Assembly: GCA_020059745.1 (NCBI GenBank) | Contig: JAGVBK010000002.1 | Location: 104,301-168,300, forward strand | Source: Candidatus Shapirobacteria bacterium | GTDB lineage: Bacteria > Patescibacteriota > Microgenomatia > UM-FILTER-40-11 | Direction of reading: 5' to 3' | DNA length: 64,000 bases | Shown here: positions 1 to 64,000 of the stretch, in pieces | Layout: each line of letters starts with the position of its first letter | How positions within the stretch are numbered: position 1 is the first letter of the stretch | The notes under the pieces: generated by a model | Seen by the model: the letters and a program-made list of their open reading frames with translations, nothing else | Told to the model about the DNA's origin: nothing | Database searches by the model: none | Made by a program: the position numbers and the translations under genes

Positions 1-185
1 ATCGGATATCTTGATTCTGAGGAAATTAAAACTGAATTCATTGTAAGCTGTCAACTATAAAACTTTAGTAATAAAGTGTATCAACCATTTAATTCTTTCA
101 ATTTACAATTATCAATTTTCATTAAATGCTTCATTGAATCAATGTTACATTGAAAATTCATTGTGAATTGAAAATTATTCAATAG

Positions 186-629
186 TTATTGAAGCATTTC
201 TCTCACAATCCTGCCAACCTCGTTTCCTTCTGCCCTACCCTTTACTTTTGCCATTACCATCCCCATTACTTTTCCAAAGTTATTTTTTTCGTTTTCCGGT
301 AAGGTGGAAATTACTTCCTGAACCACATTTCTTAATTCATCTTCAGAAAGCTGTTGGGGCAAAAACTTACTCAAAACCTCAATTTCAGCCCTTTCTTTAC
401 TTGACAATTCCTCGCGTCCTGCTTTTTCGTAAATCTCTGCAGATTCTTTTCTTTGTTTGATTTGCCTCTGTACTACCGCGATAACATCTTCGTCAGTGGC
501 TTCTCTTTGTTTGGCGATTTCCTCGTTCTTAACTGCGGCAAGAAGCATCCTTAAAGCAGATAGCTCCTCTTTTTGTCCTGCTTTTAAGGATTGTTTTATG
601 TTTTCCTCAATTTGGGTTTTTAAAGACAT
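186..629 (-). CDS. yqeY: GatB/YqeY-domain protein
   Basis: 147-aa ORF. It is a helical Lys/Glu-rich protein with the LRMLLAAVKNEEI...QRQIKQRKES pattern typical of YqeY. It lies directly downstream of rpsU, a common arrangement. Confidence 0.75.
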   Translation of the reverse strand: MSLKTQIEENIKQSLKAGQKEELSALRMLLAAVKNEEIAKQREATDEDVIAVVQRQIKQRKESAEIYEKAGREELSSKERAEIEVLSKFLPQQLSEDELRNVVQEVISTLPENEKNNFGKVMGMVMAKVKGRAEGNEVGRIVREMLQ

Positions 630-824
630 TTACTTATTACCTTTCTTAAGCTTTTTCATCTTTTCGTATTTAGCTCTTGAAGGCTTTACGTAAAACTCTC
701 TTTTTTTAAGTTCGCCGATAATGTCATCAGCAAGGACTTTTTTCCTAAATTGGGCAATAAGTTGGTCATCAGTTTGACCTGGTTGTTTTTTGACAATGGT
801 TGCCATGAGTGATTCAAATAACAC
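630..824 (-). CDS. rpsU: 30S ribosomal protein S21
   Basis: Small basic ORF with a KREFYVKPSRAKYEKMKK C-terminus typical of S21. The start is ambiguous: GTG at 824 or ATG at 806. Confidence 0.8.
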   Translation of the reverse strand: MLFESLMATIVKKQPGQTDDQLIAQFRKKVLADDIIGELKKREFYVKPSRAKYEKMKKLKKGNK

Positions 825-830
825 CTCCCC

Positions 831-1835
831 TCAATCTTTTTTATTATTTTTATTTAATATATTTTCTGGCTGTTTCCAGAACCTTTTTTCAGCTTCTTCA
901 ATGGGCATTTCAAGAGAAAAACCGGCTGCTTGTTTGTGGCCGCCGCCTCCAAGTTCAACAGCTATTTGGGAAACATCAAAATCTTTCCTTGAGCGCAAAC
1001 TGCCACGCACCAAACAACCTCCCTCTTCATTAAGTATTATACCAAATTCTGTCCCCCCAACAACAGGGGCAAACAAACTGGCCGCCCCCTCAATTTCAGT
1101 CGGGTCAACTCCCAACTCTTCTCTTTCTTTGGCGCTTATTTTTGACCAAATAAACTTACCGCTTTCGTCTATCTGCATATTGTTCAATATTTTTCCCCAA
1201 TACTTCAAAGTTTTAAAACTGTATGAGCGCAAACTAAACAAAACCGACTCATCAAGGGAAGCGCCTTTTTCAATAAGCTCGGCAGCGGCTAAAAAAGTGC
1301 GGGATGAAGTCATCGGATACTGGAAACCGCCGGTATCGGTCATTATGCCCCTGAAGAGAAGGTCGGCCAGTTTTTCGTTAATCTTTATCCCCCAGTCTTT
1401 ATAAAGCCAAAAAAGAAGCTCTGCCGTTGAGCTAAAAGGATAAACCAGGTTAATGTCTCCATACTTATTATTTGTGATATGGTGGTCAATGTTTATTACT
1501 TTAAATTTATTCGGGAACTCTTTTGGATACGGGCTTCTGGTAATCATTCTTTCCTGGGCACTGTCAAGGGCAATAAAAAGGTCAAAGTCGGAAAAATTTA
1601 TCTTTGAAAAATCAGTAATTTCAATTTTGCTTTCTCCGGCAAAGTCAAGAAGCTTGGGTGGAATTTGGCTAAAAGAAATTATTTTTGTTTCCTTGCCCAT
1701 TGACCTTAAAACTTGATCCATGCTTAAAGTTGAAGTCAAGCTGTCAATATCAGGCGAAACATGCAAGGAAAGAAGGATTTTTTTAGCTTTTTTAATTTCA
1801 GAAAGAACTTTCCTTGACTCTTTTTTTAAAAACAC
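831..1835 (-). CDS. DHH/DHHA1 phosphoesterase (NrnA-like)
   Basis: 334 aa. Contains HVSPDIDS, DHHITN and a C-terminal GGGGH motif, characteristic of DHH-DHHA1 oligoribonuclease/pAp phosphatases. Confidence 0.8.
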   Translation of the reverse strand: MFLKKESRKVLSEIKKAKKILLSLHVSPDIDSLTSTLSMDQVLRSMGKETKIISFSQIPPKLLDFAGESKIEITDFSKINFSDFDLFIALDSAQERMITRSPYPKEFPNKFKVINIDHHITNNKYGDINLVYPFSSTAELLFWLYKDWGIKINEKLADLLFRGIMTDTGGFQYPMTSSRTFLAAAELIEKGASLDESVLFSLRSYSFKTLKYWGKILNNMQIDESGKFIWSKISAKEREELGVDPTEIEGAASLFAPVVGGTEFGIILNEEGGCLVRGSLRSRKDFDVSQIAVELGGGGHKQAAGFSLEMPIEEAEKRFWKQPENILNKNNKKD

Positions 1836-1856
1836 TTCTCTATTTTACTAAAATCT

Positions 1857-2942
1857 TTAGTTTCTTACCAGTCTGGCAACATCATTTATGGTGATAAGAA
1901 GCATCAAGGCTAGTAAAAGCGCCATGCCAATACTATTAGCCCAGACTTCAATTTTTGGATTAACTTTTTTCCTGAAAATTGCTTCATAACCTAAAAAGAC
2001 AAGTCTGCCGCCGTCTAAGGCCGGAAAAGGCAAAATGTTAATAATGGCAAGATTTACAGAAAGAATGCCCAAAAACTGAAGTAAAGCAAGGAAACCCGCT
2101 TCTTTTACCTGGCCGGTAATCTGGTAAATTCCAACAGGTCCTGCTAAATCTTTACTAGGCGCTTCACCCTTAACCAGCCTAAGAAGAACATTATCTTTTA
2201 GAGAAGTCAGTATCATTTTTCCCCAATTTATTGATTCTTTAAACCCTTCCCTCACACCTAAATAGGGCATTTGCCAGGCTGGATATTTTTTTAATTCCGT
2301 GTCTGAAATCGCTACACCTAAAGGCCCTTCGCCTTCTGGCGGCTCTTTTCTAGGCACTACCCGATAAACCTGGCTTTCATTTTCTCTGGCGACAGTAAGC
2401 TCGACCTCTTCCCCTGCTTTGGCAGTGGTATATTCAACAAAGCTGTCAATTTCGTTAAACTCCCTGCCGTCAACGGAAATGATTTTATCCTCTGGCATAA
2501 GCCCAATTTCGCTGGCCGGAGAACCAGATGATACTGCCAAGATTTTAATCTCTCCTGTTTTAGTCGGAATACCGTAAATAAAATAAAGGATAGAAAAAAC
2601 AACTATCGCCAATAAAACATTCATTGTTACTCCGCCGACAAGAACAGAAAATCTTTTAAAAAGCGACTTTTCAAAAAAGGCTCTACCTTTAGCTTTTTCA
2701 ATTTTCTCGGCTGTTTCTGCCTGCTCGCCATTCTCTCCAAAGAGTCTGACAAAACCGCCAATAGGAAGCGCGTTTATTGAGTAAATTGTTTCACCTACTT
2801 TTTTACCCCAAATTCTTGGAGGCAAGCCAAAACCAAATTCTTCAACTAAAATACCTGCTTTTTTGGCAGCAATAAAATGGCCGAGCTCGTGAATGAAGAC
2901 CAAAACCGACAGAATCAGAATAAAAATTATTAAAGTCATCAA
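1857..2942 (-). CDS. rseP: RseP-type site-2 metalloprotease (M50 with PDZ)
   Basis: 361 aa. It has an N-terminal HELGHF zinc motif in a TM helix, a central PDZ-like segment and a C-terminal NLAIINILPFPALDGG motif. Confidence 0.85.
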   Translation of the reverse strand: MMTLIIFILILSVLVFIHELGHFIAAKKAGILVEEFGFGLPPRIWGKKVGETIYSINALPIGGFVRLFGENGEQAETAEKIEKAKGRAFFEKSLFKRFSVLVGGVTMNVLLAIVVFSILYFIYGIPTKTGEIKILAVSSGSPASEIGLMPEDKIISVDGREFNEIDSFVEYTTAKAGEEVELTVARENESQVYRVVPRKEPPEGEGPLGVAISDTELKKYPAWQMPYLGVREGFKESINWGKMILTSLKDNVLLRLVKGEAPSKDLAGPVGIYQITGQVKEAGFLALLQFLGILSVNLAIINILPFPALDGGRLVFLGYEAIFRKKVNPKIEVWANSIGMALLLALMLLITINDVARLVRN

Positions 2943-2946
2943 GAAG

Positions 2947-5900
2947 TTAGTATACCCTAATTTTTTCCTGATTCAAAGCAACAATCGCGCTTATGGTTGC
3001 GAGCAGCAAGGTAAAACCAAAATATTGAAGATACTGGGGGATGAAAATCAGAACTACTCTGCTCTCGTTTTCCGAGCCAGGCAACACCCAACCGTTTTCC
3101 CAATTATTGACAAGAACATGATCATTAATCTCCCGGCCAACTAAAGGCAGTAGAAAAGCGGGTCTTTTAATTAAGCTTTCTCCTTCGAAGTAAGCTTTCC
3201 AGCCTTCATGATAAGACTGGGATAAGACAAGAAGGCTTTCCTGCCGTGGGGGGACATCGATTTTATAAAGGCTGGGGTTGGGGTGAGAACTTTCCGCCTT
3301 CATGTATTTAATTGGAGCCAAAGAAACATCTTTTTGGAAACGAATTCCAGAAAGAAAGTAGTATGGAATTGGGTTGATAGTAATCATCCCCAAATCATTG
3401 ACAGATTCATGCCTGCCAATAGAGATATTGTCAAAATGGAGCCGGTAGCCAATGCCTGATTTCTGCATCGGTGGTTGGATAATGAACTTCTCTCCTCCTT
3501 CTTTTTGAAGATAAAATTCCTGGTCTGCCCTTCTTGCACTTTGATTTTCCAGCCAAAAAAGCAGGCTTTTGCCTTTGACATTTTCATTCTCAACTTTAAT
3601 AAGATAGCCGAATTTATGAAGCAAATTCTCAAAACTAAAAGTGGCTGAGCAGTTGGTGGAATTAACGGCGCTAAGCCTTAGAAAGTTATTCCCCTGTTTA
3701 TTTGCAATTTCATTTTTGACTGTACCGAAACTGAATTGATTGCAGTTTTTAGCTTCTAAGCCTCCGGCAGTCGGATTAACTTCACCGCTGAAATAGCCCC
3801 CAACCTTAGGAACAATCACCTCGATATTCCTTCCCTGAACATTTACCTTTGGAATAAGATACTTAACATCGCTAAAGTCCCCGGGGTTTACCCAAATGAG
3901 TTCTCTGCCGTCAAAATCTGGAAGCCTTAGTTCATATGACAAAACCTCTTGAGGCACTTCCTTTGAAAAAATAAAGCTGTCTTTTGTTTCCTTAATATTA
4001 AAATCAAAACCTTCTGTCCCCCTGCCGGTAAAAATGGAACGGAACGGATAGTAGTAGTCCGCTTCTTTTTGCTCTGAATATATCCCCAAATCCAAAAAAG
4101 CCCGGTCATAACTTCCCCACCTGTAAGAAGAAGCCACTTTGGCAGTATCGGTAGAAATAAAGACATAATTTTCTATTGGATAGTCCAGATTAACTTTATA
4201 AAGCAGGATATTGCCAAAAGTTTTTTCAAGGCTGAATTTTGGCGAAGAAAACATCTCTTCAAGCTCGTCAAAACCCAGAGCTTTATAGTTGCCGGTATTG
4301 TAAATGTTTTTATCGACAAGCGCGTATTCTATTTGGTACTTATCAAATATCTTTTCAAATATTTCATTTTTCCTTGAAAAAAGAGCATACGACATTTCCC
4401 AGTAATAGTTCTCGTTTTGGCTGCTCCACATGTCAAAATTACGGTCTAGAATCGGCTGGTTAATACCATACCAAATAAAACCCGAGCCGGTATAATTCCA
4501 ACGGTAAAGACTCCAACCCCAAAAACTTGATTGGGGAAAATCGGCAATTCTCCCGTCTTTACCGCTTTTTTTAAGATAAGAAAAAAGCTCAAAATAGTTT
4601 TCGGGAATGCGGGCTTTTACCCTTGGGTAAAATAATTTACCCTGAAAAACCGGATACAAATAAAACACGGGCAAAAAAGCCAAAAGGACAATGATTAAGA
4701 GGCTCTTTTTTGAGTTTGCCTTTGAACTTAACCAAAAACAAAATGCACCAAAATACAAAGAAAGGCAAAAAGCAAGCAAAGCGGAAAACTTAGTAAAAGG
4801 AAATCTGAACATCTGAGAAAATAGCGGAAGCTTAAAGAAAGCTTTTGACAAAAGCGAAATAACCGGTGTTTCGTTGGCTAAAACTAAAAAAGACAAGAAG
4901 AAAACCGGCAAAAAAGAGATTAATTTTTTAAATTTTAAAAATGAAATTAAAGCGCCTGCCGTTCCTAAGAAAAAAAGCAAAAACCCAAAGAAAGAAATCA
5001 CCGGATTTTCGAGGTGTCCTGTCCAAGGCGCCATTAGATAATTCACTGTTCCGTTCTCACTTGTTTCCGTGGTATCAAACCAAAAACCTTTAAGAAGAAC
5101 GACATTTTTTAGATCCCCGTATTTTTTGTTTTTAAGTAAGTTGTCTTCGGTTGTCATCTGGCTAATTTTTGACTGGACCGTGATATTAACATCCGAAAAG
5201 ACAAAATAAAGATTTGGCAAAAGCCAAAAAGCGTTAGTGATAAAAATAAAAGCAAAAGAAAGCAAAACCCTCTTAAGACTGCCTTTGTTTTGCAAAAGAT
5301 AAACAAAAGAAGCCAAACCCCAAGCCATTAAATAGACCGCAAAAAAGGTGCCTACATATCCCTGTGGCACAGCCAGCAAATTCACCAAAAGAAGAAAAAT
5401 AAGGCTCTTTTTATCCCTTTTCTCCAGGAAATTAAGATTAACTAAAAACAACCAGGGCAAAGAAGCAAAGTGGTGAGAAAAAGCTTCAAAAGGAACATAA
5501 AAAAGCTGAATTGTGGCCAGGTTAAAAAGATAAAAGACAGAGCCGGCCAGAGCGGAAAGTTTTTTCTTACCTTTTCCTGCCAAGAGAAAAGAAAGTAAAA
5601 AGTAAATCCCCAAAGACCCCAGGTAAAGCATTAGAAAGTGGTAAAAATATCTGAGAAACGAACTTGGGAGAAACAAAGAAAAAATCCATAAAATTAGCTG
5701 CCTTGGCAAGTCTGCGGCATGGCCCATGCCACCCATTAAACCCAAGCCCTGATACTCCTGCCAGGAAGCAAAAAATGATCTTTTAAGATTAAGGCCAAAA
5801 TCAAACTCAGGATGAAGGTTATCCCAACCTGAAAGCCATGTTCCGGCATGAGAATTTGCAATGCTTATAGCCAAAAAGACGGCAGTTAAAATCAGCACCG

Positions 5901-5949
5901 GCCAAATGTCAATTACTTTAAGGAAAAATTGTTTAAAAAAGTTTTTCAT
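2947..5949 (-). CDS. Large polytopic membrane protein, GT-C-fold glycosyltransferase-like
   Basis: 1000 aa. The N-terminal half has many hydrophobic helices with an early GWDNLHPEFDF loop. The C-terminal roughly 450 aa is soluble. It neighbours GT1 and GT2 genes. The family assignment (AftD/DUF3367- or YfhO-like) is inference only. Confidence 0.45.
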   Translation of the reverse strand: MKNFFKQFFLKVIDIWPVLILTAVFLAISIANSHAGTWLSGWDNLHPEFDFGLNLKRSFFASWQEYQGLGLMGGMGHAADLPRQLILWIFSLFLPSSFLRYFYHFLMLYLGSLGIYFLLSFLLAGKGKKKLSALAGSVFYLFNLATIQLFYVPFEAFSHHFASLPWLFLVNLNFLEKRDKKSLIFLLLVNLLAVPQGYVGTFFAVYLMAWGLASFVYLLQNKGSLKRVLLSFAFIFITNAFWLLPNLYFVFSDVNITVQSKISQMTTEDNLLKNKKYGDLKNVVLLKGFWFDTTETSENGTVNYLMAPWTGHLENPVISFFGFLLFFLGTAGALISFLKFKKLISFLPVFFLSFLVLANETPVISLLSKAFFKLPLFSQMFRFPFTKFSALLAFCLSLYFGAFCFWLSSKANSKKSLLIIVLLAFLPVFYLYPVFQGKLFYPRVKARIPENYFELFSYLKKSGKDGRIADFPQSSFWGWSLYRWNYTGSGFIWYGINQPILDRNFDMWSSQNENYYWEMSYALFSRKNEIFEKIFDKYQIEYALVDKNIYNTGNYKALGFDELEEMFSSPKFSLEKTFGNILLYKVNLDYPIENYVFISTDTAKVASSYRWGSYDRAFLDLGIYSEQKEADYYYPFRSIFTGRGTEGFDFNIKETKDSFIFSKEVPQEVLSYELRLPDFDGRELIWVNPGDFSDVKYLIPKVNVQGRNIEVIVPKVGGYFSGEVNPTAGGLEAKNCNQFSFGTVKNEIANKQGNNFLRLSAVNSTNCSATFSFENLLHKFGYLIKVENENVKGKSLLFWLENQSARRADQEFYLQKEGGEKFIIQPPMQKSGIGYRLHFDNISIGRHESVNDLGMITINPIPYYFLSGIRFQKDVSLAPIKYMKAESSHPNPSLYKIDVPPRQESLLVLSQSYHEGWKAYFEGESLIKRPAFLLPLVGREINDHVLVNNWENGWVLPGSENESRVVLIFIPQYLQYFGFTLLLATISAIVALNQEKIRVY

Positions 5950-5959
5950 TTTGTTTAAC

Positions 5960-7240
5960 TTATCCGTTTAACAAATAAGCGTATTTTTCTCCGATTGCCG
6001 ACCAGCTTCTTTTTTCAGACATGATCTTGGAAAACTTTTTCATTTTCCCCTGCAAAACCTTGCTTTCCGACACTTCTTTTAATTTTTTAAACAAATCTTT
6101 TGAATCAAGACTAAAAATAATCTCTTCCATTTTAAGATTACTTTTTTCTAATGCCTCTTTTATGTCCAAAGAAAGGCAGTAAGCGCTTAAAGGCTCAGAA
6201 AACAAAACCGGCTTTTTATAGGAAAAGGCAATGGACAGTGGTCCGCTGCTGCTGACAAATATCCGGTAAGGAAGTATTACTACATCACTTAAGCTAAAAA
6301 AGTCGTTTATATTTTCTTCATTAATAAAGCCGGTTATTTCGATGTTTTTACCTGCTTTTTTAGCGCATTTGTAAATAGCGGCAATGAATTTTTTATAAAC
6401 CCTATCCTCTTCATGAGTTTTTGCCGGACCGCCGGCCATTATGAGTTTGATGTTTGTTTTTTTGTTCTTTGAAAAATAATGGCTTAAGGTTTTAACCAAC
6501 CAGTCCGAACCCTTATACCAAGTCAAAAAACCAAAACAAAGAACCACAAAATCACTCTCTTTAATTCTCATTTCTTTAAGTTTCACTCTTGAAAGAGCTT
6601 CTTTTCTTTTGGAAGTTCTTCCGTTTGGCTCAACTCCTAATGAAATAGTAACCACCTTTGAGCGGTCAGAGGTAAACTGAAGAGCATGGTTCCTTAGTAT
6701 TTCTTCAAAAGCCACTGTTTTATGACTTAGGTTAACTCCAAGAAAGTAAAGTGTTTTTAAAGCCAAGGTGTATGCTTTCGCCCGAAAACTGTCTTTTTTA
6801 ATTCCCAATTGTTCCACTGCTAAATTGGCATCAGTTAAAATGCCGTGAGAAACAAAATAAACTTTTTTTTGCATGAGCCTTAAAAATAAAAGCAGTGCCG
6901 GAACGCCGGCAAGAAGATAGCGTTTATTGCCGAATATCGCCCATTCAAAAGCAAAAAACACTTTTAAACAGTTTCTCTCCTTTAGTATCTCCCGCACAAT
7001 CTGCAAAAAAAGCTTTGGCTTGTTTCTATCCCAAACTCTTTTTACCTTGATTTTGTCTTCAAAGTATTCTTCTTTACCACCGTCAAGCTTGTCCGCCAAA
7101 ACCACAAACTTTAGTTTTTTCTCTTTTTCCATGCTGGAGAGCAGGGTTTTTTTGGAATAAGGAGCAACTGCCGAATAAGGGTGGTTGTGTAAACTTCCTT
7201 TAGGAGGATAAGTGGTAATAACTAGAATTTTTTCTTTCAT
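5960..7240 (-). CDS. Glycosyltransferase, GT1/GT4-like
   Basis: 426 aa with Rossmann-like halves. The C-terminal half shows GFINEE...SDVVILPY...SSGPL, resembling the GT-B retaining glycosyltransferase signature. Confidence 0.65.
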   Translation of the reverse strand: MKEKILVITTYPPKGSLHNHPYSAVAPYSKKTLLSSMEKEKKLKFVVLADKLDGGKEEYFEDKIKVKRVWDRNKPKLFLQIVREILKERNCLKVFFAFEWAIFGNKRYLLAGVPALLLFLRLMQKKVYFVSHGILTDANLAVEQLGIKKDSFRAKAYTLALKTLYFLGVNLSHKTVAFEEILRNHALQFTSDRSKVVTISLGVEPNGRTSKRKEALSRVKLKEMRIKESDFVVLCFGFLTWYKGSDWLVKTLSHYFSKNKKTNIKLIMAGGPAKTHEEDRVYKKFIAAIYKCAKKAGKNIEITGFINEENINDFFSLSDVVILPYRIFVSSSGPLSIAFSYKKPVLFSEPLSAYCLSLDIKEALEKSNLKMEEIIFSLDSKDLFKKLKEVSESKVLQGKMKKFSKIMSEKRSWSAIGEKYAYLLNG

Positions 7241-7255
7241 AGGGCAGAAAAGAAA

Positions 7256-8062
7256 TTAATATTCGAAAACTTTTTTAAAAGAAGAAACCACTACCTTTCT
7301 GAATTGTGGCCTTATCTGATAAATATTCTTTAGATCATTAACTTTAATGGCAAACATTTCTTTGAAAGCTCTCAAAATATCCCTTACCAGGTTAACTTTA
7401 CTTGACTTACTTATATGTTTCCAAGTAACAGGCAGCTCGACAATTCTGTAATTAAGCTTGTTGCTGACATAAATTACTTCCGGATCCAGCCCCCATCTTT
7501 CTTGAGTCAATCTGGGAAAAACATCGCGACAGACTTGGTAAGAAAAAACCTTAAAGCCGCCGGTAAAATCAGCAATTTTAATTCCTAAAACAGTTTGGAG
7601 AATTTTACTGTGAACCGTGCCGATTATTTCCCTAACCATACTTCTTTTAACCAAGGAAATAGTTTGGGGAAGCTTTTTGCTGCCTACTAAAACTTCATAA
7701 CCTTTATGCATAAAGAGAGAAAATTCTTTAAGGTTTTCAAGAGGAATTGACATGTCGCCGTCTAAAAACATGCCAAAATCAGTATTTACCTCTTTTACTC
7801 CCTGCATGACCGCATATCCCCGGCCTTTGTTTAAGGGATAGGAAATAAGGAAAATTTCCGTTTGGTCAATAATATTTCCGGAGTACTGTCTTTGGAAATT
7901 TTTCAGTAAAGAAAGAGTTTTGTCTTTACTGCCGTCATCAACAAAAATAAGTTTTTCAATCTTAATGCTTTTTGGGCTTTTGTAATTGACAAGATAACCC
8001 AAAGTTTTTTTAAGCCTTTTTTCTTCATTATAGAGAGGGACAATGACAGTTAATGTTTTCAT
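7256..8062 (-). CDS. GT2 glycosyltransferase (polyprenol-phosphate sugar transferase-like)
   Basis: 268 aa. Contains VIVPLYNEE, VDDGSKDKT and a DGD motif, typical of dolichyl/undecaprenyl-phosphate glycosyltransferases. Confidence 0.8.
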   Translation of the reverse strand: MKTLTVIVPLYNEEKRLKKTLGYLVNYKSPKSIKIEKLIFVDDGSKDKTLSLLKNFQRQYSGNIIDQTEIFLISYPLNKGRGYAVMQGVKEVNTDFGMFLDGDMSIPLENLKEFSLFMHKGYEVLVGSKKLPQTISLVKRSMVREIIGTVHSKILQTVLGIKIADFTGGFKVFSYQVCRDVFPRLTQERWGLDPEVIYVSNKLNYRIVELPVTWKHISKSSKVNLVRDILRAFKEMFAIKVNDLKNIYQIRPQFRKVVVSSFKKVFEY

Positions 8063-8063
8063 C

Positions 8064-8279
8064 TTAAAACCCCTTTTCTTTCATGCACCTTTGGTATGAG
8101 TCCCAATCAGGGACACGGGCGCTGCTGCCGCCCTCAGGGTTCTCATAAGTATTGACGCCCACTGTCATACACCCCTGAACAGCATTGTTTTTTATCATTC
8201 TTTCCGATTGCCTGTATCCCAAAACCACCGCTCCAATAAGGGCGGCGCCGATTAAGATAGTTCCGATATCTTTTCTCAT
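8064..8279 (-). CDS. Small single-pass membrane protein, unknown function
   Basis: The internal Met (MRKDIGTILIGAALIGAVVLGY...) gives a 71-aa protein with one TM helix and two Cys. The longer 94-aa version has an unlikely N-terminus. Confidence 0.45.
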   Translation of the reverse strand: MRKDIGTILIGAALIGAVVLGYRQSERMIKNNAVQGCMTVGVNTYENPEGGSSARVPDWDSYQRCMKEKGF

Positions 8280-8403
8280 TTTTTCACCGATAAAAGCATA
8301 AAATAAATTTTTATACTTTAGTCGATGCGTAACCCGAAGAGTGTTCATTTACCTTATGAAGGTAAACTACTAACCCTCCGGGTTACGCGATCGGCATGCA
8401 ATG

Positions 8404-9549
8404 CTACTTGACAAGTCCCAGATACTGCTCCCGCCAGAATGTGGCTGCAATAGCCATTCCTTCCCACCCTACGGGAATTCTGGCTTTGGGATAGCTTGGG
8501 ATCAATATCAAGTTTGGGTCGGTCGGCACCTCCAGACGCTCTCCGTCGAACGGAAATTCGAACGGATTCCTGATGAAAAACGCGTCTTGGGGAGGTGCCT
8601 GCCAGTTGCCGTTGCCCAGATCGACGAGCCTGACACTCGGTGCAAGGCCGAATGTTGAGCGGATCCACGCTTCGTTCACCTGTGAAGGCGAAAAAGCGGG
8701 GGTCGCACTGGGAACGACGGGCGTTGGGGCAGCTAGCGGAACTGGTGTCTGAGTTGGCACAACTTGGGCTACCAAAGTAGCTGTCGGCTGTACCAAACTT
8801 GAGACCTGACCGATTTGACCAACTGAGGTCACAGGGATCACGCCAGTGATCCTGTGATACTCGTCAATACTGAAAGGCCTGAACGTGATCCCCTGTACAG
8901 GACCACACCAACCAGCAGGAATTCCTGACCCAACTGCTTCTGGGGGAAAACCCTCTTCTAGGGTCCTCCCGTGCAACTCCCGCTGTCTGCGGTCCGCCAT
9001 CCAGCCATCTTGCCGGAAAGGAGTGAAGTTACAAACCTCAATGGAAACAATATTCCCAAAGAGGTCTTTCTCCTCCGGCACCTTCCAGCTCCATGGCTCA
9101 CCCCTAGCCCTGCTAACCTCGCTGGGCTCAATGGACGGCTGAGCCTGTCTCCTTGTTGCAAGGATAACAAACTCATCCACTGACCTTGGCCAATCCTCCA
9201 TGACCTCAAGGCCTAGAACCCTGATGTCGTCCAGAGTCTGACCGCCAGTCAGAGTAAGCCCGAAAGCCTGAACCCTAGGTGACGGTGCCATTGCAACCGT
9301 CGGTTCGGATTGAACAGCCTCCTGACCGGGAGTCGGAGTCACAAGGACCTCAACAACCCGAGTCACTTCGACCGGAACCTCCTTCTCGACAACGACGGTC
9401 TCCTTGACCACCTGAGGGACGACCCTGGTGACCTCGACCGGGACCGTCTCCTTGACGATCTCGGGCGTTGGTGTCAGAGCACTTTCCCTGAGCGCACAAC
9501 CCGTGATCATCACGATAGCCACCATTACAACCAGGAATATCATCTTCAT
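8404..9549 (-). CDS. Lipoprotein, unknown function (GC-rich island)
   Basis: 381 aa. It has a signal peptide with lipobox MITGC and an AGGAGG-type SD upstream. An N-terminal tandem KETV.VEVTRVV repeat and Pro/Thr linkers are present. I recognised no family. Confidence 0.6.
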   Translation of the reverse strand: MKMIFLVVMVAIVMITGCALRESALTPTPEIVKETVPVEVTRVVPQVVKETVVVEKEVPVEVTRVVEVLVTPTPGQEAVQSEPTVAMAPSPRVQAFGLTLTGGQTLDDIRVLGLEVMEDWPRSVDEFVILATRRQAQPSIEPSEVSRARGEPWSWKVPEEKDLFGNIVSIEVCNFTPFRQDGWMADRRQRELHGRTLEEGFPPEAVGSGIPAGWCGPVQGITFRPFSIDEYHRITGVIPVTSVGQIGQVSSLVQPTATLVAQVVPTQTPVPLAAPTPVVPSATPAFSPSQVNEAWIRSTFGLAPSVRLVDLGNGNWQAPPQDAFFIRNPFEFPFDGERLEVPTDPNLILIPSYPKARIPVGWEGMAIAATFWREQYLGLVK

Positions 9550-9559
9550 CTCAACCCTC

Positions 9560-10072
9560 CTAATCCCTCTGATGTCTCCGAAGAAACCCTGGAATGTCCA
9601 ACTCCGAACCGGGCGGATCCAGAGGATTTTCAGGCGTCTGCCTTTCCTCTTTCATCTCCGCCGCCCTGAAATTCAACCGTTCCAATTCCTCGATAAGCTC
9701 CTCCCTTTTCTCGTTCAGCTTCTTGATCTCATTTCTCGCCTGCTCGAGTTGAACTCTTTTTTCGCCAACGACACTAGTCAACTCTGCCACAGTCTTCTGT
9801 AGTTCGAGAACTTCTCCGTACAACTCATTTTTTCGACGCTGGCCTTCCTCAATCTTCTCGTCTGTTGTTGAGGCAACTTCCTCTTTCCTCCCTCTCACGT
9901 TCAAGATTATGGAAAGAACGAAAAGCAAAACCCCAACGACCAGGAGAATCCAGACCCAAGGCTCAAAAATCGCGAAAAAGTCGACGAGGACAAGCCCAAC
10001 AACAATATTTACCAGGCTCACCCCCAAAAACACAGTACCAACAATAAGTAAGACCAACACCAGGCGCTTCAT
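9560..10072 (-). CDS. Membrane-anchored coiled-coil protein (GC-rich island)
   Basis: The start is taken at MKRLVLVLLIVG, which has an AGGAGA SD 7 nt upstream. There are two or three TM helices, then a heptad-like Glu/Lys-rich segment (LQKTVAELTSVVGEKRVQLEQARNEIKKLNEKREELIEELERL). Confidence 0.55.
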   Translation of the reverse strand: MKRLVLVLLIVGTVFLGVSLVNIVVGLVLVDFFAIFEPWVWILLVVGVLLFVLSIILNVRGRKEEVASTTDEKIEEGQRRKNELYGEVLELQKTVAELTSVVGEKRVQLEQARNEIKKLNEKREELIEELERLNFRAAEMKEERQTPENPLDPPGSELDIPGFLRRHQRD

Positions 10073-10285
10073 GTCTTCTTCTCCTTTGCATGCCGATGTC
10101 AAAGAACTACTTTTGGCTCCTTCCAAGAACCGCAATTGGTCCTCTTTCTGGGCCAAAAGACCGATTTTTCAAAATCGGAATAATACCCACTATTAATGAA
10201 CATCTTTCCGACTTCAAAAGACAACCAGCCGGAGAGAGAAAGATACGCTTGCGCGTAAACAAACTCTCTCCGGCGAGATGCCATC

Positions 10286-11068
10286 CTACTCGAACCAAAC
10301 CACTGCGGTCCAGACCTTAACGTGCCCCGGCCCCTTGAATTTGTCTAGGTTTTCCCCAAGAATTGGGTTCCACCCGGTGACCAAGGCATTCTCGGGCACA
10401 GCGAGCATGACAGGGTTTCCACCACTGTTATAGTCAAAGCTGCACCCATCCTTCCGAAGGGCCCAGACACCACCAGTGACAACATTGGCTTGAAGCCAAT
10501 CGATGCTTGGGCAACCCTCGGGTTGGTCCGGAATCGGGAGCCTCGGCAAAGGCGGATTGAACACCACTGGGAGAAACAAAATACTTTCTCCAGGTGTCGG
10601 AACCACCGTTGGCTCGGCGGTTGCCATTGCAGTTGGTTCCGGCGTGGCGGTCGGCGTTGCCGTTACAGTTGGTACTGTAACCGTTGGCTCGGCCGTTGCC
10701 GTGGCGCTCTGTGGCTCAATCCACAGAACCCCGTCCCAAAATTCTCCCGAACCAGGTCCTTCCACCAGAAGGTCTTTTTGGCCCTCCGGCTCCGGCCGCG
10801 GATCCCAACCAGTCATCTTGGATCCACCCGCGGGGACAACGAGCAAGATCGGCTCCTCAAACGGGCCTCTTCCGCTCTCGAAAACAAAATCACAACCTTC
10901 GTCGGGCCCGACTTTCCACATCGAGAGTTCACCCCCGATGTTTTCCGCGACCCACTCGAGATCCGGGCACTCTTGCGGGGGTTCCGGAATGGCAACCTCC
11001 GCTGAGAGCTGGAACGGCAAAACTGCCGCCAGCGCGACCACAACCGCGAGTACAAGACTGCGCTTCAT
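10286..11068 (-). CDS. Secreted protein with internally duplicated 2-Cys domain (GC-rich island)
   Basis: The start is taken at MKRSLVLAVVVALAAV (signal peptide), with an AGGAGGGG SD. Two homologous ~85-aa domains (CPDLEW...GCDF...TGWDP and CPSIDW...GCSF...TGWNP) are joined by a Thr/Pro/Ala linker. Confidence 0.6.
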   Translation of the reverse strand: MKRSLVLAVVVALAAVLPFQLSAEVAIPEPPQECPDLEWVAENIGGELSMWKVGPDEGCDFVFESGRGPFEEPILLVVPAGGSKMTGWDPRPEPEGQKDLLVEGPGSGEFWDGVLWIEPQSATATAEPTVTVPTVTATPTATPEPTAMATAEPTVVPTPGESILFLPVVFNPPLPRLPIPDQPEGCPSIDWLQANVVTGGVWALRKDGCSFDYNSGGNPVMLAVPENALVTGWNPILGENLDKFKGPGHVKVWTAVVWFE

Positions 11069-11216
11069 TTCCCCTCCTGGGATCATAAGGATGGCAAATA
11101 CTCAATGTGCTTCTGGTCTCACCAGCCAGATTGGCGCTTACGCCTTTCTAGTTATTGAAACCAGAAAAGGAAATTGAACTCCTAGTTTCCTTTCCCGGCT
11201 TCAACCGGAAACTTCT

Positions 11217-11849
11217 TTATTTTTTAAGACGAAGCAGCATGTATCCGGCAAGACCGGCAATTGAGGTTAAAGGGGCAACGAAAAGCAAACTAGAACCTGT
11301 GGCAGGAGTTTCACCTAAAACTTTTTTAACTTTGGTAACACAAACTTTAGAAGTGTCTTCTCTTTCTTCACCGCCGAATTTAGCCCTGACAGTGTTTTTG
11401 ACATCACAGTCAAAATCTTTATCACTCGGAGTGGAAACAACAACTGTTTCAATCTGTTTCTCTTCTGATTCGCCAGGTCCTAAATCTAAAATATCAAAAG
11501 TAAGGCTTCCTGACTCAAGCTTTAACTCAGCCGGAAGAAAGTCTGTAACAGTCACTTTTTCAAAAGTGCTGTTGCTGTTGTTAATGATTTTTATTCTGAA
11601 AATAACTTTTTCGCCAATGCTGAATTTATAGCCTTCAGGAGTAATGTCGGCTAAATTGTCTTCGAACCTTTTGTCAATCGGGCTCCAAACCTTTTTATCT
11701 AAAACAAGCTCTTCAACTTCGGTACAGACTTCGCCGCCGCCGTATAAAGATTCGCAACGGATTGCTCCAAAAGCATTTTTAGGAGAAATAATAAAAGCCG
11801 CAATAAATAAAATTGCGGTTAACAAAGCATGTTTCCTGTCCATTTTCAT
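11217..11849 (-). CDS. Surface protein with DUF11-like repeat domain and C-terminal sorting signal
   Basis: It has a signal peptide and a V.F.I...N.....F..V.V.D.LP..L core shared with the 12846-13490 protein. The C-terminus reads GETPATG, then a hydrophobic helix and an RLKK tail, a variant of LPXTG. Confidence 0.65.
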   Translation of the reverse strand: MKMDRKHALLTAILFIAAFIISPKNAFGAIRCESLYGGGEVCTEVEELVLDKKVWSPIDKRFEDNLADITPEGYKFSIGEKVIFRIKIINNSNSTFEKVTVTDFLPAELKLESGSLTFDILDLGPGESEEKQIETVVVSTPSDKDFDCDVKNTVRAKFGGEEREDTSKVCVTKVKKVLGETPATGSSLLFVAPLTSIAGLAGYMLLRLKK

Positions 11850-11974
11850 TTTTATTAAGGCTAAATAATAAAGACATGGCGTATTATAGGGCATGTTTAT
11901 TGCTTTGTCAACTGCCGATTTCTTGATTTTAGTAAACTTTTAAGAGATAATATCGCCGTTTACTAGAGGATATT

Positions 11975-12730
11975 ATGGAAATAATTCTTTTTGATTCATC
12001 CTGGGAAAAGGAAAAAATAATACCGGTTGATATTCCGGTTCCTAAACCTGTGGAACCAAAAATTTCTTCTTCTTTCCCTTTCGCAAAATTTGCCAGAGGC
12101 CTTGCTTTGGGCTTAATCGGCATTTCTCTTTTTGTTTTTGGCGCAGCAGTTTTGCCAATAATCAAGCTGGAATTAAGCTACCGCCTTAATCCTAAAAATG
12201 AAGCTGAAGCAAGAGAATACTTTCCCAAAACTCCAAGTTATGAGGTTGCCTTAGAAAACAAAAAGCAGCTTGCCTCACAAGAAGCAGCCAAATACGGGGT
12301 TGATACAGATTTTTCTCTGGTCATCCCTAAAATTTCTGCTACCTCAAAAATCATTGCCAATGTGGACCCGGCAGACGAAAATAAATACAAAGCTGCTCTT
12401 AAAAATGGAGTTGCCCACGCCAGCGGCACCAAATTCCCTGGCAGCAAAGGCACTATTTATCTTTTTGCCCATTCCACCAACACTTTAGTTAATGTTTCCC
12501 GCTACAATGCTGTCTTTTATCTAGTTAAAGAGCTGGAACCCGGAGACCAGGTTATCATCTTTTTTGCCGGTCTAAAATATTCGTACCGGGTAACCGAAAA
12601 GGTCATCACTACTCCAGAAGATTTATCTTTGATAAAAGACAACCAATCAACTGAAAAGCTAATTCTTCAAACCTGTTGGCCGCCGGGAACAACCTTAAAA
12701 CGGCTCATGGTTGTAGCAGAAAGAATTTAA
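11975..12730 (+). CDS. Sortase-family transpeptidase (copy 1)
   Basis: 251 aa with an N-terminal TM helix. Contains IYLFAHST (catalytic His region) and LILQTCWPPGT (TLxTC-like Cys motif). Confidence 0.8.
   Translation: MEIILFDSSWEKEKIIPVDIPVPKPVEPKISSSFPFAKFARGLALGLIGISLFVFGAAVLPIIKLELSYRLNPKNEAEAREYFPKTPSYEVALENKKQLASQEAAKYGVDTDFSLVIPKISATSKIIANVDPADENKYKAALKNGVAHASGTKFPGSKGTIYLFAHSTNTLVNVSRYNAVFYLVKELEPGDQVIIFFAGLKYSYRVTEKVITTPEDLSLIKDNQSTEKLILQTCWPPGTTLKRLMVVAERI
12281..12392 (+). repeat. Near-identical 112-nt tract shared by the two sortase paralogs (copy 1)
   Basis: Differs at only 2 positions from 13871-13982, while the flanking coding sequence is clearly diverged. Shorter identical blocks lie at 12449-12482 = 14039-14072 and 12653-12687 = 14243-14277. 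Confidence 0.9.
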
Positions 12731-12845
12731 CTTTCCATTTAAAAGTTCCCGAAATTAGTTTTCAAAGAGCTTAAATTGAAAATAATGGTTGGGGTTTAGA
12801 GCAGTTTTAGAAGCATGTAACAACATGGTAATAACTTTGTTAAAG

Positions 12846-13490
12846 CTATCTTCTTTTACCAAAGAAGACCAAGGCCAGACCCAAGAGTCCGTTTACTAAA
12901 GAAAGACCCAAAGTTGCTGGCATGGCACCGCTTCCGGTTTTCGGTAAAACCGTTGGTTTCCTCTCAACAACTTCTCGTCTGCTTACGCAAATTCTTGAGG
13001 TATCTTTATCCTCAATTCCGTCAGCTTTAACCGCTACTTCGTTAAAATCACAGATAACATCCTTATCTTTTGGAAATCTGCCTTCACTTACTACCCTTAC
13101 CCTGATATCCCTTTCCTCCACTTCATTGCGGTCAAAATCTGTAATATCAAAATCCAAATCTCCAGAAACAAACTCTAAAAATGAAGGAAGAGTATCTCTT
13201 ACCTCAACCCTGTCAAAGTCTCTTTCTCCTGTATTTTCCACCCTAATCCTGAAAACAACTTCATCCCCGGAAAAAAACTCATGGTCAGTAAAATCAAGGT
13301 TGTCAACAAAACGGCCGTCTCTTGGGTCCTGCACTTTTTTGTCAACATCAATTTCAATCGGCGGGCAAACATCATACTGAGGCTCACAAATATCAGAAGC
13401 AGCCGCATCTTTCCTCAAAACAAAAAAAAATGAAGCGGATAAAAAGATTAAGCCAAGTTTTCTTAATGTCATTTTGCTTACAATTTCCAT
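12846..13490 (-). CDS. LPXTG-anchored surface protein with DUF11-like repeat domain
   Basis: 214 aa with a signal peptide. The canonical LPKTG is followed by a hydrophobic segment and a GKRR tail. It is a paralog of the 11217-11849 product. Confidence 0.75.
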   Translation of the reverse strand: MEIVSKMTLRKLGLIFLSASFFFVLRKDAAASDICEPQYDVCPPIEIDVDKKVQDPRDGRFVDNLDFTDHEFFSGDEVVFRIRVENTGERDFDRVEVRDTLPSFLEFVSGDLDFDITDFDRNEVEERDIRVRVVSEGRFPKDKDVICDFNEVAVKADGIEDKDTSRICVSRREVVERKPTVLPKTGSGAMPATLGLSLVNGLLGLALVFFGKRR

Positions 13491-13603
13491 TTCTATTTAT
13501 TATTCACAGGGTGCCAAATCGTGTCAAGCAGAAAGAAACATTTTTAGTTCAAATTTATTTTTTTAGCTTGAATTTCCTAGCTTTTTTTTAATATAAACAG
13601 AGT

Positions 13604-14320
13604 ATGGAAATAATTCTTTATGAGGCTAAAGATAAAAAAAGCCTTGTTTTAAAAGAGTTTACAAAACTTTCTTTCATAAACTCCAAAGCCGCAGCCGAAT
13701 ACCTGGGCTACAGCTTTCTTGCCGCCTCCTTAATGTTTCTATTGGTCGGCTTTGCCCCGATTATTAAAGAAGAAGCAAAATATCAACTAAAAAGACTTTT
13801 TACTTTCTCTGCTCCGGAGGCAAGCGTTGAAAGTGTTTTTTTTGAAAACTCAAAAAAAATTGTTGAAGAGGAAGCAGCCAAATACGGGGTTGATACAGAT
13901 TTTTCTCTGGTCATCCCCAAAATTTCTGCAACCTCAAAAATCATTGCCAATGTGGACCCGGCAGACGAAAATAAATACAAAGAACTTCTAAAAACCGGAG
14001 TGGCACACGCGACAGGCACAAAGTTTCCCGGAAACAATGGCACTATTTATCTTTTTGCCCATTCCACCAACAACCCGGAAAACATTGTCCGCTACAATGC
14101 GGTTTTTTACCTTTTAAAAGAACTTGAGCCTGAAGATGAAGTCATTGTTTTTTTTGCCGGCCAAAAATTTGTCTATAAAGTTACCAAAAACTTTATTGCC
14201 GAAGCCGGTGACCTAAAATGGCTCTCGGGAGATGAGAATGAAGAAAAGCTAATTCTTCAAACCTGTTGGCCGCCGGGGACAACTTTCAAACGGCTCATTG
14301 TTGAAGCTAAACCTTTATAA
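13604..14320 (+). CDS. Sortase-family transpeptidase (copy 2)
   Basis: 238 aa with the same IYLFAHST and LILQTCWPPGT motifs as copy 1. Confidence 0.8.
   Translation: MEIILYEAKDKKSLVLKEFTKLSFINSKAAAEYLGYSFLAASLMFLLVGFAPIIKEEAKYQLKRLFTFSAPEASVESVFFENSKKIVEEEAAKYGVDTDFSLVIPKISATSKIIANVDPADENKYKELLKTGVAHATGTKFPGNNGTIYLFAHSTNNPENIVRYNAVFYLLKELEPEDEVIVFFAGQKFVYKVTKNFIAEAGDLKWLSGDENEEKLILQTCWPPGTTFKRLIVEAKPL
13871..13982 (+). repeat. Near-identical 112-nt tract shared by the two sortase paralogs (copy 2)
   Basis: Partner of 12281-12392, with 2 mismatches by direct comparison. Confidence 0.9.
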
Positions 14321-14359
14321 AGGTCTTTCTTAAAGAAAGCTTCATTTTATGTTAAAATA

Positions 14360-16528
14360 TTGATGGACAGAAACCAAATGACTGGAGAAGAATTACCTTT
14401 CTCATTGATTGAGATCCGTTTACCTAAATCAAGCGAAAAAACCCCGGAAGCGGCGGCTCAGCTTTTTGCGGCCTTTTCCTCCCTTCCTAAAAAGTCTTTT
14501 TTGTCTTTTAAACCTCCAGTAAGCATTTGTTTTGAAATTGTTTGTGTTGACCAGGTCGTCCATTTTCTCATTTCCTGCCCTAAGGAAATGAAAGGTTATG
14601 TTGAAAGCCAGCTTTCTGCCCAATATCCGGAAAGCATCCTTCTGGAAATTCCCAAAGATTATCTTGCCGGCTACACCCAAAACTCAAACCCAAACCTGGG
14701 CCAGCTTACTTTATCAAACAGCTTTTATCTGCCTTTGCGAACCTATAAGGAAGTTAAAGACTCTGATCTTATTTCTTCTGTTTTGGGCGCTATGTCCAAA
14801 GCCGGGCCGGAAGATTTTATGGCTATCCAATTTATTATCGCCCAAGCCGGTAACTGGCAAGGCTATGCCCAGGGAATCATTGACAGAGGAATCCCCTCAG
14901 GAGAGGAAGGAAAAACTCTTCCCCACCCCCAGGCAAAACACATTGCTGAAAAAATAAGCAGCGGTGGCTTTTGGACCGCCATAAGAATCATTGCCAGTTC
15001 AGAAGAACTTCTAAGAAATATTTCCAATTCCTTTTCTTCCTACCAAAGCGATGTCAATGGCTTAAAACTTAAAAAAATAAGCCCGAGAAACAAAAAAAAG
15101 CTGCTTGAATCTTGTCTCAAAAGGTCTTTCGAAATGGCTCCTGCTAACCAGGTTCTTAACCTTGACGAGCTCGCTTCTCTTTGGCACCCTCCATCAAAGC
15201 ATTTGTCGGGCATTAAAAACATCATGTGGACACAAACCATTATGAGTGAGCCTCCCCTAAACCTGCCTACAGCAATCGACCTTAATGAAGCTGACAAAAA
15301 AGAAATCAATTTCATAGCCCGGACTGAGCATAAAAACAAGGTGGCAACCTTTGGCATTAAGAAAAAAGACCGTAGAAGGCATGTTTACATTATCGGGAAA
15401 AGCGGTACCGGAAAATCAACTTTAATTGCCAATATGGCCATAAACGACTTAAGGAACCGGGAAGGTCTGGCAGTTATTGATCCTCACGGCGATTTAACTG
15501 AAATTCTTTTGGATTATATTCCCTCTTTTAGGATAAACGAAACTTGCTATCTTGACCCGAGCGACACCGCCAACCCTTTTCATCTTAATCCCCTTGAGGT
15601 TAAAAACCCGGCCCATAGAGAACTTGTGGCCTCGAATATTGTCGCCATTTTTTATAAGCTCTACCACTATTCCTGGGGGCCAAGGCTTGAATACATTTTA
15701 AGAAATACAATCCTGACTTTACTGCAAACCCCGCAGCCAACACTTCTTCAGATTACGGAAATGCTTTCCAATAAAAACTTCAGGAAAAGAGTGGTTGATA
15801 ACCTCAATGACCCGGTCTTAAAAAGCTTCTGGGTTAATGAGTTTGAAAAAATGTCTGAAAAAATGATGAATGAAGCGGTTTCTCCGATTTTAAATAAAGT
15901 CGGCCAGTTTACTTCCTCTCCCACCATCAGACAAATTGTCGGCTCTTATCACTCAACAGTTGACCTTGAGGGTATCATGAATTCCGGCAAAGTTTTGCTT
16001 GTTAACCTTTCCCAAGGAAAAATTGGAGAAGACAATGCTGCGCTTTTAGGTGCCATGATTATTACCCAGCTTCAACTGGCGGCCATGAACAGGATTAATG
16101 TTGCTGAAGAACAAAGGAGAGATTTTTATCTTTATGTTGACGAGTTTCAAAACTTTGCCACCAGTGCCTTTGTTAAAATACTTTCTGAGGCAAGAAAATA
16201 CCGCTTAGACCTTTGTCTGGCAAATCAGTATGTCGGCCAGCTTGAAGAAGACCTGCAAAAAGCAATTTTCGGGAATGCGGGAACTTTAATTTCTTTTGTT
16301 GTCGGTGCCGGAGATGCAGGCTACATGGCCCAGGAATTCGGCCAGATTTATAAAGAAGAAGATTTAGTTAATCTGGGCATGTATCAGGTGGCAATGAAGC
16401 TTTGCATCGACAACTTAACATCTTCTCCGTTTTTGGCTACCACCATGCCTCTTCCAAGATGCAAAAACCAAAACAGGTCAAAAGTGCTTAAGGTCTCCAA
16501 GGAAAGACACACGGTCAAGCAAAAATAA
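14360..16528 (+). CDS. VirD4/TraD/TraG-like P-loop NTPase (type IV secretion coupling-protein family) with orphan N-terminal domain
   Basis: 722 aa. Walker A is IIGKSGTGKST, followed by VIDPHGD. Walker B-like is FYLYVDEFQNF, with a KYRLDLCLANQY region. The N-terminal ~330 aa have no obvious TM helices and no motif I recognise. Confidence 0.65.
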   Translation: MMDRNQMTGEELPFSLIEIRLPKSSEKTPEAAAQLFAAFSSLPKKSFLSFKPPVSICFEIVCVDQVVHFLISCPKEMKGYVESQLSAQYPESILLEIPKDYLAGYTQNSNPNLGQLTLSNSFYLPLRTYKEVKDSDLISSVLGAMSKAGPEDFMAIQFIIAQAGNWQGYAQGIIDRGIPSGEEGKTLPHPQAKHIAEKISSGGFWTAIRIIASSEELLRNISNSFSSYQSDVNGLKLKKISPRNKKKLLESCLKRSFEMAPANQVLNLDELASLWHPPSKHLSGIKNIMWTQTIMSEPPLNLPTAIDLNEADKKEINFIARTEHKNKVATFGIKKKDRRRHVYIIGKSGTGKSTLIANMAINDLRNREGLAVIDPHGDLTEILLDYIPSFRINETCYLDPSDTANPFHLNPLEVKNPAHRELVASNIVAIFYKLYHYSWGPRLEYILRNTILTLLQTPQPTLLQITEMLSNKNFRKRVVDNLNDPVLKSFWVNEFEKMSEKMMNEAVSPILNKVGQFTSSPTIRQIVGSYHSTVDLEGIMNSGKVLLVNLSQGKIGEDNAALLGAMIITQLQLAAMNRINVAEEQRRDFYLYVDEFQNFATSAFVKILSEARKYRLDLCLANQYVGQLEEDLQKAIFGNAGTLISFVVGAGDAGYMAQEFGQIYKEEDLVNLGMYQVAMKLCIDNLTSSPFLATTMPLPRCKNQNRSKVLKVSKERHTVKQK

Positions 16529-16531
16529 AAA

Positions 16532-16888
16532 CTAGGTTCTTCTTCTGGAAAAATTCAGAAACCGGCAACCATATCTTTTCCTGTGTTCCAAACCCTCCTT
16601 AACCTTACCGCTCATATGGGTGCAGGGCGCGCCCTTACCGGAAGTAATTACTTCAAACAACCTAGCTTTATCTTCTCCTGACAAAAACTCACTTTGCCTT
16701 AGCCTTTCAATTTCCGAAAGCGCTTCAGAAGATAAAGATATGTGGCTGCCAAATTGCTTTTCAATCCTTAAAAGTATTCCACCAAGCATGCCATTACCTC
16801 CCTCCTCAAAATAGCTTTTAACAAATTTTCCAAGCGGTCTAGCGGCAAGATCGCCAGATATTCTCTCAGGTCTCATAGTAATTTTCAT
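16532..16888 (-). CDS. Hypothetical protein
   Basis: 118-aa ORF with no recognised motif and no SD. A TATAAT overlaps the first ATG, so the true start may be Met5 (16876) on a short-leader mRNA. Confidence 0.4.
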   Translation of the reverse strand: MKITMRPERISGDLAARPLGKFVKSYFEEGGNGMLGGILLRIEKQFGSHISLSSEALSEIERLRQSEFLSGEDKARLFEVITSGKGAPCTHMSGKVKEGLEHRKRYGCRFLNFSRRRT

Positions 16889-16926
16889 TATAGCAGTTTA
16901 GCTGAGATTTTTTCCAACAAAAAATC

Positions 16927-16952
16927 CGCCTATTCGGCGGACTTCTTGAAAA
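16927..16952 (-). terminator. Intrinsic terminator of ncRNA candidate 2
   Basis: The minus strand reads UCCGCC-GAAUA-GGCGGA followed by UUUUUGUU. Confidence 0.7.
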
Positions 16953-17232
16953 CAATCGAGAGCCAGAGAGAGAATTTGGATTTGCGGGAAACGCTGGCTT
17001 AGCCAACGAATCTCATCCTCTTTCCTCTCTGGCTCTCACCTCCCCAAAGGGAGAAGATAAAGACATCGGACAAAACCTTCTTCTCATTCTCTCCTCTCCA
17101 GCAGCCATTGATGGAAAAGAAAGGTTTCCTGTGCCCCAGCTCACAGTTAGAGATTGGGTTTCTCCTAGTCTTTTTTTTAAAGGACTCCGCACAAAAAAAC
17201 ACTTTCTGCTTTCTTAGGAAGTGTTTGTGAGG
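16927..17232 (-). ncRNA. Structured ncRNA candidate 2 (unclassified)
   Basis: It is bracketed by a TTGACA-17-TATTAT promoter and an intrinsic terminator. It contains a 13-bp perfect helix (16968-16980 with 17025-17037) and further hairpins. There is no ORF with an SD. Confidence 0.5.
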
Positions 17233-17238
17233 AAGATA

Positions 17239-17267
17239 ATAATAACAAATGCTATTTTTCTTGTCAA
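17239..17267 (-). promoter_or_regulatory. Sigma-70-type promoter for ncRNA candidate 2
   Basis: The minus strand has TTGACA (17267-17262), a 17-nt spacer and TATTAT (17244-17239). Confidence 0.6.
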
Positions 17268-17272
17268 GCCCA

Positions 17273-17300
17273 ACAAAAAACCCGCCTATTCGGCGAGTTC
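17273..17300 (-). terminator. Intrinsic terminator of ncRNA candidate 1
   Basis: The minus strand reads CUCGCC-GAAUA-GGCGGG followed by UUUUUUGUU. The loop and 3' arm are almost identical to the terminator at 16927-16952. Confidence 0.7.
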
Positions 17301-17645
17301 TTTGAGAAAACAAGGGAAAACGGATGGGGTCGGGGGAAGGCAACAATACATCAAGTGGTTTTAAAAACCCACAAAATGTATCTTTACCTTCCCGGGTTCC
17401 CCTTACCCTCCCGTTTGACGGGACCGACAGTTGCTTCTCTTTGGTTTGGTAAAAATACACCTTGCCTGGAGAAGCTGGCCCGCTTTAAGCGGAGCCAAAG
17501 GAAGTAGTCCGAGGATATCTGCGAATAAAAGGCAAAATCCCTCCTTTCCTTCAATCACTGCAGTGGCGGATACAACGCCGGGTCGGGGTAACCAAGCTTT
17601 TGTCTTTTGGGTCAGCTTGGTTTTTTAATCCGTTTTCCCTTTTAA
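17273..17645 (-). ncRNA. Structured ncRNA candidate 1 (unclassified)
   Basis: A 14-bp perfect closing helix (17312-17325 AAGGGAAAACGGAT with 17628-17641 ATCCGTTTTCCCTT) encloses about 300 nt that is visibly GC-richer and has several internal hairpins. A terminator follows immediately on the minus strand. The 5' end and promoter are uncertain. Confidence 0.5.
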
Positions 17646-17744
17646 AAGAACAAAACATTCTTACCTTTGCTTATAAAGATAAGAAAAATGACACTAAATA
17701 AATGCTATATAATTTTTTATTTTCTGTCAATATACACCTTGTGC

Positions 17745-18068
17745 CTAAACCTTTGTCCAGCCGGTTTTTTCAAGCTGGCTTATAAGCTGGGGACAATCGC
17801 CTTCTGTAGTAAGCTGCATCACGAAAGCTCCGGTGTCGGTAACCACCTCGCAGATTTCACCTACTTTTCTGCCCTCTTTATAAAGACAAAGACCGCCTTT
17901 TCTTTCCGTAATCTGCTCAGTGCCATGCCCATTTTGCCGAGAAAATCTGACTTCATGATACTCGTTTCCCTTATCGTTCCAAAAGTTTCCATTGCAGTTT
18001 TCGCTAAAGATACAGTGGTTTATAATCCAAACTGAAGGTTGAAAGTGTCCATTTTCAGGACTTAGCAT
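17745..18068 (-). CDS. Hypothetical small Cys-containing protein
   Basis: 107-aa ORF with no recognised motif and no clear SD. Confidence 0.35.
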   Translation of the reverse strand: MLSPENGHFQPSVWIINHCIFSENCNGNFWNDKGNEYHEVRFSRQNGHGTEQITERKGGLCLYKEGRKVGEICEVVTDTGAFVMQLTTEGDCPQLISQLEKTGWTKV

Positions 18069-18201
18069 AATTAATTTTGATATTTTTCAACAAAAATTTC
18101 AATTATCAAATTAAGCCATAAAAATTGACATTATAGGATATTTATGATAAATTTCTGCCCATCCGTTCATTACGGTATGCACATTCACAACAGGAGGTAC
18201 A

Positions 18202-18729
18202 ATGTACATCCGGGAGTTGCCCGCAGTTGGAGAGCTAGCAAAAGTGCAGGCTCAAATCGTCCGGTATGTTCTGCTCACGATTTTTTTCGGATCTCTCCTT
18301 TTTCTCTCTGCCGCTCTTTTCGGCTCCGACATTGTTTGGAGCTGGGATGGCTTTGATCCCTTCTTGGGAGAAAGAGCCATCGAGGGCCTGGCAATCTCAT
18401 TTCTTACCTCTGGGCTGGAAATGCTCAGGGGCATATTGGTTGCAGGAGAAGTAGTAAAAAGGAAATCGCCCGAGTACTACCTTTTGTGCATCCTTGAAGC
18501 AGTTGCCTATGTAGTTGATATCATTACCAACTACTTGGGCATATCTGTACGGCGAGGAGAGTCGGCCTGGGGCTGGACGAGCGACAATGCTGTCGCCACT
18601 ATAGTCAAGGCAGGACTGGCCATCGTCGTCAGCTTCATGGAAATGTTTGTGTTCTGGTTTGCTGAGGCAACGGCTGTTTGCTCGAAATCTCTACAGGCTG
18701 CTGTAGAAACAAAAAAGCAACTGTCCTAG
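18202..18729 (+). CDS. Hypothetical integral membrane protein
   Basis: 175 aa. AGGAGG lies 4 nt upstream of the ATG. There are about 4 hydrophobic helices. It is followed by a long GC-rich hairpin around 18735-18775. Confidence 0.55.
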   Translation: MYIRELPAVGELAKVQAQIVRYVLLTIFFGSLLFLSAALFGSDIVWSWDGFDPFLGERAIEGLAISFLTSGLEMLRGILVAGEVVKRKSPEYYLLCILEAVAYVVDIITNYLGISVRRGESAWGWTSDNAVATIVKAGLAIVVSFMEMFVFWFAEATAVCSKSLQAAVETKKQLS

Positions 18730-18787
18730 CCTCATACCTAAGAGAGGGGGTCTCTTGTTTTTTTTGAGGGACCCTCTCTCGCCTTGC

Positions 18788-19348
18788 TTAAATAGAAGTA
18801 ATCTCTTCTTCTTTTCTCTTGCTTAATTCCTCTACTCTTCCTGTATATTCATCGGTTATTTTTTGCAAATCGTCCTCTGCTTTAAATTTCTCGTCTTCCG
18901 AAATTTCCTTTTCTTCAAAAGCCGTTTTTATTTCTCTTATCTTGTCCTGTCTTATGTTTCTAATCGCAATTCTTGCATTTTCTGTTTTCTGACTTAAAAG
19001 TTTGACGTATTCCTGTCTTCGTTCCGAAGTTAAAGGCGGCACTGAAATTCTTATGATGTTGTTATCAATTACCGGAGTCAATCCGACATTGGCAGCCAGA
19101 ATTCCCTGCCTTATCTCTCCAATCACTGAAGCATCCCAAGGCTGGATAAGAAGTGTTTGCGGGTCTGAAGCAGTAATCATACCCAAAGCCTGAACAGTCA
19201 TTTTTTGGGTTCCGCCGTAAGCGTTTACGGAGATATTTTCAACCAAAGCCGGCACGGCCCTGCCTGTTCTTATGGCAGAAATTTCCGTTTTAAAGTGGTC
19301 AACGGTTTTCTGCATATCAGCTTTAGTGTCTGAAAAATCAACCGCCAT
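18788..19348 (-). CDS. frr: Ribosome recycling factor
   Basis: RRF-like sequence (ISAIRTGRA...LLIQPWD...PPLTSERRQEYVK...IRNIRQD). The first ATG at 19348 gives 186 aa; the longer ORF starts at a TTG. Confidence 0.9.
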   Translation of the reverse strand: MAVDFSDTKADMQKTVDHFKTEISAIRTGRAVPALVENISVNAYGGTQKMTVQALGMITASDPQTLLIQPWDASVIGEIRQGILAANVGLTPVIDNNIIRISVPPLTSERRQEYVKLLSQKTENARIAIRNIRQDKIREIKTAFEEKEISEDEKFKAEDDLQKITDEYTGRVEELSKRKEEEITSI

Positions 19349-19395
19349 AGATAGTTGAAGCGTATCACAAAAGAAGGTTTGCTTCAAGGAATTTA

Positions 19396-19854
19396 TTAGG
19401 CACCAACTTCAAACCTGGCAATTTTGCCGATTTGGATATTTTCCCTGATTTTGCCAATTGCCTCGTTAACAAGGTCTTTAACTTTTTTTGAAGGATCTCT
19501 AATATAATCCTGTTCCAAAAGCTCTTCCTTGTCCTTGGGGCTCATAGCTGCCACCTGCATAGCAAGCTCATGGGCTAAGCTTTTAAATTCATCGTTTCTG
19601 GCCACAAAATCAGTTTCCGAAAGAAGTTCAACCACGCCCACCACTTTTCCCCCGGCATGAGAGTAAACTTCAATAATTCCGGCTTTTGTTTCCCTTTCTT
19701 TTTTTTCTTCGGCAATCTCCAAGCCCTTTTGTTTTATTGCCTCGTAGGCCTTTTCTTCATCGCCTTCAAATTCTTCCAAAGCACGACGGCATTCCATTAT
19801 CCCTGCTCCGCATTTTTCTCTTAATTTTTTAATCTGTTCTGCGGTTACTTTCAT
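19396..19854 (-). CDS. tsf: Elongation factor Ts (short form)
   Basis: It has an N-terminal UBA-like KVTAEQIKKLREKCGAGIMECRRAL motif. It is only 152 aa, so it lacks much of the usual C-terminal module. Confidence 0.8.
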   Translation of the reverse strand: MKVTAEQIKKLREKCGAGIMECRRALEEFEGDEEKAYEAIKQKGLEIAEEKKERETKAGIIEVYSHAGGKVVGVVELLSETDFVARNDEFKSLAHELAMQVAAMSPKDKEELLEQDYIRDPSKKVKDLVNEAIGKIRENIQIGKIARFEVGA

Positions 19855-19862
19855 ATTTCTCC

Positions 19863-20687
19863 TTATGCTGCTTTGACAACTTCTTTAACGCTTTCTTTTT
19901 TTACTTTACTGACTTTTTTTCCCTCTTTTTCTTCTTTTTCCGGAGCTTTTTCTACTTTCTTAGTCTCTTTTTTCGGCTCTGCTTCTTTTTCGCTTTTTGT
20001 GACCTGATTTTTAATTCCCTCTTCAATGGCCTTTCTTATTGTGTCCACAATTAGCTGAAGAGATTTTGATGCGTCATCATTGGCAGGAATCACATAATCA
20101 ACATTACCCGGATCAACATTAGTATCGACAATAGCAACAGTAGTAACTCCCCTGCCTTTGGCTTCTTTTAAAGCACCGTCATCTTTTCTGGCGTCGGTAA
20201 CAAAGATTGCCTCGGGAATGCCTTTAAGACCGGAAATGCCGCCAAAACTTCTCTCCAGCTTAACAATCTCTTTGTCAATTAAAATTCTCTCCTTTTTTGT
20301 TCTGTTTTTGAATCTTTCCTCGGTTTTGCCGGCTTTTAAATCAGCCAAACGGTCAATCCTTTTTTTAATCTGGTCCCAGTTTGTAATAAGTCCGCCAACC
20401 CATCTTTCCGTGATGTATGGCATCCCTACTTTTTCCGCTGCTTCTTTAACAATATCCTGAGCTTGTCTTTTGGTGCCAACAAAAATAATTTTGCCCCCTT
20501 TCGAAGCGATTTCCCTTAACTTTTCTGCCGCCTCTTCAAGGCCTTTTTTGGTTTTTACCAAATCAAAGATATGAATACCGTCCCTGGCTGTATAAATGTA
20601 TTCCTTCATTTTTGGATGCCAACGAGTGGTCTGATGACCAAAATGACATCCGGCTTCTAAGAGTTCTTTTAGTGAAACTTCTTCCAT
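19863..20687 (-). CDS. rpsB: 30S ribosomal protein S2
   Basis: Contains LLEAGCHFGHQTTRWHPKM and IVDTNVDP motifs. It has a Lys/Glu-rich C-terminal extension. Confidence 0.9.
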   Translation of the reverse strand: MEEVSLKELLEAGCHFGHQTTRWHPKMKEYIYTARDGIHIFDLVKTKKGLEEAAEKLREIASKGGKIIFVGTKRQAQDIVKEAAEKVGMPYITERWVGGLITNWDQIKKRIDRLADLKAGKTEERFKNRTKKERILIDKEIVKLERSFGGISGLKGIPEAIFVTDARKDDGALKEAKGRGVTTVAIVDTNVDPGNVDYVIPANDDASKSLQLIVDTIRKAIEEGIKNQVTKSEKEAEPKKETKKVEKAPEKEEKEGKKVSKVKKESVKEVVKAA

Positions 20688-20762
20688 ACTTCCTTTCTTT
20701 ATTAGGACTTAGCTCCTTTATTCCTCCACTTGGTTGAAGCGTTCAAGGAGCCAAACCAAGTG
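20688..20762 (-). promoter_or_regulatory. Candidate rpsB 5' leader pseudoknot
   Basis: On the minus strand, hairpin CUUGGUU (20760-20754) pairs with AACCAAG (20735-20729). Its loop sequence GGCUCCUU (20752-20745) is complementary to the downstream AAGGAGCU (20718-20711). Confidence 0.35.
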
Positions 20763-20813
20763 TGTGTTTTTATTAATTTATAAAATTCATTTTACCAAGT
20801 TCCCGAAAGGTTT

Positions 20814-21245
20814 TCAACTTTTGTTCATTTGTAGAACTTTCAACCCGGTTTCCGGGTCATAAGCTTTACTCAAATTGGTTTCAAGCTTGGTAAAAAGTAT
20901 TTCTCCCACTCCGGAAACCCTGGCATTGACTAAATGGCCTCCAACCATTTCTCCGTTAGGGCGGCTAAAAGAAGCATGGGCGTGAACTATTAATTTTCCC
21001 TCTTCGTCGGGAAAAACATTGCCGACAATGGAAACACCTTCTAATGGCTCTTCTAACATAAAACTGGTGTATTTTTGGGTGTCAACTGAGTAATGAGCCA
21101 ATTCTGCCCGGTCAACCGCCCCAATTCCGTAAAAAAAACCGTTTTTAATACCTTCCTTTTGGCAAAACTCAAAAATCTGACCTATAATTTCCTCCCTTCT
21201 GGTAAGATATATGACATACTTTTTTCCGTCACTATGATATTTCAT
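20814..21245 (-). CDS. PPC/DUF296-domain protein
   Basis: 143 aa. The pattern GAVDRAEL...SIVGNVF...LIVHAHASFS...GGHLV resembles the PPC (DUF296) fold family. Confidence 0.6.
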   Translation of the reverse strand: MKYHSDGKKYVIYLTRREEIIGQIFEFCQKEGIKNGFFYGIGAVDRAELAHYSVDTQKYTSFMLEEPLEGVSIVGNVFPDEEGKLIVHAHASFSRPNGEMVGGHLVNARVSGVGEILFTKLETNLSKAYDPETGLKVLQMNKS

Positions 21246-21299
21246 ATATATTCAAACTACCAGATTTTAAAACCAATCTCAAGGAATTAACTTACAAAA

Positions 21300-21770
21300 A
21301 TGACACCAGAAAATACGCCCCATAAGGAAAACGATCCTCTTCGGGGGAAAAGGGTTTTAATTGTTGACGATGATATCTGTAATGTTTTTTGCTTCGAAGA
21401 AACTCTAAAGCATCTAAGCAACCGCAACAACTTAAACCTGACCATTTTTACTGCCCATTCAGGAAAAGAAGCATTAAAATTACTAGAATCAGGAGAAACA
21501 ATTGACCTTCTTGTCACCGACTGCAACATGGGCGAAAAATCCGGCCCTCGGCTTATTGGCGACATTAAGGCATTGTCTTTAAAAAAAGGCTTTGAATATC
21601 TTGCCTCAATGGCAATCATTATGGCAAGTGCCAGATTTTATGCAGACAGCGCTGAAAAACAGGCGCAAGAATACGGAGCTGATACAGGTTTTGCCAAACC
21701 GGTAAATCCCAAAATAGTGTTTGAAAAAGCAAGAGAAATTTTCAGAAGCCGTCTACAGAAGGCAACTTAA
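21300..21770 (+). CDS. Response regulator, receiver domain only
   Basis: Contains KRVLIVDDD...LLVTDCNMGEKSG...AKP, a CheY-like pattern. There is no output domain. Confidence 0.75.
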   Translation: MTPENTPHKENDPLRGKRVLIVDDDICNVFCFEETLKHLSNRNNLNLTIFTAHSGKEALKLLESGETIDLLVTDCNMGEKSGPRLIGDIKALSLKKGFEYLASMAIIMASARFYADSAEKQAQEYGADTGFAKPVNPKIVFEKAREIFRSRLQKAT

Positions 21771-22506
21771 TAGTGACCCTTGTTCCCGAAGCTTCCTCGC
21801 CTAAATCTTTTCTGTTCCCTATCTCGATACTTCCTCCATGAGCTAAAACTACAGTTTTGGCAACAAAAAGACCGGTAGAAAGAACCTGAAGCCCGCCGTT
21901 TACTGTTTTGGTTGAGAACTTTAATCCAAACATGTCTTCTTTTGGCAATTTAACTCCCTCACCGTTATCAGTAATTTCCACAACAGTTTTTCCCTCTTCT
22001 TCTCTAACGCCCACTTCAACTTGAGAAGCACCTGCTTCTAAGCTGTTGGTAAAAAGACAGGCCAGAGCGTAAGAAAACTTTCTTTTGTCAGCCAAAAGCC
22101 TTTTTTCCCCCGAAAACTCAATCTTAAGCGAATCTTCCCCTTCCGGCATAAATTTCCCGGCAGCCTTGATAAGCTCATCTGTTTTCCCTCTCGAAAAGCT
22201 GTAATTATCAATCTGGCAAGCGTCATTAAGCTCTTTTAACTTTTTCATTATCCTGGTTATATCCTTGGCACTTTCAAGAGACAGCCTAAAATCTTTTTTT
22301 ACCTGATTTTCAGGAAGTTCTATCATGCCAAATTCCAGATAACCCTGAACTGTAACCATCTTGTTATTAATAAGATGAAGCAGTCCTGCTGAAAGCTGTT
22401 CTGCTGTCTCTACCGGACCGGTTGGAGAAAACCAGGCTTCGCCCTCGGGAGTAAGCTTGGGCATTTCTTTAACTAAGGTTTCTTTTCCAAATTGTTCTTC
22501 CATCAA
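21742..22506 (-). CDS. Cytoplasmic sensor histidine kinase
   Basis: 254 aa with no TM helix. It has an H-box-like LHLINNKM and HATPase_c motifs (NSLEAG, ITDNGEGV, GGLQVLSTGLFVAK, HGGSIEI). Its 3' end overlaps the convergent receiver gene by 29 nt. Confidence 0.7.
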   Translation of the reverse strand: MMEEQFGKETLVKEMPKLTPEGEAWFSPTGPVETAEQLSAGLLHLINNKMVTVQGYLEFGMIELPENQVKKDFRLSLESAKDITRIMKKLKELNDACQIDNYSFSRGKTDELIKAAGKFMPEGEDSLKIEFSGEKRLLADKRKFSYALACLFTNSLEAGASQVEVGVREEEGKTVVEITDNGEGVKLPKEDMFGLKFSTKTVNGGLQVLSTGLFVAKTVVLAHGGSIEIGNRKDLGEEASGTRVTIKLPSVDGF

Positions 22507-22522
22507 AAAAATTAAAACCTAA

Positions 22523-23389
22523 TTACAAGCATTTTTCAAGTAGATTTGCAAAAAGAGAGGCCACGGTCACTGGTCCGATGCCTCCGGGAACCGGGGTAAT
22601 AAAGCTTGCTTTTTCTTTTACTGACTCAAAATCAAGATCTCCTTTGGGCTCGCCTTTTTCAACTATCATTACCCCAAGATCAAAAGCTTTTACCCCGTTT
22701 TTTAAATAGTCACCCATTATTATCCCCGGGCTGCCGGTACAGGAAATAACCGTGTCAGCCTTTCTCAAGTCTTGTAGTTTTTCTTCTGTGCCTAGATCAA
22801 TTTCCAAAACTTCAGCCCCATTGTTTTTTAAAACCAAAGCCATCCTCTTACCCACCCAGCCCTTAGCACCAACAACAGCAAAAACCCCCTCGGTTGGCTT
22901 TATTTTATAGGTATCCATTACCTCAAGAACCGCCCTGGTTACCGCAGGCATAAACAGCGCTTTGTTTTCTTTGAGTAAGTCAAATGAGGCTGTAGTTAAA
23001 CCGTCAATGTCTTTTTTAAGAGCAATTGCGTCAAGAATCTCCTGGGTACCTTCTTTTAAACCTTCAGGTAAAGGAAGCTGAACTGTTATTCCGTCAATAA
23101 AAGCGTCTTCTGAAAACTTGGTTATTTTCTTTTTTATTTCCTCTTTTGTTTTGTTTTCTACTATCCTTTTAATTAAGACTTCTACGGAAAGCTCTTGGGC
23201 AAGCTTTTGTTTTTGTTTTACATAAAGCTCTGAAGAAGGGTTTTTGCCAACAAGAACAAAGGCAACTTTTGGCTTGCGCCGGTGCTCCGTTTGCCAGCGT
23301 TCGGATAAATCTTTAAGCTTTATTTTTTGCTCTTTAGTAAATTTTCTGCCGTCAAAAACTATCATTCTGGAATCGGAAATCTCTCGCAT
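22523..23389 (-). CDS. folD: Methylenetetrahydrofolate dehydrogenase/cyclohydrolase
   Basis: 288 aa with VLVGKNPSS..YV, a VVG....VGKRMA NAD(P) motif and TPVPGGIGPVTVA at the C-terminus. Confidence 0.9.
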   Translation of the reverse strand: MREISDSRMIVFDGRKFTKEQKIKLKDLSERWQTEHRRKPKVAFVLVGKNPSSELYVKQKQKLAQELSVEVLIKRIVENKTKEEIKKKITKFSEDAFIDGITVQLPLPEGLKEGTQEILDAIALKKDIDGLTTASFDLLKENKALFMPAVTRAVLEVMDTYKIKPTEGVFAVVGAKGWVGKRMALVLKNNGAEVLEIDLGTEEKLQDLRKADTVISCTGSPGIIMGDYLKNGVKAFDLGVMIVEKGEPKGDLDFESVKEKASFITPVPGGIGPVTVASLFANLLEKCL

Positions 23390-24585
23390 AAAGTTTCAAC
23401 TTCTTTTAAAACATTCTTTTTCCCCTTTAAAACCAAGTTAATTAAGCCGGCAATTTCTTTCATTTCTTCTTCTTTCATCCCCCTTACTGTTACTGCCGGA
23501 GTTCCCAGCCTTATCCCTGAAGGCCGAAAAGGAGGATTAGGGTCATTGGGAATAGTGTTGGCGTTTAAGATAATACCCGACTCTTCCAGCAAAACCGCTG
23601 CTTTTTTACCGTCAATCCCGATATTTCTTAAATCCAAAACCATTAAGTGGTTGTCTGTTCCTCCGGTTACCAAATCAAAATCCAAGCTTTTAAGCTCTTC
23701 TGCTAAAACAGCTGCGTTTTTAACCACCTGCCTTGCATAATCTCTAAAAGAGTTACTCCCTGCTTTTTTAAGAGCAATGGCAATCCCGGCAATACTGTGA
23801 AGGTGCGGCCCGCCCTGCAATCCCGGGAAAACCGCTTTGTTTATCTTTTCTCCTAAATCTTTATCCTTTTTTAAGCCTTTGTCAGTCACAAGAATTATGG
23901 CTCCCCTCGGACCCCTTAAGGTCTTGTGTGTGGTTGAGGTAATAATATGGGCATATGGAGCCGGTGAAGGATGAACCCCCCCCACTACCAATCCGGCAAT
24001 GTGGGAAATATCGGCCATTAAATATGCTCCAACTTCGTCAGCGATTTGGGCGAATTTCTCCCAATTTAAAGTCCTCGGAAAAGCGGTTGTTCCCACCACA
24101 ATAATCTTTGGCTTCTCTTTAAGGGCAAGTTCTCTTATTTTCTCAAAGTCAAAATATTTTTCTTTTTCCGGATCAAGGCCGTACCTTATGCTTTCAAAAT
24201 ACTTACCGGAAAAAGTAATTTTCGGGTGGCCGTGAGTCAGGTGCCCGCCGCTTGAAAGCTCAAGCCCCATAATGCCGTCGCCCGGGTTAAGCAAAGCAAA
24301 GTAAACCGCCGCATTGGCAGGAGAGCCAGAGTATGGCTGAACATTGGCAAAAGGAACCCCAAAAAGCTTTTTTGCCTCCTCTACGGCTAGGGTTTCCACC
24401 TGATCGGCAAACTCATTTCCCTGGTAATAGCGCTTGCCGGGGTAGCCCTCTGCGTATTTGTGTACTAAAAAGGAACCCAAAGCGCTTCTTACCTCGGAGT
24501 AAGTGTAGTTCTCCGAGGGAATAAGCATGAGGGTTCGGGCTTGCCGCTCCTCCTCCTTTTTAATAAGCTCAAAAACTTCTTCCAC
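23362..24585 (-). CDS. glyA: Serine hydroxymethyltransferase
   Basis: 407 aa with LIPSENY, the SHIAGLV...TSTTHKTLRGPRG PLP-lysine region and GLQGGPH. Confidence 0.95.
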   Translation of the reverse strand: MEEVFELIKKEEERQARTLMLIPSENYTYSEVRSALGSFLVHKYAEGYPGKRYYQGNEFADQVETLAVEEAKKLFGVPFANVQPYSGSPANAAVYFALLNPGDGIMGLELSSGGHLTHGHPKITFSGKYFESIRYGLDPEKEKYFDFEKIRELALKEKPKIIVVGTTAFPRTLNWEKFAQIADEVGAYLMADISHIAGLVVGGVHPSPAPYAHIITSTTHKTLRGPRGAIILVTDKGLKKDKDLGEKINKAVFPGLQGGPHLHSIAGIAIALKKAGSNSFRDYARQVVKNAAVLAEELKSLDFDLVTGGTDNHLMVLDLRNIGIDGKKAAVLLEESGIILNANTIPNDPNPPFRPSGIRLGTPAVTVRGMKEEEMKEIAGLINLVLKGKKNVLKEVETLCERFPIPE

Positions 24586-24595
24586 AGCCTCTATT

Positions 24596-25336
24596 TTACT
24601 CTCTCTCCCTACGAATTGAAACCCGAGGGTTAAGTTCTGCCTGCATTTCCCATATCAATTCCCTTTTTCCTTCAATTAACGGTCCAGTCTTCTCCCATAT
24701 TAATTCAGCTTGAGTTTCAATCGGCAGGGAGCCGTCAATCATAAAAATTCTGTCTTTAAACATGCAAGCAAAAAACAAATATCCATCTCTCACTCTTTTG
24801 TAATATTCAAGGCCATGCGAATCATAAACATTGTCTCTTTGCTCCCTTAACGCCACTCTTTGCGCTGACAACTCCGGAGAAATATCAGGGACAATAATTA
24901 AATCAGGACAAACCCCATCCAAACCTTTTTCATTCTCCTTCCAAACATTTTGCCATCCCAAATCCAAACCAAACCCCTGATAACAAAGACTGGAAAGAAC
25001 ACTGCGGTCAGAGACGACAATGGCTCCTCTTTCCAAAGCAGGCTTAATAAGGGTAGCAATTGTCTGCTCTCTTGAGGCGGCAAAAAGTTTGACCTCAACT
25101 CCGGGAAGCAGCTTTTCTCCGGTTTTTGACTGGGTAACAATCACCTCCCTTATCTGGCCGCTCTTTTCCGTTCCTCCAGGTTCTTTAGTAACTACCAGCT
25201 CTCTTCCCCGATATTCCCTTTTTATTCTTTCCCCCAAAAGCCGTGTTTGGGTTGATTTGCCGCAACCGCGGATTCCTTCCAGGGCAATATATACTCCGGG
25301 CAGACTGTTTCCAAGATAATGATTATTTCCGTTCAT
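24596..25336 (-). CDS. tmk: Thymidylate kinase
   Basis: Contains the IALEGIRGCGKSTQ P-loop and a DRSVLSS motif. Confidence 0.85.
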   Translation of the reverse strand: MNGNNHYLGNSLPGVYIALEGIRGCGKSTQTRLLGERIKREYRGRELVVTKEPGGTEKSGQIREVIVTQSKTGEKLLPGVEVKLFAASREQTIATLIKPALERGAIVVSDRSVLSSLCYQGFGLDLGWQNVWKENEKGLDGVCPDLIIVPDISPELSAQRVALREQRDNVYDSHGLEYYKRVRDGYLFFACMFKDRIFMIDGSLPIETQAELIWEKTGPLIEGKRELIWEMQAELNPRVSIRRERE

Positions 25337-25339
25337 TTT

Positions 25340-26251
25340 TTATTTCATTCCAAATATTAAATGGTCATGTGGGTAAATCTCGTCATTCGCGTGAGCCACT
25401 ATCCCATCCTTAACCGGATTACCGCAACTTCTTTTCCCCTCCAAACATTTATCTCTGGAGCACTCCGGCCCTGCAGACTCAAAAATGGAAGGAGCTTCTT
25501 TGTAAGCCAAAAGAACCATTTGAGTTGCTACCATATCAAACTCCCATTGGGCTAGAGCGCAAGTTCTCTTGGAAGCAAATTCCAAAAGGGCTCTTGGATT
25601 CATCGAAACGGTAACGTTTGTAGCCGCGGCATTCGGCAAAAACATGCGCGCATCCTCTTCGGCATGGCCTTCTTTTATTGCTTTTATGTAAAACCTTAAG
25701 TCTCCCTTTATTTTGTCGACATAGTCTCTAAAATCAGACTCTGAATACCTGAAAGACGGAGGAACAACAAAGTTAAAAAACGGTCTTTTCAGCTTTTCGG
25801 CTACCGGGTTAGTATATCTTTGGCTTTGTTGAGAATAGGAGGCGTGACGATGGCGCACTAGCTGATGACTACAGGCACGGGAAATTCCTTCAATACTAAA
25901 TGTAAAAATTCCATGCTCCGCCACTGAATAATGTCTTGACGGTATTATCCTCTCTCCTAAAAATTCCCTGCTTTGATCGGTCGTAAGATTAGGGTAAACT
26001 TCAGAGGCCGGGAAACGGCTATAACAGCTTTTTCCGGCAGCTGCCATAACATTTTCCATGTTTGGCGAACTGGCAATCAACACAACACGGCCAGTTGTGG
26101 GAACTAACTGGATTTCCCTGTTGTCAATTTCTAAAACAAGAGCTTCCTCTTCAATATTAAATCTAACCACATCCATCTGGGGATTTCTGGCTTTCACCTC
26201 CAAATTTCCGTCGGAATTAAAGGAATAAGTTCTGGGCAATTCTTTGCGCAT
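25340..26251 (-). CDS. thyX: Flavin-dependent thymidylate synthase
   Basis: Contains the ThyX signature RHRHASYSQQSQRY. Confidence 0.9.
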   Translation of the reverse strand: MRKELPRTYSFNSDGNLEVKARNPQMDVVRFNIEEEALVLEIDNREIQLVPTTGRVVLIASSPNMENVMAAAGKSCYSRFPASEVYPNLTTDQSREFLGERIIPSRHYSVAEHGIFTFSIEGISRACSHQLVRHRHASYSQQSQRYTNPVAEKLKRPFFNFVVPPSFRYSESDFRDYVDKIKGDLRFYIKAIKEGHAEEDARMFLPNAAATNVTVSMNPRALLEFASKRTCALAQWEFDMVATQMVLLAYKEAPSIFESAGPECSRDKCLEGKRSCGNPVKDGIVAHANDEIYPHDHLIFGMK

Positions 26252-26293
26252 ATTAAACTCCCTGGGCAGGGATATAAAATTAATAACTGAAGT

Positions 26294-26716
26294 TTACCTT
26301 CCAGTGCTGCCAAAACCGCCTGTCCCTCTTTCGGTTTCGGAAAGATTATCTGCCTCTTCTATCTCGGCTTGTTCGATTTTTTGCAATAAAGCCTGGCATA
26401 CTTTGTCGCCTTTTTTAAAGCTTTTTACCTCTTCCCCGTGGTTTATAAGCGCCACAATCCACTCTCCTCGATAGCCATTGTCAATTACCCCCGCCAAAAG
26501 ATCTATTCCACTTTTAACCGCCAGTCCGCTCTTGGGAGCAAACCTAATAAAATAGCCGGGGGGCAACTCAGAGGCAATACCGGTCAAAAATCCATGTCTT
26601 TCTCCTGGTTTTAAGTCATAATCCTCCAGAGTATAAACATCCATAGCCGCATCTCCAGGCAATGCATAAGCAGGAAGTATTGCTTCTTTGTTTATTTTTT
26701 TAAATCTTATTAACAT
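26294..26716 (-). CDS. dut: dUTP diphosphatase
   Basis: Contains AGVIDNGYRGE and a C-terminal RGTGGFGSTG motif. Confidence 0.9.
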   Translation of the reverse strand: MLIRFKKINKEAILPAYALPGDAAMDVYTLEDYDLKPGERHGFLTGIASELPPGYFIRFAPKSGLAVKSGIDLLAGVIDNGYRGEWIVALINHGEEVKSFKKGDKVCQALLQKIEQAEIEEADNLSETERGTGGFGSTGR

Positions 26717-26730
26717 ATTTCTCCCTTCTT

Positions 26731-28572
26731 TTAAATCCTCTGATTGGAGAATTGGCTTTGAACTTCTCCTTTTCCTTCTTCTTTTTTTTCTTTGGATATT
26801 TCAAAGGTTTTTCTTTCCGCAAATTCCCGTGCTTTTCCTTGATTCCAGCGTTTAACCGGTCTTAGGTAACCCACTATTCTTGAATAAACCTCGGTTTCTT
26901 TGCCGCATTTTGGACATATTTCAACCGCTCCTTTTAATCTGCCACAGCTTGAACAAACCGAAAAGGTCGGGGTAATAGTAAAGTAAGGAATCCTTGTTGT
27001 TTCCGCAATCTTTTTAACCAAAGCTTTAGCCGAGCGCCAATCATCCATTTCTTCACCTAAAAAGGTATGGAAAATAGTGCCGCCTGTATAAATGGACTGA
27101 AGCTCATCCTGAAGGCCTAAAGCTTCCCAGAGGTCATTGGTATAATCAACCGGAAGCTGGGTTGAGTTTGTCAGATAAGGATTTTGCTTTGTGCCGGCAG
27201 TTTTTATTCCCGGACAATATTTTTGGTCTAGAATGGCAAAACGATACGAAGTTGATTCAGCCGGAGTAGCCTCAAGGTTATACAGGTGTTTTGTTTCTTT
27301 TTGGAACTTAACCAGCTCATCTTTAATAAAGTTTAAGGTTTCGACCATCAACTTCTGCCCTTCTTTCGTGGTTAAAGACTTGCCAATAAGATTAAGGCAG
27401 GCTTCATTTCCGCCGCAAACGCCAATCGTAGAAAAATGATTTCTTACTGTTCCCAGATAATGCTTAGAGTACGGCATTAACCCTTCTTTCATGCTTTTTT
27501 CAACAATTCTCCTTTTTACTTCCAAGGCTTCCTTGGCAATTTCGAGATATTTTCTAATAAGTTTTTTAAATTCTTTTTGCTCACCCTTGGCCTCATAGGC
27601 TAGCCTATTTAGGTTAATTGTTACCACTCCTACCGAGCCGGTTGAATCTCCTTTAGCCCAAAGATTACCAGGCTGCTTAATAAGCTGGTTTAGGTCCATA
27701 TTAAGCCGGCAGCACATAGCCCTGATTGAACCCGGATCTAAGTTGCTGCCCAAATAGTTTTGGAAATAAGGCAACCCGTATTTGGCAGTTACTTTAAATA
27801 AAAGTTCCTGGTTTTCGCCGTTGGTTTCGAAAAATTCCTTGGTAATGTTGTAGGTGGGAATCGGAAAAGTAAACGGCCGGCCGTTTTTATCACCTTTAAG
27901 CATTACTTGCAAAAAAGCTTTGTTTATCATGTCAGCTTCTTTTTGAAACTGCTTGTATTTCTCTTTTCTTGGCTTGCCGCCGACAACTACATTTTGCTCA
28001 GCCAGGTCTTTTGAGATAATCCAGTCAAAAGTCAGGTTTGAAAAAGGCATCTCAAAACCCCATCTTGAAGGCAGGTTAAGAGAATAAACCAGCTTTTGAA
28101 TTTCCTGATAAACTTGACCATAACTTAGATTATCGTAATGTATAAAAGGGGCAAGCAGTGTATCAAAAGAAGAAAAAGCCTGAGCTCCAGCCCATTCCTG
28201 GTACATGATTTTAATAAAATAAACCACATGCTGGACTGCGGTGGCAAAGTGATGAGCAGGCTTGGTTTCTACCTGGCCTGCTACTCCGCCAAACCCGTCC
28301 ATCAGTAACTTCTGAAGCGACCAGCCGGCACAATAACCAACCAGCGAGTGAGCCAGATCGTGAATATGGATTTCTCCCCTGTCGTGGGCTTTTCTGGCTT
28401 TTGCAGAGTAAAGATTAAACAAAGCATACTTGCCTAAAACTGAAGCTGAAGTATGGGAAATTAAACCTGAAAGTGAATAGTTGGAATTGGAAGTTGCCTT
28501 TGCTTTCCAACCGTCCTGTTTAATATATTCGTCCACTAAAGAGGTAAAATCAAGCATCCCTTTCCTGGCCAT
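26731..28572 (-). CDS. nrdD: Anaerobic ribonucleoside-triphosphate reductase (class III)
   Basis: 613 aa. It has a C-terminal Zn-ribbon (CSSCG...CPKCG) followed by the glycyl-radical motif SRIVGYLRPV. Confidence 0.85.
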   Translation of the reverse strand: MARKGMLDFTSLVDEYIKQDGWKAKATSNSNYSLSGLISHTSASVLGKYALFNLYSAKARKAHDRGEIHIHDLAHSLVGYCAGWSLQKLLMDGFGGVAGQVETKPAHHFATAVQHVVYFIKIMYQEWAGAQAFSSFDTLLAPFIHYDNLSYGQVYQEIQKLVYSLNLPSRWGFEMPFSNLTFDWIISKDLAEQNVVVGGKPRKEKYKQFQKEADMINKAFLQVMLKGDKNGRPFTFPIPTYNITKEFFETNGENQELLFKVTAKYGLPYFQNYLGSNLDPGSIRAMCCRLNMDLNQLIKQPGNLWAKGDSTGSVGVVTINLNRLAYEAKGEQKEFKKLIRKYLEIAKEALEVKRRIVEKSMKEGLMPYSKHYLGTVRNHFSTIGVCGGNEACLNLIGKSLTTKEGQKLMVETLNFIKDELVKFQKETKHLYNLEATPAESTSYRFAILDQKYCPGIKTAGTKQNPYLTNSTQLPVDYTNDLWEALGLQDELQSIYTGGTIFHTFLGEEMDDWRSAKALVKKIAETTRIPYFTITPTFSVCSSCGRLKGAVEICPKCGKETEVYSRIVGYLRPVKRWNQGKAREFAERKTFEISKEKKEEGKGEVQSQFSNQRI

Positions 28573-28683
28573 GGTGAAAATAATTTATGATAAAAATCGC
28601 CTTTTGTAAAGATAGCAATTTAGGCCTTTAAATGGGGAAACTTTTTTTCAAAGAAAAAAATTGAGGCTGTTTTTTCAAAGAAA

Positions 28684-30654
28684 TTACTGTTTTGGCGGCT
28701 TTCTCCAAGAAGCAAAGTCGCACTTAGGATAATTTGAACAACCGTAAAAACCTTTGCCCTTTTTAGTCTTTTTGTAAATTACTTCTCCCCCGCACTTCGG
28801 ACATTTAATGCCTTCCACTTTTTGAATGTAAGGAGCGCGCCAGTCGCAGTCCGGAAAACGGCTGCAGGATAAAAACTTTCCAAACCGGCCAACCCTGATT
28901 ACAACCGCGCCTTCTTTGCATTTAGGACAGGCTTCCCCGGTTGCTTCAGTCTGAATAGCCACTCTTTGAGCCACTTTTTTAACGCCCTCAAGTTTTTCTT
29001 CAAACGGCAGGTAAAATTCAGTTAAAACCGGCACTCTTTTTTTCTTTCCTCCGGCAATTTCGTCAAGGTCGTCCTCCATTTTGGCAGTAAACTGATAATC
29101 CAAAACATTGGGAAAGTACTCTGTCAAAAAATCATTTACCGCAATCCCTAAAGGAGTGGGAGAAAACTGGCGTTCCTTTTTTTCAACATAATTCCTGTCT
29201 TGAATAGTGGAAATAATCGGCGCATAAGTTGAAGGCCGGCCAATCCCAAGCTCTTCCAGGGTTTTAATAAGCGAGGCCTCATTATAGCGAGGCGGCGGCT
29301 GGGTAAACTTTTGCTCAGGTATAACCTCAAGAAGTTTAAGCTCATCTTTTTCGTTAAGCTTAGGCAGAGGCTCAATTTTGCCCTCCTCGTCTGTTTCTTC
29401 AGTAAGACCATAAACTTTTCTCCAGCCGTCAAATTTTTCCAATGCCCCTTTTGTTTCCAGGCTGTAAAGATTCTGGCCTCCTTCAGCCTGAACTGTCAGG
29501 GTAGTAATTTCTGTAATAGACTGCTCCATCTGGCAAGCAGCAAACCTTTTCCAGATTAAATCATAAAGTTTGGCTTGGTCTCCGTGTAGGCCTGCACCTT
29601 TTTCTCCAACATCAGTCGGCCTGATTGCCTCATGGGCCTCCTGGGCAGACTTACTTTTAGTGGCAAAAAACCTGGCTTTTTCCGGCAGATACTGGTCACC
29701 AAAATTAACCTTAATATAGTCTCTTAACCTTAGAACCGCTTCTGATGCTAAATTTGTGGAGTCGGTCCGATGGTAAGTAATTAAGCCCTGTTCATAAAGA
29801 TCCTGAGCAACATTCATGGTTTTTTTAGAACTCCAACCCAACCGGCTTGAAGCTGTCTGCTGAAGGGTCGAGGTGGTAAAAGGCGGCGGCGGGTTTCTAC
29901 GCGAGTCTTTTTTCTCCACCCCCGCCACTTCATAACCGGCAGATTCAAGCTCTTTGACAACATCCTGTGCTTCCGCGCCATTTTTAATCTCTATTTTTTC
30001 ACCGTTTTTTTTAACTAATTTTGACAAAAACTTTGGAGAATCAGGAAGGTCGCTGCCAGCCATTCTTTGCAGCAAGGTTTCAATTTCCCAGTATTCAACC
30101 GGAACAAACTTTTCAATCTCTCTTTCTCTTTCTACAATCAGTCTTACCGCCACAGATTGCACCCGGCCGGCAGAAAGACCTCTTCTCACTTTTTGCCATA
30201 GTAAAGGTGAGAGTTTATAGCCAACCAAACGGTCTAGAATCCTTCTGGCTGCCTGCGCTTCAACCAAATCAACATTTATACTTCCTGAATGTTTTAGAGC
30301 CTCATCAAGGGCTGAACGGGTAATTTCATGGAAGGTAATCCTGGCAATTTCTGCTTTTTTGGGAAGCATTTCCTTAACATGCCAGGCAATAGCTTCTCCC
30401 TCCCGGTCAGGGTCTGTAGCCAGATAAATCTTATCAGCAGTTTTGGCGATTTTTTTAAGCTTATCAATGGTTTCTTTCTTTTTAGAAGAAAGAACATATT
30501 CAGGCTCAAACTTTTCTTTTACATTTACTCCAAGCTTTTTTTCCGGCAAATCCCTAATATGACCCATAGTTGCCTCAACCCTGAATTTTTTGTCATCAAG
30601 AAACCTTCCTAAAGTCCTTGCTTTGGTTGGCGATTCAACAATAATTAAATCCAT
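28684..30654 (-). CDS. topA: DNA topoisomerase I
   Basis: It has the Toprim start MDLIIVESPTKA, an ATDPDREGE motif, the active-site region ITYHRTDS and C-terminal CPKC zinc ribbons. The first ATG is at 30654. Confidence 0.95.
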   Translation of the reverse strand: MDLIIVESPTKARTLGRFLDDKKFRVEATMGHIRDLPEKKLGVNVKEKFEPEYVLSSKKKETIDKLKKIAKTADKIYLATDPDREGEAIAWHVKEMLPKKAEIARITFHEITRSALDEALKHSGSINVDLVEAQAARRILDRLVGYKLSPLLWQKVRRGLSAGRVQSVAVRLIVEREREIEKFVPVEYWEIETLLQRMAGSDLPDSPKFLSKLVKKNGEKIEIKNGAEAQDVVKELESAGYEVAGVEKKDSRRNPPPPFTTSTLQQTASSRLGWSSKKTMNVAQDLYEQGLITYHRTDSTNLASEAVLRLRDYIKVNFGDQYLPEKARFFATKSKSAQEAHEAIRPTDVGEKGAGLHGDQAKLYDLIWKRFAACQMEQSITEITTLTVQAEGGQNLYSLETKGALEKFDGWRKVYGLTEETDEEGKIEPLPKLNEKDELKLLEVIPEQKFTQPPPRYNEASLIKTLEELGIGRPSTYAPIISTIQDRNYVEKKERQFSPTPLGIAVNDFLTEYFPNVLDYQFTAKMEDDLDEIAGGKKKRVPVLTEFYLPFEEKLEGVKKVAQRVAIQTEATGEACPKCKEGAVVIRVGRFGKFLSCSRFPDCDWRAPYIQKVEGIKCPKCGGEVIYKKTKKGKGFYGCSNYPKCDFASWRKPPKQ

Positions 30655-30901
30655 AATAAACAAATACTACACTGGAAAATTTCAAATTCCAAGCTCCAAT
30701 TTCCAAATGGTTCGACCTTGCTCACCATCTTACAAACCCCAACTAAATTTTAAAATCCAAATTTTAAATTTTAATTCAAATTAAAATGATTAAATAATTA
30801 AGCATTAAAACATTTAAACATTCATTTAAAACTTTAAATTTAAAACTTAAAATTGCATTTTACTGCTTTGTTTCTTGTTTTTTGGAACTTGGCTGTTTGA
30901 T

Positions 30902-31789
30902 TTAATCTAGTTCTTCAAGTATATCCTCAACCCGTGTAACCAATTTGGCTCCCTTTTTAATTAAGCTCGCTGTTCCTTCAGACAAAGGAGAATTTACCGG
31001 TCCCGGCACGGCAAAAACTTCTCTTCCCTGTTCTGCTGCCAAAGAAGCGGTAATTAAAGACCCTGAATCAAGGGCTGCTTCTGTAACCAAAACTCCCCGG
31101 CAAAGCCCGCTAATTATTCTGTTTCTGGCGGGAAAGTTTGCCGGTGAAAGCTTTGTCCCAAAAGGAAACTCCGACAAAATTGCCCCTTTGTTTTTAACAA
31201 TTCTTTCTGCAAGCAATTTGTGCTCAGGCGGATAAACCCGGTCAAGCCCGCTGCCGATAACTGCAACGGTAATTCCACTGTTCTCGAGAGCTACCTCGTG
31301 GGCCACTCGGTCAACCCCGCGCGCCAATCCCGAAACAATCACCCAATTTTTTAAAACAAGTTCTTTAACAAGAGCCCGGGTTACCCTGTCGCCATAAGGG
31401 GTCATTTTCCTGCTGCCGACAACAGCTATCGTTTTCTTTCTAAAAATTTCCTTCAGGCTGGTTCTCTCTGACAATTTTACATATAAAACTGACGGTGCTG
31501 AATCAATTTCTTTTAACAAATCTGGGTAATTTTCTTCTCCGCTGAAAACTGCTTTTACCCCTTCATCGGAAAACCGAACAAAATCCGAACCAAAGTTATA
31601 TTTTTTCCTGAAGATTAAAAATTTATCGACTGTTTTTTGCGGCAAACCTATTTCTCTTAACTGTCTTTCTCCGGCATTAAAGGCTTTCTCTGCAGAACCA
31701 AAATAGTCTAAAAGAAGCTTAAAACGGACCGGGCCAATGCCCTCAAAAAGCGAAAAAGCAAGCCAGTATTTTTTTTCCCCTTCTTCCAT
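30902..31789 (-). CDS. dprA: DNA processing protein DprA
   Basis: Contains AVVGSRKMTPYG...SGLARGVD...GSGLDRVYP motifs. Confidence 0.9.
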   Translation of the reverse strand: MEEGEKKYWLAFSLFEGIGPVRFKLLLDYFGSAEKAFNAGERQLREIGLPQKTVDKFLIFRKKYNFGSDFVRFSDEGVKAVFSGEENYPDLLKEIDSAPSVLYVKLSERTSLKEIFRKKTIAVVGSRKMTPYGDRVTRALVKELVLKNWVIVSGLARGVDRVAHEVALENSGITVAVIGSGLDRVYPPEHKLLAERIVKNKGAILSEFPFGTKLSPANFPARNRIISGLCRGVLVTEAALDSGSLITASLAAEQGREVFAVPGPVNSPLSEGTASLIKKGAKLVTRVEDILEELD

Positions 31790-31836
31790 GATTCTATTAT
31801 CAGCTAATCTATCATTAAAAACAAAAGTGCAAAGTA

Positions 31837-33453
31837 TTATTTGTTTTCAAAATACTTCTTGAGAATTTCTTTTGCGATTGGACCAGCGACCGAAGAACCC
31901 TCTCCTCCTTTTTCAACCAAAACCGTCAGCACTATTTCAGGATTCTCGAGAGGGGCAAAAACTGTAAACCAGGCATGGGTTGTTTTTCCGTCTCCTGTTT
32001 CCGCTGTGCCTGTTTTACAAGCCACTTGGGGTTGAAAACCAAAAAAAGGCCAAGCAGTACCACCTTCCTGGCAAGCTAAAAACATTCCTTTTTTAACAAC
32101 CTGAAGATACTGCCTTTTAATGCCAATTTCCCGGCAATCAGCTTGATAAGGAGTGTTTTCCGCCTCGATTTTAAGCATTCTTGGAGTACAAATTTTGCCG
32201 CCACTGGCCACAACCGCGGTCATAAGGTTAACCCCCAAAGGGGTTAAATCTATATCTCCCTGACCGATTGACATGTGATAGGTATTACCCAAAAACCAAG
32301 ATTCGCCCTTTGCCTTCATCTTCCATTCAGGCGTGGCAATGAAACCTGCAAGCTCCCCCGGCATGTCAATGCCAAAAGCTTTATCAAGATTAAACTTTTC
32401 TGCCCAATAATTAAGTTTCTCAATACCTATCATTTCACCGAGCTTATAAAAGTAAGTGTCTGTTGATCTGGCCAGCGCTTTCTCAACATTTATGTCCCCT
32501 TCTTTACCGCCATAACTCGTGTAATACCAATTGGAATAACTGAAAGAGCCAATATAAATTACACCCGGATCGTTTATAAGGGTTTGGGGGGTAATTTTTC
32601 CTTCTTCAAGCCCGGCAATTGAGGTAACAATCTTAAAAGTTGAGCCTGGCTGGTAAAGCCCGCCGATTACCCGGTTTAAAAGAGGCCGGTTTTTTTCATC
32701 GCCAATGATTTGACCAAGTTCTTGCCTTTCATCGTTTAAAAAAAGATTGGGATCATAGGACGGCGAGGAAAAAAAGACAAGTATTTCGCCGTTTTGGGGG
32801 TTAGAAGCAATTACTGCTCCTTTTTTGCCAGCCATTTCTTTGGCCGCAACCTCCTGAAGATTTTTATCCAAAGCAGTAGTGAGGACTTTTCCCGGCAAAG
32901 GCAAAACCCTACCCATTCGCCTGATAATTCTTCCCTGGGTATCAACTTCAACAAGCTCGCTACCGTCTTTCCCTTTTAGAAGCTCCTCATATTGTGCTTC
33001 AAGCCCCACCCTGCCAATAAGGCTACCTAAACCATAACCTTTTAACTCAAGTTTTTTTTCAGTAAATTCTTCTTCCGTCACCTCGCTTAAATAACCAACA
33101 GCATGAGCAAAGAGCTCTTTATGGGGGTAATTTCTTTTTAAGCTTATTTTTAAGTTTTTATCTTCTGCCCTCGACTGAAGACTCAGCGCCTCCTCCCGGG
33201 AAACGGTTTCTTTTTTGTCAACCTCTTTTTCAAGAAGATAAACCGGCTGGTTTTCGGCAATTACTTCATTGTTTCTGTCTAAGATAAGGCCTCTGGGTGC
33301 CTCAATCCTTTTCCTTTGAATTCGGTTGTTATCAGCCAAAAACCTGTTGTCTTTTCCGTTTATAACTTGAAGCTGATAAAGCCTTGACAAAAGAACGGCA
33401 AAAAAGGCAAAGACTAAAAAAACCATTAGTCTCAGGCTAAATGTTTTGTTCAT
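31837..33453 (-). CDS. mrdA: Penicillin-binding protein 2 (elongasome transpeptidase)
   Basis: 538 aa with an N-terminal TM helix and the PGSTFK (SxxK) active-site motif. It lies upstream of mreDCB. Confidence 0.85.
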   Translation of the reverse strand: MNKTFSLRLMVFLVFAFFAVLLSRLYQLQVINGKDNRFLADNNRIQRKRIEAPRGLILDRNNEVIAENQPVYLLEKEVDKKETVSREEALSLQSRAEDKNLKISLKRNYPHKELFAHAVGYLSEVTEEEFTEKKLELKGYGLGSLIGRVGLEAQYEELLKGKDGSELVEVDTQGRIIRRMGRVLPLPGKVLTTALDKNLQEVAAKEMAGKKGAVIASNPQNGEILVFFSSPSYDPNLFLNDERQELGQIIGDEKNRPLLNRVIGGLYQPGSTFKIVTSIAGLEEGKITPQTLINDPGVIYIGSFSYSNWYYTSYGGKEGDINVEKALARSTDTYFYKLGEMIGIEKLNYWAEKFNLDKAFGIDMPGELAGFIATPEWKMKAKGESWFLGNTYHMSIGQGDIDLTPLGVNLMTAVVASGGKICTPRMLKIEAENTPYQADCREIGIKRQYLQVVKKGMFLACQEGGTAWPFFGFQPQVACKTGTAETGDGKTTHAWFTVFAPLENPEIVLTVLVEKGGEGSSVAGPIAKEILKKYFENK

Positions 33454-33460
33454 ATTTTTT

Positions 33461-33667
33461 TTAAATCTTTAAACGGTGGTTATCCTGTCTTAGCCGCCAG
33501 AAAAAGAAATACAAAATAAGGTAAAAAAGAAGAATAAGTATTCCGCTTTGGCCAACCGGCCTTAAACTCCAAAAATCAAAAAAAATGCTTATAAGTAAAA
33601 CCCCCGCTAAAAGCGGAGTTTTTTCTGAACGAAAAATTAAAAAAGTGATAAGAAAAAGAAAAAGCAT
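33461..33667 (-). CDS. mreD: MreD-like small membrane protein
   Basis: 68-aa hydrophobic ORF abutting the mreC stop. It is much shorter than typical MreD, so the call rests mainly on position. Confidence 0.45.
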   Translation of the reverse strand: MLFLFLITFLIFRSEKTPLLAGVLLISIFFDFWSLRPVGQSGILILLFYLILYFFFWRLRQDNHRLKI

Positions 33668-34425
33668 TAAAGTCTGCCTCTTACTAAAAATATGGTGTTT
33701 AGCTCTTCAGGGTTATAAAACCTTTTGACTGAGACATTTTTAAAAACTTCACCCTGATTTTGAAAAATTTCTTCTACTTCGCCCACAAACAATTCCCCTC
33801 CTTCAACACTGGTAAAAATTAGATTCCCTTTTTCGGCTTTTTCTGACGAAAGAATCTGCTCAACCTTCATTTTCCCCTCTCCCTTGCCCACCAAAAGGCC
33901 TTTACCAAAAATTTCTTTGTCTTTCGAGGTAATATTAACTACCGCCTTTTCTTCAAAAAAAGAAGCAAGCCTGACTATGGCAATTTTTTCGCTGACTTTC
34001 TCCACTTTACCTAAATAAGTTTCTCCGAACACAGCTATCATGCCTTCACTGACGCCGTCCCTAATACCGCTGCTTATAGTTAGCTCTTCTCCTTCTGAGC
34101 CAATCACTTTGACTGTCATAAACTGCCAATTCTTTGGTAAAGGAGAAGAAAGAAGCCTCTTTTGGGAAAGATTTTCCTCTTCCAAAACAGCAATTCTTGC
34201 CTTAAGCTCTTTAACCTCTTTCTCGTTAATAAGGCCACAACCGTCTAAGTCTTTTTTAAATCTCCTTTGCCAGGTATAAATTTTTTCTTTTAAGGGAACA
34301 ACTAAGGTTGACTCAGCCAAAAATCTTAAACCCTTAAAAGCGCCTAAAAAGTTTAAAAAGTACAACAAAAGAAAAAGAGCAAGAAGACAGTAGAAAAAAG
34401 AAGATAATCTTTTTTTGTTAAACAT
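33667..34425 (-). CDS. mreC: Rod shape-determining protein MreC
   Basis: 252 aa with an N-terminal TM helix, a coiled coil (LKARIAVLEEENLSQKRLL) and a beta-rich C-terminal domain. It sits between mreB and mreD. Confidence 0.8.
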   Translation of the reverse strand: MFNKKRLSSFFYCLLALFLLLYFLNFLGAFKGLRFLAESTLVVPLKEKIYTWQRRFKKDLDGCGLINEKEVKELKARIAVLEEENLSQKRLLSSPLPKNWQFMTVKVIGSEGEELTISSGIRDGVSEGMIAVFGETYLGKVEKVSEKIAIVRLASFFEEKAVVNITSKDKEIFGKGLLVGKGEGKMKVEQILSSEKAEKGNLIFTSVEGGELFVGEVEEIFQNQGEVFKNVSVKRFYNPEELNTIFLVRGRL

Positions 34426-34462
34426 TGACCCAATAATAACAGTTTATGAAGCTAAAAAAAAG

Positions 34463-35515
34463 TTATCTTACCCCGCCCCTGACCATAACCTTATTAAGAA
34501 GCTCGTTGTCCTCAAGCACCTTTGAACAACCCCTGACTACCGCAGAGGTAGGGTCCTCGACTACCATGCAAGGAATTTTTGCAATTTCTGTAACCAGGCT
34601 TTCCAAACCAGGCAGCTGGGAAACGCCTCCGGAAAGATAAACTCCTTTTTGGGTAATGTCTCCTAAAAGCTCAGGCGGAGTTTCTTCAACGATGTCAGTA
34701 ATGCCGGAAAGAATCTGATTTAAAATCGGGGCCAAAGCCTCCCTTATCTCAGCCGCACTCACCCTTAATGATTTTGGCAAGCCGTTAGAAAGGTCTCTGC
34801 CTCTGACCACCATCATTTTTTCATTTTTGCCGCTGTCGCTGGCTGAACCAATTTGCACCTTTAAAGCCTCTGCTGTCGGCAGGCCGATTAAAACCGAATA
34901 TTTAAGCCTGAGATAATTTATTATTGCCTCGTCCATTTCTGTTCCTGCAATTTTAAGGGATTTATTTATCACAATACCGCCAAGGGAAATAACTGCCAGT
35001 TCTGTGGTTCCGCCGCCAATGTCAACCAAAAGAATTCCGGCTGCTTCAAAAATTGGCAAATTACTGCCAACTGCAATTGCTAAAGGATGTTCAATTAAAA
35101 AAGCTTCCCTGGCACCGGCAGCCAAAGCAGCATCACGAACCGCTTTTTTCTCAACATCAGTCACACTGGTAGGAATGCCAACCGCCACTCTTGGCCTGGG
35201 AACTTTTATCCTAAAACCATGGCTTTCATGAAGCTTCTTAAAATAGTAAGAGAGCATCCCAACTGTGGCATCAAAATCGGAAATTACACTATTTTGAAGC
35301 GGTAAAACCGTTTCCAGCTGACCGGGGGTCCGGCCAATCATTTTTTTTGCCTCTGAGCCAACCGCCACAATTTCTTTGGTTTTTTTATTTCTGGCAACCA
35401 CAGTTGGTTCCCTAACGGCAATACCCTTTCCTAATACCTGAATTAAGATATTTGAAGAACCTAGATCTATTCCCAAATCATAACTAACCAGCTGAAAAAG
35501 TTTATTAAACATCAA
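34463..35515 (-). CDS. mreB: Rod shape-determining protein MreB (copy 1)
   Basis: Actin-fold motifs DLGSSN, VDIGGGTTE and GGVSQLPGL. Confidence 0.9.
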   Translation of the reverse strand: MMFNKLFQLVSYDLGIDLGSSNILIQVLGKGIAVREPTVVARNKKTKEIVAVGSEAKKMIGRTPGQLETVLPLQNSVISDFDATVGMLSYYFKKLHESHGFRIKVPRPRVAVGIPTSVTDVEKKAVRDAALAAGAREAFLIEHPLAIAVGSNLPIFEAAGILLVDIGGGTTELAVISLGGIVINKSLKIAGTEMDEAIINYLRLKYSVLIGLPTAEALKVQIGSASDSGKNEKMMVVRGRDLSNGLPKSLRVSAAEIREALAPILNQILSGITDIVEETPPELLGDITQKGVYLSGGVSQLPGLESLVTEIAKIPCMVVEDPTSAVVRGCSKVLEDNELLNKVMVRGGVR

Positions 35516-35600
35516 AATTAATTTTAACAGGAAGAAAGATGAAAGTTAAGAATACCGGGGAAGCCGAAAATAAAAAGCCTATCGGCTTCCCCTAGAGAAA

Positions 35601-35828
35601 CTACCAACCAACCGGCAAAACCTCAAGAACTCCATCTCGACACCCCAGCAAGTCAAAATCTCCGACCCGTCCGTTTCCGAAATGAAACCGGTAAATCGAC
35701 TCCAAACTTTCCTTGAGGGTCCCGCCTTTGGGTTCTACCAAAAAGTCAGGTTCATGCCCAACAAAGCGGACACGAACTTTGCCCAAAAACGGCTCGTTCA
35801 GCGTCAAGGGAAGTAACATGGTAACCAT
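35601..35828 (-). CDS. Hypothetical protein (GC-richer two-gene cassette, distal gene)
   Basis: 75 aa. AAGGAG lies 5 nt upstream of the ATG. It is followed by an 11-bp hairpin (35563-35597). No family recognised. Confidence 0.5.
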   Translation of the reverse strand: MVTMLLPLTLNEPFLGKVRVRFVGHEPDFLVEPKGGTLKESLESIYRFHFGNGRVGDFDLLGCRDGVLEVLPVGW

Positions 35829-35837
35829 GAATTCTCC

Positions 35838-36125
35838 TTAATTGCTGGCCAGTTCTGCAACCACCTCGGCAATGTCGCCATTCAGTGTAAGTTCCACATT
35901 TTTGAAACTATCAACAGTAGCCCGAAACGATCCTCGATCGCTATACTGAATAAGCACAATAGTGATTAACTCCAAGATTGTCTGGCCAACTCCCCTGATT
36001 ATCTTCCCGTTAATTCCTTCTTCACCTACAATCGTGACAGAAAGCCTTCCGCGGCATCGGCACAAAAGTAACCTCCTGTCTTCCTTCCTTCTTCGGCGTT
36101 CTCTTAGAAAAGCAAGAAGCCCCAT
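35838..36125 (-). CDS. Hypothetical protein (GC-richer two-gene cassette, proximal gene)
   Basis: The start is taken at MGLLAFLRERRRRKEDRR, which has AAGGAG 4 nt upstream and a TATAAT further upstream. This gives 95 aa. No family recognised. Confidence 0.5.
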   Translation of the reverse strand: MGLLAFLRERRRRKEDRRLLLCRCRGRLSVTIVGEEGINGKIIRGVGQTILELITIVLIQYSDRGSFRATVDSFKNVELTLNGDIAEVVAELASN

Positions 36126-36270
36126 TTCACTCCTTTCTTCCGGTTGGTTTTCAATGTGCATTTCCAAGCGCTTGAGCTTGGCTTGCCAATTTGAGGCAAT
36201 TATAGCACTTTAGGTCCATTTGCCAGTGTTCTTTTTTATTAAAGAAAGATTCTGATATACTTTTAAAATA

Positions 36271-38373
36271 ATGAAACTTGATAACTTCTTTAAAAAAGCG
36301 ATTTTTTTTCTTTTTTCGGCGCTGTTTTTTACGGTTCCTCTTTTTTTTACTCCCTATAATTCTGAACTTTTTGAATTTAACAAAATTCTTCTTGTTTACA
36401 GCTTTACCGTCCTGATTCTTGGCTTTTGGCTTGCCAGGATGTTCCTTTTAAAAAAGATTGTTTTCAGAAAAACTCCGCTTGATATTCCTCTTTTTATGTT
36501 TTTTATTTCTCAGGTTGTAAGCACCATCTTTTCAATTGACCCCCATACCAGTATTTTTGGCTATTACTCCCGTTTTAACGGCGGACTGCTTTCAACCACC
36601 TCCTTTTTATGTCTTTATTGGGCCTTAGTTTCAAACTCAAAAAAGATAGATATTTTTAGGTATATTAAAGTCTCTTTTGTCTCGGCTTTGTTGGTTTCTT
36701 TTTACGGCATTTTGGAGCATTTTGGTCATTCATTTAGTTGCCTTTTTTTTGAAGGCAAGTTCGATGTCTCCTGCTGGATTCAGGATGTTAAAACCAGGGT
36801 TTTTGCCACCGTCGGCCAGCCAAACTGGCTGGCTTCTTATCTTGCTGTTTTCATTCCCGTTACTTCTGCTTTTTTTCTAAGAGCAAACTCGATAAAGACC
36901 AAAATCTACTACACACTACTTACTACTAGCTACTTTCTGTGCCTTCTGTTTACCGGTTCGCGCTCTGGCTTTTTAGGTTTTGTAGTCTCTTTAGTTTTTT
37001 TCTGGGCTTCTTTTGTTTTCTCAAGGCTAAAATACCCAAGTAAGCTAAACTCGATTATCAAGCCCTCCGTTTTCTTTGCCCTATTTTTACTTTTCATCTT
37101 ATCCTTGTTCGGCTCCCCTTTTGCTCAGATAAATCGCTATCTTCAGATTAAAAACTGGTTTCCCAAAAATGAGGCTCCGGTTCAAGCCGAAGCAGCAAAC
37201 TTAGTTGTCGAACCCCAGCTTGAGTCAGGCGGCACAGAATCAGGCATAATAAGAAAAATTGTCTGGAATGGCGCTTTGGATATTTTTAAAGCCAATCCTC
37301 TTTTAGGAACCGGTCCGGAAACCTTTGCCTATTCCTACTATAATTTCCGGCCTATGGAACACAATTTAGTTTCTGAATGGGATTTTCTCTATAACAAGGC
37401 ACATAATGAGTACCTTAACTTCCTTGCCACCACCGGCCTTGTCGGTACCGGCACTTATCTTCTTTTTATCGGGTTTTTCTTAGTATGGGGAACAAAAAAA
37501 GCCCTGAAAAGTACTGCAGATAATTTTTTGCTTTCGGTCTCTATCCTTGCTGGTTTTACCTCAATCCTGGTTGCCAATTTCTTTGGCTTCTCCGTAGTTT
37601 TGGTATCCCTTTATTTTTACCTTCTTCCCGGGTTTTTCTTTATCCTTTCAGCCGAAGAACAAGAAAATCTTAAAGTGTCAAAAATTTCCACATTTCAAAC
37701 CTTATCTTTCCTAGCCTTAGCCCTATCCTCGGTTTATCTTCTCTCTGCCGTTATTAATCTCTGGCGCGCTGATTATTATTATTCCCTAGGTCAAAAGCTT
37801 AACAAAGGCAGCGACTATGTAAACGGTTATCAAATGCTTGCCAAAGCCGTGGAAATTTCCCCTAACGAGCCTGTTTTCTTAAATGAGCTTTCCACTGTCA
37901 CTGCAAGTACTGCTCTTCTTTCATACCTTCAGAAAGATGAAAGCGCCGCTCCCCTGGCTGAGGCAGCGTTATATTATTCCGACCTTGCTCTTGAAAAAAG
38001 CCCCAAAAACTTAAATATTTATAAAAGCAGAGTCAGGGTTCTTTACACTCTTTCTCAGATTAATGAAATATATCTTGATAAAGCTATTGAAACGATTAAT
38101 AAAGCCATTAGCCTGGCTCCAACTGATCCAAAACTTGTTTACAATCTCGGCCTTCTTTACGGTCGCAAGGGCATGGTTCAGGAAGCGCTTGATACCATCA
38201 AAAAGTCAATTGAAATGAAACCAAATTATGAAGAAGCTAGAAACGCTTTGGCAATTTTTTATGAAGATTTGGGCATGAATAAAGAAGCCCTAGAGCAGCT
38301 TGAGATTATCTATAAAAACAAAAAAGACGACCCGTCACTGCTCCAAAGAATTGAAAAACTAAAAAATCTTTAA
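36271..38373 (+). CDS. O-antigen ligase-like (Wzy_C) membrane protein with C-terminal TPR repeats
   Basis: 700 aa with about 12 TM helices. It has a periplasmic loop reading AHNEYLNFLATTG and C-terminal TPR-like repeats (AIS..P....YNLG..Y...G....A). Confidence 0.7.
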   Translation: MKLDNFFKKAIFFLFSALFFTVPLFFTPYNSELFEFNKILLVYSFTVLILGFWLARMFLLKKIVFRKTPLDIPLFMFFISQVVSTIFSIDPHTSIFGYYSRFNGGLLSTTSFLCLYWALVSNSKKIDIFRYIKVSFVSALLVSFYGILEHFGHSFSCLFFEGKFDVSCWIQDVKTRVFATVGQPNWLASYLAVFIPVTSAFFLRANSIKTKIYYTLLTTSYFLCLLFTGSRSGFLGFVVSLVFFWASFVFSRLKYPSKLNSIIKPSVFFALFLLFILSLFGSPFAQINRYLQIKNWFPKNEAPVQAEAANLVVEPQLESGGTESGIIRKIVWNGALDIFKANPLLGTGPETFAYSYYNFRPMEHNLVSEWDFLYNKAHNEYLNFLATTGLVGTGTYLLFIGFFLVWGTKKALKSTADNFLLSVSILAGFTSILVANFFGFSVVLVSLYFYLLPGFFFILSAEEQENLKVSKISTFQTLSFLALALSSVYLLSAVINLWRADYYYSLGQKLNKGSDYVNGYQMLAKAVEISPNEPVFLNELSTVTASTALLSYLQKDESAAPLAEAALYYSDLALEKSPKNLNIYKSRVRVLYTLSQINEIYLDKAIETINKAISLAPTDPKLVYNLGLLYGRKGMVQEALDTIKKSIEMKPNYEEARNALAIFYEDLGMNKEALEQLEIIYKNKKDDPSLLQRIEKLKNL

Positions 38374-38419
38374 GAGACTTTTCCTTTTCCATCGTCCTGG
38401 GTTGGGGTATAATTAAACT

Positions 38420-38950
38420 ATGGCAAAAATCATCACTGTTCCTGATCCGGTTTTAAGGGAAAAATCAAAAGAAGTCTCTGTCGATAAAAAAACTCTTGAC
38501 TTGGTAAAAACCCTTAAGCAAACCATTAAAGAAAGCAAAGACATTAAAGGCGTTGGCCTGGCAGCTGTCCAGGTCGGTATTCCTAAAAGAGTCTTTATTG
38601 CTTATTCTGATGCAAGCAAAAAATTTTTAACCTTTATTAACCCGGAAATTACCTGGGTTTCCAAAAGACTGACTAACCAAAAAGAGCAAAAATTTGAAGG
38701 CTGCCTTTCCATACCTAATAAATGGGTTTTAATTAAAAGGCCAAAAGAAGTTAAGGTTAAATACCAAACCGAATCTGGCCAGACGCAAATAAGAAAGTTT
38801 TCCGGCCAAATGGCTACCGTTGTCCAGCACGAATATGACCACTTAAACGGTGTTTTGATTGTCGACCGGGCTTTGGAACAAAAAGAAAAAATTTATGAGC
38901 TGGAAAAAGACGAAAAAGGTGAAGAATATTTAAAAGAAGTGGCACTTTAA
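38420..38950 (+). CDS. def: Peptide deformylase
   Basis: Contains GVGLAAVQVG, EGCLSIP and QHEYDHLNG motifs. Confidence 0.95.
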   Translation: MAKIITVPDPVLREKSKEVSVDKKTLDLVKTLKQTIKESKDIKGVGLAAVQVGIPKRVFIAYSDASKKFLTFINPEITWVSKRLTNQKEQKFEGCLSIPNKWVLIKRPKEVKVKYQTESGQTQIRKFSGQMATVVQHEYDHLNGVLIVDRALEQKEKIYELEKDEKGEEYLKEVAL

Positions 38951-38961
38951 AGAATAAAAAT

Positions 38962-39804
38962 ATGTTTGTTTTTTTTGGCTCTTCGATTCATTCTGCTTAT
39001 TTTTTAGAATTGGGCGTAAAAAACGGCCTTAAAATTGACCTTGTGGTCTCAAACCCTCCCAAACTGCTTGGAAGAAAAAAAATCCTTACTGAAAACCCTA
39101 CTGTTTCTGCTGCCAAAAAACTTGGTATTCCCTATCTTTTAGACCTTAGGGGGTTAGAAAAATTCCAAAACCTGAAGCTGGGCTTGATTCTTGATTATAA
39201 TAAAATTATTCCCGGCGCTTTTATAGACCTTTTTGAAAAAGGCATTATAAATGTTCATTTTTCAAAGCTTCCTGAGTATCGCGGGCCTTCTCCGGTCCAG
39301 CAAACCATTCTTGACGCGAAAACCAAAGCCCATATTTCCTACTTCCTGATTTCAGAAAAGCTTGACCAGGGAAACATTCTTTTCCAATCAGAAGAAGATA
39401 TCAGTCAAAATGAAAATACAGGCTCGCTTTACCTCAAATTAACAGAAAAAGCCTCGAAAGAGATTAAAAAGATGGTTTCTAATTATCTTTCCGGCAAACT
39501 TGTCCCTCAACCCCAAAAAGGGAAAGCCTCTTATACCAAAAAATTTACTGCTGAAGACTGCAAAATCGACTGGCAAAAACCTGATGAATATTCAGAAAGG
39601 CTAGTAAGGGCTTGCTCCCCTGAGCCCGGTACCTGGACTCAAGTACGCATCGGTCCCCAAGTAAAAAGGCTTAAAATCCTTTCTGCCCAGCTTGAGCAAG
39701 GAAAATTTGTGCCTTTAGTTGTCCAACTTGAAGGAAAAAATCCGGTAATGTGGAAGCAATTCTGGCAAGGTTATCCCAATGCGGAGATTATAAAAGAAGC
39801 TTAA
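38962..39804 (+). CDS. fmt: Methionyl-tRNA formyltransferase (short)
   Basis: Contains an INVHFSKLPEYRGPSPVQ motif. It sits after def. Confidence 0.8.
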   Translation: MFVFFGSSIHSAYFLELGVKNGLKIDLVVSNPPKLLGRKKILTENPTVSAAKKLGIPYLLDLRGLEKFQNLKLGLILDYNKIIPGAFIDLFEKGIINVHFSKLPEYRGPSPVQQTILDAKTKAHISYFLISEKLDQGNILFQSEEDISQNENTGSLYLKLTEKASKEIKKMVSNYLSGKLVPQPQKGKASYTKKFTAEDCKIDWQKPDEYSERLVRACSPEPGTWTQVRIGPQVKRLKILSAQLEQGKFVPLVVQLEGKNPVMWKQFWQGYPNAEIIKEA

Positions 39805-40040
39805 GCAGTTACCGCTTTTTTTTCTTCTAAATCAGCCTGTTCTTTTTTAATTCTTTTAAGGCACTTCATACAAAGAAGCATCTGCACACCATTAATGGTA
39901 GCCGGGTGCAGGTTTGGTTTAAACACTTTGACTGTTTTTTGTGCTCTTTTTGCCCACTGTTTACCTGCCACCCCTCTTTTGTGGCGTGATTGCCTTCCTA
40001 TTTGTCTGGCTTTGGCGCAAATGAAACACTGTTGAGACAT
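39801..40040 (-). CDS. rpmB: 50S ribosomal protein L28
   Basis: 79-aa basic protein with C.IC....G......H, a KVFKPNL pattern and a second CxxC. Confidence 0.75.
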   Translation of the reverse strand: MSQQCFICAKARQIGRQSRHKRGVAGKQWAKRAQKTVKVFKPNLHPATINGVQMLLCMKCLKRIKKEQADLEEKKAVTA

Positions 40041-40121
40041 ATTTGTTTGCTTGACCTAAATTTAAGCTAAAGGTTATAATAACACAATCTTGGCTTGGAG
40101 ACAATAACTTTTTAAGGATTT

Positions 40122-40766
40122 ATGAGTGTAATTTTAACCTTACTTGGATTTATTTTTTTTATCTACTCTGTTATCGTCCACGAAATTTCCCATGGCTTTA
40201 TAGCGGAAAAACTGGGAGACCCGACAGCTAGGCTTTCCGGCCGGCTGACCTTAAACCCGCTCCCCCATATTGACCCGGTTACCAGCCTTCTTTTACCCTT
40301 ACTGCTTTTAACAACCGGCTCGCCAATAATAATCGGCGCTGCCAAACCTGTCCCCATTGATCCTTTTAATCTAAGAAATCCAAGAAAAGAAATGGGGCTT
40401 ATTGGCCTGGCGGGCCCAGCTTCAAACCTGCTTTTAGCCATTGCCTTTGGTTTGGTGGCCAGATTAATTTCTCCGGCAACCCCTTCACCCGAAATTTTCG
40501 CTTTCTTGGCCAGGCTTTCACTCATTAATATTGTTTTAGCAGTCTTTAACCTGATCCCCATTCCCCCTTTAGACGGAGGCAGGATCCTGGCGGCAATTTT
40601 ACCCAAAAACGCAGCTCAATCCCTTATGGGCCTGGAACGCATTGGCATCTTTATTGTTATTTTCCTGCTTTTATTCCCCAACCCAATCTTTTCCCTTCAG
40701 AACATAATCTTTAGTATTACCTCTACAATTTTCGGGATTATTTTTCCTTCTTTACCTGTAATTTAA
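40122..40766 (+). CDS. M50-family membrane metalloprotease (no PDZ)
   Basis: Contains HEISHG in TM1 and NLIPIPPLDGGRIL in a later helix. Confidence 0.8.
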   Translation: MSVILTLLGFIFFIYSVIVHEISHGFIAEKLGDPTARLSGRLTLNPLPHIDPVTSLLLPLLLLTTGSPIIIGAAKPVPIDPFNLRNPRKEMGLIGLAGPASNLLLAIAFGLVARLISPATPSPEIFAFLARLSLINIVLAVFNLIPIPPLDGGRILAAILPKNAAQSLMGLERIGIFIVIFLLLFPNPIFSLQNIIFSITSTIFGIIFPSLPVI

Positions 40767-41055
40767 TGCTGCTCCCCATGGCCGGAAATTAAGGTTTTTC
40801 CCTCTATGTCGCAGCATTTAATTGCTTGATTTTTGTGCCTGGGTAGGCTAGACTTTAAATAGTCCTGCCAGCAAGGCAAAGGTTTTGAAAACGCTTTTCT
40901 CTACAATTTCAATGCGTAAGGGAAAGCGAAGTTCTAAAAGAGCGTGCTTTTTTAGACAGCTTACCCACCTGGTTTTCCAGGGAAATGCGCTCAAAACCAC
41001 CTATATTGGCGGGACTTTCCACATCCAAAACCACTCTTTTCCACCCACAAAACCA

Positions 41056-41084
41056 TTTACCCTTGAGGCTTTTTAAGGTAAAAT
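41056..41084 (+). promoter_or_regulatory. Promoter of the tRNA cluster
   Basis: TTTACC (41056-41061), a 17-nt spacer, then TAAAAT (41079-41084). It lies about 20 nt upstream of the tRNA-like 5' end at 41104. Confidence 0.5.
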
Positions 41085-41103
41085 ATACATGTAAATATTT
41101 TTT

Positions 41104-41355
41104 GCCGAAGTAACTCAGCGGCCCGCCCGCCACGCAAGCCAGCTTGCTGGTGTTGCGGGCAGGTAGAGCAAATGTTTTGCCTACCCGCAGTGCTACAGCG
41201 TTGCAGGCGGGCCTGCCCACAGAAGCCTAGCCCTTCTAGCTCAACGGCAGAGCGACGGTTTTGTAAACCGTTGATCAGGGTTCAATTCCCTGGAAGGGCT
41301 CCAGTTTAGGTAGGCGGGTAAACATAGGTCGTCAGTTCAATCCTGACCGTCGGCT
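41104..41355 (+). other. Interrupted tRNA-Thr(UGU)-like gene enclosing an intact tRNA-Thr
   Basis: The 5' part (41104-41179) supplies the acceptor, D-arm and anticodon-stem 5' strand. The 3' part (41318-41355) supplies the anticodon-stem 3' strand, variable loop, T-arm GUCAG-UUCAAUC-CUGAC and acceptor. The acceptor pairs 6/7. There is a 42-nt GC-rich hairpin in the D-loop. See findings. Confidence 0.55.
41230..41303 (+). tRNA. tRNA-Thr (anticodon UGU)
   Basis: Manual cloverleaf: acceptor GCCCUUC/GAAGGGC, D-stem GCUC/GAGC, anticodon arm ACGGU-UUUGUAA-ACCGU, T-arm CAGGG-UUCAAUU-CCCUG, with an encoded CCA. Confidence 0.85.
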
Positions 41356-41403
41356 CTTGATAGTCGGTTAGTTTATTAGTATGTTAGAATTTAGTATTAA
41401 TTT

Positions 41404-41488
41404 GCCGAGATGGCGGAGCGGTCAAACGCAATGGTCTGTAAAACCATCGCTCGAAAGGGCTACGTAGGTTCGAATCCTGCTCTCGGCA
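41404..41488 (+). tRNA. tRNA-Tyr (anticodon GUA)
   Basis: Acceptor GCCGAGA/UCUCGGC, anticodon arm AUGGU-CUGUAAA-ACCAU, a long variable arm and T-arm GUAGG-UUCGAAU-CCUGC. CCA is not encoded. Confidence 0.85.
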
Positions 41489-41495
41489 CTTAACC

Positions 41496-42122
41496 TTAGA
41501 ACTTAAGAATTGAAAACTTCAGGTTCTCCCCTTCAAGCTCAAAAAGAAACCAGACCGAGTAGTCTTTGTTGTTTCTAATATACAAATTTTGCTTTTGGGA
41601 ATTAAGGCCTCCTGAAGGTACAAACTTGATTGAAGTGCCGTATTTTGAGTCAATGCCGGGAATGGCGGCAAAATCATGGTCAACCTCAGCTCTCACTTCC
41701 AAACCTGCTTCCTGGGCGGTCCAATTCATAAGAGAAGCCAGGTGACAAACTCCGTTTCCGCCTAAACCTGCCACTACTTTATAGCCATCATTAACCATAA
41801 ATCCGCTTTCTTGGGTAATTATCTTTTGCCCTTCGTATTCCGGAAGAATGTTTTTATGAAAGCTGAAAACCTCGCCAGGGTTTAGGATAATTACTCCGCT
41901 ACCTACCTTGTTTAAATAGTCTGTGGCAATAAGAATATTTTCTTTAAACCCATTACTGATGGCAGGCTCTGGATAACGGTAAGAAAGGTCAATAGATTTG
42001 GAAGCAATAGTTTCCCATTTAAAGAGATCTTTTTTCTCTTTTTGGGCCGAAACTGTGGCGTTTGCCTCACCTCTAAGTATTAAAGAGGCGACAAGTAGGG
42101 CAGAAATTATTTGATTGAGCAT
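41496..42122 (-). CDS. VanW-like domain protein
   Basis: 208 aa with a signal/TM start. The GLGGNGVCHLASLMNWTAQEAGLEV region resembles the VanW GGGVCQ motif. Confidence 0.55.
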   Translation of the reverse strand: MLNQIISALLVASLILRGEANATVSAQKEKKDLFKWETIASKSIDLSYRYPEPAISNGFKENILIATDYLNKVGSGVIILNPGEVFSFHKNILPEYEGQKIITQESGFMVNDGYKVVAGLGGNGVCHLASLMNWTAQEAGLEVRAEVDHDFAAIPGIDSKYGTSIKFVPSGGLNSQKQNLYIRNNKDYSVWFLFELEGENLKFSILKF

Positions 42123-42134
42123 TATTTATACAAC

Positions 42135-42165
42135 AAAAAAAGTGTTCTCAAAGAGAACACTTTTT
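42135..42165. terminator. Bidirectional intrinsic terminator
   Basis: AAAAAAGUGUUCUC-AAA-GAGAACACUUUUU is a perfect hairpin flanked by A-runs and U-runs. Confidence 0.7.
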
Positions 42166-42499
42166 CGCCTTACCTCAACTAAGTAAGCTGATTTTACCAA
42201 GCGCTTATAGGACAAGTCAAGGGCTTGTTTGAGGCTAATTTTGTCTAGTTTTAAAACAATTTTCTTTTCGTCTCCTCGCGAATATGAATGCTGGCTTTTG
42301 ATGCCTTTTATTTTAGTCTTCTATGTAAACAAAAATTTACTTTTATTTTGTTACTATGAGATACTTTACAAATATTTTCTTTAATTTGTTTGAGTAAAAT
42401 ATTTGCTCTATACCATACTAAAGAATAAATTTTCACCTCTCTTCTTTTTTGTATTTACTTGTTCCCAAAAATGCTGAAGTTTGCTAAAATTACTAGACT

Positions 42500-42573
42500 C
42501 GCCTAAGTAGCTCAGTCGGTAGAGCATTCCCTTGGTAAGGGAAAGGTCTCGGGTTCGATTCCCGACTTAGGCT
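42500..42573 (+). tRNA. tRNA-Thr (anticodon GGU)
   Basis: Acceptor GCCUAAG/CUUAGGC, D-arm GCUC-AGUCGGUA-GAGC, anticodon loop UUGGUAA and T-arm with UUCGAUU. Confidence 0.85.
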
Positions 42574-42654
42574 CAAGGCTAAAAACCGCTAGAAAGCTTT
42601 TAAAAGGCTTTTTAGTTTTAAATTTGATATAATTCCATCTAGAAAGGAAGAAAA

Positions 42655-42825
42655 ATGGCTAAAGGACAAAGAATGATGCTTGGTTTTGCTTGCTCTGTTT
42701 GCAAGAAACTGAACTACTTAACAGAAAAAAACAGGACTAACACTCCTGATAAATTGGTATTGAAAAAATTCTGCAACACCTGCAAAAAAGTAACTGACCA
42801 TAAAGAAAGCACCAAATTTAAGTAA
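42655..42825 (+). CDS. rpmG: 50S ribosomal protein L33
   Basis: 56-aa ORF, below the ORF-track cutoff: MAKGQRMMLGFACSVCKKLNYLTEKNRTNTPDKLVLKKFCNTCKKVTDHKESTKFK. It has two CxxC pairs and the usual position upstream of secE-nusG. Confidence 0.85.
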   Translation: MAKGQRMMLGFACSVCKKLNYLTEKNRTNTPDKLVLKKFCNTCKKVTDHKESTKFK

Positions 42826-42839
42826 ACCGAAAAACTAAA

Positions 42840-43301
42840 TTATTTCTTCTCCGGAGGTTCTGGATATTTTAAAAATTTTGTTTTCTCCCTGTTAACCTTT
42901 AATGTTCTGGCGTGTCTTCGCCCATCAACAGGGCACCTAAGCTCAGAAAGCACTATTGCCATTGCCGGAAGTTTTTCCCCTCTCTTTATAATTTCCCTGG
43001 GCAGTTCAACCCCCTTTTCTGTTTCAAAGCCAATGATAAAATTATTGTAATAAAGAGGGCCTTGACAGCGTCTGCATCTTTTAGGTTCTCCCGAAGTCTC
43101 TCTTGCCGGGATGTCGCGGCCAAGGACAAACACATCGCTGTGCCACTCTTCAATTTCATTTTTACGGGCTTTTGGGGAATTTTCAGGGTGTCTTGGGTGA
43201 GGCTTAGGGAGGATCGGTGAAGAATATTGGACCTCAAAACCAGGCATAGTCATCTGCCCAAAAGAAGAATGTCCTTCAAGTATTAATTCCTTTACAGACA
43301 T
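42840..43301 (-). CDS. Hypothetical protein with CxxC...C.VDG Zn-ribbon-like element
   Basis: 153-aa ORF with no recognised family. Confidence 0.4.
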   Translation of the reverse strand: MSVKELILEGHSSFGQMTMPGFEVQYSSPILPKPHPRHPENSPKARKNEIEEWHSDVFVLGRDIPARETSGEPKRCRRCQGPLYYNNFIIGFETEKGVELPREIIKRGEKLPAMAIVLSELRCPVDGRRHARTLKVNREKTKFLKYPEPPEKK

Positions 43302-43416
43302 ATCCTATATTATACACGAAAGTATCAAGTTTTACCTTAAAACGGCAATCTTTGAATATCTTTTGTGATATATAGCAATCTTACTGTAACAGTTTGCTTT
43401 TGCTAAAGTCAAGAAT

Positions 43417-44208
43417 TTAAAAAATAAAGTGGCCGGCATCAAAAAATACAAATCGGTTAGCCAGATAAAGATGTGAGTTGAGCATGCTTTCCACCACTTC
43501 CCTGTCTCTTTCGCTGCTGCCAATGTAATAAGTAATGTCCGGACCTACTTTTTCTATCATTCCGGCCAAGTCCTCACCTGCCGAACCTATAGGTTTATTG
43601 GGAACCACCAAGAGCTTGTCTTTCCCCAGCCTTTCCAGCCTTCTTACTGTATCATCGTCTATAAAAGGAAAATAGCTAATTGGCCCCCGAAAAGGCTCAG
43701 CCAGTTTTCTTAGTGGTCCTACTTTTTGCAAGGTCTCGTCAGAAAGATAAAAACGGCTGCTCCAAAAAATTGTGAGATCAGAAGCTTTTATTATCCTGGC
43801 AAAAGCCAAGGCTGTTTTTTGGCTTATCTTGCCTCTTTCTTTTGCCTCTCCAAAAGCTTTTTTAATAGCAATTTCACCGTTAAAAACACCGTTTACCACC
43901 TCGTGTAGGGTGTGGGCCGGACTGACAAAAACACCGTCAAAATCAGTAATTGTCAGCACCTTACATTCTCCGCCCTGTCCCAGTACTCCTGACAGCATTC
44001 TTTCCGAAGAGGTGAACTCGTTTAGGTTAACTCTTCTTCCCAACCTTAATCCAAGAAGGCTTCTGTCAAGAACGCTATTAAGATTGGGAACACCATTGCC
44101 GTCATAAATAATCCTGCTCTCCGCCCCTATCCTTCTAATTACCCTTCTGCATTCTTCTGCCCGGCCAAAACAAGGGACAGTTGGGTTAATAAATGTTTCA
44201 ACAGACAT
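43417..44208 (-). CDS. HAD-superfamily hydrolase-like protein
   Basis: The ITDFDGVF motif (HAD motif I, DxDxV) lies mid-protein. The start is taken at MSVETF, immediately after the galU stop. Confidence 0.45.
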   Translation of the reverse strand: MSVETFINPTVPCFGRAEECRRVIRRIGAESRIIYDGNGVPNLNSVLDRSLLGLRLGRRVNLNEFTSSERMLSGVLGQGGECKVLTITDFDGVFVSPAHTLHEVVNGVFNGEIAIKKAFGEAKERGKISQKTALAFARIIKASDLTIFWSSRFYLSDETLQKVGPLRKLAEPFRGPISYFPFIDDDTVRRLERLGKDKLLVVPNKPIGSAGEDLAGMIEKVGPDITYYIGSSERDREVVESMLNSHLYLANRFVFFDAGHFIF

Positions 44209-44210
44209 TG

Positions 44211-45110
44211 TTAGTCTTGAAGTTTTTGCTTCAACCAAATTTTAAAGTCTTCTCCAAACTTAGGGTTTTCTATGCCCAGTTCGACTAAGGTCTTAAGATA
44301 ACCATACCTATCTCCTGTATCAAAAAAGCGGTAGTTTTGATATTCAACCGCATAAACTTTTCTGCCGCCGGCAAGCTGGCCTTTTATACCGTCAATATAA
44401 TAAAGCTCTCTTTGTTCTTCAATTTCTTTGTCTGCTTTTTTAAGATATTCAAAAATGTCCGGAGTAAAAATCTGGCCAGACATGGTTGCCAGGTCAGAAG
44501 GAGCCTGGCCTACACCTGGTTTTTCAATCACATCGCTGACTTCTATAACTCTTTCTTTTACTTCTTCTCCAACTGCAAATCCAAACCTGGCTCCATCTTC
44601 GGGGTTTCCGGTTCTGATACAGCCTAAAACCGTTCCTCCGTATTCATTGTAGACCTCCAAAAGCTGAGTAACCCTGCCAGGGCTGGCTTTATAAAACTCA
44701 TCGGCAAACAAAAGCAAAAAAGGCTCGTCGCCAACAAGTTCCTGGGCAGAAAGAATGGCCACACCGGTTCCCCTTCTTTTTCCTTCTTTTTGCAAACAAA
44801 AAGAAAACTTAGCCATTTGCTCAATTTCCTTAAGCTCATTTAAATAGTCTTCCTTACCTCCTTCTGCAAGCACCTTGTTTAATTCCTCAAAGGGCTCAAA
44901 ATGCCTTCTAATTTCCTGGGTAAAAGGAGAAAGCACAAAAATCACTTCTTTTATGCCTGCTTCAACCGCTTCCTCGGTCACATACTGAATAATCGGCCTG
45001 TCAATAACCGGAAACATGATTTTTGGAACCGCTTTGGAAGCAGGAAGAAAACGGGTACCAAACCCTGCCGCCAAGATAACAGCTTTGTTAACTTTTTTAA
45101 TTTCTGACAT
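44211..45110 (-). CDS. galU: UTP--glucose-1-phosphate uridylyltransferase
   Basis: Contains the KAVILAAGFGTRFLPASKAVPKIMFPV N-terminal signature. The start is taken at MSEIKK, avoiding overlap with the upstream gene. Confidence 0.8.
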   Translation of the reverse strand: MSEIKKVNKAVILAAGFGTRFLPASKAVPKIMFPVIDRPIIQYVTEEAVEAGIKEVIFVLSPFTQEIRRHFEPFEELNKVLAEGGKEDYLNELKEIEQMAKFSFCLQKEGKRRGTGVAILSAQELVGDEPFLLLFADEFYKASPGRVTQLLEVYNEYGGTVLGCIRTGNPEDGARFGFAVGEEVKERVIEVSDVIEKPGVGQAPSDLATMSGQIFTPDIFEYLKKADKEIEEQRELYYIDGIKGQLAGGRKVYAVEYQNYRFFDTGDRYGYLKTLVELGIENPKFGEDFKIWLKQKLQD

Positions 45111-45117
45111 TTTTCCT

Positions 45118-45753
45118 TTACTTGGGTTGACTATCGGGTTTAACTCTTTGAGCATAGTTTTCACTGTCTTCTTTAAGGCAAACAAAGACATATTGAGCCT
45201 TGTCAACCTCAAGATAATCGCCGGGTTTATCCGGCCTGGCAAGAGGATTGCTGTCCATATCAGTAAGTAAAACTGCCCCCCAATCCCACTGGCCTTTCTC
45301 TGTTCTGTAGCTAACTACAAACCGAACCTTAAACTCATCTTTAAAAGAAAGCGCCTTCCCGGTATCTGTTTCTTCATTAACTCTGGGAAATCTTCTGACT
45401 TTTAGCCCGATTGGGCTGCCAACTTTGTAAATTGCTGTCTTTTCAGAATATTCATCAACCGGAGTGACACTAAGCTCTCCAATTTTCTGGCCGGAAAACT
45501 TATTTGCAATTTCTTCTTTAAGCAAGGCTGTTTTTTGGCTTACCAATTTCTTTTCAGCTTCTTTTTCCAAAAGAGGGTTTTCGGGAGTCGGGAATTTAGG
45601 GGCTTCAGGGACACCTTGAGAAGCAGCTTCAAGAAATGCTTTATCTCTCTTGCCAAGCCATCTGTTTACAAATAATGCGGCTGCCCCCACGGCTCCGGCT
45701 TTTATAAGCGTTCTCCTGCCGGGGTCTTTTGGCCCTTCTCCTGTCTCGGACAT
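45118..45753 (-). CDS. Exported protein with twin-arginine signal
   Basis: The N-terminus GRRTLIKAGAVGAAALF fits the Tat motif. No other family recognised. Confidence 0.5.
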   Translation of the reverse strand: MSETGEGPKDPGRRTLIKAGAVGAAALFVNRWLGKRDKAFLEAASQGVPEAPKFPTPENPLLEKEAEKKLVSQKTALLKEEIANKFSGQKIGELSVTPVDEYSEKTAIYKVGSPIGLKVRRFPRVNEETDTGKALSFKDEFKVRFVVSYRTEKGQWDWGAVLLTDMDSNPLARPDKPGDYLEVDKAQYVFVCLKEDSENYAQRVKPDSQPK

Positions 45754-45835
45754 AAACTGATTATATTATATGGCATATTTTACATACAAGAGTCTAAATT
45801 GACTCTCTTTTTAGATTCCGTTAACATGACAAGGT

Positions 45836-46648
45836 ATGATTGATACTCATGCCCACCTTCAGTTTCCCGAGCTTTTGAGAAAAATCGAGGAGATTATCTC
45901 TCAAAGCAAAAAAGCCGGAGTTTCCGGGGTGGTTATTGCCAGCAGCAATGTCTCAGATTCCAAAAAAGCTGTCGAGCTTGCAGAAAAATATTCGGGTTTT
46001 TTATTTGCTTCAATAGGTATTCACCCGCAGAAAACAGATCCCTACAATAAATCATCAATTACCGAGCAAATTGCCAGCTTAAAGGCACTTTTAACTAAGT
46101 CTCAAGATAGCATTTTTGCCATTGGTGAAACCGGACTTGACTTTGCCCCTGCCCCGCCGGTTGAAGAAGACCGTTTGCTTAAAGATCAGGAAAAGCTTTT
46201 TATAGAACAAGTAAAACTGGCCCAAGAATTTAAGCTTCCTCTTATCCTTCATGCCAGGCAAGCCAACGACCAGCTAATTGAAATGCTTAAGCAAATTAGT
46301 GATCCTAATCTTAAAGGAGTTTTCCATTGCTATTCCGGCGGCAAAAAAAAAATTTCAAAAATTCTTGAGATTCCGGGCGAGTGGTATTTTGGCTTTGACG
46401 GCAACCTTACTTATGATCAGGGGCTTCAGACTACCATACGCTTTATTCCTGAACAAAGAATTTTAGTGGAAACAGATTCCCCCTACCTTAGCCCTGAACC
46501 TTACCGGGGTAAAGTTAATACCCCGGCTACAATTCCGATTATCGTTAAAAAAATAAACGAAATTCTCGGTAAAGATACTTCTGAGAATATTTTTGAGAAT
46601 TCAATAAAGCTTTTTAATCTTAAAAAGTTATCTAGCCATAACCCTTAG
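45836..46648 (+). CDS. tatD: TatD-family metal-dependent hydrolase
   Basis: Contains IDTHAHL, GETGLDF, ILHAR, FHCYSG and ETDSPYL motifs. Confidence 0.9.
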   Translation: MIDTHAHLQFPELLRKIEEIISQSKKAGVSGVVIASSNVSDSKKAVELAEKYSGFLFASIGIHPQKTDPYNKSSITEQIASLKALLTKSQDSIFAIGETGLDFAPAPPVEEDRLLKDQEKLFIEQVKLAQEFKLPLILHARQANDQLIEMLKQISDPNLKGVFHCYSGGKKKISKILEIPGEWYFGFDGNLTYDQGLQTTIRFIPEQRILVETDSPYLSPEPYRGKVNTPATIPIIVKKINEILGKDTSENIFENSIKLFNLKKLSSHNP

Positions 46649-46695
46649 CTCTTTTTGCTAAATACTGATTGAAACCTTTATAGTATTTTGTTAAA

Positions 46696-46896
46696 ATGTC
46701 CTTTATGCCGCAAACAAACCCGGCTAAATTTTTGAGTGAGGTTAAAAGCGAACTAACCAAAGTCACCTGGCCTTCCAGGCCTGAAGTTGTCCGCTTAACC
46801 ATGGTGGTAGTAATAATCTCCCTTATTGTCGGACTTTTTGTTGGAGGGCTTGATTTAATTTTTACCAAAATCATACAGCTAATTTTAGGAAGGTAA
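46696..46896 (+). CDS. secE: Preprotein translocase subunit SecE
   Basis: 66 aa with FLSEVKSELTKVTWPSR and a single TM helix. It lies directly upstream of nusG. Confidence 0.85.
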   Translation: MSFMPQTNPAKFLSEVKSELTKVTWPSRPEVVRLTMVVVIISLIVGLFVGGLDLIFTKIIQLILGR

Positions 46897-46898
46897 GT

Positions 46899-47537
46899 AT
46901 GGCCAAGAAAAAACAAGAAGAAATTAAAGAAGAAAAAGTTAGTGAAAAAGAAACCCTAAAAAAAGAGAAAAAAGGGTTTCCTAACCACTTGGTAATTACC
47001 AAATCTGATGACCCAAGAGCTAAGTGGTTTGTTGTCCATACCTACTCTGGCCATGAAGCCAGAGTAATGGCTTCTTTGCAGCAAAGAGTGGAAACCATGA
47101 AGCTTGCAGACAGGATTTTAGAAGTCTTAATCCCTACACAAGAACAAATTCAAATAAGGTCAGGCAAAAAGCACCAGGTTACGGAAAAGATTTTTCCCGG
47201 CTATATCTTGGTTAGAATGATTCTGGATGACAACTCCTGGCTGGCAGTAAGAACTACCCAAGGAGTAACCGGCTTTGTCGGTGTTGGCAACAAACCAACC
47301 CCAATCTCAGACGAAGAAGTTAATACCATCCAAAAGTTCATGAGCATGGAAGCTCCTAAATACAGGGCCAAGTTTTCTGCTGGTGAAGCGGTTAAAATTA
47401 TTGACGGCCCTTTTAATGAGTTTTTAGGCTCAATTGAATCAATTGACGAGGAAAGAGGCAAACTTAAAGTGCTTGTTTCCATTTTCGGAAGAGAAACTCC
47501 GGTAGAACTGGACTTTCTTCAAGTTAAAAAGCTATAA
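46899..47537 (+). CDS. nusG: Transcription termination/antitermination factor NusG
   Basis: Contains WFVVHTYSGHE, FPGYILV and a KOW region (GEAVKIIDGPF...G). Confidence 0.9.
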   Translation: MAKKKQEEIKEEKVSEKETLKKEKKGFPNHLVITKSDDPRAKWFVVHTYSGHEARVMASLQQRVETMKLADRILEVLIPTQEQIQIRSGKKHQVTEKIFPGYILVRMILDDNSWLAVRTTQGVTGFVGVGNKPTPISDEEVNTIQKFMSMEAPKYRAKFSAGEAVKIIDGPFNEFLGSIESIDEERGKLKVLVSIFGRETPVELDFLQVKKL

Positions 47538-47579
47538 TTCAACTTTGTTTAGAGTTTAAAATTTTAAATTTTTAAATAT

Positions 47580-48005
47580 ATGGCAGCAAAAAAAGTTAAA
47601 ACAGTTATCAAGCTAAATTTACCGGCCGGAGAAGCCAATCCTGCTCCTCCTGTTGGTCCGGCCTTAGGACAGCACGGCCTTCCAATCATGGACTTTATTA
47701 AGGCTTACAACGAAAGAACTGCCCAGCTTAAAGGCAATGTTATTCCGGCAGTTATTACCGTTTATGAGGACAGAACTTTTTCCTTTGTTACCAAGCTTCC
47801 TCCGGTAGCAGCCATGATTAAAAAGACCTTGAGCTTGTCGAAGGGTTCGGGAAAAGCAGGCCGGGAAACAGCTGCCACTTTAAGCAAGTCTCAAGTTGAA
47901 CAAATTGCTAAAGAAAAAATGGAAGACTTAAACACTAAAGATTTGGAGGCTGCAAAAAGAACGGTTGAGGGAACAGCAAGAAGCATGGGAATCAAAATAA
48001 AGTAA
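47580..48005 (+). CDS. rplK: 50S ribosomal protein L11
   Basis: Contains the signature PAGEANPAPPVGPALGQHG. Confidence 0.95.
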   Translation: MAAKKVKTVIKLNLPAGEANPAPPVGPALGQHGLPIMDFIKAYNERTAQLKGNVIPAVITVYEDRTFSFVTKLPPVAAMIKKTLSLSKGSGKAGRETAATLSKSQVEQIAKEKMEDLNTKDLEAAKRTVEGTARSMGIKIK

Positions 48006-48047
48006 ATATAACAATTACAACGGTTATAAAATTTATAAATATTATAC

Positions 48048-48788
48048 ATGGCCAAAGATAAAGATAAAAAAGACGAAAAAGAAAAGAAAGTAAAATCTTC
48101 CGGTAAGGGCGAGCGGTTTGTGGATATGTCAGCCGATGCTGTAGTTGTCGACGAAAATGTTCTTGAAGAACAACTTAACGAGGAAAAAGAAGAGAAAGAA
48201 CCTAAAGTCAGAGGTAAAAAATACCAGGAAGCAAGAAAAAAAGTTGATACCACCAAAGCCTATTCGCCTAAAGAGGCCTTTGAGCTTCTTAAAGAAGTTT
48301 CAGTTTCTAAGAAAAACGGCACTGTTGAAGCCCATTTCAATGTCACTGAAAAAGGCTTAAGCGGAGACACCAACCTTCCCCATTCAACCGGAAAAGCAAG
48401 GAAAGTGGCCATATTTAGCGACGAACTGGCAGAACAAATCAAGGCCGGAAAAATTGACTTTGATGTTCTTTTGGCCACTGCTGCTGACATGCCGAAAATT
48501 CTGCCTCTAGCAAAAGCTTTAGGACCCAAAGGTCTGATGCCAAACCCAAAAAGCGGCACTCTTGTTCCTGATCCCAAAAAAGCTTTAGAAAACTTTTCGG
48601 GAAATAGCCTTCACTATAAAACTGAAAAAGATTTCCCTCTTATCCATACTGTCATTGGCAAAGTTGACCAGCCGGTTGAAGAATTAACAGAAAACCTTAA
48701 AGCCCTGGTAAAAGCAGTAAACCCCAAAAACATCAAAAAAGTCACGGTCAAATCCACCATGAGCCCGGGAATAAGAGTAAACTTCTGA
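48048..48788 (+). CDS. rplA: 50S ribosomal protein L1 (with Lys/Glu-rich N-terminal extension)
   Basis: Contains GTVEAHFNV, GLMPNPKSGT and IHTVIGK motifs. Confidence 0.9.
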   Translation: MAKDKDKKDEKEKKVKSSGKGERFVDMSADAVVVDENVLEEQLNEEKEEKEPKVRGKKYQEARKKVDTTKAYSPKEAFELLKEVSVSKKNGTVEAHFNVTEKGLSGDTNLPHSTGKARKVAIFSDELAEQIKAGKIDFDVLLATAADMPKILPLAKALGPKGLMPNPKSGTLVPDPKKALENFSGNSLHYKTEKDFPLIHTVIGKVDQPVEELTENLKALVKAVNPKNIKKVTVKSTMSPGIRVNF

Positions 48789-48792
48789 AAAA

Positions 48793-50100
48793 TTAGCTTG
48801 TCTTGTTTCTTAATTGCCTGAATTTGTCTTGAACTTCAATTGGTAAATCCTCTGTGGCTTTCCCCTTCTCACTGACCATGATTCCGTAGATAGTGTCAAG
48901 CACTTCCTCTGGCCTTAACTCACGACCCCCGGTTTCAAAAGATGAACGCCTTAAAATTGCGTATTCAAGTTCCAAAAGATTTTGAGCATTTTCTAAAGTA
49001 GGATTTCCTCCCCTTTTTACTGCTCTTGCCCTTAATTCAACTACTTTATCCCTCAGTCTTTCTCCATTGGTAATATAGTTTTTATCTAGCTCTCCGCTTA
49101 GATAACCTTTTATTCTATTAACCAAATCCTCTGTTTTATAAGTAAAATTATGGCTGCCCATAATTGTCCTTCCTTTAAGTGCTTCTAAAAGTTCAGAAAA
49201 AAGCTGTGAAGAAGCAATGCTTGGTTTTTCCCGAGATTTTTCTTCAGGCTTTAAAGCCGGCTCAGCCCGATATCCTGTCACTTCGGTGGCAACAACAGTA
49301 ATGTCATCTTTTTTTGCCCTGAAATGGCGGCTTTGCGCTCTTTCCAGAGCTTTTTCCACCAACCTTTTTGCCACTTGTTTTGAATTCCCAAAAAGAGCTT
49401 CTTTAATTTCCTCATCAGTCAAGTTATCGGAAACTCCGTCAGTTACCCCGATAATCCTGTCTCCGGGTTTAAGAGCCAAGACAAAAATATCAGGAAGTTC
49501 TTCTTCGTCGCTGCCAAGATAGCGAACCAGCTTATTTCTGTGCTTGTAAAAAAGACCCACCTCCGGTCTAAGATTTTTAAGTTCCGACTCATTTTTTGCC
49601 TGGTCAACCGCCTTAGCTTCGCTTGGAGTTATTTTCCCGGCATCAACCATTTCATTTAAAGGATTGTGGTCTTTGGTTATTTGTTCAAGCCTTCCGTCCC
49701 GGTAAAGGTAAACCCGGCTGTCTCCAATATTCCCAATTACTACTTTTTTTCCTCCTTCCACAAAAAGAGCAGCAACCGCAGTTGTTCCAGACTCAGGAAC
49801 TCCATTTCTAACACCTCTTCCTGCTTCAATAAAAGCTTCCTCTAAAGTCCTTCTTGCCTCAAACTCATTGCTGTTAGAAGAAAAACCTTTTAGTTTTCTG
49901 GAAAAGACCAAATTCGCCCTTGAGGCAGCCTCTTTCCCTCCTGACATGCCTCCCATACCATCAAAAACAGCAAAATTGCTTCCTTCGGTCCAAAAAGAGT
50001 CTTCGCCCTTTTCCGCCCTGTTTTCAACAGCCAAAGTAGCAGAAAGCCTTTGGCTGGTTTCCGGAGGTCGGGCAAATTCCTGAAAAGATTGGTCGCTCAT
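48793..50100 (-). CDS. PP2C-family Ser/Thr phosphatase with ~150-aa C-terminal extension
   Basis: Contains FAVFDGMGG, GDSRVYL and TDGVSDNL motifs in the N-terminal ~270 aa. The C-terminal part is unassigned. Confidence 0.8.
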   Translation of the reverse strand: MSDQSFQEFARPPETSQRLSATLAVENRAEKGEDSFWTEGSNFAVFDGMGGMSGGKEAASRANLVFSRKLKGFSSNSNEFEARRTLEEAFIEAGRGVRNGVPESGTTAVAALFVEGGKKVVIGNIGDSRVYLYRDGRLEQITKDHNPLNEMVDAGKITPSEAKAVDQAKNESELKNLRPEVGLFYKHRNKLVRYLGSDEEELPDIFVLALKPGDRIIGVTDGVSDNLTDEEIKEALFGNSKQVAKRLVEKALERAQSRHFRAKKDDITVVATEVTGYRAEPALKPEEKSREKPSIASSQLFSELLEALKGRTIMGSHNFTYKTEDLVNRIKGYLSGELDKNYITNGERLRDKVVELRARAVKRGGNPTLENAQNLLELEYAILRRSSFETGGRELRPEEVLDTIYGIMVSEKGKATEDLPIEVQDKFRQLRNKTS

Positions 50101-50146
50101 CTTAGACCATGATATTTTGTTTTTTCTTTCAATGCAACCAATACCA

Positions 50147-50176
50147 TTGCCAAGAAATAAATATAAATGCTATAAT
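50147..50176 (+). promoter_or_regulatory. Strong sigma-70-type promoter (extended -10)
   Basis: TTGCCA (50147-50152), an 18-nt spacer, then TGcTATAAT (50168-50176). Confidence 0.6.
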
Positions 50177-50248
50177 ATTAATAGCTTATAGTATTCATTG
50201 TCTGATAGCCGTTGCCGTCGTCTTCTTCCCCCAGGAAAAGGAGGCATC

Positions 50249-50434
50249 GTGGCAAAGCCGGCAAGAAAGGGCAATGGATCAAAGCCTCGGGGTGAAAAGG
50301 GTCAAGCCAGGCACAGAAGCGCCAGGCCAGTCATTCCTGATCCTTCTCCACTCGTGGCAGGCGGAGACTACAGTGACGAGAATTTGTTGGCAAGAGCCGA
50401 AAGGGGCCTGCTACATTCTCTGCACATCACCTGA
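50249..50434 (+). CDS. Candidate 61-aa basic protein in a GC-rich patch (or part of an ncRNA)
   Basis: AAGGAGG (50238-50244) lies 4 nt upstream of GTG 50249. The product is MAKPARKGNGSKPRGEKGQARHRSARPV.... The unit has its own promoter and terminator. No family recognised. Confidence 0.35.
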   Translation: MAKPARKGNGSKPRGEKGQARHRSARPVIPDPSPLVAGGDYSDENLLARAERGLLHSLHIT

Positions 50435-50451
50435 AGTCCCCCCTCCCCACC

Positions 50452-50505
50452 GGTCCGGTGTTGAAGCGCTGCTTGCAGCCCTTCTTTTTTTCACCGGACC
50501 TTTTT
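50452..50505 (+). terminator. Terminator-like hairpin
   Basis: GGUCCGGUG (50452-50460) pairs with CACCGGACC (50492-50500) and is followed by UUUUU. The loop is unusually long. Confidence 0.45.
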
Positions 50506-50559
50506 CTGGCTTTCTTCTACTCCCTTGCTTTTAAAACACTTTCATGCTATTATTTTTTA

Positions 50560-50668
50560 AGCCTTAAGACAGTAAGTGTCTGGTGAAACCGGACTTAATT
50601 TCTTACCGAGGGGACAAATTAATCTTTTGTTTTTGCCTCGGTAAAGCCGGGGTTTTTATTTTTTAAGG
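50560..50668 (+). promoter_or_regulatory. rplJ (L10) leader with terminator/antiterminator alternative
   Basis: UACCGAGG (50604-50611) can pair with CCUCGGUA (50636-50643). Alternatively, CCUCGG (50636-50641) pairs with CCGGGG (50647-50652), which is followed by a U-run just before the rplJ SD. Confidence 0.5.
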
Positions 50669-50674
50669 AGTAAA

Positions 50675-51193
50675 ATGAAAAAACAAGATAAATTTTTTGA
50701 AGTTGACAACTTAAATGCAAAAATTAAGGACGCCAAATCAGTGGCCCTGGTTGACTACCGCGGCATTACCGTCTCTCAGGCTACTGCTTTAAGAGAAAAA
50801 GTAAAAGAGGCCGGCGGTGAGCTTCAGGTTGTAAAAAATAACCTTTTCTTTAGGGCCTTAAGACAAAACGACTACGAAGTTGAAAAAGAAAAACTTGAAG
50901 GCCCTTCCCTTGCCCTTTTTGCCAACGCTGATGAGATTACTCCCCTTAAAGCTTTAGTTTCATTTGCCAAAACATCAGGACTTCTACCTTTTAAAATTGG
51001 TTTTATGGAAGGAAGAGTTCTTTCTGAGGCTGAACTTAACCGCTTTGCCAATCTTCCCAGCAAACAGGAACTGCAAGCCAAACTCGTCGGCATGTTGGCA
51101 AGTCAGCCCGGCCGTTTGGTTTATGCTTTAAACTACAACTTACAAAGACTGGCTTTAGTATTAAATGCTGTAAAAGAGAAAAAACAGCAATAA
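50675..51193 (+). CDS. rplJ: 50S ribosomal protein L10
   Basis: 172 aa with a [18 protein letters not shown] motif. It is followed by rplL. Confidence 0.9.
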
Positions 51194-51230
51194 TTGTTTA
51201 AAATTTAAAATTTTTGTAAGGAGGTGTAAA

Positions 51231-51641
51231 ATGGCAGACGAAGCTCAAGTATCCAAAAATGTTGAAGGCTTAATTTCAGAAATCGAAAAACTGTCTGTTT
51301 TAGAACTGGCAGATCTAGTCAAGGCTTTAGAGGATAAATTCGGTGTTAGTGCCGCTCCTGTAGCCATGGCTGCTCCTGCGGGCGCTGCTCCCGCTGCTGG
51401 CGGCGAAGCTGCTCCAGCCGAGGAACAAACCACTTTCAATGTGGTTATTGCCAACGCAGGCGCCAACAAAATTTCGGTTATTAAGGCTGTAAGAGAAATC
51501 AACCAAAACCTGGGTTTAAAAGAAGCTAAGGATTTAGTTGAAGCAGCCCCGAAAGAAGTCTTAACCGGGGTTAACAAGAGTACCGCTGAAGAAGCCAAGA
51601 AAAAACTCGAGGCAGCAGGCGCTACTGTTGAATTAAAATAA
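51231..51641 (+). CDS. rplL: 50S ribosomal protein L7/L12
   Basis: It has an Ala-rich hinge and the C-terminal domain [20 protein letters not shown]... Confidence 0.95.
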
Positions 51642-51656
51642 GGCTAAGCACACCTT

Positions 51657-51685
51657 AAAAATCCCCTCTTTCTGAGGGGATTTTT
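51657..51685 (+). terminator. rplL intrinsic terminator
   Basis: AAAAUCCCCUC-UUUCU-GAGGGGAUUUUU. Confidence 0.8.
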
Positions 51686-51799
51686 AGTGGAAAAACTACA
51701 AAAATTGTAATTGCTTGACAAGCGGTTGTAGAATACATCTATAGAAAAAAGCTAAAAAGAGGCTAAAGCGCTTCTTAACAGCTTATTTTTTGTTCTTTG

Positions 51800-52617
51800 A
51801 AAAGGGAGACAGAGTTGAAGACCGAAAGGCGAAGGCACAAAACCTTCGGCTTTCGGTCTTCAGCATTCAAGATAGCCAAAAATGGCAGAAAGGAGAACTT
51901 GGCTACGGATTAGTCGATCCGCCTTACTCACCCCCAGGAGAAAAAAGTGAGAGTAGTTACGGTCGGTTCGGCAAAGGTAGTTCCAACTATCGGGGAAGAG
52001 ATGTTCCCAATGGTCGGCTTCGGACTGGGAGTCCAAACGTCAATGGGAGGCTGTTTCGGACTTAGGTCTGACCACGATGAGTCGGTTCTTGTCTGGAACA
52101 GCCAAAAGAAGCTTCCCGAGCTGCTTGAAGAAGCAGGTATTCCCTTCGTGCAGACGGGGAAAGAGTTCACAACTACTGTTCCCGGCTGCAGGGAGACTGT
52201 AATCAAATCTGGAGAAAGATTGTCTTGGAGCTTCCCGATGCCCACCCTGACAAGCGGACACCCAAAGTTCGCATTCCTTCCCCAACCCCGGTTCGCACGC
52301 ATTGGAGAAGGAAGAAGACAATACTACCTGATCAAGCTTCTCGGCGCACTGGTCGGCACCCAAGAGGCCATTGTATGCCTCGAGTTCGGACAGTTCAGCT
52401 CAAGTTACAAGAACTTGTGCTACAAGTTCGAGCTCAAGGGGGTGGTGGCAATCGGACCAAAAGAACATCTTTTCTGGCAGTTTGAACTACCCCCAGAAGA
52501 AAGCTTTGATTCTCTTCTCAAGAGAATCAAGCTTTACTAGATCCTGGCTCGCGTGCCAATTTTCCCCCAGCCTTGCGGCACGCGAGCCTTCCGTTTGGCA
52601 CTCTCTGTCTCCCTTTT
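51800..52617 (+). other. Inverted-repeat-bounded GC-rich cassette carrying one orphan gene
   Basis: A 15-bp perfect IR: AAAAGGGAGACAGAG (51800-51814) with CTCTGTCTCCCTTTT (52603-52617). Inside are a ~20-bp hairpin (51816-51862), the CDS, and a 12-bp hairpin (52546-52588). Confidence 0.6.
51947..52540 (+). CDS. Hypothetical 197-aa protein (orphan)
   Basis: GTG start with AGGAG 6 nt upstream. The amino-acid composition is balanced. No motif I recognise. Confidence 0.55.
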   Translation: MRVVTVGSAKVVPTIGEEMFPMVGFGLGVQTSMGGCFGLRSDHDESVLVWNSQKKLPELLEEAGIPFVQTGKEFTTTVPGCRETVIKSGERLSWSFPMPTLTSGHPKFAFLPQPRFARIGEGRRQYYLIKLLGALVGTQEAIVCLEFGQFSSSYKNLCYKFELKGVVAIGPKEHLFWQFELPPEESFDSLLKRIKLY

Positions 52618-52799
52618 GTAATTCTTCTATTTTCTTTCTCTTTTTTTTACTATAAAAACATCAATATATTTCAAAATGTCTAAAAGTATTTCACCCCTTT
52701 TATATCCTATTGACAACTTTTTAACTACTGTGATACTCTTTTGATTAGAAAAACATATTCTAAAGTTTAGTATTTTGAATTTCTCCCGAAAGGAGCTAT

Positions 52800-53015
52800 A
52801 TGCCTGATAAAAAGAATCTTAACCTGGATAATCTTCCCGACTTGCTTACTGTCCGCGAGGTAGCTGAAATTCTAAGAGTTTCTCCCCTAACCATTAAAAG
52901 ATGGGGCAAAAGAGGCAAGCTGCCGGCAATCAGAATCAATTCCAGAGGCGACAGAAGGTATAAAAAAGAAGCGGTCCTTTGGATGCTAGGTATTCAACCG
53001 AAAGACCAAATCTAA
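52800..53015 (+). CDS. Excisionase/MerR-type helix-turn-helix DNA-binding protein
   Basis: 71 aa. LLTVREVAEILRVSPLTIKRWGKRGKLPAIRI matches the excisionase-family HTH pattern. Confidence 0.65.
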   Translation: MPDKKNLNLDNLPDLLTVREVAEILRVSPLTIKRWGKRGKLPAIRINSRGDRRYKKEAVLWMLGIQPKDQI

Positions 53016-53089
53016 TTTTTAAAAAATTTGTTTCTTTTTAAAATCGAATAAACAGAGTTTGAAAGTTGTTTTTGCACAGTTTATAAAAA

Positions 53090-53872
53090 TTAAGAATTTA
53101 TTTTAAATTTTTCTCGAAATATTAACCAAGGAAACACAACTGTTGCCGTCCACACCCTTTTTAAGTGCCCCGGCTTTGTTAAACCTCGCCAAAGCCACTC
53201 TAAACCAATCTTCCGCATCAAAAAAGGCGCCCTCTTACTAAAACCCGTTAAAAAGTCAAGAGAGCCACCTATGCCGATAAACACTTTGGCGTTTATTTTT
53301 TCTTTATTGCCAATAATCCACTCTTCTTGCTTAACCATGCCGTGGCAAGCGAAAACAATTTTAAGCCCGCCTGCCGGATGGGCAGGTTTTAAATCTTGCC
53401 TGTCGGCAGACAGGTTTTCTATTTTAAATTCTAAGTTATCGAGGTTAACAAATTTGACCCGAGGGTACTTTTCAGATAACTTTTTAAAAAGAAACTCAGC
53501 TTCCCCTCTATCTCCTCTTCTGGCTCCGGCAATACCCACAGACCAGCCTTTACTATTAGCTGTTTCAAGTAAGCAGGAAACAAGATCAGCACCGCTTACT
53601 CTTTCTTTAACTTCCTTCCTAAATACTCTTGAAAAAAGAACCAAACCAAAACCGTCAGGAATGTTGATATCAGCCACTTTAAGGATTTCTTTGAATTTTA
53701 GGTTTTTTTGAGCTTCAACTAGAAATTCAGGATTAGGAGTAAAAATAATCAGGGGGGGCTTAGCCTCAAAACCTGGCTTTTCTTCAATTAACCCCTCAAT
53801 TTGGTCTAGCAAACTTGGCAGCTGAGTGCTATTTATGGGTACACCTAGAATATTAGCTATATTTCGGCTCAT
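53090..53872 (-). CDS. WecB/TagA/CpsF-family glycosyltransferase
   Basis: Contains PDGFGLV, GIGGSLDFLTG...RAP and GLEWLWR motifs. Confidence 0.8.
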   Translation of the reverse strand: MSRNIANILGVPINSTQLPSLLDQIEGLIEEKPGFEAKPPLIIFTPNPEFLVEAQKNLKFKEILKVADINIPDGFGLVLFSRVFRKEVKERVSGADLVSCLLETANSKGWSVGIAGARRGDRGEAEFLFKKLSEKYPRVKFVNLDNLEFKIENLSADRQDLKPAHPAGGLKIVFACHGMVKQEEWIIGNKEKINAKVFIGIGGSLDFLTGFSKRAPFLMRKIGLEWLWRGLTKPGHLKRVWTATVVFPWLIFREKFKINS

Positions 53873-54228
53873 TTTTTACATCCCCTTTGGCTTTTATGGC
53901 TGTTTTTTTTGATTTTTTCCTGCCCTGTTTTTTGCCCGCTTCAAATTTTTTTTATTTTTTTGCTAATTTTTTTGTATTTTTGTTAAAAAAAACAGGTTTT
54001 TGGCAAAAAAGACATAGGGTTTTTTTATTTTTTTCTCTTTTAATCTTACAGGATATTTTTAAAAAATAGTGTTTGTTTACTTTTTTCAGTTTTTGGGCAA
54101 ATGTTTTACTCTGGCTTTTAAACTTAATTTTTTGTTTTTCAAAGGATTTTTGCTAAAAAAATCAACTTAAAAGCTATAAGATTTATTGCTCTATTTCTAC
54201 AAGCTTATTTTTTAACACAAATTTGCTC

Positions 54229-55233
54229 CTATTTTCTAGTGACTGATCGCTTGTAAAGTTCAATGTTTTCCAAAGCAATTCCCGTTCCTTTAACAACGCA
54301 AAAAAGCGGGTCTTCGGCCACATGGCAGGAAACTCCCAACTCCTTAGTTAGCATCTTGTCAAAACCTCTAAGCAAACTTGTTCCTCCGGTCATCACAATT
54401 CCCTTGTCAATAATATCTGAGCTTAACTCAGGTGCGGTTTCTTCTAAAACCTCCTTAAGCATGTTCACAATCATGTTTAAAACCGGCTTTATTGCCTCGG
54501 TAACTTCATTTGAAGAAATAGTGATAATCTTAGGAAGACCAAGCAGAGAATCCCGGCCCTTGACTTCAAGGCTTTCTTCTTTTACCAAAGGCAAAGCAGA
54601 GCCGATTTTAATTTTAATCTCCTCAGAGGTTTGCTCGCCAATAACAATATTGTGCTTTCTCCTTAAATAAGAAGCAATTGCTTCATCAATCCTATTACCA
54701 GCCACTCTCACGCTTTTATGGACCACAACTCCGCCCAAAGAAATTACCGCTGCCTCAGAAGCACCGCCGCCCATATCTAAAACCATGTTACCCGAAGCCT
54801 GGGCAATCGGAATTTTGGCACCTATGGCCGCAGCTAAAGGCTCGTCAATAAGATAAGCGTTTCTGGCACCGGCAGAAAGAGTGGCATCCAAAACTGCCCT
54901 TCTTTCCACCTGGGTTACTCCAGCCGGAGTGCAAATCATTACCTCGGGCTTAAAAAGCCAAATCTTGCCGCAAACTTTCTGGACAAAATAGCGAAGCATT
55001 GCCTCGGTTACTTCGTAGTCAGCGATCACGCCTTCCCGAAGCGGTCTTAAAGCGGCAATATTACCGGGAGTTCTTCCCAGCATTGTCTTTGCCTCACCGC
55101 CAACTGCTAAAACCCGGTTATCTTCAACTGAAACCGCCACCACGGTTGGCTCATTAAGAACAATGCCCTTCCCAACCTCCCAAACCACAGTGTTTGCTGT
55201 CCCTAAATCAATGGCAATCTGCTTAGAAATCAC
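54229..55233 (-). CDS. mreB: MreB (copy 2)
   Basis: Contains IDLGTANT, LDMGGGASE and GGTSLLRG motifs. It is closer to canonical MreB than copy 1. Confidence 0.9.
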   Translation of the reverse strand: MISKQIAIDLGTANTVVWEVGKGIVLNEPTVVAVSVEDNRVLAVGGEAKTMLGRTPGNIAALRPLREGVIADYEVTEAMLRYFVQKVCGKIWLFKPEVMICTPAGVTQVERRAVLDATLSAGARNAYLIDEPLAAAIGAKIPIAQASGNMVLDMGGGASEAAVISLGGVVVHKSVRVAGNRIDEAIASYLRRKHNIVIGEQTSEEIKIKIGSALPLVKEESLEVKGRDSLLGLPKIITISSNEVTEAIKPVLNMIVNMLKEVLEETAPELSSDIIDKGIVMTGGTSLLRGFDKMLTKELGVSCHVAEDPLFCVVKGTGIALENIELYKRSVTRK

Positions 55234-55347
55234 TTGATATCTTCTGATATTAAATGCATATAGATAGAGACAGTTTTTAGACTATCTCTAAACTTTATTA
55301 TACAGACCTTCAAGGCTTTAGCAAGAATATTTGTAAGCTTTGCTTGG

Positions 55348-56688
55348 TTGTCTAAAATAAAGAAAAAAGATATAATTGCTAAAATGTTAAACCTTTCCAA
55401 ATACCGGGTACCCTTCTTTTTTTTAATCGTTGCTTTTGTAATCATTGGCACCTATGTTGCCATTAAATTCACTCAAGGTTATAGATTTGACTTTTCCAGT
55501 AAGTCGGTAATGCCCACCGGCATGCTGGTAGTTAACTCTTCTCCCCATGGCGCTCAAGTTTTTATTGACGGCAAGCTTAAAGGAGCCACAAACAGCACTC
55601 TTTCCCTTCCTCCGGGCGAATATCTGGTTGAAATTAAAAAACCTGGTACTTTCCCCTGGCAAAAAAAATTACTGATTGAAAAAGAGTTGGTTACCCAGGC
55701 TAACGCCTTGCTTTTCCCCCAGGTTCCTGATCTTAAACCCCTAACCTTTACCGGTGTGGAAAACCCAAAAATTTCACCTGACGGAGGAAAGATTGTTTAC
55801 AGCATTTCCTCACCTAGTCCCCAAGCCGGGCTTTGGGTTCTAGACTTGGGTGGTTTTCTTTTTAGCTCTAATCGAGAACCAAGGCAGATTGCAAAAGATA
55901 GGGCCGGTTATAACTTCTCTGAACTTAACTACTACTGGACTCCCGACTCAAGACAAATTCTTGTTGAAACCCAAAAAGAAAAATATCTGCTTGATCCCAG
56001 CCAGCTAAACCCGTCTGCAAGCTTTGTTGATGTTTCCAAAAGCCTTGAACAAATGGCTTTAACTTGGACTAAAGAAGAAAAAATCAGAAATGAAGCCAGG
56101 TTTAAGAAAGTTCCAGAAAAGTTAAAAGAAATTCTGGCTAGTTCTGCCACAGATATAAGCTTTAGCCCCGACGGCACTAAAATCCTTTACACAGCTACCG
56201 CTTCGGCTGAAATTCCGGAAAAGTTGATTCCGCCGGTTCCCGCTTCCTCAAACCAGCCTGAATCAAGAAAAATCGAGGCAGGTAGGCTTTATGTTTACGA
56301 CATAAAAGAGGATAGAAACTTTACAATTCCCTTTAATCTGCCTGAACCTACCCCCACCCCAACACAAGCCAAAAGCGTAAAAACAAAAGATAAAACCATA
56401 ACTCCCACTCCAACCCCCACCCCGGTTAAGATTGAAACGGAAAACTGGCTAACTAAACCCAATTGGTTTCCTTCAAGCAACCACTTAATCTGGCTTGAGG
56501 CGGGAGAGAACGGAGACAAGGTCATTATCTGCGAGTATGACGGCACCAACTCCACTGCTGTTTACTCTGGCCCAATGGTAAGTCCATTTGCCTTTGTTTC
56601 TCCAGGCGGAGAAAGGCTGGTTATTCTTACTCAGATTAGTTTTGACCCTGAATCAAAACCAAACCTCTACTCTGTTTCCTTGAAGTAA
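55348..56688 (+). CDS. PEGA-domain protein with beta-propeller-like C-terminal region
   Basis: It has an N-terminal TM helix and a PEGA-like SSPHGAQVFIDGKLKG...PGEYLVEIKKPG motif. Repeated SPDG.KI.Y segments and a Thr/Pro linker follow. Confidence 0.6.
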   Translation: MSKIKKKDIIAKMLNLSKYRVPFFFLIVAFVIIGTYVAIKFTQGYRFDFSSKSVMPTGMLVVNSSPHGAQVFIDGKLKGATNSTLSLPPGEYLVEIKKPGTFPWQKKLLIEKELVTQANALLFPQVPDLKPLTFTGVENPKISPDGGKIVYSISSPSPQAGLWVLDLGGFLFSSNREPRQIAKDRAGYNFSELNYYWTPDSRQILVETQKEKYLLDPSQLNPSASFVDVSKSLEQMALTWTKEEKIRNEARFKKVPEKLKEILASSATDISFSPDGTKILYTATASAEIPEKLIPPVPASSNQPESRKIEAGRLYVYDIKEDRNFTIPFNLPEPTPTPTQAKSVKTKDKTITPTPTPTPVKIETENWLTKPNWFPSSNHLIWLEAGENGDKVIICEYDGTNSTAVYSGPMVSPFAFVSPGGERLVILTQISFDPESKPNLYSVSLK

Positions 56689-56755
56689 CTTCTCTGAACT
56701 AAACAAATTGTCCCGCCCTTAGCGGGACAATCGTTCTCACATATCCTAATTTTTT

Positions 56756-57535
56756 TTATTCACTTTCCCCTACCGGAGCAATTGACCAGTCTTTAATCAG
56801 CCTGGTTTCTTCTACCTGGTTTAAGGAAGAATCCCAAGTTCCGCTTACCCTGACACGGTGGCCCTCTTTAAGCTCGGAAAAGGGAATCTCCTTGTGAGCC
56901 CTATTAACAATTTTAGTGCTCTCTTTAACAAGTACGGCTTGATCCTCTCTTTTTGCCGTCTCAATAACCAGCTTGCCCTCGCTTAGGCTTTTTATCTTGC
57001 CCCAAAAAGTGGCAAACCTCTTTTGTAAGGAAAGATCTCTCAAAATCCTTAATTCAAGTACCGCGTTGTCGCTGTCCTGCCAGGTTCCCCGGGCAGAAAC
57101 AAGATGGCCGACTTTAAGATCAGAAACCAAAGCCTTTCCTCCATATTTTTTAAGAATGACTGTTTTCTCAGTTACCAAAAGCTTAACTTCTTTACTTTCA
57201 TGGGTAACAGTAATTTCGTTTCCGGAAATTACTTTTATTTCTGCTTGGTTAAGTCCGGCCGGAAGAAGCTTTGGGTAAAGTTTTCTTATTCTTTCAAGAA
57301 TTCTTGAACGGATGTTTTGACCTGCCTGGCCTGAAGGCGTTGCCAATCTTTTTTCTTCCGTTATCTCGTTTCTTGCTTCTTCTTTTATCCCTTTAATGCT
57401 TTCCCTTACCTCCTCCTTAATTTCTTTTCTTATTGCATTTTGCATTTGGGGAGCATTGCCCTGGCCAAAAACCTGGGTATTAAAAAGAAAAAGAAAGATG
57501 ACAAAAAAAACAGCAGTTTTCTTCAATGGTCTCAC
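56756..57535 (-). CDS. Secreted protein with two DUF5666-like repeats
   Basis: It has a signal peptide and the repeated pattern S.LK.GH.V...GTW. Confidence 0.45.
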   Translation of the reverse strand: MRPLKKTAVFFVIFLFLFNTQVFGQGNAPQMQNAIRKEIKEEVRESIKGIKEEARNEITEEKRLATPSGQAGQNIRSRILERIRKLYPKLLPAGLNQAEIKVISGNEITVTHESKEVKLLVTEKTVILKKYGGKALVSDLKVGHLVSARGTWQDSDNAVLELRILRDLSLQKRFATFWGKIKSLSEGKLVIETAKREDQAVLVKESTKIVNRAHKEIPFSELKEGHRVRVSGTWDSSLNQVEETRLIKDWSIAPVGESE

Positions 57536-57599
57536 CCCCTTTCTTTTTATTAATACCCCAAAAGAAGCAAAAAAGTTTCAAACTGCTAAAGGTTTGGGA

Positions 57600-58016
57600 T
57601 TATTCAATTTCGTAGTAAACCACTAGCTCTTCTTCCGCATCTCCAATTTCATTTCCGGCTACTACCAAAATATAGTTTTCCCCTTCCTCAAGTTCAAGGG
57701 AAACATTGAAACTCCCGTCTTTGTCGGCAACAGTCTCTTTATCATTCACAAACACTTCAGCTTGAGCCAATGTTTTACCCCTAACTTCAACTATGGCTTG
57801 GCCTAGCGTGGTCTTGTTTTTAGGGCTCTCTATTTCAAGAAAGAATCGCTCTTTTTTTAATAAAGAATCTTCTTCCTTGTTTACCGCTGTTTGGCTTTCC
57901 TCGGTTAATTCCTTCAGGCTCTCCGGCTTTTGGGTGAAAACAAGGTACCCCCCCAAAAAAAGAAGAATAATAAACCCGGCAAGTAAATAAATTGTGGCTG
58001 CTCCTTTATTTTTCAT
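57600..58016 (-). CDS. Membrane-anchored extracytoplasmic protein
   Basis: The start is taken at MKNKGAATIYLLAGFIILLF. It has a single TM helix and a beta-rich C-terminal domain. Confidence 0.45.
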   Translation of the reverse strand: MKNKGAATIYLLAGFIILLFLGGYLVFTQKPESLKELTEESQTAVNKEEDSLLKKERFFLEIESPKNKTTLGQAIVEVRGKTLAQAEVFVNDKETVADKDGSFNVSLELEEGENYILVVAGNEIGDAEEELVVYYEIE

Positions 58017-58389
58017 TTTCTTTAAAGAGAATATATAAAGAAAAAGCAAAAGTTGTCACTAAGAAGAAAAGCAGGAAAAGCTCTTTTAATGGGTTTGCCT
58101 CAAGCATGGCTTGAAAAACTGCCCTAGGTTCTGTGGCTAGCCAGCTTTTATCCCAAAAAAGAAGCTGCCAGAACCCAAGGCTGTTAAGTGTTTTTGATAC
58201 CTGGAAAGCTTGCCTGACTGTAAAGAAAGCCAAAAGCACGGAAAGAAAAAGAAGCAAAAAAGAAAGCCTTCTTTCCCAAAGCTTTATTGCCTCCATTTTA
58301 ATTATTTCCCAAATGATTTTTTCAACCGGCCTTTTAGGCTCTACCTTAGGCAAGTTTTCAATTAGTTTTTTTAATTTGTCTTCTTTCAT
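58006..58389 (-). CDS. Putative anti-sigma factor (membrane protein)
   Basis: 127 aa with several TM helices. It lies immediately downstream of, and is probably translationally coupled to, the ECF sigma gene. The call is by position only. Confidence 0.4.
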   Translation of the reverse strand: MKEDKLKKLIENLPKVEPKRPVEKIIWEIIKMEAIKLWERRLSFLLLFLSVLLAFFTVRQAFQVSKTLNSLGFWQLLFWDKSWLATEPRAVFQAMLEANPLKELFLLFFLVTTFAFSLYILFKENEK

Positions 58390-58390
58390 T

Positions 58391-58945
58391 TTAAATTAAA
58401 TCGCTAAGTTCTGATTCAAGCTTTTCCTTGCCCCTTTTGATGTGGGTTCTTATGGTATTAACCGGCATACCCAGGCTTTCGGCAATCTCATTATATTTCA
58501 AGTCTTCAAAATAGTATAAAAAAAGTGCTAAACGGTACTTTTCAGGCAGTTTTTGCAAGGCTTTCTGCACTCTTTCCGCTATCTCATTCCCGCAAACTTC
58601 ATCTAAAAGGTTAGTTTTCTCATCTACCACTTCCTTTTCCTGCCATTCTCCGTTTTCGTTTTTAATTTTAGGAAAAAGAAAGGTTGTTTTTGCTTTCCTA
58701 AAGCTTAAACAGGTGTTTGTGGCTACCTTGTAAGCCCATGGTTTAAACCGTGAGCCCTTGTCAAAAGTTTTAAGATATTTATAAATTCTTAAAAATATTT
58801 CGCTGGTCAGGTCTTCAGCTAAAAAGTGGTCGCCAAGAAAACGGTAAGAAAGATTAAAAAAAGGTTTGTGATAACGCCTAAAAAGCTCTCCTAAAGCTTC
58901 TTTATCGGAATTCAAAACCCTTTCTACTAATTCTTCGTCTGTCAT
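58391..58945 (-). CDS. ECF-type RNA polymerase sigma factor
   Basis: 184 aa with region 2 (FLRIYKYLKTFD....F.PWAYKVATN) and the region 4 HTH (YNEIAESLGMPVNTIRTHIKRGKEKL). Confidence 0.85.
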   Translation of the reverse strand: MTDEELVERVLNSDKEALGELFRRYHKPFFNLSYRFLGDHFLAEDLTSEIFLRIYKYLKTFDKGSRFKPWAYKVATNTCLSFRKAKTTFLFPKIKNENGEWQEKEVVDEKTNLLDEVCGNEIAERVQKALQKLPEKYRLALFLYYFEDLKYNEIAESLGMPVNTIRTHIKRGKEKLESELSDLI

Positions 58946-58976
58946 TAATAAAAATTAATTAAAAGGGCAGAATTTG

Positions 58977-59049
58977 TGCCGCTGGAGGGAATCGAACCCC
59001 CAACCTTTCCCTTAGGACGGGACTGCTCTATCCGTTGAGCTACAACGGC
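58977..59049 (-). tRNA. tRNA-Arg (anticodon CCU)
   Basis: The reverse complement folds as acceptor GCCGUUG/CAGCGGC, D-arm GCUC-AACGGAUA-GAGC, anticodon loop GUCCUAA and T-arm GGGGG-UUCGAUU-CCCUC. Confidence 0.8.
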
Positions 59050-59115
59050 ATTTTGTCATAAATTTACGACATATGTATTTTACCTTAAATAGCCTCGGGA
59101 AACAAACCGAAAAAG

Positions 59116-59562
59116 CTAATAGCTAACCCTATCTCCTATTTCAATGCCATTTGCTTCGCACCAGCCTGAATTAACCTCAATTACTTTGTCTGCCGGTTCG
59201 CGGCTGGTATAGGTTTTCCTTGGGCTCTCAAACTCATGAGGTCCTGGCCTAGAAACGCTTTTGGCAATATCGACAATGGTTTCTCCTCTTACCCAAATAA
59301 TATCAATATCAAAATGCATCTTCCTCATCCAAAAGCCATAAAATCCAGGTTCTGGAAACAAAAAAAGCATACCGCAATCTGGGCACAAACTTTTTCTCTC
59401 CGACAAACCCTGCTGCCTTAGGCTGGACGTATCAGCAATTTCAACTTCAATTTTTTTTCCATTAATGCTTATATAGTTTTTGCCTTCAGTTTTATGATTA
59501 AAAAAAATCAGGCCAATGATCAGAAAGACAAGACCAAAAATTATAATGCGAAGCTTAGCCAT
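59116..59562 (-). CDS. DUF192-family protein
   Basis: It has a signal anchor and the pattern GL......L....GMLF.F......FWM....F.IDIIW typical of DUF192. Confidence 0.65.
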   Translation of the reverse strand: MAKLRIIIFGLVFLIIGLIFFNHKTEGKNYISINGKKIEVEIADTSSLRQQGLSERKSLCPDCGMLFLFPEPGFYGFWMRKMHFDIDIIWVRGETIVDIAKSVSRPGPHEFESPRKTYTSREPADKVIEVNSGWCEANGIEIGDRVSY

Positions 59563-59599
59563 GCTTTAATTTTAGCATCTCGGGTGTTAAGATTTAGGT

Positions 59600-61366
59600 A
59601 TGAAGAAAATTTTTTTTGCCTTCTTGTCTTTACTACTTTTTTTCTCAAAACCCGCTTTTGCCCAAAAATACGGCTCACACCCTTACATTATAAACAACTT
59701 TGAAGCAGAAATTGACCTTAACAAAGACACTTCTTTAACTGTAACGGAAAAGATAAATACCCAGTTTAATATCCCCTCGCACGGCATTTTCAGAGTAATT
59801 CCTGTTACCTATACTGCCGGAGCCAAAACAATTAATGCAGACTTTGAAATACTTTCCCTTACTGACGAAAGCGATAATCCTGTTCCTTATGAAACAAGCC
59901 GGCTCAAGCAAAGCGTGAATATCAAAATCGGTAATCCTGACAGAGAGATAACCGGCGAAAAAACTTACCTTCTAAAATACAGAATTAAAGGCATTGTTTT
60001 AAGGTATGAGAACCACGATGAGATTTACTGGAACGTTACCGGCTGGGAATGGGACACCTGGATTGTCAAAGCCTCGGCTACCATAAATTCTCCCTATGCT
60101 GAGATTGCAAACCATCACTGTTTTGTCGGCAGTTTCGGCGAAAAAGAAACCGACTGCAGTGTTCAGAGTAGTAAAAATAAAATTGTTTTCTCCGCTAACA
60201 CCCCACTTGAGCCGGGAGAAAACCTAACTGTTGTTACCGGTCTTAACAAAAATAACCAACTTGCCTTCCCTGGCTTTTTTGAAAGGACTTTAAAAATAAT
60301 TATTGATAACTCCGGCTATTTACTGGCTTTACTGCCTTTGGCAGTTATCCTTATTGCCTGGTATAAAAAAGGCAGAGATTTAAAGTATCAATCTGATAAT
60401 GTCTATATAAAACAAGATCCGAAAACAGCTAAGGCAAAGCCTCTTTTTGCCAGAGAACACCTACCCACGGTTTACTCACCAATTGAAGGACTTACCCCTG
60501 CTGAAATCGGCACCATTCTTGACGAAAAAATGGATATGAACGATTTAATTGCTGAAATTGTGGAACTGGCCAGACTTGGGTTTTTAGAAATAAAAAAGAC
60601 AGAAGAAAAAGGGTTTTTGGTCAATAAAACCAATTATTTGTTTACTAAAAAAGGCAAATCTCCTTCAAACCTAAAGGAACACCAGAAATTGCTTCTTGAG
60701 AAGCTTTTTAATAATAAAGAAGAGGTAACCCTGGAAAGCTTAAAAAACCGTTTTTACAAACATATTCCCGCTTTTAAAGACAAAGTTTATGTTTCACTTA
60801 CTAAAGAAGAAGTTTTCGATAAAGACCCCCAAAAGGTAATTAAAAAGTGGTATTTAGTCATATTTCTTATTGGCCTTGCGGTAAGTGTGGCAATATTTTC
60901 ATTATTCCCGACACAAGGTAACCCCTTTGTGTTTGTTGTCTTGGTCTTTTCGCTGGTTGCCTCTTTTTTGGTGGTCAGACACATGCCCAGAAAAACAGGC
61001 TGGGGATACTCCCTTTATAGGCAAATAAAAGGACTAAAATATTATCTTGACAAGGGAAAGTGGCGGGAAGAAATTGCTGAAAAAAATTTGTTCTTTCAGG
61101 AAATTTTGCCTCTAAGCATTAGCCTGGGTCTGGTTCACAAGCTTTCGCGCGAAATGGCTGATTTGGGTGTTGAGCCGCCAAGTTACCTAAACGGCTTTAC
61201 CGCTGCCAGCTTTTCTTCAGACTTTAGCAGCTTTTCAAGCAGTGTTTCCGGCAACTTAGGCTCCTCTCCCAGTGGCAGATCTGGTTTTTCGGGAAGTTCT
61301 GGGTTTTCCGGAGGCGGAGGCTTCTCAGGCGGAGGTTTTGGTGGTGGTGGCGGCGGAAGATGGTAA
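59600..61366 (+). CDS. DUF2207-like membrane protein with Gly/Ser-rich tail
   Basis: 588 aa with a signal peptide and an extracytoplasmic N-terminal domain. TM helices follow, and the C-terminus ends SGGGGFSGGGFGGGGGGRW. Confidence 0.65.
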   Translation: MKKIFFAFLSLLLFFSKPAFAQKYGSHPYIINNFEAEIDLNKDTSLTVTEKINTQFNIPSHGIFRVIPVTYTAGAKTINADFEILSLTDESDNPVPYETSRLKQSVNIKIGNPDREITGEKTYLLKYRIKGIVLRYENHDEIYWNVTGWEWDTWIVKASATINSPYAEIANHHCFVGSFGEKETDCSVQSSKNKIVFSANTPLEPGENLTVVTGLNKNNQLAFPGFFERTLKIIIDNSGYLLALLPLAVILIAWYKKGRDLKYQSDNVYIKQDPKTAKAKPLFAREHLPTVYSPIEGLTPAEIGTILDEKMDMNDLIAEIVELARLGFLEIKKTEEKGFLVNKTNYLFTKKGKSPSNLKEHQKLLLEKLFNNKEEVTLESLKNRFYKHIPAFKDKVYVSLTKEEVFDKDPQKVIKKWYLVIFLIGLAVSVAIFSLFPTQGNPFVFVVLVFSLVASFLVVRHMPRKTGWGYSLYRQIKGLKYYLDKGKWREEIAEKNLFFQEILPLSISLGLVHKLSREMADLGVEPPSYLNGFTAASFSSDFSSFSSSVSGNLGSSPSGRSGFSGSSGFSGGGGFSGGGFGGGGGGRW

Positions 61367-61662
61367 ATAAACGAACGAGGGGTAGCAAAACCACAAGGCA
61401 AGAAACTGCTTTGCCACCCCTCCGGCCACTACCAACCTGATACCATGGAGAGAAATGCTCCTCCCCATTCTCTCAGTAGCGGCAGAATGCCGGTAAAAAA
61501 GGTCCAAAAAAAGATTACCTCGAAAACCGCGACCCCCATCCATGCCAAGGCGCACAGCGGATCGAATCCCAGCTTTCTCATTTTGCCCCTTTTGCCAGCT
61601 AGGCACTTGAGCCTGAACGACGCTTAAGTCTGACCAGACTCTTAAACCTCTTAAAAGTGCTA
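61366..61662 (-). ncRNA. Structured ncRNA candidate (unclassified), strand tentative
   Basis: This is a GC-richer, ORF-poor patch. On the minus strand, an extended -10 TGGTATAAT (61678-61670) lies upstream. A long hairpin (61378-61422) with a U-rich tail lies at the far end. Several perfect local hairpins lie inside. Confidence 0.4.
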
Positions 61663-61701
61663 TATAGTAATTATACCAAAAGGTATCAAATTATTGCGGT
61701 T

Positions 61702-61935
61702 TCAGGAAGTTTTCTGAGGATCGGAAGTCTTTTGAAAAGAAACATCGACCCCTGTTCCGTTGATAGGAAGATGAAGCTTAACTATATCCCCTACCTGGGA
61801 AATCCCGATTTTGCCACCATTTTTATGGACTATGATTTTTAACGCACCCATAAAAGCATCCGCTGCCTCGGGACCAAGAATTTTTTTAAAAGCTTCTATA
61901 GATTTTGCTACTCGGTCATCTTCTCTTTCCGACAT
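61702..61935 (-). CDS. Hypothetical small protein
   Basis: The start is taken at MSEREDDRVAKSIEAFKK, giving 77 aa. No SD and no recognised motif. Confidence 0.35.
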   Translation of the reverse strand: MSEREDDRVAKSIEAFKKILGPEAADAFMGALKIIVHKNGGKIGISQVGDIVKLHLPINGTGVDVSFQKTSDPQKTS

Positions 61936-61960
61936 ATTGCTAAAATATATCCAAAAGAGC

Positions 61961-61989
61961 TTTAAAATCAACCCCCAAAATGCTAAAAT
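61961..61989 (+). promoter_or_regulatory. Promoter upstream of the tRNA-half-like leader and tRNA-Pro
   Basis: TTTAAA (61961-61966), a 17-nt spacer, then TGcTAAAAT (61981-61989). Confidence 0.5.
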
Positions 61990-61999
61990 TCTATTGATA

Positions 62000-62084
62000 G
62001 CGAGCGTAGTTCACCCGCCTGCAAAAGCTGACGCTTTAGCGTCTGCGGGCAGGTCGGTAGAATGCACGGTTCAGCCTGCCCGCC
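62000..62084 (+). other. tRNA 5'-half-like leader with GC-rich D-loop hairpin
   Basis: GCGAGCG-UA-GUUC-A[40-nt hairpin 62014-62053]UCGGUA-GAAU-G-CACGG-UUC..., then GCCUGCCCGCC. The D-arm is near-identical to that of the downstream tRNA-Pro. No matching 3' half lies nearby. Confidence 0.5.
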
Positions 62085-62095
62085 AACAACAACGC

Positions 62096-62170
62096 CGGAA
62101 TGTAGTTCATCGGTAGAACGCTCGGTTCGGGACCGAGAGGTAGAGGGTTCAATTCCCTCCATTCCGACCA
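62096..62170 (+). tRNA. tRNA-Pro (anticodon CGG)
   Basis: Acceptor CGGAAUG/CAUUCCG, D-arm GUUC-AUCGGUA-GAAC, anticodon arm CUCGG-UUCGGGA-CCGAG, T-arm GAGGG-UUCAAUU-CCCUC, with an encoded ACCA. Confidence 0.85.
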
Positions 62171-62194
62171 GCTTCTAAATGCTAAAATAAATAA

Positions 62195-63097
62195 ATGCCT
62201 AAAACTGTTGTAACAACTGGTAAGCGATTTTGCGATATTGACGGTCTTGCTTGTGTTGTTGCCTACAGTGAAATTCCCCAAGTTCGCCCTATTCCGGTAA
62301 TTGTTTCCACCTTAAACCACAGTATCAGTAAAGAAATAAGGCAATGGCCGCTTAACTTTTTAAAACATTATGAAGACGAGCCTGACACCAGCTATGTAAT
62401 TGTCGATGTTTCTGAGCCCGACCAATTCCCCCCCTTTGTCAAAGACGAAAGGATTATTGAAATAATTGACCATCATGTTGGTTTTGAAAATCATTGGCAA
62501 GAAAAAATCGGGGAAAAAGCAAAAATTGAAGAAATCGGTGCTTGCGCCACACAAATTTGGGAAGAATTTAAGCTTCGAAAGCCGGGAGCCAAAATGAGCA
62601 GTCTAAGCGCCAATCTTTTATATACTGCCATTTTGTCAAATACCTTAAATTTTCAGTCTTTCTGGACCACTGAGAGGGACAAGAAGGCCTTCGAAGAGCT
62701 TAAGGCATATGTTAACCTACCTCCAAACTGGATTTCCATTTATTACCTTGATCAGGAAAGAGAAATTTACCAAAAACCTGAGGTTGTTCTTAAAAACGAC
62801 ACTAAAATTCAGACCATAAAGGGAATGAAGTGTACTTTCGGCCAGATTGAGCTTTACAACAGCAGGGACTTTTTAAAACAATTCAGCGGGTTGGTGGAAT
62901 CTGTTTTAAAAGAATACGGCAGCGAAGCTTGGATTTTGTCCTCCCCCTGCATTAGCGAAGGAAGAAACTATCTCTTCACTAAAAATAAAACTTTAAAAGA
63001 CTTAATAAGCAGGGTTTTACAAGTCTCTTTCGAGGGTAATGTGGGAGTAACCAGGAAGATTTGGACCAGGAAAGAAATTCTTCAAAAAATTCAGTAA
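62195..63097 (+). CDS. DHH-family phosphoesterase (family II pyrophosphatase-like)
   Basis: 300 aa with CDIDGLACVVAYSE and IIDHHVG (DHH) motifs. Confidence 0.6.
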   Translation: MPKTVVTTGKRFCDIDGLACVVAYSEIPQVRPIPVIVSTLNHSISKEIRQWPLNFLKHYEDEPDTSYVIVDVSEPDQFPPFVKDERIIEIIDHHVGFENHWQEKIGEKAKIEEIGACATQIWEEFKLRKPGAKMSSLSANLLYTAILSNTLNFQSFWTTERDKKAFEELKAYVNLPPNWISIYYLDQEREIYQKPEVVLKNDTKIQTIKGMKCTFGQIELYNSRDFLKQFSGLVESVLKEYGSEAWILSSPCISEGRNYLFTKNKTLKDLISRVLQVSFEGNVGVTRKIWTRKEILQKIQ

Positions 63098-63141
63098 AAA
63101 GTGCTTGATAAATTTTTTTCTTCTTGGTAAGGTTATAGAGA

Positions 63142-63477
63142 ATGAAGCTGTTGCTTGATCTTTTAGTAAAAACTGCGGCAATCTTTATTTCTGCCTACAT
63201 TCTTGAGGGTGTAGTGGTCAGGGATTTTTTAACTGCTTTTATAGTTGCCATAGTTTTGGGCTTGATAAATCTTGTTATCAAACCAATCCTCATTCTGCTA
63301 ACACTACCAATAAATGTCCTTACATTGGGACTTTTTACACTTGTTATTAATGCTTTCCTTATCCTCCTTGTCGGTAGAATTGTCCCCGGTTTTACTGTGG
63401 CCAGTTTTGGCTGGGCTCTTGCCTTTGGTATTATTTTAGCTCTGGTAAACTGGTTCCTCAGCCGTATAATTAAGTAG
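63142..63477 (+). CDS. DUF360 / phage-holin-4-like membrane protein
   Basis: 111 aa with four hydrophobic helices. The pattern LGLINL.IKPIL..LTLP...LTLGLF is typical of the YvlD/DUF360 family. Confidence 0.6.
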   Translation: MKLLLDLLVKTAAIFISAYILEGVVVRDFLTAFIVAIVLGLINLVIKPILILLTLPINVLTLGLFTLVINAFLILLVGRIVPGFTVASFGWALAFGIILALVNWFLSRIIK

Positions 63478-63630
63478 CTTTCTCCTCTTCTATTTCCATT
63501 TAGAGAAAGTTGTGTTATAATTTCTGCTCAGATACCCTGACTTTGTCTAAGTTTCACCGTCTCTGGTTAACCTAGAGCACTAGGAAAACTCACAGAGCTC
63601 TAGGGGCCCGAGAGGAGGTGAAATTTTTAA

Positions 63631-63909
63631 ATGGCATATCAGGATCAAGTTCTTAAATGTAAAGAATGCGGTAACGAGTTTACTTGGACCGCTTCTGAGC
63701 AGGAATTCTACGCCCAAAAAGGCTTTCAGAATGCTCCCCAAAGATGTCCTTCCTGCCGTCAGGCAAGAAAACAGCAATTAAGGGGTAACCGGCAAATGCA
63801 CACTGCTGTCTGCGCTCAATGTGGTAAAGAGTGTGAAGTTCCTTTTGAACCAAGAGGTGACAAACCGGTTTACTGCAACGAGTGTTACCAACAGCATAAA
63901 AACGGTTAA
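63631..63909 (+). CDS. Zinc-ribbon protein (CxxC-x17-CxxC type, duplicated)
   Basis: 92 aa. CKECG...F.W...EQ.FY..KGF...P.RCP.CR is followed by a second CAQCG...CNEC unit. Confidence 0.65.
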   Translation: MAYQDQVLKCKECGNEFTWTASEQEFYAQKGFQNAPQRCPSCRQARKQQLRGNRQMHTAVCAQCGKECEVPFEPRGDKPVYCNECYQQHKNG

Positions 63910-63927
63910 CACTTTATTGAAACAATA

Positions 63928-63955
63928 AACCCCGCCGACTCGGCGGGGTTTTTGG
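63928..63955 (+). terminator. Intrinsic terminator
   Basis: AACCCCGCCG-ACU-CGGCGGGGUUUUU. Confidence 0.8.
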
Positions 63956-64000
63956 TTGGCAAAAAAGGATTGAGGAGCGTTTTTCGCGGATAAGTTTTTT

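Follow-up and report, generated by a model that had tools for sequence, protein, structure and literature searches.

A REP/MITE-like palindromic repeat linked to tRNA gene replacement in Patescibacteria

Rickettsia palindromic elements (RPEs) and mitochondrial GC clusters are tolerated within genes that stay functional. In the tiny genomes of Patescibacteria, each tRNA species is encoded by roughly one gene, and disruption of a tRNA gene should therefore be lethal. Group I introns are known at position 35/36 of tRNA genes in this phylum (PMC13011429). In Caldiarchaeum, 5′ tRNA fragments are followed, beyond a recombinase element, by an intact tRNA of like type; for tRNA-Thr, the recombinase-bearing element that separates the parts is at least 1.8 kb long and the intact gene combines host and element halves (PMC3293823). 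A further kind of system is provided by REPs, one end of which is marked by a conserved tetranucleotide, GTAG or CGTC (PMC3733652).

The two loci described here, which lie in a 64-kb window (the whole stretch of DNA that was analysed), share traits with each of these systems. As with RPEs and with mitochondrial GC clusters and double-hairpin elements, GC-rich palindromes have invaded genes of AT-rich reduced genomes, including those for structural RNAs; here, however, the invaded tRNA gene is dead and the element brings a replacement gene. The likeness to group I introns lies in the phylum and, at locus 1, in the part of the anticodon loop that is interrupted (35/36), whereas the insert lacks a ribozyme core, comprises 139 nt including a 74-nt tRNA, and sits in a gene that decays unspliced. 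Unlike in archaeal split or multi-intron tRNAs, the 3′ half is missing (locus 2, L141 and L208) or the halves are defective (locus 1). As in Caldiarchaeum tRNA-Thr (PMC3293823), a 5′ fragment precedes an intact tRNA of the same identity, but the insert measures only about 110–140 nt, contains no enzyme gene and holds a complete tRNA bounded by palindrome arms. A literature search on the arm sequences and on nested or replacement tRNA genes returned nothing that describes such an arrangement.

Two interrupted tRNA genes and their uninterrupted relatives

Two GC-rich hairpins with common ends had been pointed out in a preliminary description of this DNA, and their sequences are as it reported (Table 1). 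The shared arms read CCCGCCYGC...TGCGGGCAGG, and the likeness is confined to them, the two interiors being unrelated. The pattern CCCGCCYGC-N15-35-GCGGGCAGG matched twice in the 64 kb, at the two hairpins, compared to 0.00 matches expected from shuffles, and the window has just three instances of the exact 9-mer GCGGGCAGG or of its complement, at 41155, 62045 and 62075. Hairpin 1 folds as ((.((((((...)))))).)), including a C.A mismatch typical of the repeat family to which it belongs. Both loci were recovered at 99.8–100% identity in independent assemblies from other samples, and hairpin 2 is identical in the independent assemblies L238 and L239. No Rfam family covered the hairpins, either at gathering thresholds (window and 16 loci) or at E ≤ 5 (both window loci); the sole extra Rfam match was to 6S RNA, upstream.

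Table 1. Features of the two loci (window coordinates)
Feature	Position	Strand	Description
Old tRNA-Thr(UGU), positions 1–19	41104..41121	+	Acceptor 5′ strand, D stem 5′ strand, start of D loop
Hairpin 1	41122-41163	+	42 nt, CCCGCCCGCC...TGCGGGCAGG; GC-rich imperfect palindrome in X..Y′ orientation, in D loop of old tRNA-Thr
Old tRNA-Thr, positions 20–35	41164..41179	+	D stem 3′ strand, anticodon stem 5′ strand, loop to G35
Second palindrome copy, inverted (Y..X′)	41180..41211	+	CCTACCCGCAGTGCTACAGCGTTGCAGGCGGG, 32 nt
Left arm of tRNA-carrying copy and 9-nt spacer	41212..41229	+	Arm CCTGCCCAC at 41212-41220
Replacement tRNA-Thr(UGU), intact	41230..41303	+	In apex of inverted palindrome; ARAGORN, Rfam (69 bits)
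6-nt spacer and right arm of tRNA-carrying copy	41304..41318	+	Arm GTAGGCGGG at 41310-41318, as read from the sequence
Old tRNA-Thr(UGU) 3′ half, positions 36–73	41319..41355	+	Decaying; joins with the 5′ pieces into an ARAGORN tRNA-Thr(tgt)
Old tRNA-Pro, 5′ piece	62000..62013	+	Acceptor 5′ strand, D stem 5′ strand, A14; promoter common with L230
Hairpin 2 (twin of hairpin 1)	62014-62053	+	40 nt, CCCGCCTGC...TGCGGGCAGG; X..Y′, in D loop of old tRNA-Pro
Old tRNA-Pro, further piece	62054..62074	+	Rest of D loop, D stem 3′ strand, anticodon stem 5′ strand, loop TTCAG
Inverted copy, left arm and spacer	62075..62095	+	CCTGCCCGCC; without right arm and without old 3′ half
Replacement tRNA-Pro(CGG), intact	62096..62170	+	ARAGORN, Rfam (68 bits)

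The D-loop location proposed for both hairpins holds, as judged by comparison with the tRNAs of relatives and, at locus 1, by ARAGORN on the joined flanks; what had been described as tRNA-like halves are the original genes. At locus 1, a tRNA-Thr(UGU) was called once 41122-41163 and 41180-41318 had been excised and the flanks joined, and the joined halves align with the uninterrupted orthologous tRNA of L234, L007 and L009. The first 15 nt of the 5′-most piece are the same as in the L234 gene; this piece is colinear with L007 and L009 and has the same promoter upstream. In the piece that follows hairpin 1, 13 of 16 nt are as in L234, and the strand that it contributes to the anticodon stem finds its partner in the old 3′ half, at 41322-41325. 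Compared with the L234 tRNA, the joined old halves are identical in 61 of 76 alignment columns, the replacement tRNA-Thr in 49 of 75. Two defects mark the old gene, an A6.G67 mismatch and the loss of a nucleotide from the anticodon stem that leaves 4 bp, at positions where L234 pairs perfectly.

L234 is the closest relative at this locus (the neighbouring VanW protein is 79% identical), and its uninterrupted tRNA-Thr(UGU) is preceded by the same 6S RNA and promoter as in the window; L007 and L009 are alike in this. The filled type (window strain, L006 and L239) and the empty type (L234) are both present in one sample, 3300037067. Hairpin 1 is missing from the orthologous site in L234 as well as in L007 and L009. 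Since the L234 site lacks the hairpin, the hairpin is an insertion and not a conserved structure. Comparison of the junctions with the empty sites revealed no clear target-site duplication and leaves room for 1 nt at most, an ambiguous G. The VanW protein of a further relative, L235, is 81% identical to that of the window, and the L235 sequence ends short of the tRNA-Thr locus.

At locus 2, the old gene is recognisable from its 5′ part, which matches the D arm and anticodon stem of a relative's tRNA-Pro(CGG): the D arm of the first piece is of the type found in L236 tRNA-Pro(CGG), and the second piece reads TCGGTAGAATGCACGGTTCAG against TCAGTAGAACGCACGGTTCGG in L236. The 3′ half is absent. The orthologous locus of L230 retains both arms as well as the old tRNA-Pro 3′ half, and its joined halves were called as tRNA-Pro(cgg) by ARAGORN. 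The flank downstream of the replacement tRNA-Pro is conserved in L229, L233 and L230. The contigs of the relatives L229 and L233 begin within the tRNA-Pro gene.

Replacement tRNAs nested between palindrome arms

The arms that bound the replacement tRNA-Thr pair with each other, with the G.U wobble and C.A mismatch of the family, and L009 and L230 are arranged likewise. A search for a Y arm and an X′ arm 75–125 nt apart and enclosing a tRNA, which recovered the window case through L003 (99.96% identical), yielded tRNAs nested in this way in three independent places, each time with the anticodon of the host gene. The insertion points differ: 35/36 for Thr(UGU) in the window, 36/37 for Pro(CGG) in L230, and the D stem for Thr(GGU) in L009. 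The L009 nested tRNA lies inside a still pristine old gene without an additional hairpin, and all its differences from the host are compensated pairs of the acceptor and T stems, which makes it a functional relative rather than a decayed duplicate.

We propose, with a probability of about 0.72, that each hairpin is a copy of a dispersed palindrome lying in a dead old tRNA gene, which was replaced by a tRNA of the same anticodon inside an inverted copy. The original tRNA-Thr(UGU) and tRNA-Pro(CGG) genes would have been knocked out by an inverted copy (CCTRCCCRC...GYAGGCGGG) with the replacement tRNA in its apex. An intact tRNA with the same anticodon renders the old gene dispensable, and a solo copy (hairpins 1 and 2) would later have landed 16–21 nt upstream, in the opposite orientation, in the 5′ remnant. 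The order from cassette to solo hairpin is based on one young case, L009. The old gene is in decay, with two defects at locus 1 and the 3′ half lost at locus 2. The new tRNA is probably transcribed from the old promoter, and the remnant and hairpins would form a structured leader of 96–126 nt to be removed by RNase P. Pairing of the arms around the new tRNA may insulate the replacement from the similar old sequence. Mobility presumably occurs at the DNA level and is enzyme-driven.

In one small clade, three tRNA genes have been broken up, each being replaced on the spot by a copy of the same anticodon that lies between palindrome arms. The match between the anticodons of cargo and host could reflect survival instead of targeting, because other insertions would be lethal. 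More tentatively, and at less than even odds in our judgement, an enzyme-less cassette made of two arms and a tRNA gene may spread in Patescibacteria via resident tRNA genes of the same anticodon, as an “addictive” selfish tRNA gene. Such a cassette would destroy and replace the resident gene in one step and use its victim's promoter, and solo copies would then colonise the wreck; if this is true, the one-step destruction and replacement means that the cassette cannot be lost afterwards. A mobile unit of this kind would make a selfish element indispensable in a new way and would open a route for horizontal turnover of tRNA genes. Since tRNA scanners see the nested gene and miss the surrounding wreck, tRNA orthology is easily misread in these genomes.

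A dispersed palindrome family and its mobility

The motif is not limited to the two places in the window: 79 distinct copies of the same hairpin type, 24–57 nt long, occur across many genomes, on low-GC contigs of many phyla. The family arms are CCCGCCYGC(C) and (G)GCGGGCAGG, and nearly all 79 hairpins share a basal stem of roughly 10 bp in which a C.A mismatch is fixed, whereas the apex varies, although the uniformity of the arms is partly circular, the hairpins having been chosen by an exact arm pattern. A three-block pattern of the family matched low-GC genomes of Ignavibacteria, Bacteroidetes, Desulfobacteraceae, Verrucomicrobia, Kiritimatiellia, Methylomirabilota and four Patescibacteria. 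Six loci were found in the Ignavibacteria MAG X2_MaxBin.003, one to two in each of the Desulfobacteraceae CSMAG MAGs, and two in the 64-kb window of the present genome. The reverse complement of the second, inverted copy at locus 1 is CCCGCCTGCAACGCTGTAGCACTGCGGGTAGG, which fits the subfamily CCCGCCTGCAACGC..AGCATTGCGGGCAGG of L173, L133, L163, L141 and L208. The conservation across phyla of the 10-bp arm and its fixed mismatch points to some recognising protein.

The idea of a mobile hairpin that targets tRNA loops was right as to mobility, given the empty sites in relatives and the 79 copies, and partly right as to the target. In Patescibacteria-like contigs the copies do lie within tRNA sequence, but their insertion points vary (10/11, 14/15, 19/20, 21/22, 35/36 and 36/37), the invaded sequences are dead 5′ remnants beside an intact replacement tRNA, and the copies of other phyla form ordinary intergenic clusters. 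In L141/L184 (Gln) and L208 (Glu), hairpin pairs flank 12–13 nt of 5′ tRNA remnant upstream of the intact tRNA. Viral contigs were searched in three ways: the two-block palindrome pattern, which is too unspecific, hit chance hairpins in GC-rich phages only; the nested tRNA-Thr sequence gave no match; and a Y arm and an X′ arm separated by 80–110 nt revealed no tRNA cassette.

The repeat resembles REPs, BIMEs and REPINs in being a short GC-rich imperfect palindrome (24–57 nt) present in many copies across genomes, in having inverted neighbours a few to a few tens of nucleotides apart that can pair with each other, and in forming clusters between genes with no evident target-site duplication. 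The window hairpins of 42, 40 and 32 nt are about the size of a REP (~20–40 nt). Unlike REPs, the family has no consistent tag (8 GTAG and 6 CGTC, i.e. 14 of 130 copies, within 14 nt of the arm and at varying distances), and no cognate RAYT was found in the window or at the Patescibacteria loci. It also departs from REPs in that one arm sequence is common to several phyla, that the Patescibacteria copies lie inside tRNA remnants, and that one orientation holds a whole tRNA gene in its apex; to our knowledge, a REP with an entire tRNA gene in the apex has never been reported. Searching with Y1_Tnp proteins by tblastn detected no Y1 transposase homologue in the window or at the Patescibacteria loci. 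Y1_Tnp genes lie 1–1.4 kb from repeat copies in L139, L167 and L194; that of L167, the only RAYT whose flanks were examined, is bordered by a different REP, GTAGGACAGGCG.... When the proteins encoded nearby were clustered, just two-component systems and a weak Y1_Tnp signal emerged, and no transposase or recombinase could be linked to the repeat. With regard to MITEs, the arms constitute inverted repeats, and any duplication at the junctions would be of 1 nt (G) at most. We class the hairpin repeat as a REP/MITE-like element linked to tRNA gene replacement.

A rather unlikely alternative, which concerns only the mechanism of mobility, is that a site-specific recombinase uses the arms as its sites on a folded strand, in the manner of integron attC cassettes or pdif modules, so that the tRNA would be an exchanged cassette and not cargo of a REP/RAYT-type or MITE-type transposition. 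At three loci the cargo lies exactly between the arms of a split palindrome, and imperfect inverted repeats with a fixed unpaired base around a promoterless cargo that needs an outside promoter are also what integron cassettes offer, the fixed mismatched base being reminiscent of attC extrahelical bases. The hairpin clusters of L207 separate small toxin-antitoxin genes on the same strand in the fashion of a cassette array, a tyrosine recombinase gene lies ~430 nt from the hairpin cluster of L163, and some elements in Ignavibacteria and Bacteroidetes MAGs end in ATCTAAC...GTTAGAT, which we take to fit the attC R″/R′ consensus. However, of 179 X′ arms only 7 have GTTRRRY after them, each in an Ignavibacteria or Bacteroidetes MAG (two FCB-group MAGs) and none in Patescibacteria; the box is absent from the copies of the window, L009, L230, L141, L208, L154 and L163, so that Patescibacteria copies, unlike attC, have no R″/R′ boxes. 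Moreover, no integrase adjoins either window locus among the flanking genes, the insertion points in the old tRNAs are not at a pre-existing palindrome, and, unlike in integrons, the cargo is a tRNA and the target its cognate tRNA gene, not attI or attC.

Pairing between neighbouring copies and other readings of the loci

The preliminary description had noted that the 3′ arm of each hairpin is complementary to a downstream segment, and had offered a conserved structural switch as one explanation. These complements exist, 62075-62083 being a perfect 9-bp complement of 62045-62053 and 41212-41220 pairing at 8 of 9 positions with the 3′ arm of hairpin 1, but a closer partner was missed. Also matching at 8 of 9 positions, 41180-41188 (CCTACCCGC) is the real counterpart of 41155-41163, and the two are paired in the minimum-free-energy fold of locus 1. 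The hairpins belong to inverted doublets, 41122-41163 with 41180-41211 across a 16-nt spacer and 62014-62053 with 62075-62084 across a 21-nt spacer, and the nested fold of the locus-1 doublet is favoured. The “alternative partner” is the arm of the adjacent inverted copy, in an arrangement that resembles a REP doublet (REPIN). A competing helix arises because two inverted imperfect palindromes 16–21 nt apart either self-fold or pair mutually; being expected from the doublet, it is no sign of a switch.

A functional pre-tRNA leader, in which a switch between the hairpin and the long-range helix governs maturation of the downstream tRNA, is accordingly improbable. Both leaders do have a conserved promoter on one side and an intact tRNA on the other, the locus-1 region outdoes its shuffled versions in folding (z = −3.9), and the locus-2 conformers are nearly isoenergetic (−31.9 vs −34.3 kcal/mol). 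At locus 1, though, the conformers lie ~10 kcal/mol apart, so that this leader is not poised. The orthologous leaders of L234, the closest relative, and of L007 and L009 have no switch element, the hairpin interiors are mutually unrelated, no Rfam family matches the leader element, and in other phyla the same arms are found in hundreds of contexts that involve no tRNA.

We give still less credence to the view that the 5′ pieces are remains of an integrase-driven island that carried a partial tRNA, with the GC-rich sequences as decayed att sites. The Caldiarchaeum precedent is documented (PMC3293823), and in L230 the old tRNA-Pro has a large serine recombinase element integrated at its 3′ end. 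That element lies outside the nested cassette, however, no integrase is found between or beside the tRNA pieces of the window, the intact tRNA is complete and nested rather than a host/element hybrid, and the arms belong to a repeat family that is also found far from tRNA genes.

Least probable of all is that the inserts are introns of a working split tRNA whose halves are brought together by the arms, the nested tRNA being a second product: although joining the halves of locus 1, of L230 and of L009 yields recognisable tRNAs, and the GC-rich complementary arms around the interruption recall how leader and trailer pair in archaeal split tRNAs, there is no 3′ half whatever in locus 2, L141 and L208, the old halves of locus 1 are defective where L234 is not, an intact tRNA with the same anticodon is present, and the inserts are far below the size of group I introns and unmatched by RF00028 at both loci even at E ≤ 5. 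RF00028 does detect an intron in L163, so the test works.

Interrupted tRNA genes at the two loci

The window is a segment of a Patescibacteria chromosome, with a bacterial L10 leader and five tRNA genes, and the source labels of its protein homologues are likewise Patescibacteria. The two GC-rich hairpins (see table) have exactly the sequence given in the preliminary description and were the only matches in the window to CCCGCCYGC-N15-35-GCGGGCAGG (expected 0.00). Both loci recur at 99.8-100% identity in independent assemblies of other samples, which excludes an assembly artefact.

The gene order at locus 1 (def, fmt, L28, M50 peptidase, 6S RNA, tRNA-Thr(UGU), tRNA-Tyr, VanW, tRNA-Thr(GGU), L33) is common to relatives. 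In the closest of them, contig L234 (adjoining VanW protein 79% identical), an uninterrupted tRNA-Thr(UGU) (GCCGAAGTAACTCAGTGGTAGAG...CTTCGGCTCA) stands behind the same 6S RNA and promoter (GGTAAAATA); L007 and L009, which are more distant relatives, have this arrangement too. Two insertions break up the gene in the window, the 42-nt hairpin between G19 and U20 and 139 nt (41180-41318) between G35 and U36. The three joined pieces were recognised by ARAGORN as tRNA-Thr(tgt) and match the L234 tRNA in 61 of 76 alignment columns, compared to 49 of 75 for the intact tRNA-Thr(UGU) located within the second insert. The joined gene carries an A6.G67 mismatch and has lost one anticodon-stem nucleotide, where the pairing of L234 is perfect. 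The segments previously described as tRNA-like halves are the original tRNA genes, and the old tRNA-Thr(UGU) of the window is decaying.

The 6S RNA lies just 5′ of the old tRNA-Thr promoter; it scores 38.2 bits against RF00013 (E = 3e-6), short of the gathering score of 46.4. Two tandem 6S-like copies were seen by eye at the corresponding place in L007 and L009. The stem closing the 6S RNA of the window, CCUGCC/GGCGGG, has the same sequence as the outer 6 bp of inverted-type palindrome arms, which may be a coincidence. Elsewhere in the window, GC content reaches 0.47-0.52 at 8001-12000 compared to ~0.40 in the rest, and no Rfam family was reported from that region.

At locus 2, the D arm and anticodon stem of the 5′ piece (GCGAGCGTAGTTCA, hairpin, TCGGTAGAATGCACGGTTCAG) are those of tRNA-Pro(CGG) in contig L236. 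The piece sits behind a promoter that it shares with L230, the orthologue of this locus (DHH protein 83% identical); in the window, locus 2 has no 3′ half of the old tRNA-Pro. The tRNA of L229, whose DHH protein is 88% identical to that of the window, is free of insertions from the D loop to the 3′ end. Because the closer L229 lacks the insertion and both the window and the more distant L230 have one, the sequences speak for separate gains or a precise loss. The two alternating D-arm types of tRNA-Pro among relatives fit repeated replacement. Contigs of two close relatives (L229, 1-60, and L233, 1-65) begin partway through tRNA-Pro(CGG), in its D loop or D stem, which may reflect an assembly break caused by repeats or by duplicated 5′ pieces upstream. 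L230 also contains, outside its nested tRNA cassette, a ~3 kb element (2985-5965) inserted right at the 3′ end of the old tRNA-Pro (junctions ...CCCCGAC/TGAAAG on the left and ...AAATCT/CGACCAGCTC on the right), which encodes a large serine recombinase (Resolvase, Recombinase and Zn ribbon) and a 276-aa ORF.

A palindromic repeat family in several phyla

Scanning one genome per species for the three blocks CCCGCCYGC, GCGGGCAGG and CCTRCCCGC yielded 53 loci, about half of them chance matches in genes of high-GC actinomycetes. The others lie in low-GC genomes of Ignavibacteria, Bacteroidetes, Desulfobacteraceae, Verrucomicrobia, Kiritimatiellia, Methylomirabilota and four Patescibacteria; a metagenome scan added 45 loci. 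The low-GC loci share four blocks, X (CCCGCCTGCC), loop, Y′ (GGCGGGCAGG), spacer, Y (CCTGCCCGCC), loop and X′ (GGCAGGCGGG), often matching on both strands. Nearly all of the 79 distinct X..Y′ hairpins in low-GC contigs (24-57 nt) fold as ((.(((((((...))))))).)), with the same C.A mismatch at the third pair and a variable apex. The second insert of locus 1 opens with a family hairpin in reverse orientation. Read as its reverse complement, CCCGCCTGCAACGCTGTAGCACTGCGGGTAGG, this hairpin fits a subfamily, CCCGCCTGCAACGC..AGCATTGCGGGCAGG, present in Verrucomicrobia, Kiritimatiellia, Amesbacteria and two Patescibacteria-like contigs.

In contigs L141/L184 (tRNA-Gln) and L208 (tRNA-Glu, two tandem remnants), hairpin pairs flank 12-13 nt of a tRNA 5′ remnant, and an intact tRNA with nearly identical 5′ sequence lies downstream. 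The proposal that the element targets tRNA loops holds insofar as copies in Patescibacteria-like contigs do lie in tRNA sequence; their insertion positions vary, and the spacing of paired copies stays short (12-21 nt). We infer that new copies do not recognise a tRNA loop but land near a copy already present. In the second remnant of L208 (− strand, 240-165), the hairpins differ in sequence (CCTGCCTGTCGGCAGGCAGGG and CCACTCAGAGGGTGGTCCCTCTCTGAGGG) from the family hairpins of the first but occupy nearly the same two positions. In L146, from a Bacteroidetes MAG, a truncated tRNA-like pseudogene containing none of the family hairpins (− strand, 6715-6640; CGGGGAGTAGCCCCGCCCGGCTAGAGCG...GGTTCGAA) lies ~100 nt upstream of an intact tRNA-Pro(UGG).

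Locus 1 consists of the hairpin, 16 nt of tRNA and an inverted hairpin, and locus 2 of the hairpin, 21 nt of tRNA and the arm of an inverted copy, the same arrangement as in REP doublets (BIME/REPIN). Because each copy of such a doublet can fold on itself or pair with the other, the mutually exclusive helices proposed earlier are to be expected and are no sign of a switch. Self-folding and cross-pairing of the locus 2 leader gave -31.9 and -34.3 kcal/mol, and two separate hairpins and the nested form of the locus 1 leader -49.4 and -59.8 kcal/mol, respectively. The pairing with the downstream arm at 41212-41220 proposed earlier gave -50.6 kcal/mol; the minimum-free-energy fold uses the nearer 41180-41188, which had been overlooked.

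tRNA genes between the arms of the repeat

Since a Y arm, an intact tRNA and an X′ arm follow one another before the old tRNA-Thr(UGU) continues from 41319, the new tRNA lies in the apex of an inverted-type palindrome. Two further cases of this construction were found in the clade, in L230 (CCTGCCCGACTTTGCAATGA, tRNA-Pro(CGG), AAGTCATTGCAGGCGGG) and in L009 (CCTGCCCGCC, GTACTT, tRNA-Thr(GGU), TTAAGGCAA, GGCAGGCGGG).

Features of the window loci and host genes of the nested tRNAs
Locus	Feature	Position	Detail
Window locus 1	6S RNA (+)	40859-41019	
Window locus 1	Old tRNA-Thr(UGU), joined pieces	41104-41121, 41164-41179, 41319-41355	
Window locus 1	Hairpin	41122-41163	42 nt
Window locus 1	Inverted family hairpin	41180-41211	
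Window locus 1	Y-type arm CCTGCCCAC	41212-41220	Directly after 41211; 9-nt spacer follows
Window locus 1	Intact tRNA-Thr(UGU)	41230-41303	6-nt spacer follows
Window locus 1	X′-type arm GTAGGCGGG	41310-41318	
Window locus 2	Hairpin	62014-62053	
Window locus 1	Host: old tRNA-Thr(UGU), decaying	Cut 35/36	Extra 42-nt hairpin in remnant, D loop
L230	Host: old tRNA-Pro(CGG)	Cut 36/37	Different 41-nt hairpin in remnant, D loop
L009	Host: old tRNA-Thr(GGU), pristine	Cut in D stem, 23/24	No extra hairpin

Searching all collected loci for a Y arm, 75-125 nt and an X′ arm revealed a tRNA inside at these three only, and no such cassette was found in viral contigs. Cargo and host anticodons are identical in all three, which may reflect selection rather than targeting, because only same-anticodon insertions would survive where tRNA genes are single-copy. 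Between the nested tRNA of L009 and its host, the only differences are compensated pairs in the acceptor and T stems, so the nested gene is a working relative rather than a decayed duplicate.

The sequences show the insertions, the empty sites, the repeat family, the nested tRNAs of matching anticodon and the decay of the old gene. From these we propose that the cognate resident gene is first invaded by a tRNA cassette with palindrome arms, L009 representing the young state. Presumably lacking a promoter of its own (spacers of 6-12 nt), the cassette would be transcribed from the old one, and the remnant would become a 96-126-nt leader removed by RNase P. Solo palindrome copies, including the hairpins of both window loci, would then colonise the dispensable remnant, which would finally erode. 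In the window, locus 1 carries point defects, and locus 2 lacks the 3′ half and the right arm.

Alternative explanations and related elements

Empty sites in relatives and the widespread repeat family support a mobile hairpin. As a REP-like repeat lying in dead DNA, the hairpin is nothing out of the ordinary. Its context is unusual, in that tRNA genes have repeatedly been replaced in place by a tRNA borne between arms of the same repeat, and merits genome-wide follow-up. Our literature search found no paper describing palindrome-borne tRNA replacement; the nearest published analogues are REP families (PMC3733652), Caldiarchaeum tRNA fragments left by a recombinase element (PMC3293823) and Patescibacteria group I introns at position 35/36 (PMC13011429).

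The evidence does not establish a REP/RAYT system. Family copies seldom have GTAG/CGTC tags, neither the window nor the Patescibacteria loci yielded a Y1 transposase, and the REP adjoining the one RAYT examined with its flanks (L167) differs from the family studied. There, inverted GTAG-tagged REPs (GTAGGACAGGCG.CGCCTGTC; 55-85 and 530-553) flank an IS200-like Y1 transposase gene in the classic RAYT arrangement. An attC origin was rejected, as an R′ box follows 7 of 179 arms and none in Patescibacteria. Absence of the hairpin from the closest relative speaks against a conserved leader structure and leaves the structural-switch reading unsupported. A working split tRNA is contradicted by the missing 3′ half in three of five remnant-bearing loci, and a group I intron by the lack of an RF00028 signal at the loci, the same model detecting an intron in L163.

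That intron, from Candidatus Amesbacteria (1297-1506; 55.5 bits), lies ~580 nt upstream of a tRNA-Met gene. In L207 (1082-6288), palindrome clusters alternate with small same-strand genes (a HepT/MNT toxin-antitoxin pair, a DUF3473 gene and a MazF gene), a layout resembling an integron cassette array but without a visible integrase. In two FCB-group MAGs (Ignavibacteria and Bacteroidetes; L132, L136, L142, L146, L166 and L181), GAGCCNNATCTAAC or GTTAGANNNGGCTC bounds the four-block element on one side, which fits the attC R″/R′ consensus. Finally, in an IMG/VR contig of 53% GC (L242/L246, 1580-1760), inverted-type family hairpins occur within an ~85-nt tandem repeat unit (..CTCTGTG..CCTGCCCGC..GGCAGGCGGGTCTGTGGGC..).

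Follow-up and report, generated by a model that had tools for sequence, protein, structure and literature searches.

A candidate orphan gene for a 61-residue basic protein with a highly conserved leader upstream of rplJ in a Candidatus Shapirobacteria genome

Lineage-restricted small proteins of bacteria (fewer than about 70 amino acids) are encoded by monocistronic genes with a canonical Shine-Dalgarno (SD) sequence and start codon, their own promoter and their own terminator; homologues are found in narrow clades, and gene callers miss such genes or place them in the wrong frame. Some small RNAs have a dual function and also encode a small protein, as known for SgrS/SgrT, RNAIII/hld and SR1/SR1P; such RNAs are a few hundred nucleotides long, keep part of their untranslated sequence conserved, contain a short ORF and end in an intrinsic terminator. 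Leaders that occlude the SD sequence include the RNA thermometers ROSE and fourU as well as autoregulatory ribosomal-protein leaders, among them the L10 leader RF00557.

Here we describe a GC-rich unit at positions 50147-50505 of a 64,000-nucleotide stretch of DNA from a Candidatus Shapirobacteria bacterium (contig JAGVBK010000002.1); this whole stretch is called the window in the following. The unit is like lineage-restricted small-protein genes in size, start signals, layout, narrow distribution and treatment by gene callers, but it differs from them in that its leader is far more conserved than its protein, its protein diverges faster than the synonymous sites of its neighbours, and the unit is known from sequence alone. 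With the dual-function RNAs it shares the length, the conserved untranslated segment, the short ORF and the terminator; however, it has no homology to the examples named above and no Rfam match, and no base-pairing target or seed was identified. The likeness to SD-occluding leaders consists of a predicted pairing of GUCUUC with the SD sequence via G-U and A-U pairs, a long-range helix closing a domain that holds SD and start codon, and a location inside a ribosomal protein cluster. In contrast to such leaders, the unit matches no Rfam family, the predicted accessibility of its ribosome binding site (RBS) is not below that of other genes, and no covariation was seen in its invariant sequence.

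On the basis of sequence comparison we favour, with moderate confidence, the reading that the unit is an orphan, fast-evolving and lineage-restricted gene for a 61-residue basic protein with a constrained leader. If real, it would be one more unannotated or mis-annotated small-protein gene in a genome of the candidate phyla radiation; its narrow distribution (two lineages) limits its wider importance.

Anatomy of the unit and its locus

The unit lies in a ribosomal protein cluster with the following features:

Upstream side of the locus, + strand: secE-nusG-rplK-rplA, in this local gene order
48793-50100, - strand: PP2C/SpoIIE-type phosphatase gene (Pfam PP2C_2, E = 6.5e-10)
50147-50176, + strand: sigma-70-type promoter; -35 box TTGCCA at 50147-50152, 18-nt spacer, TG at 50168-50169, -10 box TATAAT at 50171-50176
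50183-50248, + strand: 5' leader of about 66 nt, with an inferred transcription start at about 50183
50238-50244, + strand: Shine-Dalgarno sequence AAGGAGG, followed by CATC and the start codon GTG at 50249-50251
50249-50434, + strand: ORF of 61 codons plus TGA (50432-50434), product MAKPARKGNGSKPRGEKGQARHRSARPVIPDPSPLVAGGDYSDENLLARAERGLLHSLHIT
50451-50504, + strand: intrinsic-terminator-like hairpin plus T5, with a 9-bp outer stem and an inner hairpin at 50462-50483
50525-50553, + strand: putative rplJ promoter TTGCTT-17-TGcTATTAT, outside the unit, from an alignment of the window with the related loci L085 and L082
50545-50667, + strand: ribosomal protein L10 leader (Rfam RF00557, 51.8 bits, gathering score 44), outside the unit
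Order after the PP2C gene: unit, L10 leader, rplJ-rplL (+ strand), second GC-rich island, HTH_17 gene

The original prediction had described a self-contained GC-rich unit with a near-consensus extended -10 promoter (TTGCCA-18-TGcTATAAT), a 61-aa ORF opened by AAGGAGG-4 nt-GTG, and a 9-bp hairpin with U5 at its end. Each of these elements was found, and the unit is indeed separate from the rplJ leader: the match to RF00557 is full-length (model positions 1-138) and lies downstream of the unit's terminator. Contig QZIO01000009.1 (GCA_003599075.1) is 100% identical to window positions 48998-60434, and two metagenomes of JGI as well as four assemblies of Logan include contigs that are nearly identical; no SNPs were observed in the unit among these other copies of the window lineage. 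The organism is present in JGI 3300007354 and 3300037067 and in SRR10812145-48.

In the promoter scan the unit's promoter reached 11 of 12 consensus matches plus the TG. One promoter-like site was found, compared with 1.0 +/- 0.9 expected from shuffles of a 1.1-kb region, and AAGGAGG occurs 18 times in the window (16.7 expected); the promoter match and the SD heptamer, each taken alone, thus do not exceed chance frequency. The spacing of 4 nt between SD and start codon is the same as in rplJ. Regarding composition, the GC content in 300-nt windows reaches the 99th percentile at the unit, with 57% compared to 41% on average for the window, and the GC3 of the unit is 0.52 compared to 0.34-0.39 for the genome.

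The hairpin, in contrast to the promoter and SD matches, was beyond chance. Its outer stem is formed by GGTCCGGTG (50451-50459) and CACCGGACC (50491-50499), with seven G-C pairs among the 9 bp, and is directly followed by T5 at 50500-50504. It folds at -26.4 kcal/mol (z = -4.4, not reached by any of 200 shuffles), and its copy in L085 at -25.7 kcal/mol (z = -5.0); the stems are intact between the two copies, as every difference is either unpaired or gives a G-U pair. A simple terminator scan missed this hairpin due to its loop limit of 8 nt. A stable GC-rich hairpin directly before a U-run, as predicted here and conserved in L085, is what characterizes an intrinsic (Rho-independent) terminator.

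Taken as a gene, the unit would be transcribed from a strong sigma-70-type promoter into an RNA of about 320 nt, independent and monocistronic. The canonical SD sequence and GTG would direct translation of the 61-residue protein, and the stable hairpin with its U-run would stop transcription shortly upstream of the separate rplJ promoter and L10 leader.

The putative rplJ promoter stays below the threshold of the promoter scan and is proposed from its conservation, as relatives retain it whether or not they carry the unit. Both the unit's promoter and the putative rplJ promoter contain, at the extended -10 element, one copy of a 13-nt direct repeat (ATGCTATAATATT at 50167-50179 and ATGCTATTATTTT at 50544-50556, 377 nt apart), and by eye the two promoter regions are about 57% alike over about 42 nt. 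This repeat could reflect a duplicated promoter or merely a local promoter consensus.

The homologue in a related lineage and the variable rplA-rplJ junction

Related loci were collected with L10 as a guide (L10 identity 60-86%), yielding about 25 loci from Microgenomates/Patescibacteria in genome contigs, metagenome contigs and exact-protein look-ups. Searches of these loci with BLASTN, TBLASTN and an nhmmer profile detected the unit in the window lineage and in L085/L086 only. L085 and L086 are two Logan contigs of one organism with an L10 that is 85% identical to that of the window, and they therefore count as one independent homologue. The L085 type is present in SRR27370448/51. About 20 other related lineages lack the unit.

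The L085/L086 sequence aligns to window positions 50171-50577 with 74.5% identity over 420 nt. In L085 the unit occupies the same position as in the window, directly before the rplJ promoter and leader, but it begins 28 nt after the stop codon of rplA with no PP2C gene between; the unit is thus conserved independently of its upstream neighbour. The opposite arrangement was found in the L082-L084 lineage, which is an equally close relative (L10 86% identical), where the PP2C gene is present and the unit is absent, and where the gap between PP2C and rplJ measures 237 nt compared to 575 nt in the window. L082 carries the L10 leader without the unit. An assignment of the unit to the L10 leader RF00557 itself was rejected, given the complete leader downstream of the terminator and this leader without a unit in L082. 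A side observation concerns ribosomal protein L1 (rplA, 48048-48788; 246 aa), which has an N-terminal extension of about 50 residues rich in Lys, Glu and Asp that is common to L085 and L082.

Homology between the window and L085 starts at the -10 hexamer and is unbroken from the predicted +1; upstream of it, L085 has TTGCTC-18-TATAAT within otherwise unrelated sequence. Three blocks can be distinguished. The first is nearly identical and runs from the -10 hexamer past the leader, the SD and the GTG into the ORF, to about codon 12-15; next comes the body of the ORF, which is diverged to saturation. The third has about 93% identity and consists of the hairpin and its T-run together with the region of the rplJ promoter. 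We judge the unit to be real because one independent lineage shares its -10 box and leader, its SD and GTG, the frame and stop position of its ORF, and its hairpin.

The position directly upstream of rplJ in both lineages, together with a stop codon 16 nt (window) or 12 nt (L085) before the hairpin, would fit an upstream module of rplJL, in which RNA synthesis begun at the unit's promoter continues past a conditional terminator (attenuator) into rplJ and translation of the small ORF modulates termination. We regard such a module as very unlikely. After the hairpin follow a separate promoter-like element and a complete L10 leader, both of which are kept in L082 without the unit, and most relatives do without the unit altogether. 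Moreover, a terminating ribosome would barely touch the stem, the folds contain no alternative anti-terminator pairing, and 61 codons are far beyond the much shorter leader peptides known from attenuation.

The original prediction regarded the rplA-rplJ junction as otherwise conserved, which did not hold. Across the clade the gap between the two genes can be as short as 186 nt or as long as 1764 nt, with many lineages at 186-311 nt, and the cargo found there in relatives is PP2C, a gene with an HD domain, ORFs of unknown kind with 179-187 or 496 aa, or the unit. The gap between rplL and the HTH_17 gene is likewise variable, with 224-1357 nt; both ranges refer to L002-L005 and L082-L104, where the unrelated cargo of the two junctions also includes minus-strand genes of 228-258 aa. 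The rplA-rplJ junction is therefore a variable cargo site, and the unit is one occupant among several that are specific to a lineage. Both junctions beside rplJL behave as gene-cargo hot spots in the clade, and the gene would be an accessory orphan in one of these two sites.

The reading frame and its predicted product

The 61-aa product is identical to the NCBI hypothetical protein C4578_01270 (P0001 in our set). L085 has a homologous ORF of 59 codons in the same frame, with a peptide that is 43% identical (E = 9e-08), and the two ORFs stop at the same aligned position (TGA and TAG, respectively). The sequence AAGGAGG-CATC-GTG is identical in the window and L085. Indels are a single nucleotide just upstream of the SD and 5 nt plus 1 nt after the stop codon, whereas length differences inside the ORF keep the frame. 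Codons 2, 4 and 5 differ synonymously only (GCA/GCT, CCG/CCA and GCA/GCG). Differences at the first, second and third codon positions number 28, 22 and 43, in what is one sequence pair with saturated third positions: 74% of the third positions and 73% of the four-fold sites differ between the window and L085.

Similarity in the diverged two-thirds of the ORF was specific to the frame. The in-frame BLOSUM score was 47, compared to 15-34 for other pairs of frames or strands and to 20 +/- 4 for shuffles, of which 1 in 5000 reached it; every other frame of either strand is interrupted in at least one copy. Folding of the middle of the ORF gave z = -0.7 and -1.7 for the two copies, with predicted folds that differ between them; this part is not a structured RNA. 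The original prediction had left the choice between a tiny basic protein and a non-coding RNA, and of these the protein is now the better supported, by the conserved frame, start and stop, the frame-specific similarity and the synonymous early changes. That the ORF is protein-coding seems fairly probable to us, judged from a comparison of two sequences only.

The gene callers of JGI and Logan report a different ORF of 141 aa in another frame (50109-50534, + strand; 130-555 in contig L112 and 158-583 in contig L113), while the NCBI annotation has the 61-aa ORF. The 141-aa frame is interrupted in L085, and we therefore consider this longer ORF to be spurious.

The 61-aa protein has a net charge of about +5 and an N-terminal half rich in Lys, Arg, Gly and Pro. 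AlphaFold2 (AF2) on the single sequence returned a low-confidence model (pLDDT 66) in which the basic N-terminal half is disordered and residues 43-58 form the one helix; this C-terminal helix is predicted to be amphipathic. From charge and location alone one might guess at a role in association with nucleic acids or the ribosome. Because the peptide is only 43% identical while L10 is 85% identical, and because third positions are saturated here but not in neighbouring genes, either the constraint on the protein would be weak or the two copies would be older than the split of their hosts.

As the original prediction had already noted for the peptide, no protein family was recognised: Pfam, PHROGs, NCBIfam and PADLOC gave no match, and no Pfam match appeared even at E <= 1. 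A word-indexed search of 5.8 billion clustered proteins returned only the protein itself. An exhaustive phmmer search of 1.84 billion representatives gave 36 matches, all of them long multi-repeat Kelch_4 proteins that were matched repeat by repeat. We rejected an identity as Kelch repeat (Kelch_1 to Kelch_6), as a Kelch profile built without reference to the query scored the window peptide at 8.5 bits and its L085 homologue at -1.9 bits, and as AF2 predicted no strands. With such low independent scores, the resemblance is best seen as chance multiplied by the number of repeats.

The Kelch matches are nevertheless one of the points that could favour inert inserted DNA, that is, a piece of a GC-rich foreign gene or of a mobile element in decay, for example a single Kelch repeat; the GC content and GC3, which are foreign to the genome, and the patchy phylogenetic distribution would agree with such an origin. 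We consider it most improbable, since the conservation of leader and terminator far exceeds what neutral drift would leave and the Kelch scores point to a chance resemblance. In addition, there are no terminal repeats and no target duplication, no second copy was found in the window or the 119 loci, and matches to phages, plasmids or viral contigs were absent: blastn of the unit against phage and plasmid collections and a search of the two conserved blocks against viral contigs were both negative. A MITE or IS element was rejected likewise, as boundaries set against L082 show neither terminal repeats nor a target duplication. A type I toxin-antitoxin system was also rejected; the peptide has no hydrophobic stretch, and no promoter-like site was present on the minus strand in 49800-50900.

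RNA families were searched with Rfam 15 (4227 models, including 6S, tmRNA, SRP and riboswitches), using the gathering score for the whole window and E <= 10 for 50050-50700. Only the L10 leader was found, and no RNA family matched the unit; the best matches inside it were eukaryotic miRNA and lncRNA models with 12-17 bits against gathering scores of 50-94. ARAGORN found no tRNA or tmRNA in the unit. The RNase-P-like strings listed in the original prediction (GGGGTGAAAAGGGT, ACAGAAG and GAAGTCC) are present, but carry no meaning: they lie in a part that is not conserved in L085, where the stretch is partly deleted, and RNase P RNA (RF00010, RF00011 and relatives) was rejected without a match at the gathering score or at E <= 10.

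The leader RNA and neighbouring GC-rich islands

The most conserved part of the unit, by alignment with L085, is the 5' leader and not the ORF, which the original prediction did not mention. Over 72 nt, extending to codon 2, the leader region shows no substitution and one 1-nt indel, giving exact matches at 50182-50226 (45 nt, AGCTTATAGTATTCATTGTCTGATAGCCGTTGCCGTCGTCTTC) and 50227-50253 (27 nt). No exact match longer than this 45-mer exists in the 5.4 kb over which the two genomes are syntenic, ribosomal protein genes included. In the same comparison, 31-53% of the four-fold sites of rplJ, rplL, rplA, rplK and the HTH gene differ; the absence of substitutions therefore argues for strong purifying selection on the nucleotides themselves. 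Leader and first codons are under much stronger constraint than the protein. A search of a metagenome contig collection with a 20-mer of the leader gave no match, which is a weak result as this collection evidently lacks the window lineage's own JGI contigs.

RNAalifold and the single-sequence folds agree on a leader domain of about 93 nt. Its predicted pairings are a helix between 50193-50203 and 50269-50279, the latter corresponding to codons 8-11 (GNGS) without any synonymous change, a pairing of GTCTTC (GUCUUC in the RNA, 50220-50225) with GGAGGC of the SD region (50240-50245), and a pairing of GCCG with UGGC of the start region. All five variable sites of the 5' domain are unpaired in the consensus fold, which was itself derived from the same two sequences, and no covarying pair was found, the pairs being invariant between these two sequences. 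Against shuffles, the domain of the window stood out as more stable (z = -2.8), whereas that of L085 did not (z = -0.55). The unpaired probability of the RBS was 0.37 and 0.42 in the two copies compared to 0.48 +/- 0.15 for 14 other genes of the window; occlusion of the SD as an outlier was rejected, since these values are within the range of other genes.

A regulatory role of the leader is therefore suggested by its extreme conservation and not by the folds, and simple masking of the SD is not established. Under our favoured reading of the unit as a small-protein gene, the 66-nt leader and the first codons would most likely act as a cis-regulatory RNA, whose folded domain with SD and start codon would set the amount of protein. 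Being more conserved than the surrounding ribosomal protein genes, the leader RNA is a candidate for a new cis-regulatory element; to our knowledge, almost no regulatory RNAs have been described in organisms of the candidate phyla radiation.

The same conservation raises the question whether the RNA itself is functional, namely as a regulatory or dual-function small RNA of about 320 nt in which the 5' domain of about 100 nt and the 3' hairpin carry the function, the middle serves as a tolerant spacer, and the ORF has a secondary role or none. We consider this unlikely, but to be taken seriously. Leader and terminator are the most conserved parts of the unit and the ORF body the least, and a concentration of conservation in untranslated RNA is equally expected of a functional small RNA. 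Homology from the -10 box that is unbroken past the predicted +1 would fit as well, as would a whole-unit fold better than shuffles (z = -2.2 for the window and -3.4 for the L085 copy) and a GC content of 57% in a 41% genome, as in many structured RNAs. However, a perfect SD and start codon are conserved, the frame and stop position are kept despite saturation of the DNA sequence in this region, the peptide similarity is frame-specific, and the changes in the first codons are synonymous. Furthermore, the middle is unstructured, Rfam gave no match, and no target or seed could be proposed.

A more far-reaching version of the small-protein reading would make the leader a new cis-regulatory RNA, sensing a ligand or binding a ribosomal protein, that gates a basic protein acting on the ribosome or on rplJL transcripts, with a 197-aa orphan from the second GC-rich island as a module of the sub-lineage. 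This combination seems quite unlikely to us. The L1-binding site appears, in the portion of the literature consulted, as a short stem with a G-A bulge; that the leader mimics this site is an idea.

The second GC-rich island is located at 51700-52660, after rplL, and contains an orphan ORF (orf197, 51947-52540, + strand, 197 aa) with a GC3 of 0.57. Among 5.8 billion protein clusters orf197 found only itself, and it had no match in Pfam, PHROG, NCBIfam or PADLOC; the AF2 model was unusable (pLDDT 34). A homologous ORF of 218 aa with 35% identity (E = 5e-23) is present in L085. As an insertion, the island separates a conserved TTGACA promoter from the HTH_17 gene, which in L082 is driven by this promoter directly. 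Island and unit occur together: both are present in the window and in L085, and both are absent from L082 and every other relative. Compared with L085, 73-85% of the four-fold sites differ in the 61-codon ORF and orf197, against 31-53% in the neighbouring ribosomal protein and HTH genes. This difference could mean a higher rate of mutation or turnover in the two orphans, or alleles that predate the split of the hosts, for example through cassette exchange between conserved flanks.

Further GC-rich stretches were noticed elsewhere in the window. On the minus strand, an unannotated stretch at 61375-61650, between a gene for a 588-aa membrane protein and tRNA-Pro, folds at -116 kcal/mol (z = -4.4, not reached in 200 shuffles) and is a candidate structured RNA; it had no Rfam match at E <= 1 and contains no tRNA or tmRNA. 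Two minus-strand islands of up to 60-62% GC, at 8404-9549 and 10286-11086, hold ORFs of 381 and 266 aa. With hydrophobic segments at the N-terminus and linkers rich in Thr, Pro and Val, both products resemble proteins that are secreted or exposed at the cell surface. The rplJ region is thus not the only place in the window with accessory genes of high GC content.

Follow-up and report, generated by a model that had tools for sequence, protein, structure and literature searches.

Within the window, the 64-kb stretch of DNA analyzed here, the GC-rich cassette that separates rplL from an HTH gene is rather likely to be a lineage-restricted, fast-evolving accessory gene carried on an mRNA selected for almost full base-pairing. 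Under this explanation, the inverted repeat that brackets the cassette would be a closing helix between the 5' UTR and the 3' UTR, and the two hairpins would be conserved UTR stem-loops lying just inside it. The features of the locus are as follows.

51656..51686, + strand: rplL intrinsic terminator, a 13-bp perfect hairpin with a T run, upstream of the element and not within it
51705..51734, + strand: P1, a promoter-like site, TTGTAA-18-TAGAAT
51736..52666, + strand: 931-nt indel segment, carried by the window, L012/L013, and L014 but lacking in L015
51757..51798, + strand: leader hairpin AAGAGGC/GCTTCTT (51757-51776) and a U-rich run, terminator- or attenuator-like, within the indel
51790..51807, + strand: 18-nt motif TTGTTCTTTGAAAAGGGA, covering the U run and the start of the left repeat arm
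51800..51814, + strand: left arm of the inverted repeat (IR-L), the proposed 5' arm of the closing helix, with a core, AAAAGGGAGACA, that is invariant in all three lineages
51816..51862, + strand: 5' UTR stem-loop of 20 bp, 95% complementary
51883..51895, + strand: 5' UTR motif TGGCAGAAAGGAG, invariant and unpaired-looking
51936..51949, + strand: Shine-Dalgarno (SD) sequence AGGAG (51936-51940) and GTG start, in the invariant context CCCCCAGGAGAAAA
51947..52540, + strand: gene for a 197-aa orphan protein, AGGAG, 6 nt, GTG
52546..52588, + strand: 12-bp stem-loop of the 3' UTR, whose loop holds the conserved motif CCTGCCTTG
52603..52617, + strand: right arm of the inverted repeat (IR-R), the proposed 3' arm of the closing helix, a perfect 15-nt inverted complement of the left arm
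52618..52662, + strand: T-rich tail, inside the indel, which probably covers the transcript end
52710..52737, + strand: HTH-gene promoter, TTGACA-16-GATACT with TG, kept in all relatives and outside the element

Several of these landmarks had been picked out by a sequence-only reading of the same DNA, and all of the following were recovered: the perfect 15-bp inverted repeat (51800-51814 and 52603-52617), the stable ~20-bp hairpin at 51816-51862, the perfect 12-bp hairpin at 52546-52588, the 197-aa ORF with AGGAG-6 nt-GTG at 51947-52540, and the GC richness of the cassette (0.49 to 0.54 inside versus 0.41 for the window). Its placement of the cassette right after the rplL terminator needs correction, since P1 and the leader hairpin intervene (51705-51734 and 51757-51798). 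P1 has counterparts in L012 (TTGGAA-18-TAAAAT) and in L015, which lacks the cassette (TTGAAA-18-TACAAT). The only promoter-like site on the minus strand in 51500-53100 (51732-51704) lies upstream of the cassette and reads away from it. In the 29 related loci fetched via L10, rplL is followed by the same HTH gene in 16; the others are more distant, or their contigs end too early. The earlier reading was right that rpoBC do not follow rplL, but they are missing there throughout the group, and their absence is not peculiar to the window. The HTH gene after the cassette, which it called excisionase-type, is at least 90% identical between relatives with and without the cassette and is no marker of mobility.

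The ORF is a real gene. The GC contents of its first, second, and third codon positions are 0.55, 0.41, and 0.57 (chi-square p=0.003), a stop-free run equally long arises in only 1% of shuffles, and pN is below pS in all pairs of the three orthologues, between which synonymous sites are saturated. An exhaustive HMMER search of 1.84 billion representatives returned two homologues (E about 1e-14), 41 to 43% identical to the 197-aa protein and aligned over its full length, and no further relative turned up among about 15 billion proteins. A word-indexed search of 5.8 billion clusters gave the same sequence only and, with a three-sequence profile, only the three family members. Compared with both homologues, the window protein has ~24 additional residues, inserted at roughly 52109-52205, and the family spans 168 to 197 aa. 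Searches with the ORF in Pfam, NCBIfam, PHROGs, PADLOC, and PDB sequences gave nothing meaningful, and no transposase, recombinase, or nuclease family was detected in it. The earlier statements that the protein is an orphan and lacks a transposase, HUH, or nuclease motif agree with these results.

Structure prediction, a check that the sequence-only reading had proposed, yielded an alpha/beta model that matched no solved or viral fold. While the AlphaFold model from the single sequence was useless (pLDDT 34), the AlphaFold2 model from the three-sequence alignment reached a pLDDT of 74.7 and a pTM of 0.73. Foldseek comparison of the latter with PDB and BFVD gave no match at E<=0.001, and no HUH or RuvC-like match appeared in the fold search. 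The 168- to 197-aa products contain no hydrophobic helix. Rapid evolution, patchy presence, and tight control could point to a conflict-type role (toxin or defence), which is speculative. We also considered an upstream ORF starting at TTG 51815, after the SD-like IR-L, and rejected it as a conserved coding unit, as its length differs among lineages: it has 32 aa in the window and 8 aa in L014, whereas in L012 it runs on into the main ORF, hence the 218-aa gene call there.

Both homologues occupy the same place, between rplL and the HTH gene, and both keep the repeat core, the 5' hairpin, the SD and start codon, and the 3' hairpin; the equivalent start codon is GTG in L012 and ATG in L014. At least 5 independent assemblies have the sequence in the chromosome, and the cassette gene is limited to a small clade of Candidatus Microgenomates. 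Direct DNA similarity to the L10-picked relatives L004 to L011 was not detected. The earlier reading had envisaged, as evidence against itself, relatives that carry the gene without the inverted repeat and hairpins; we found the opposite, as the gene travels with both. Among the three lineages, the UTR-like parts are far better conserved than the ORF.

This conservation appears to act at the level of RNA. The repeat is beyond chance; the 15-nt sequence has no other match in the 64 kb, even allowing 2 mismatches, and its 12-nt core is invariant in the two further lineages. Because the core never varies, it yields no covariation evidence itself. The closing helix is extended by GAG/CTC in the window versus (A)TAG/CTA in L012, and its pair probability is ~1 in all three orthologues. 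Compensatory changes and G·U changes that pair in the plus strand only are found in the leader hairpin, in the 5' and 3' hairpins, and in a helix around the SD, which indicates that these helices act in plus-strand RNA. Namely, one pair of the leader hairpin is G·U, A-U, and G-C across the three lineages; in the 5' UTR stem-loop, a compensatory change replaces A-U by G-C, and two G·U pairs are valid in the plus strand only; and the 3' stem-loop of L012 has CGTG/CACG in place of GCG/CGC while keeping a perfect 13-bp stem.

Folding energies point in the same direction. From repeat to repeat, the three orthologues gave folding z scores of -7.5/-9.1/-7.4 against shuffles; the ORF by itself gave -6.4/-5.5/-4.3, and shuffles of synonymous codons gave -6.9/-4.9/-4.0. 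For rplJ and rplA the score is ~0, and the window-wide mean is -1.0 (sd, 1.85). About 66 to 68% of bases are predicted to be paired, with the ends closed; the MFE folds are branched, and only 33 to 82 pairs span >300 nt. A consensus fold of the full element from the three sequences recovered the end helices alone, the interior disagreeing between sequences. The predicted probability that the SD is unpaired is 0.82/0.26/0.35 in the three orthologues and is unaltered by 3' truncation; given this disagreement, we dropped the idea that the closing helix sequesters the SD, and masking of it by the 3' end, as in hok, is not supported. Of the two suggestions of the sequence-only reading, a mobile element or an mRNA built for extreme stability, the latter fits the conserved covarying helices, the closing-helix probability of ~1, and the extreme folding values.

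A folding excess of this kind could also mean that the element is a large structured noncoding RNA of about 820 nt, in the size range of GOLLD, ROOL, or HEARO, with an incidental ORF. The cassette is indeed a GC-rich region of an AT-rich genome with its ends joined by a closing helix, its folding z is extreme both for the whole element and for the interior, its UTR-like parts exceed the ORF in conservation, and a second RNA-like element with a closing stem in the window shares the 18-nt motif (element C, below). Yet the ORF is open in all three lineages, with a conserved SD and start and a protein alignment over the full length, and it shows 3-base periodicity, pN < pS, and a moderately confident structure model. 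Rfam 15 covariance models, including GOLLD, ROOL, HEARO, OLE, raiA, ribozymes, and introns, gave no gathering-score match for the cassette in a search of the whole window and only noise in 50000-53100, with no family match even at E<=10. We therefore consider a noncoding RNA with an incidental ORF very improbable. It is conceivable that the RNA has a dual function, as a message and as a structure, and this reading overlaps with our best explanation.

The other suggestion of the sequence-only reading was a small mobile or selfish cassette. Spelled out, this would be a site-specific or transposon-like DNA element that had entered the spacer between rplL and the HTH gene and used its repeat and hairpins for recombination. 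In this regard, the 931-nt segment is found in the window, L012/L013, and L014, yet it is absent from the equally close L015. The empty site that the reading had suggested looking for thus exists, with ...TTATACAATA joined directly to TATTTCAAACTG..., but its edges do not coincide with the repeat arms. They lie ~64 nt to the left of IR-L and ~46 to 49 nt to the right of IR-R, and so the repeat is not the terminus of the element; the indel ends have no inverted repeat of their own. The check for a target-site duplication revealed an imperfect 7-nt direct repeat, AATACAT (51732-51738) and AATATAT (52663-52669), 4 nt of it exact. This AATA(Y)AT repeat of 4 to 7 nt flanks the indel as expected for an insertion, but a microhomology-mediated deletion in AT-rich DNA would account for it equally well. 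Some past gain or loss of the segment did occur among close relatives; for the right flank, the unrooted quartet ((window, L012),(L014, L015)) is favored by 13 sites versus 5 and 3, a grouping compatible with either direction of change.

Further points speak for mobility. The spacer between rplL and the HTH gene is a hotspot, ranging from 195 to 1390 nt and hosting unrelated ORFs in different lineages, with an IS200/RAYT-like gene after rplL in one relative, and the GC content of the cassette is 0.52 versus 0.41 for the host. Weighing against it, every carrier has the cassette at the same locus, one copy per locus, and the search for further copies, also proposed in the earlier reading, found no second one, either elsewhere in the window or across 30 related loci. 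The gene belongs to no transposase, recombinase, or nuclease family, and the phage, plasmid, and IMG/VR collections contained nothing for the cassette. Specifically, tblastn of phages and plasmids with the protein gave no match; in viral contigs, scans with the protein profile found none, scans for the repeat-plus-hairpin pattern gave 3 hits, all by chance and lacking the right arm, and scans for a 15-nt loop motif gave random hits only. The G·U and compensatory changes, moreover, indicate pairing in plus-strand RNA. The GC3 of the cassette gene is 0.57 to 0.58 versus about 0.38 for the host (~0.2 above), and it stays high even though synonymous divergence is saturated, which speaks against a recent foreign origin and in favor of selection on structure. 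Overall, mobility of a cassette bounded by its inverted repeat was not supported, and we regard a mobile origin of the segment as unlikely though conceivable. The cassette resembles IS/MITE and IS200/IS605 elements in its perfect inverted repeat, subterminal hairpins, patchy presence, and short flanking direct repeat; it differs from them in that the repeats are internal to the indel, the copy is single, transposase and TnpB are absent, and the covariation is of RNA type. We rejected membership in IS200/IS605, as the hairpins are present but no TnpA or TnpB domain was found, and classification as a TIR-bounded transposable element, as the segment ends at ~51736 and 52666 and not at the repeat arms.

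A closed mRNA has precedents among toxin messages, in which 5'-3' long-distance interactions trap stable, translationally inert mRNAs (PMC6733600). Like hok of plasmid R1 and aapA/IsoA of Helicobacter pylori, the cassette would be closed by a 5'-3' helix into a compact, very stable fold: a predicted UTR helix of 12 to 15 bp is conserved in the three lineages. It also shares conserved UTR hairpins and complementary CU-rich and purine-rich elements with them, and its expression is presumably tightly controlled. However, the hok and aapA mRNAs are 150 to 400 nt long and encode hydrophobic peptides of <60 aa, whereas the cassette RNA would be ~800 to 900 nt and encodes a soluble-looking protein of 168 to 197 aa; no antisense RNA gene was identified, and its 3' arm is not predicted to mask the SD consistently. 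We thus rejected assignment to the small (<60 aa) hydrophobic type I toxins, as the product is too long and has no hydrophobic helix.

Processing stems of the kind cut by RNase III flank rRNA and other stable RNAs. The cassette, too, has a GC-rich and highly structured RNA framed by an inverted repeat, against an AT-rich genome, and the motif at the foot of the stem recurs at a second structured RNA-like element of the same genome. Here, however, the bracketed RNA is an mRNA, the helix has only 12 to 15 bp, and cleavage is hypothetical. Two further elements of the window are possibly linked to the cassette.

50171..50545, + strand: companion element B, a GC-rich mini-gene with a strong SD and a terminator-like 3' hairpin
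17312-17641: element C, a 330-nt RNA-like element with a closing stem

The ORF of element B (50249-50434) encodes a basic product of about 61 aa, and it shares with the cassette (element A) an initiation-region motif, CUUCUU-CCCCC-AGGA(G)AAAAG. Like the cassette, element B is present in L012 and absent in L015. The only other exact copy of the 18-nt motif in the window is at the head of the closing stem of element C (17636-17653, minus strand). Elements A, B, and C might represent a kind of closed RNA module of Microgenomates that is so far undescribed, their ends joined by a helix with a common foot motif, UUGUUCUUUNAAAAGGGA, that a dedicated activity would read for excision, end-protection, or even circularization; the cassette would then be a large dual-function structural and coding RNA or a domesticated viroid-like replicon. 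We find this broader scheme unlikely.

A related possibility is that the cassette descends from, or serves in DNA as the template for, a self-paired RNA agent (~0.8 kb, with a protein of ~190 aa) of the viroid or Obelisk type, perhaps excised or circularized at the closing helix. Obelisks are viroid-like circular RNAs of about 1 kb that encode Oblin-1; Obelisk-S.s is reported to be absent from the DNA genome of its host. The cassette shares with Obelisks a self-complementary RNA of ~1 kb, an ORF of ~200 aa lying within the pairing, and an orphan protein. Its size class, its single ORF of about 170 to 197 aa, and its genome-wide self-pairing, ORF included, resemble the published description; it is accompanied by another small basic ORF, that of element B (about 60 aa), and the motif that A and C share at the base of their closing helices might signal processing. 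Yet the element is encoded in DNA at a fixed chromosomal locus in independent assemblies, and its protein has no similarity to Oblin-1, the 1.84 billion representatives having given just the two syntenic homologues. It lacks GYxDxG and an Arg-rich domain A, its model is alpha/beta and not a helical globule, no ribozyme matched, and the predicted RNA folds, though closed at their ends and about two-thirds paired, look branched more than rod-like. Oblin-1 or Obelisk membership was thus rejected on motif, protein fold, and DNA residence, and we consider descent from such an RNA highly improbable.

Returning to an accessory gene on a self-paired mRNA, transcription would start at the candidate promoter P1 and then pass the leader hairpin, a terminator-like structure that stands between P1 and the closing helix. 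The finished RNA would fold into a closed, compact form with both ends buried in duplex, which may protect it from 5'-end-dependent decay and from 3' exonucleolytic decay, while heavy pairing of the coding region would throttle translation. The outcome would be a long-lived, tightly controlled message. The closing helix may also be a processing site for a double-strand RNase. We infer the transcript ends, the effects on stability and translation, and any processing from the arrangement described above; by analogy with the toxin messages, the 5'-3' closed mRNA probably serves stability and controlled expression.

So far, most of what is established about end-to-end closure of mRNAs comes from RNA phage genes and the tiny messages of type I toxins. 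If our explanation is true, the cassette would show with unusual clarity how a natural bacterial mRNA of ordinary size can be selected to pair with itself almost completely: an RNA of about 0.8 to 0.9 kb encoding a protein of about 190 aa, with a conserved closing helix and a high GC3 across synonymously saturated lineages. An inverted repeat around a GC-rich island can be an RNA closing helix and not a transposon end, a lesson for genome scanning, and the empty site of a relative is what separates the two. With the cassette come a new orphan protein family and two nearby elements that may be linked to it, and it would extend the principle of end-to-end closure to a larger gene in reduced-genome CPR bacteria.

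Two readings could account for the GC-rich cassette between rplL and the HTH gene: a mobile unit bounded by its inverted repeat, or an mRNA built for stability. The features behind both proposals (the repeat, two hairpins and an SD with its ORF) were all recovered at the positions listed here, confirming the initial observation.

Features of the cassette and its immediate flanks (window coordinates)
51656-51686: rplL terminator
51705-51734: P1, a promoter-like site downstream of the rplL terminator
51757-51798: small hairpin with a U run, between P1 and the left arm
51800-51814 and 52603-52617: perfect 15-nt inverted repeat (repeat finder)
51815-51913: upstream reading frame from TTG, 32 aa
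51816-51862: 20-bp hairpin (repeat finder)
51947-52540: 197-aa ORF, opened by AGGAG, 6 nt and GTG
52546-52588: perfect 12-bp hairpin (repeat finder)

The interior of the cassette has a GC content of 0.49-0.54 versus 0.41 for the window. The sequence-only reading had placed the cassette right after the rplL terminator; the terminator does lie upstream, but it does not directly adjoin, as P1 and the small U-run hairpin intervene. It had also remarked on the missing rpoBC genes. They are indeed absent after rplL, but rplL is followed by the HTH gene in 16 of 29 related loci; therefore, their absence is normal for the group rather than peculiar to this site. An L10 leader (RF00557, 51.8 bits) at 50545-50667, directly upstream of rplJ, shows the rplJL operon itself to be of the conventional kind.

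We found an empty site between rplL and the next gene in L015, a locus from a metagenome scan with L10 that lacks the segment though it is as near the window as L012, a locus with the cassette (L10 86%). In L015, P1 (TTGAAA-18-TACAAT) is joined directly to ...ATATTTCAAACTG..., conserved sequence upstream of the HTH promoter. The resulting indel spans 931 nt, about 51736-52666, and ends 64 nt left of the left arm and 46-49 nt right of the right arm; thus, the inverted repeat is internal, not terminal. An imperfect direct repeat (AATACAT / AATATAT) flanks the indel and could stem from a target duplication as well as from a microhomology deletion. Among the right flanks, the quartet ((window, L012),(L014, L015)) is favored by 13 informative sites versus 5 and 3, L014 being a further locus with the cassette; since this quartet is unrooted, gain and loss are equally parsimonious. 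The repeat 15-mer has no second match in the 64 kb with two mismatches allowed, the UTR modules were not found again in the window or in any of 30 related loci, and phage, plasmid and IMG/VR collections gave no cassette matches. With its repeat internal and no further copy found, the mobile-cassette reading is not supported. Nor is the HTH gene, described from sequence alone as excisionase-type, an excisionase of this element, because it is at least 90% identical between relatives with and without the cassette. Membership in TIR elements or IS200/IS605 was likewise rejected.

What lies between rplL and the HTH gene varies across this group, with spacer lengths of 195 to 1390 nt. In L004/L017, L007/L029, L008, L026 and L027, the spacer is filled by unrelated ORFs of 228-394 aa, lineage-specific and of host-like GC, and it is nearly empty (195-474 nt) in other relatives. 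It forms a local accessory-gene hotspot behind the rplJL operon in this group. In L014, an extra GC-rich insert of ~120 nt (790-900), absent from the window, L012 and L015, lies between the T-rich tail of the cassette and the HTH promoter. In L006, an IS200/RAYT-like transposase gene fragment (3854-4378) directly follows rplL, flanked by a ~70-nt inverted repeat that takes in the hairpins of the rplL terminator; no HTH gene is reached before the contig stops, inside the right copy, so the repeat is possibly an assembly artifact.

As regards the ORF, the three codon positions have a GC of 0.55/0.41/0.57 (p=0.003), and only 1% of dinucleotide shuffles contain a stop-free run as long; by these statistics, it is coding despite the strong folding of the stretch. 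A word-indexed protein search matched only the protein's own sequence, in records from Candidatus Microgenomates bacterium GCA_003599075.1 and in JGI metagenomes. An exhaustive HMMER search of 1.84 billion representatives yielded two true homologs, P0002 and P0003 (E about 1e-14), which align over the full length with 41-43% identity and share the invariant motifs LVWNS, IVCLEF and LFWQFE; a profile search added no further members. With this three-sequence alignment, AlphaFold2 returned an alpha/beta model (pLDDT 74.7, pTM 0.73), versus a pLDDT of 34 for the single sequence. No family match was obtained in Pfam, NCBIfam, PHROG or PADLOC. Together, the coding statistics, the homologs, the model and the lack of a family match show the ORF to belong to a true orphan protein family, of which three members are known. 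It changes far faster than its neighbors (window-L012 pN of 0.39 versus 0.08 for rplJ and 0.03 for rplL). Fast evolution, patchy presence and layered repression are usual for toxin or defense genes, and such a role may be entertained speculatively, although PADLOC gave no defense model match.

The genes for P0002 and P0003 occupy the identical site (rplJ, rplL, gene, HTH) in L012/L013 and L014, and there the whole architecture of the cassette is kept. Namely, the three lineages share P1, the leader hairpin with its U run, a 26-nt invariant stretch leading into the left arm, the repeat core AAAAGGGAGACA / TGTCTCCCTTTT, the 5' hairpin, the invariant motifs TGGCAGAAAGGA and ACCCCCAGGAGAAAA, a start codon (GTG or ATG) at the equivalent position, the 3' hairpin with its loop motif CCTGCCTTG, and the right arm with a T-rich tail. 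A TTG start 6 nt past the SD-like left arm also opens the upstream reading frame through the 5' hairpin. This frame spans 8 aa in L014 (59-85), and in L012 (3039-3173) it continues in frame into the main ORF, hence the 218-aa gene call for P0002; as a coding unit it is not conserved.

Substitutions in the helices follow the pairing. A base pair in the leader hairpin takes the forms G·U, A-U and G-C across the three lineages; the 5' hairpin shows one A-U to G-C exchange and two G·U pairs, which would be C·A mismatches on the - strand; and five pairs in the helix around the SD changed on both sides. The L012 3' hairpin carries CGTG/CACG in place of GCG/CGC with its stem still perfect, and the closing helix is extended by GAG/CTC in the window but by (A)TAG/CTA in L012. 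This covariation shows that pairing is maintained in the + strand RNA. In partition-function folding, the closing helix forms with a probability of about 1 in each of the three sequences. No Rfam family matched the cassette at gathering score or E<=10.

Folding of the 828-nt stretch is in excess of expectation on both strands (z=-7.5 on +, -6.7 on -). From repeat to repeat, z is -7.5 in the window, -9.1 in L012 and -7.4 in L014; for the ORF alone, it is -6.4, -5.5 and -4.3, and against synonymous-codon shuffles, which preserve protein sequence and codon usage, -6.9, -4.9 and -4.0, respectively. The control genes rplJ and rplA gave z about 0, eight 594-nt control stretches of the window +0.4 to -3.6, and 500-nt bins across the window a mean of -1.0 (sd 1.85), with the cassette bins at -9.9 and -4.4. 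Excess folding is therefore a conserved property of the whole message, ORF included. Since no shared interior fold is derivable from three sequences, it is to be read as a statistical property, not a defined structure. Two other bins, 8001-8500 and 63501-64000, are as extreme (z about -7.1); the latter holds a terminator-like hairpin (63921-63957) and a 17-nt inverted repeat (63516/63694). Synonymous sites are saturated (pS 0.75-0.83), and GC3 is 0.57-0.58 in all three cassette copies versus about 0.38 in host genes. A recent foreign origin is disfavored because such a gene would by now have moved toward the composition of the host; the lasting high GC and excess pairing point to selection on RNA structure.

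Two other GC-rich elements may be linked to the cassette.

Other GC-rich elements
50171-50545, + strand: element B, a mini-gene (GC 0.57-0.60) between a PP2C-like gene and the L10 leader; in L012, 1265-1641
17312-17641, - strand: element C, a stretch of ~330 nt with few ORFs

Element B has a TATAAT-like promoter, a strong SD (AAGGAGG) with GTG at 50249, an ORF of ~61 aa (50249-50434) for a basic orphan peptide and, at its 3' end, a terminator-like hairpin. The L012 copy is 74% identical in nucleotides and 43% in the peptide, matching the divergence of the cassette protein. L015 lacks element B, whose presence thus tracks that of the cassette, and the initiation regions of the two share a CUUCUU-CCCCC-AGGA(G)AAAAG motif (CCCCCAGGA(G)AAA). 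Element C, closed by a perfect 14-bp helix (AAGGGAAAACGGAT / ATCCGTTTTCCCTT) followed by an intrinsic terminator, folds at z=-8.1, has no Rfam match and is probably an undescribed structured RNA. The 18-nt motif TTGTTCTTTNAAAAGGGA leads into the 5' arm of the closing helix in both the cassette and element C, and occurs exactly twice in the window, at these two places (17636-17653 in element C). Such helices may accordingly share a signal at their foot in this organism. It is improbable that the cassette, B and C form a new class of closed, processed or circularized RNA modules. Elsewhere on the - strand, two GC-rich ORFs (8404-9549, 381 aa; 10286-11086, 266 aa) combine a GC3 of about 0.6 (host, about 0.38) with signal-peptide-like N-termini and linkers rich in Thr and Pro, and look like horizontally acquired secreted proteins.

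Double-strand RNase processing sites lie in helices in rRNA operons, and the closing helix could instead be such a site. The comparative evidence supports the second of the two initial readings, an mRNA built for stability, as a prediction. The 5' and 3' UTRs would pair via a 12-15-bp helix, with long stem-loops just inside each arm and a heavily paired coding region; by analogy with known cases, this fold should shield both ends from decay and limit ribosome loading. Transcription may meet an extra checkpoint at the terminator-like leader hairpin, which lies between P1 and the helix. In hok and aapA type I toxin mRNAs, a long-distance 5'-3' interaction keeps the transcript very stable and translationally inert until 3' processing activates it (PMC6733600). 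It is these closed mRNAs that the cassette most resembles. The type I model predicts that the 3' end masks the SD, which does not hold consistently across the three orthologs: the unpaired probability of AGGAG is 0.82, 0.26 and 0.35 and is unaffected by 3' truncation. We therefore claim the likeness for end-closure only. Type I toxin identity itself is rejected, given a product too large for this class and the lack of a known antisense RNA. Unlike Obelisks, the cassette is DNA-resident and lacks Oblin-1 homology and the domain-A motif, and membership was rejected. Overall, the best-supported reading of the cassette is a closed, highly base-paired mRNA, as predicted from comparison of its three copies, with an orphan protein family attached to it.
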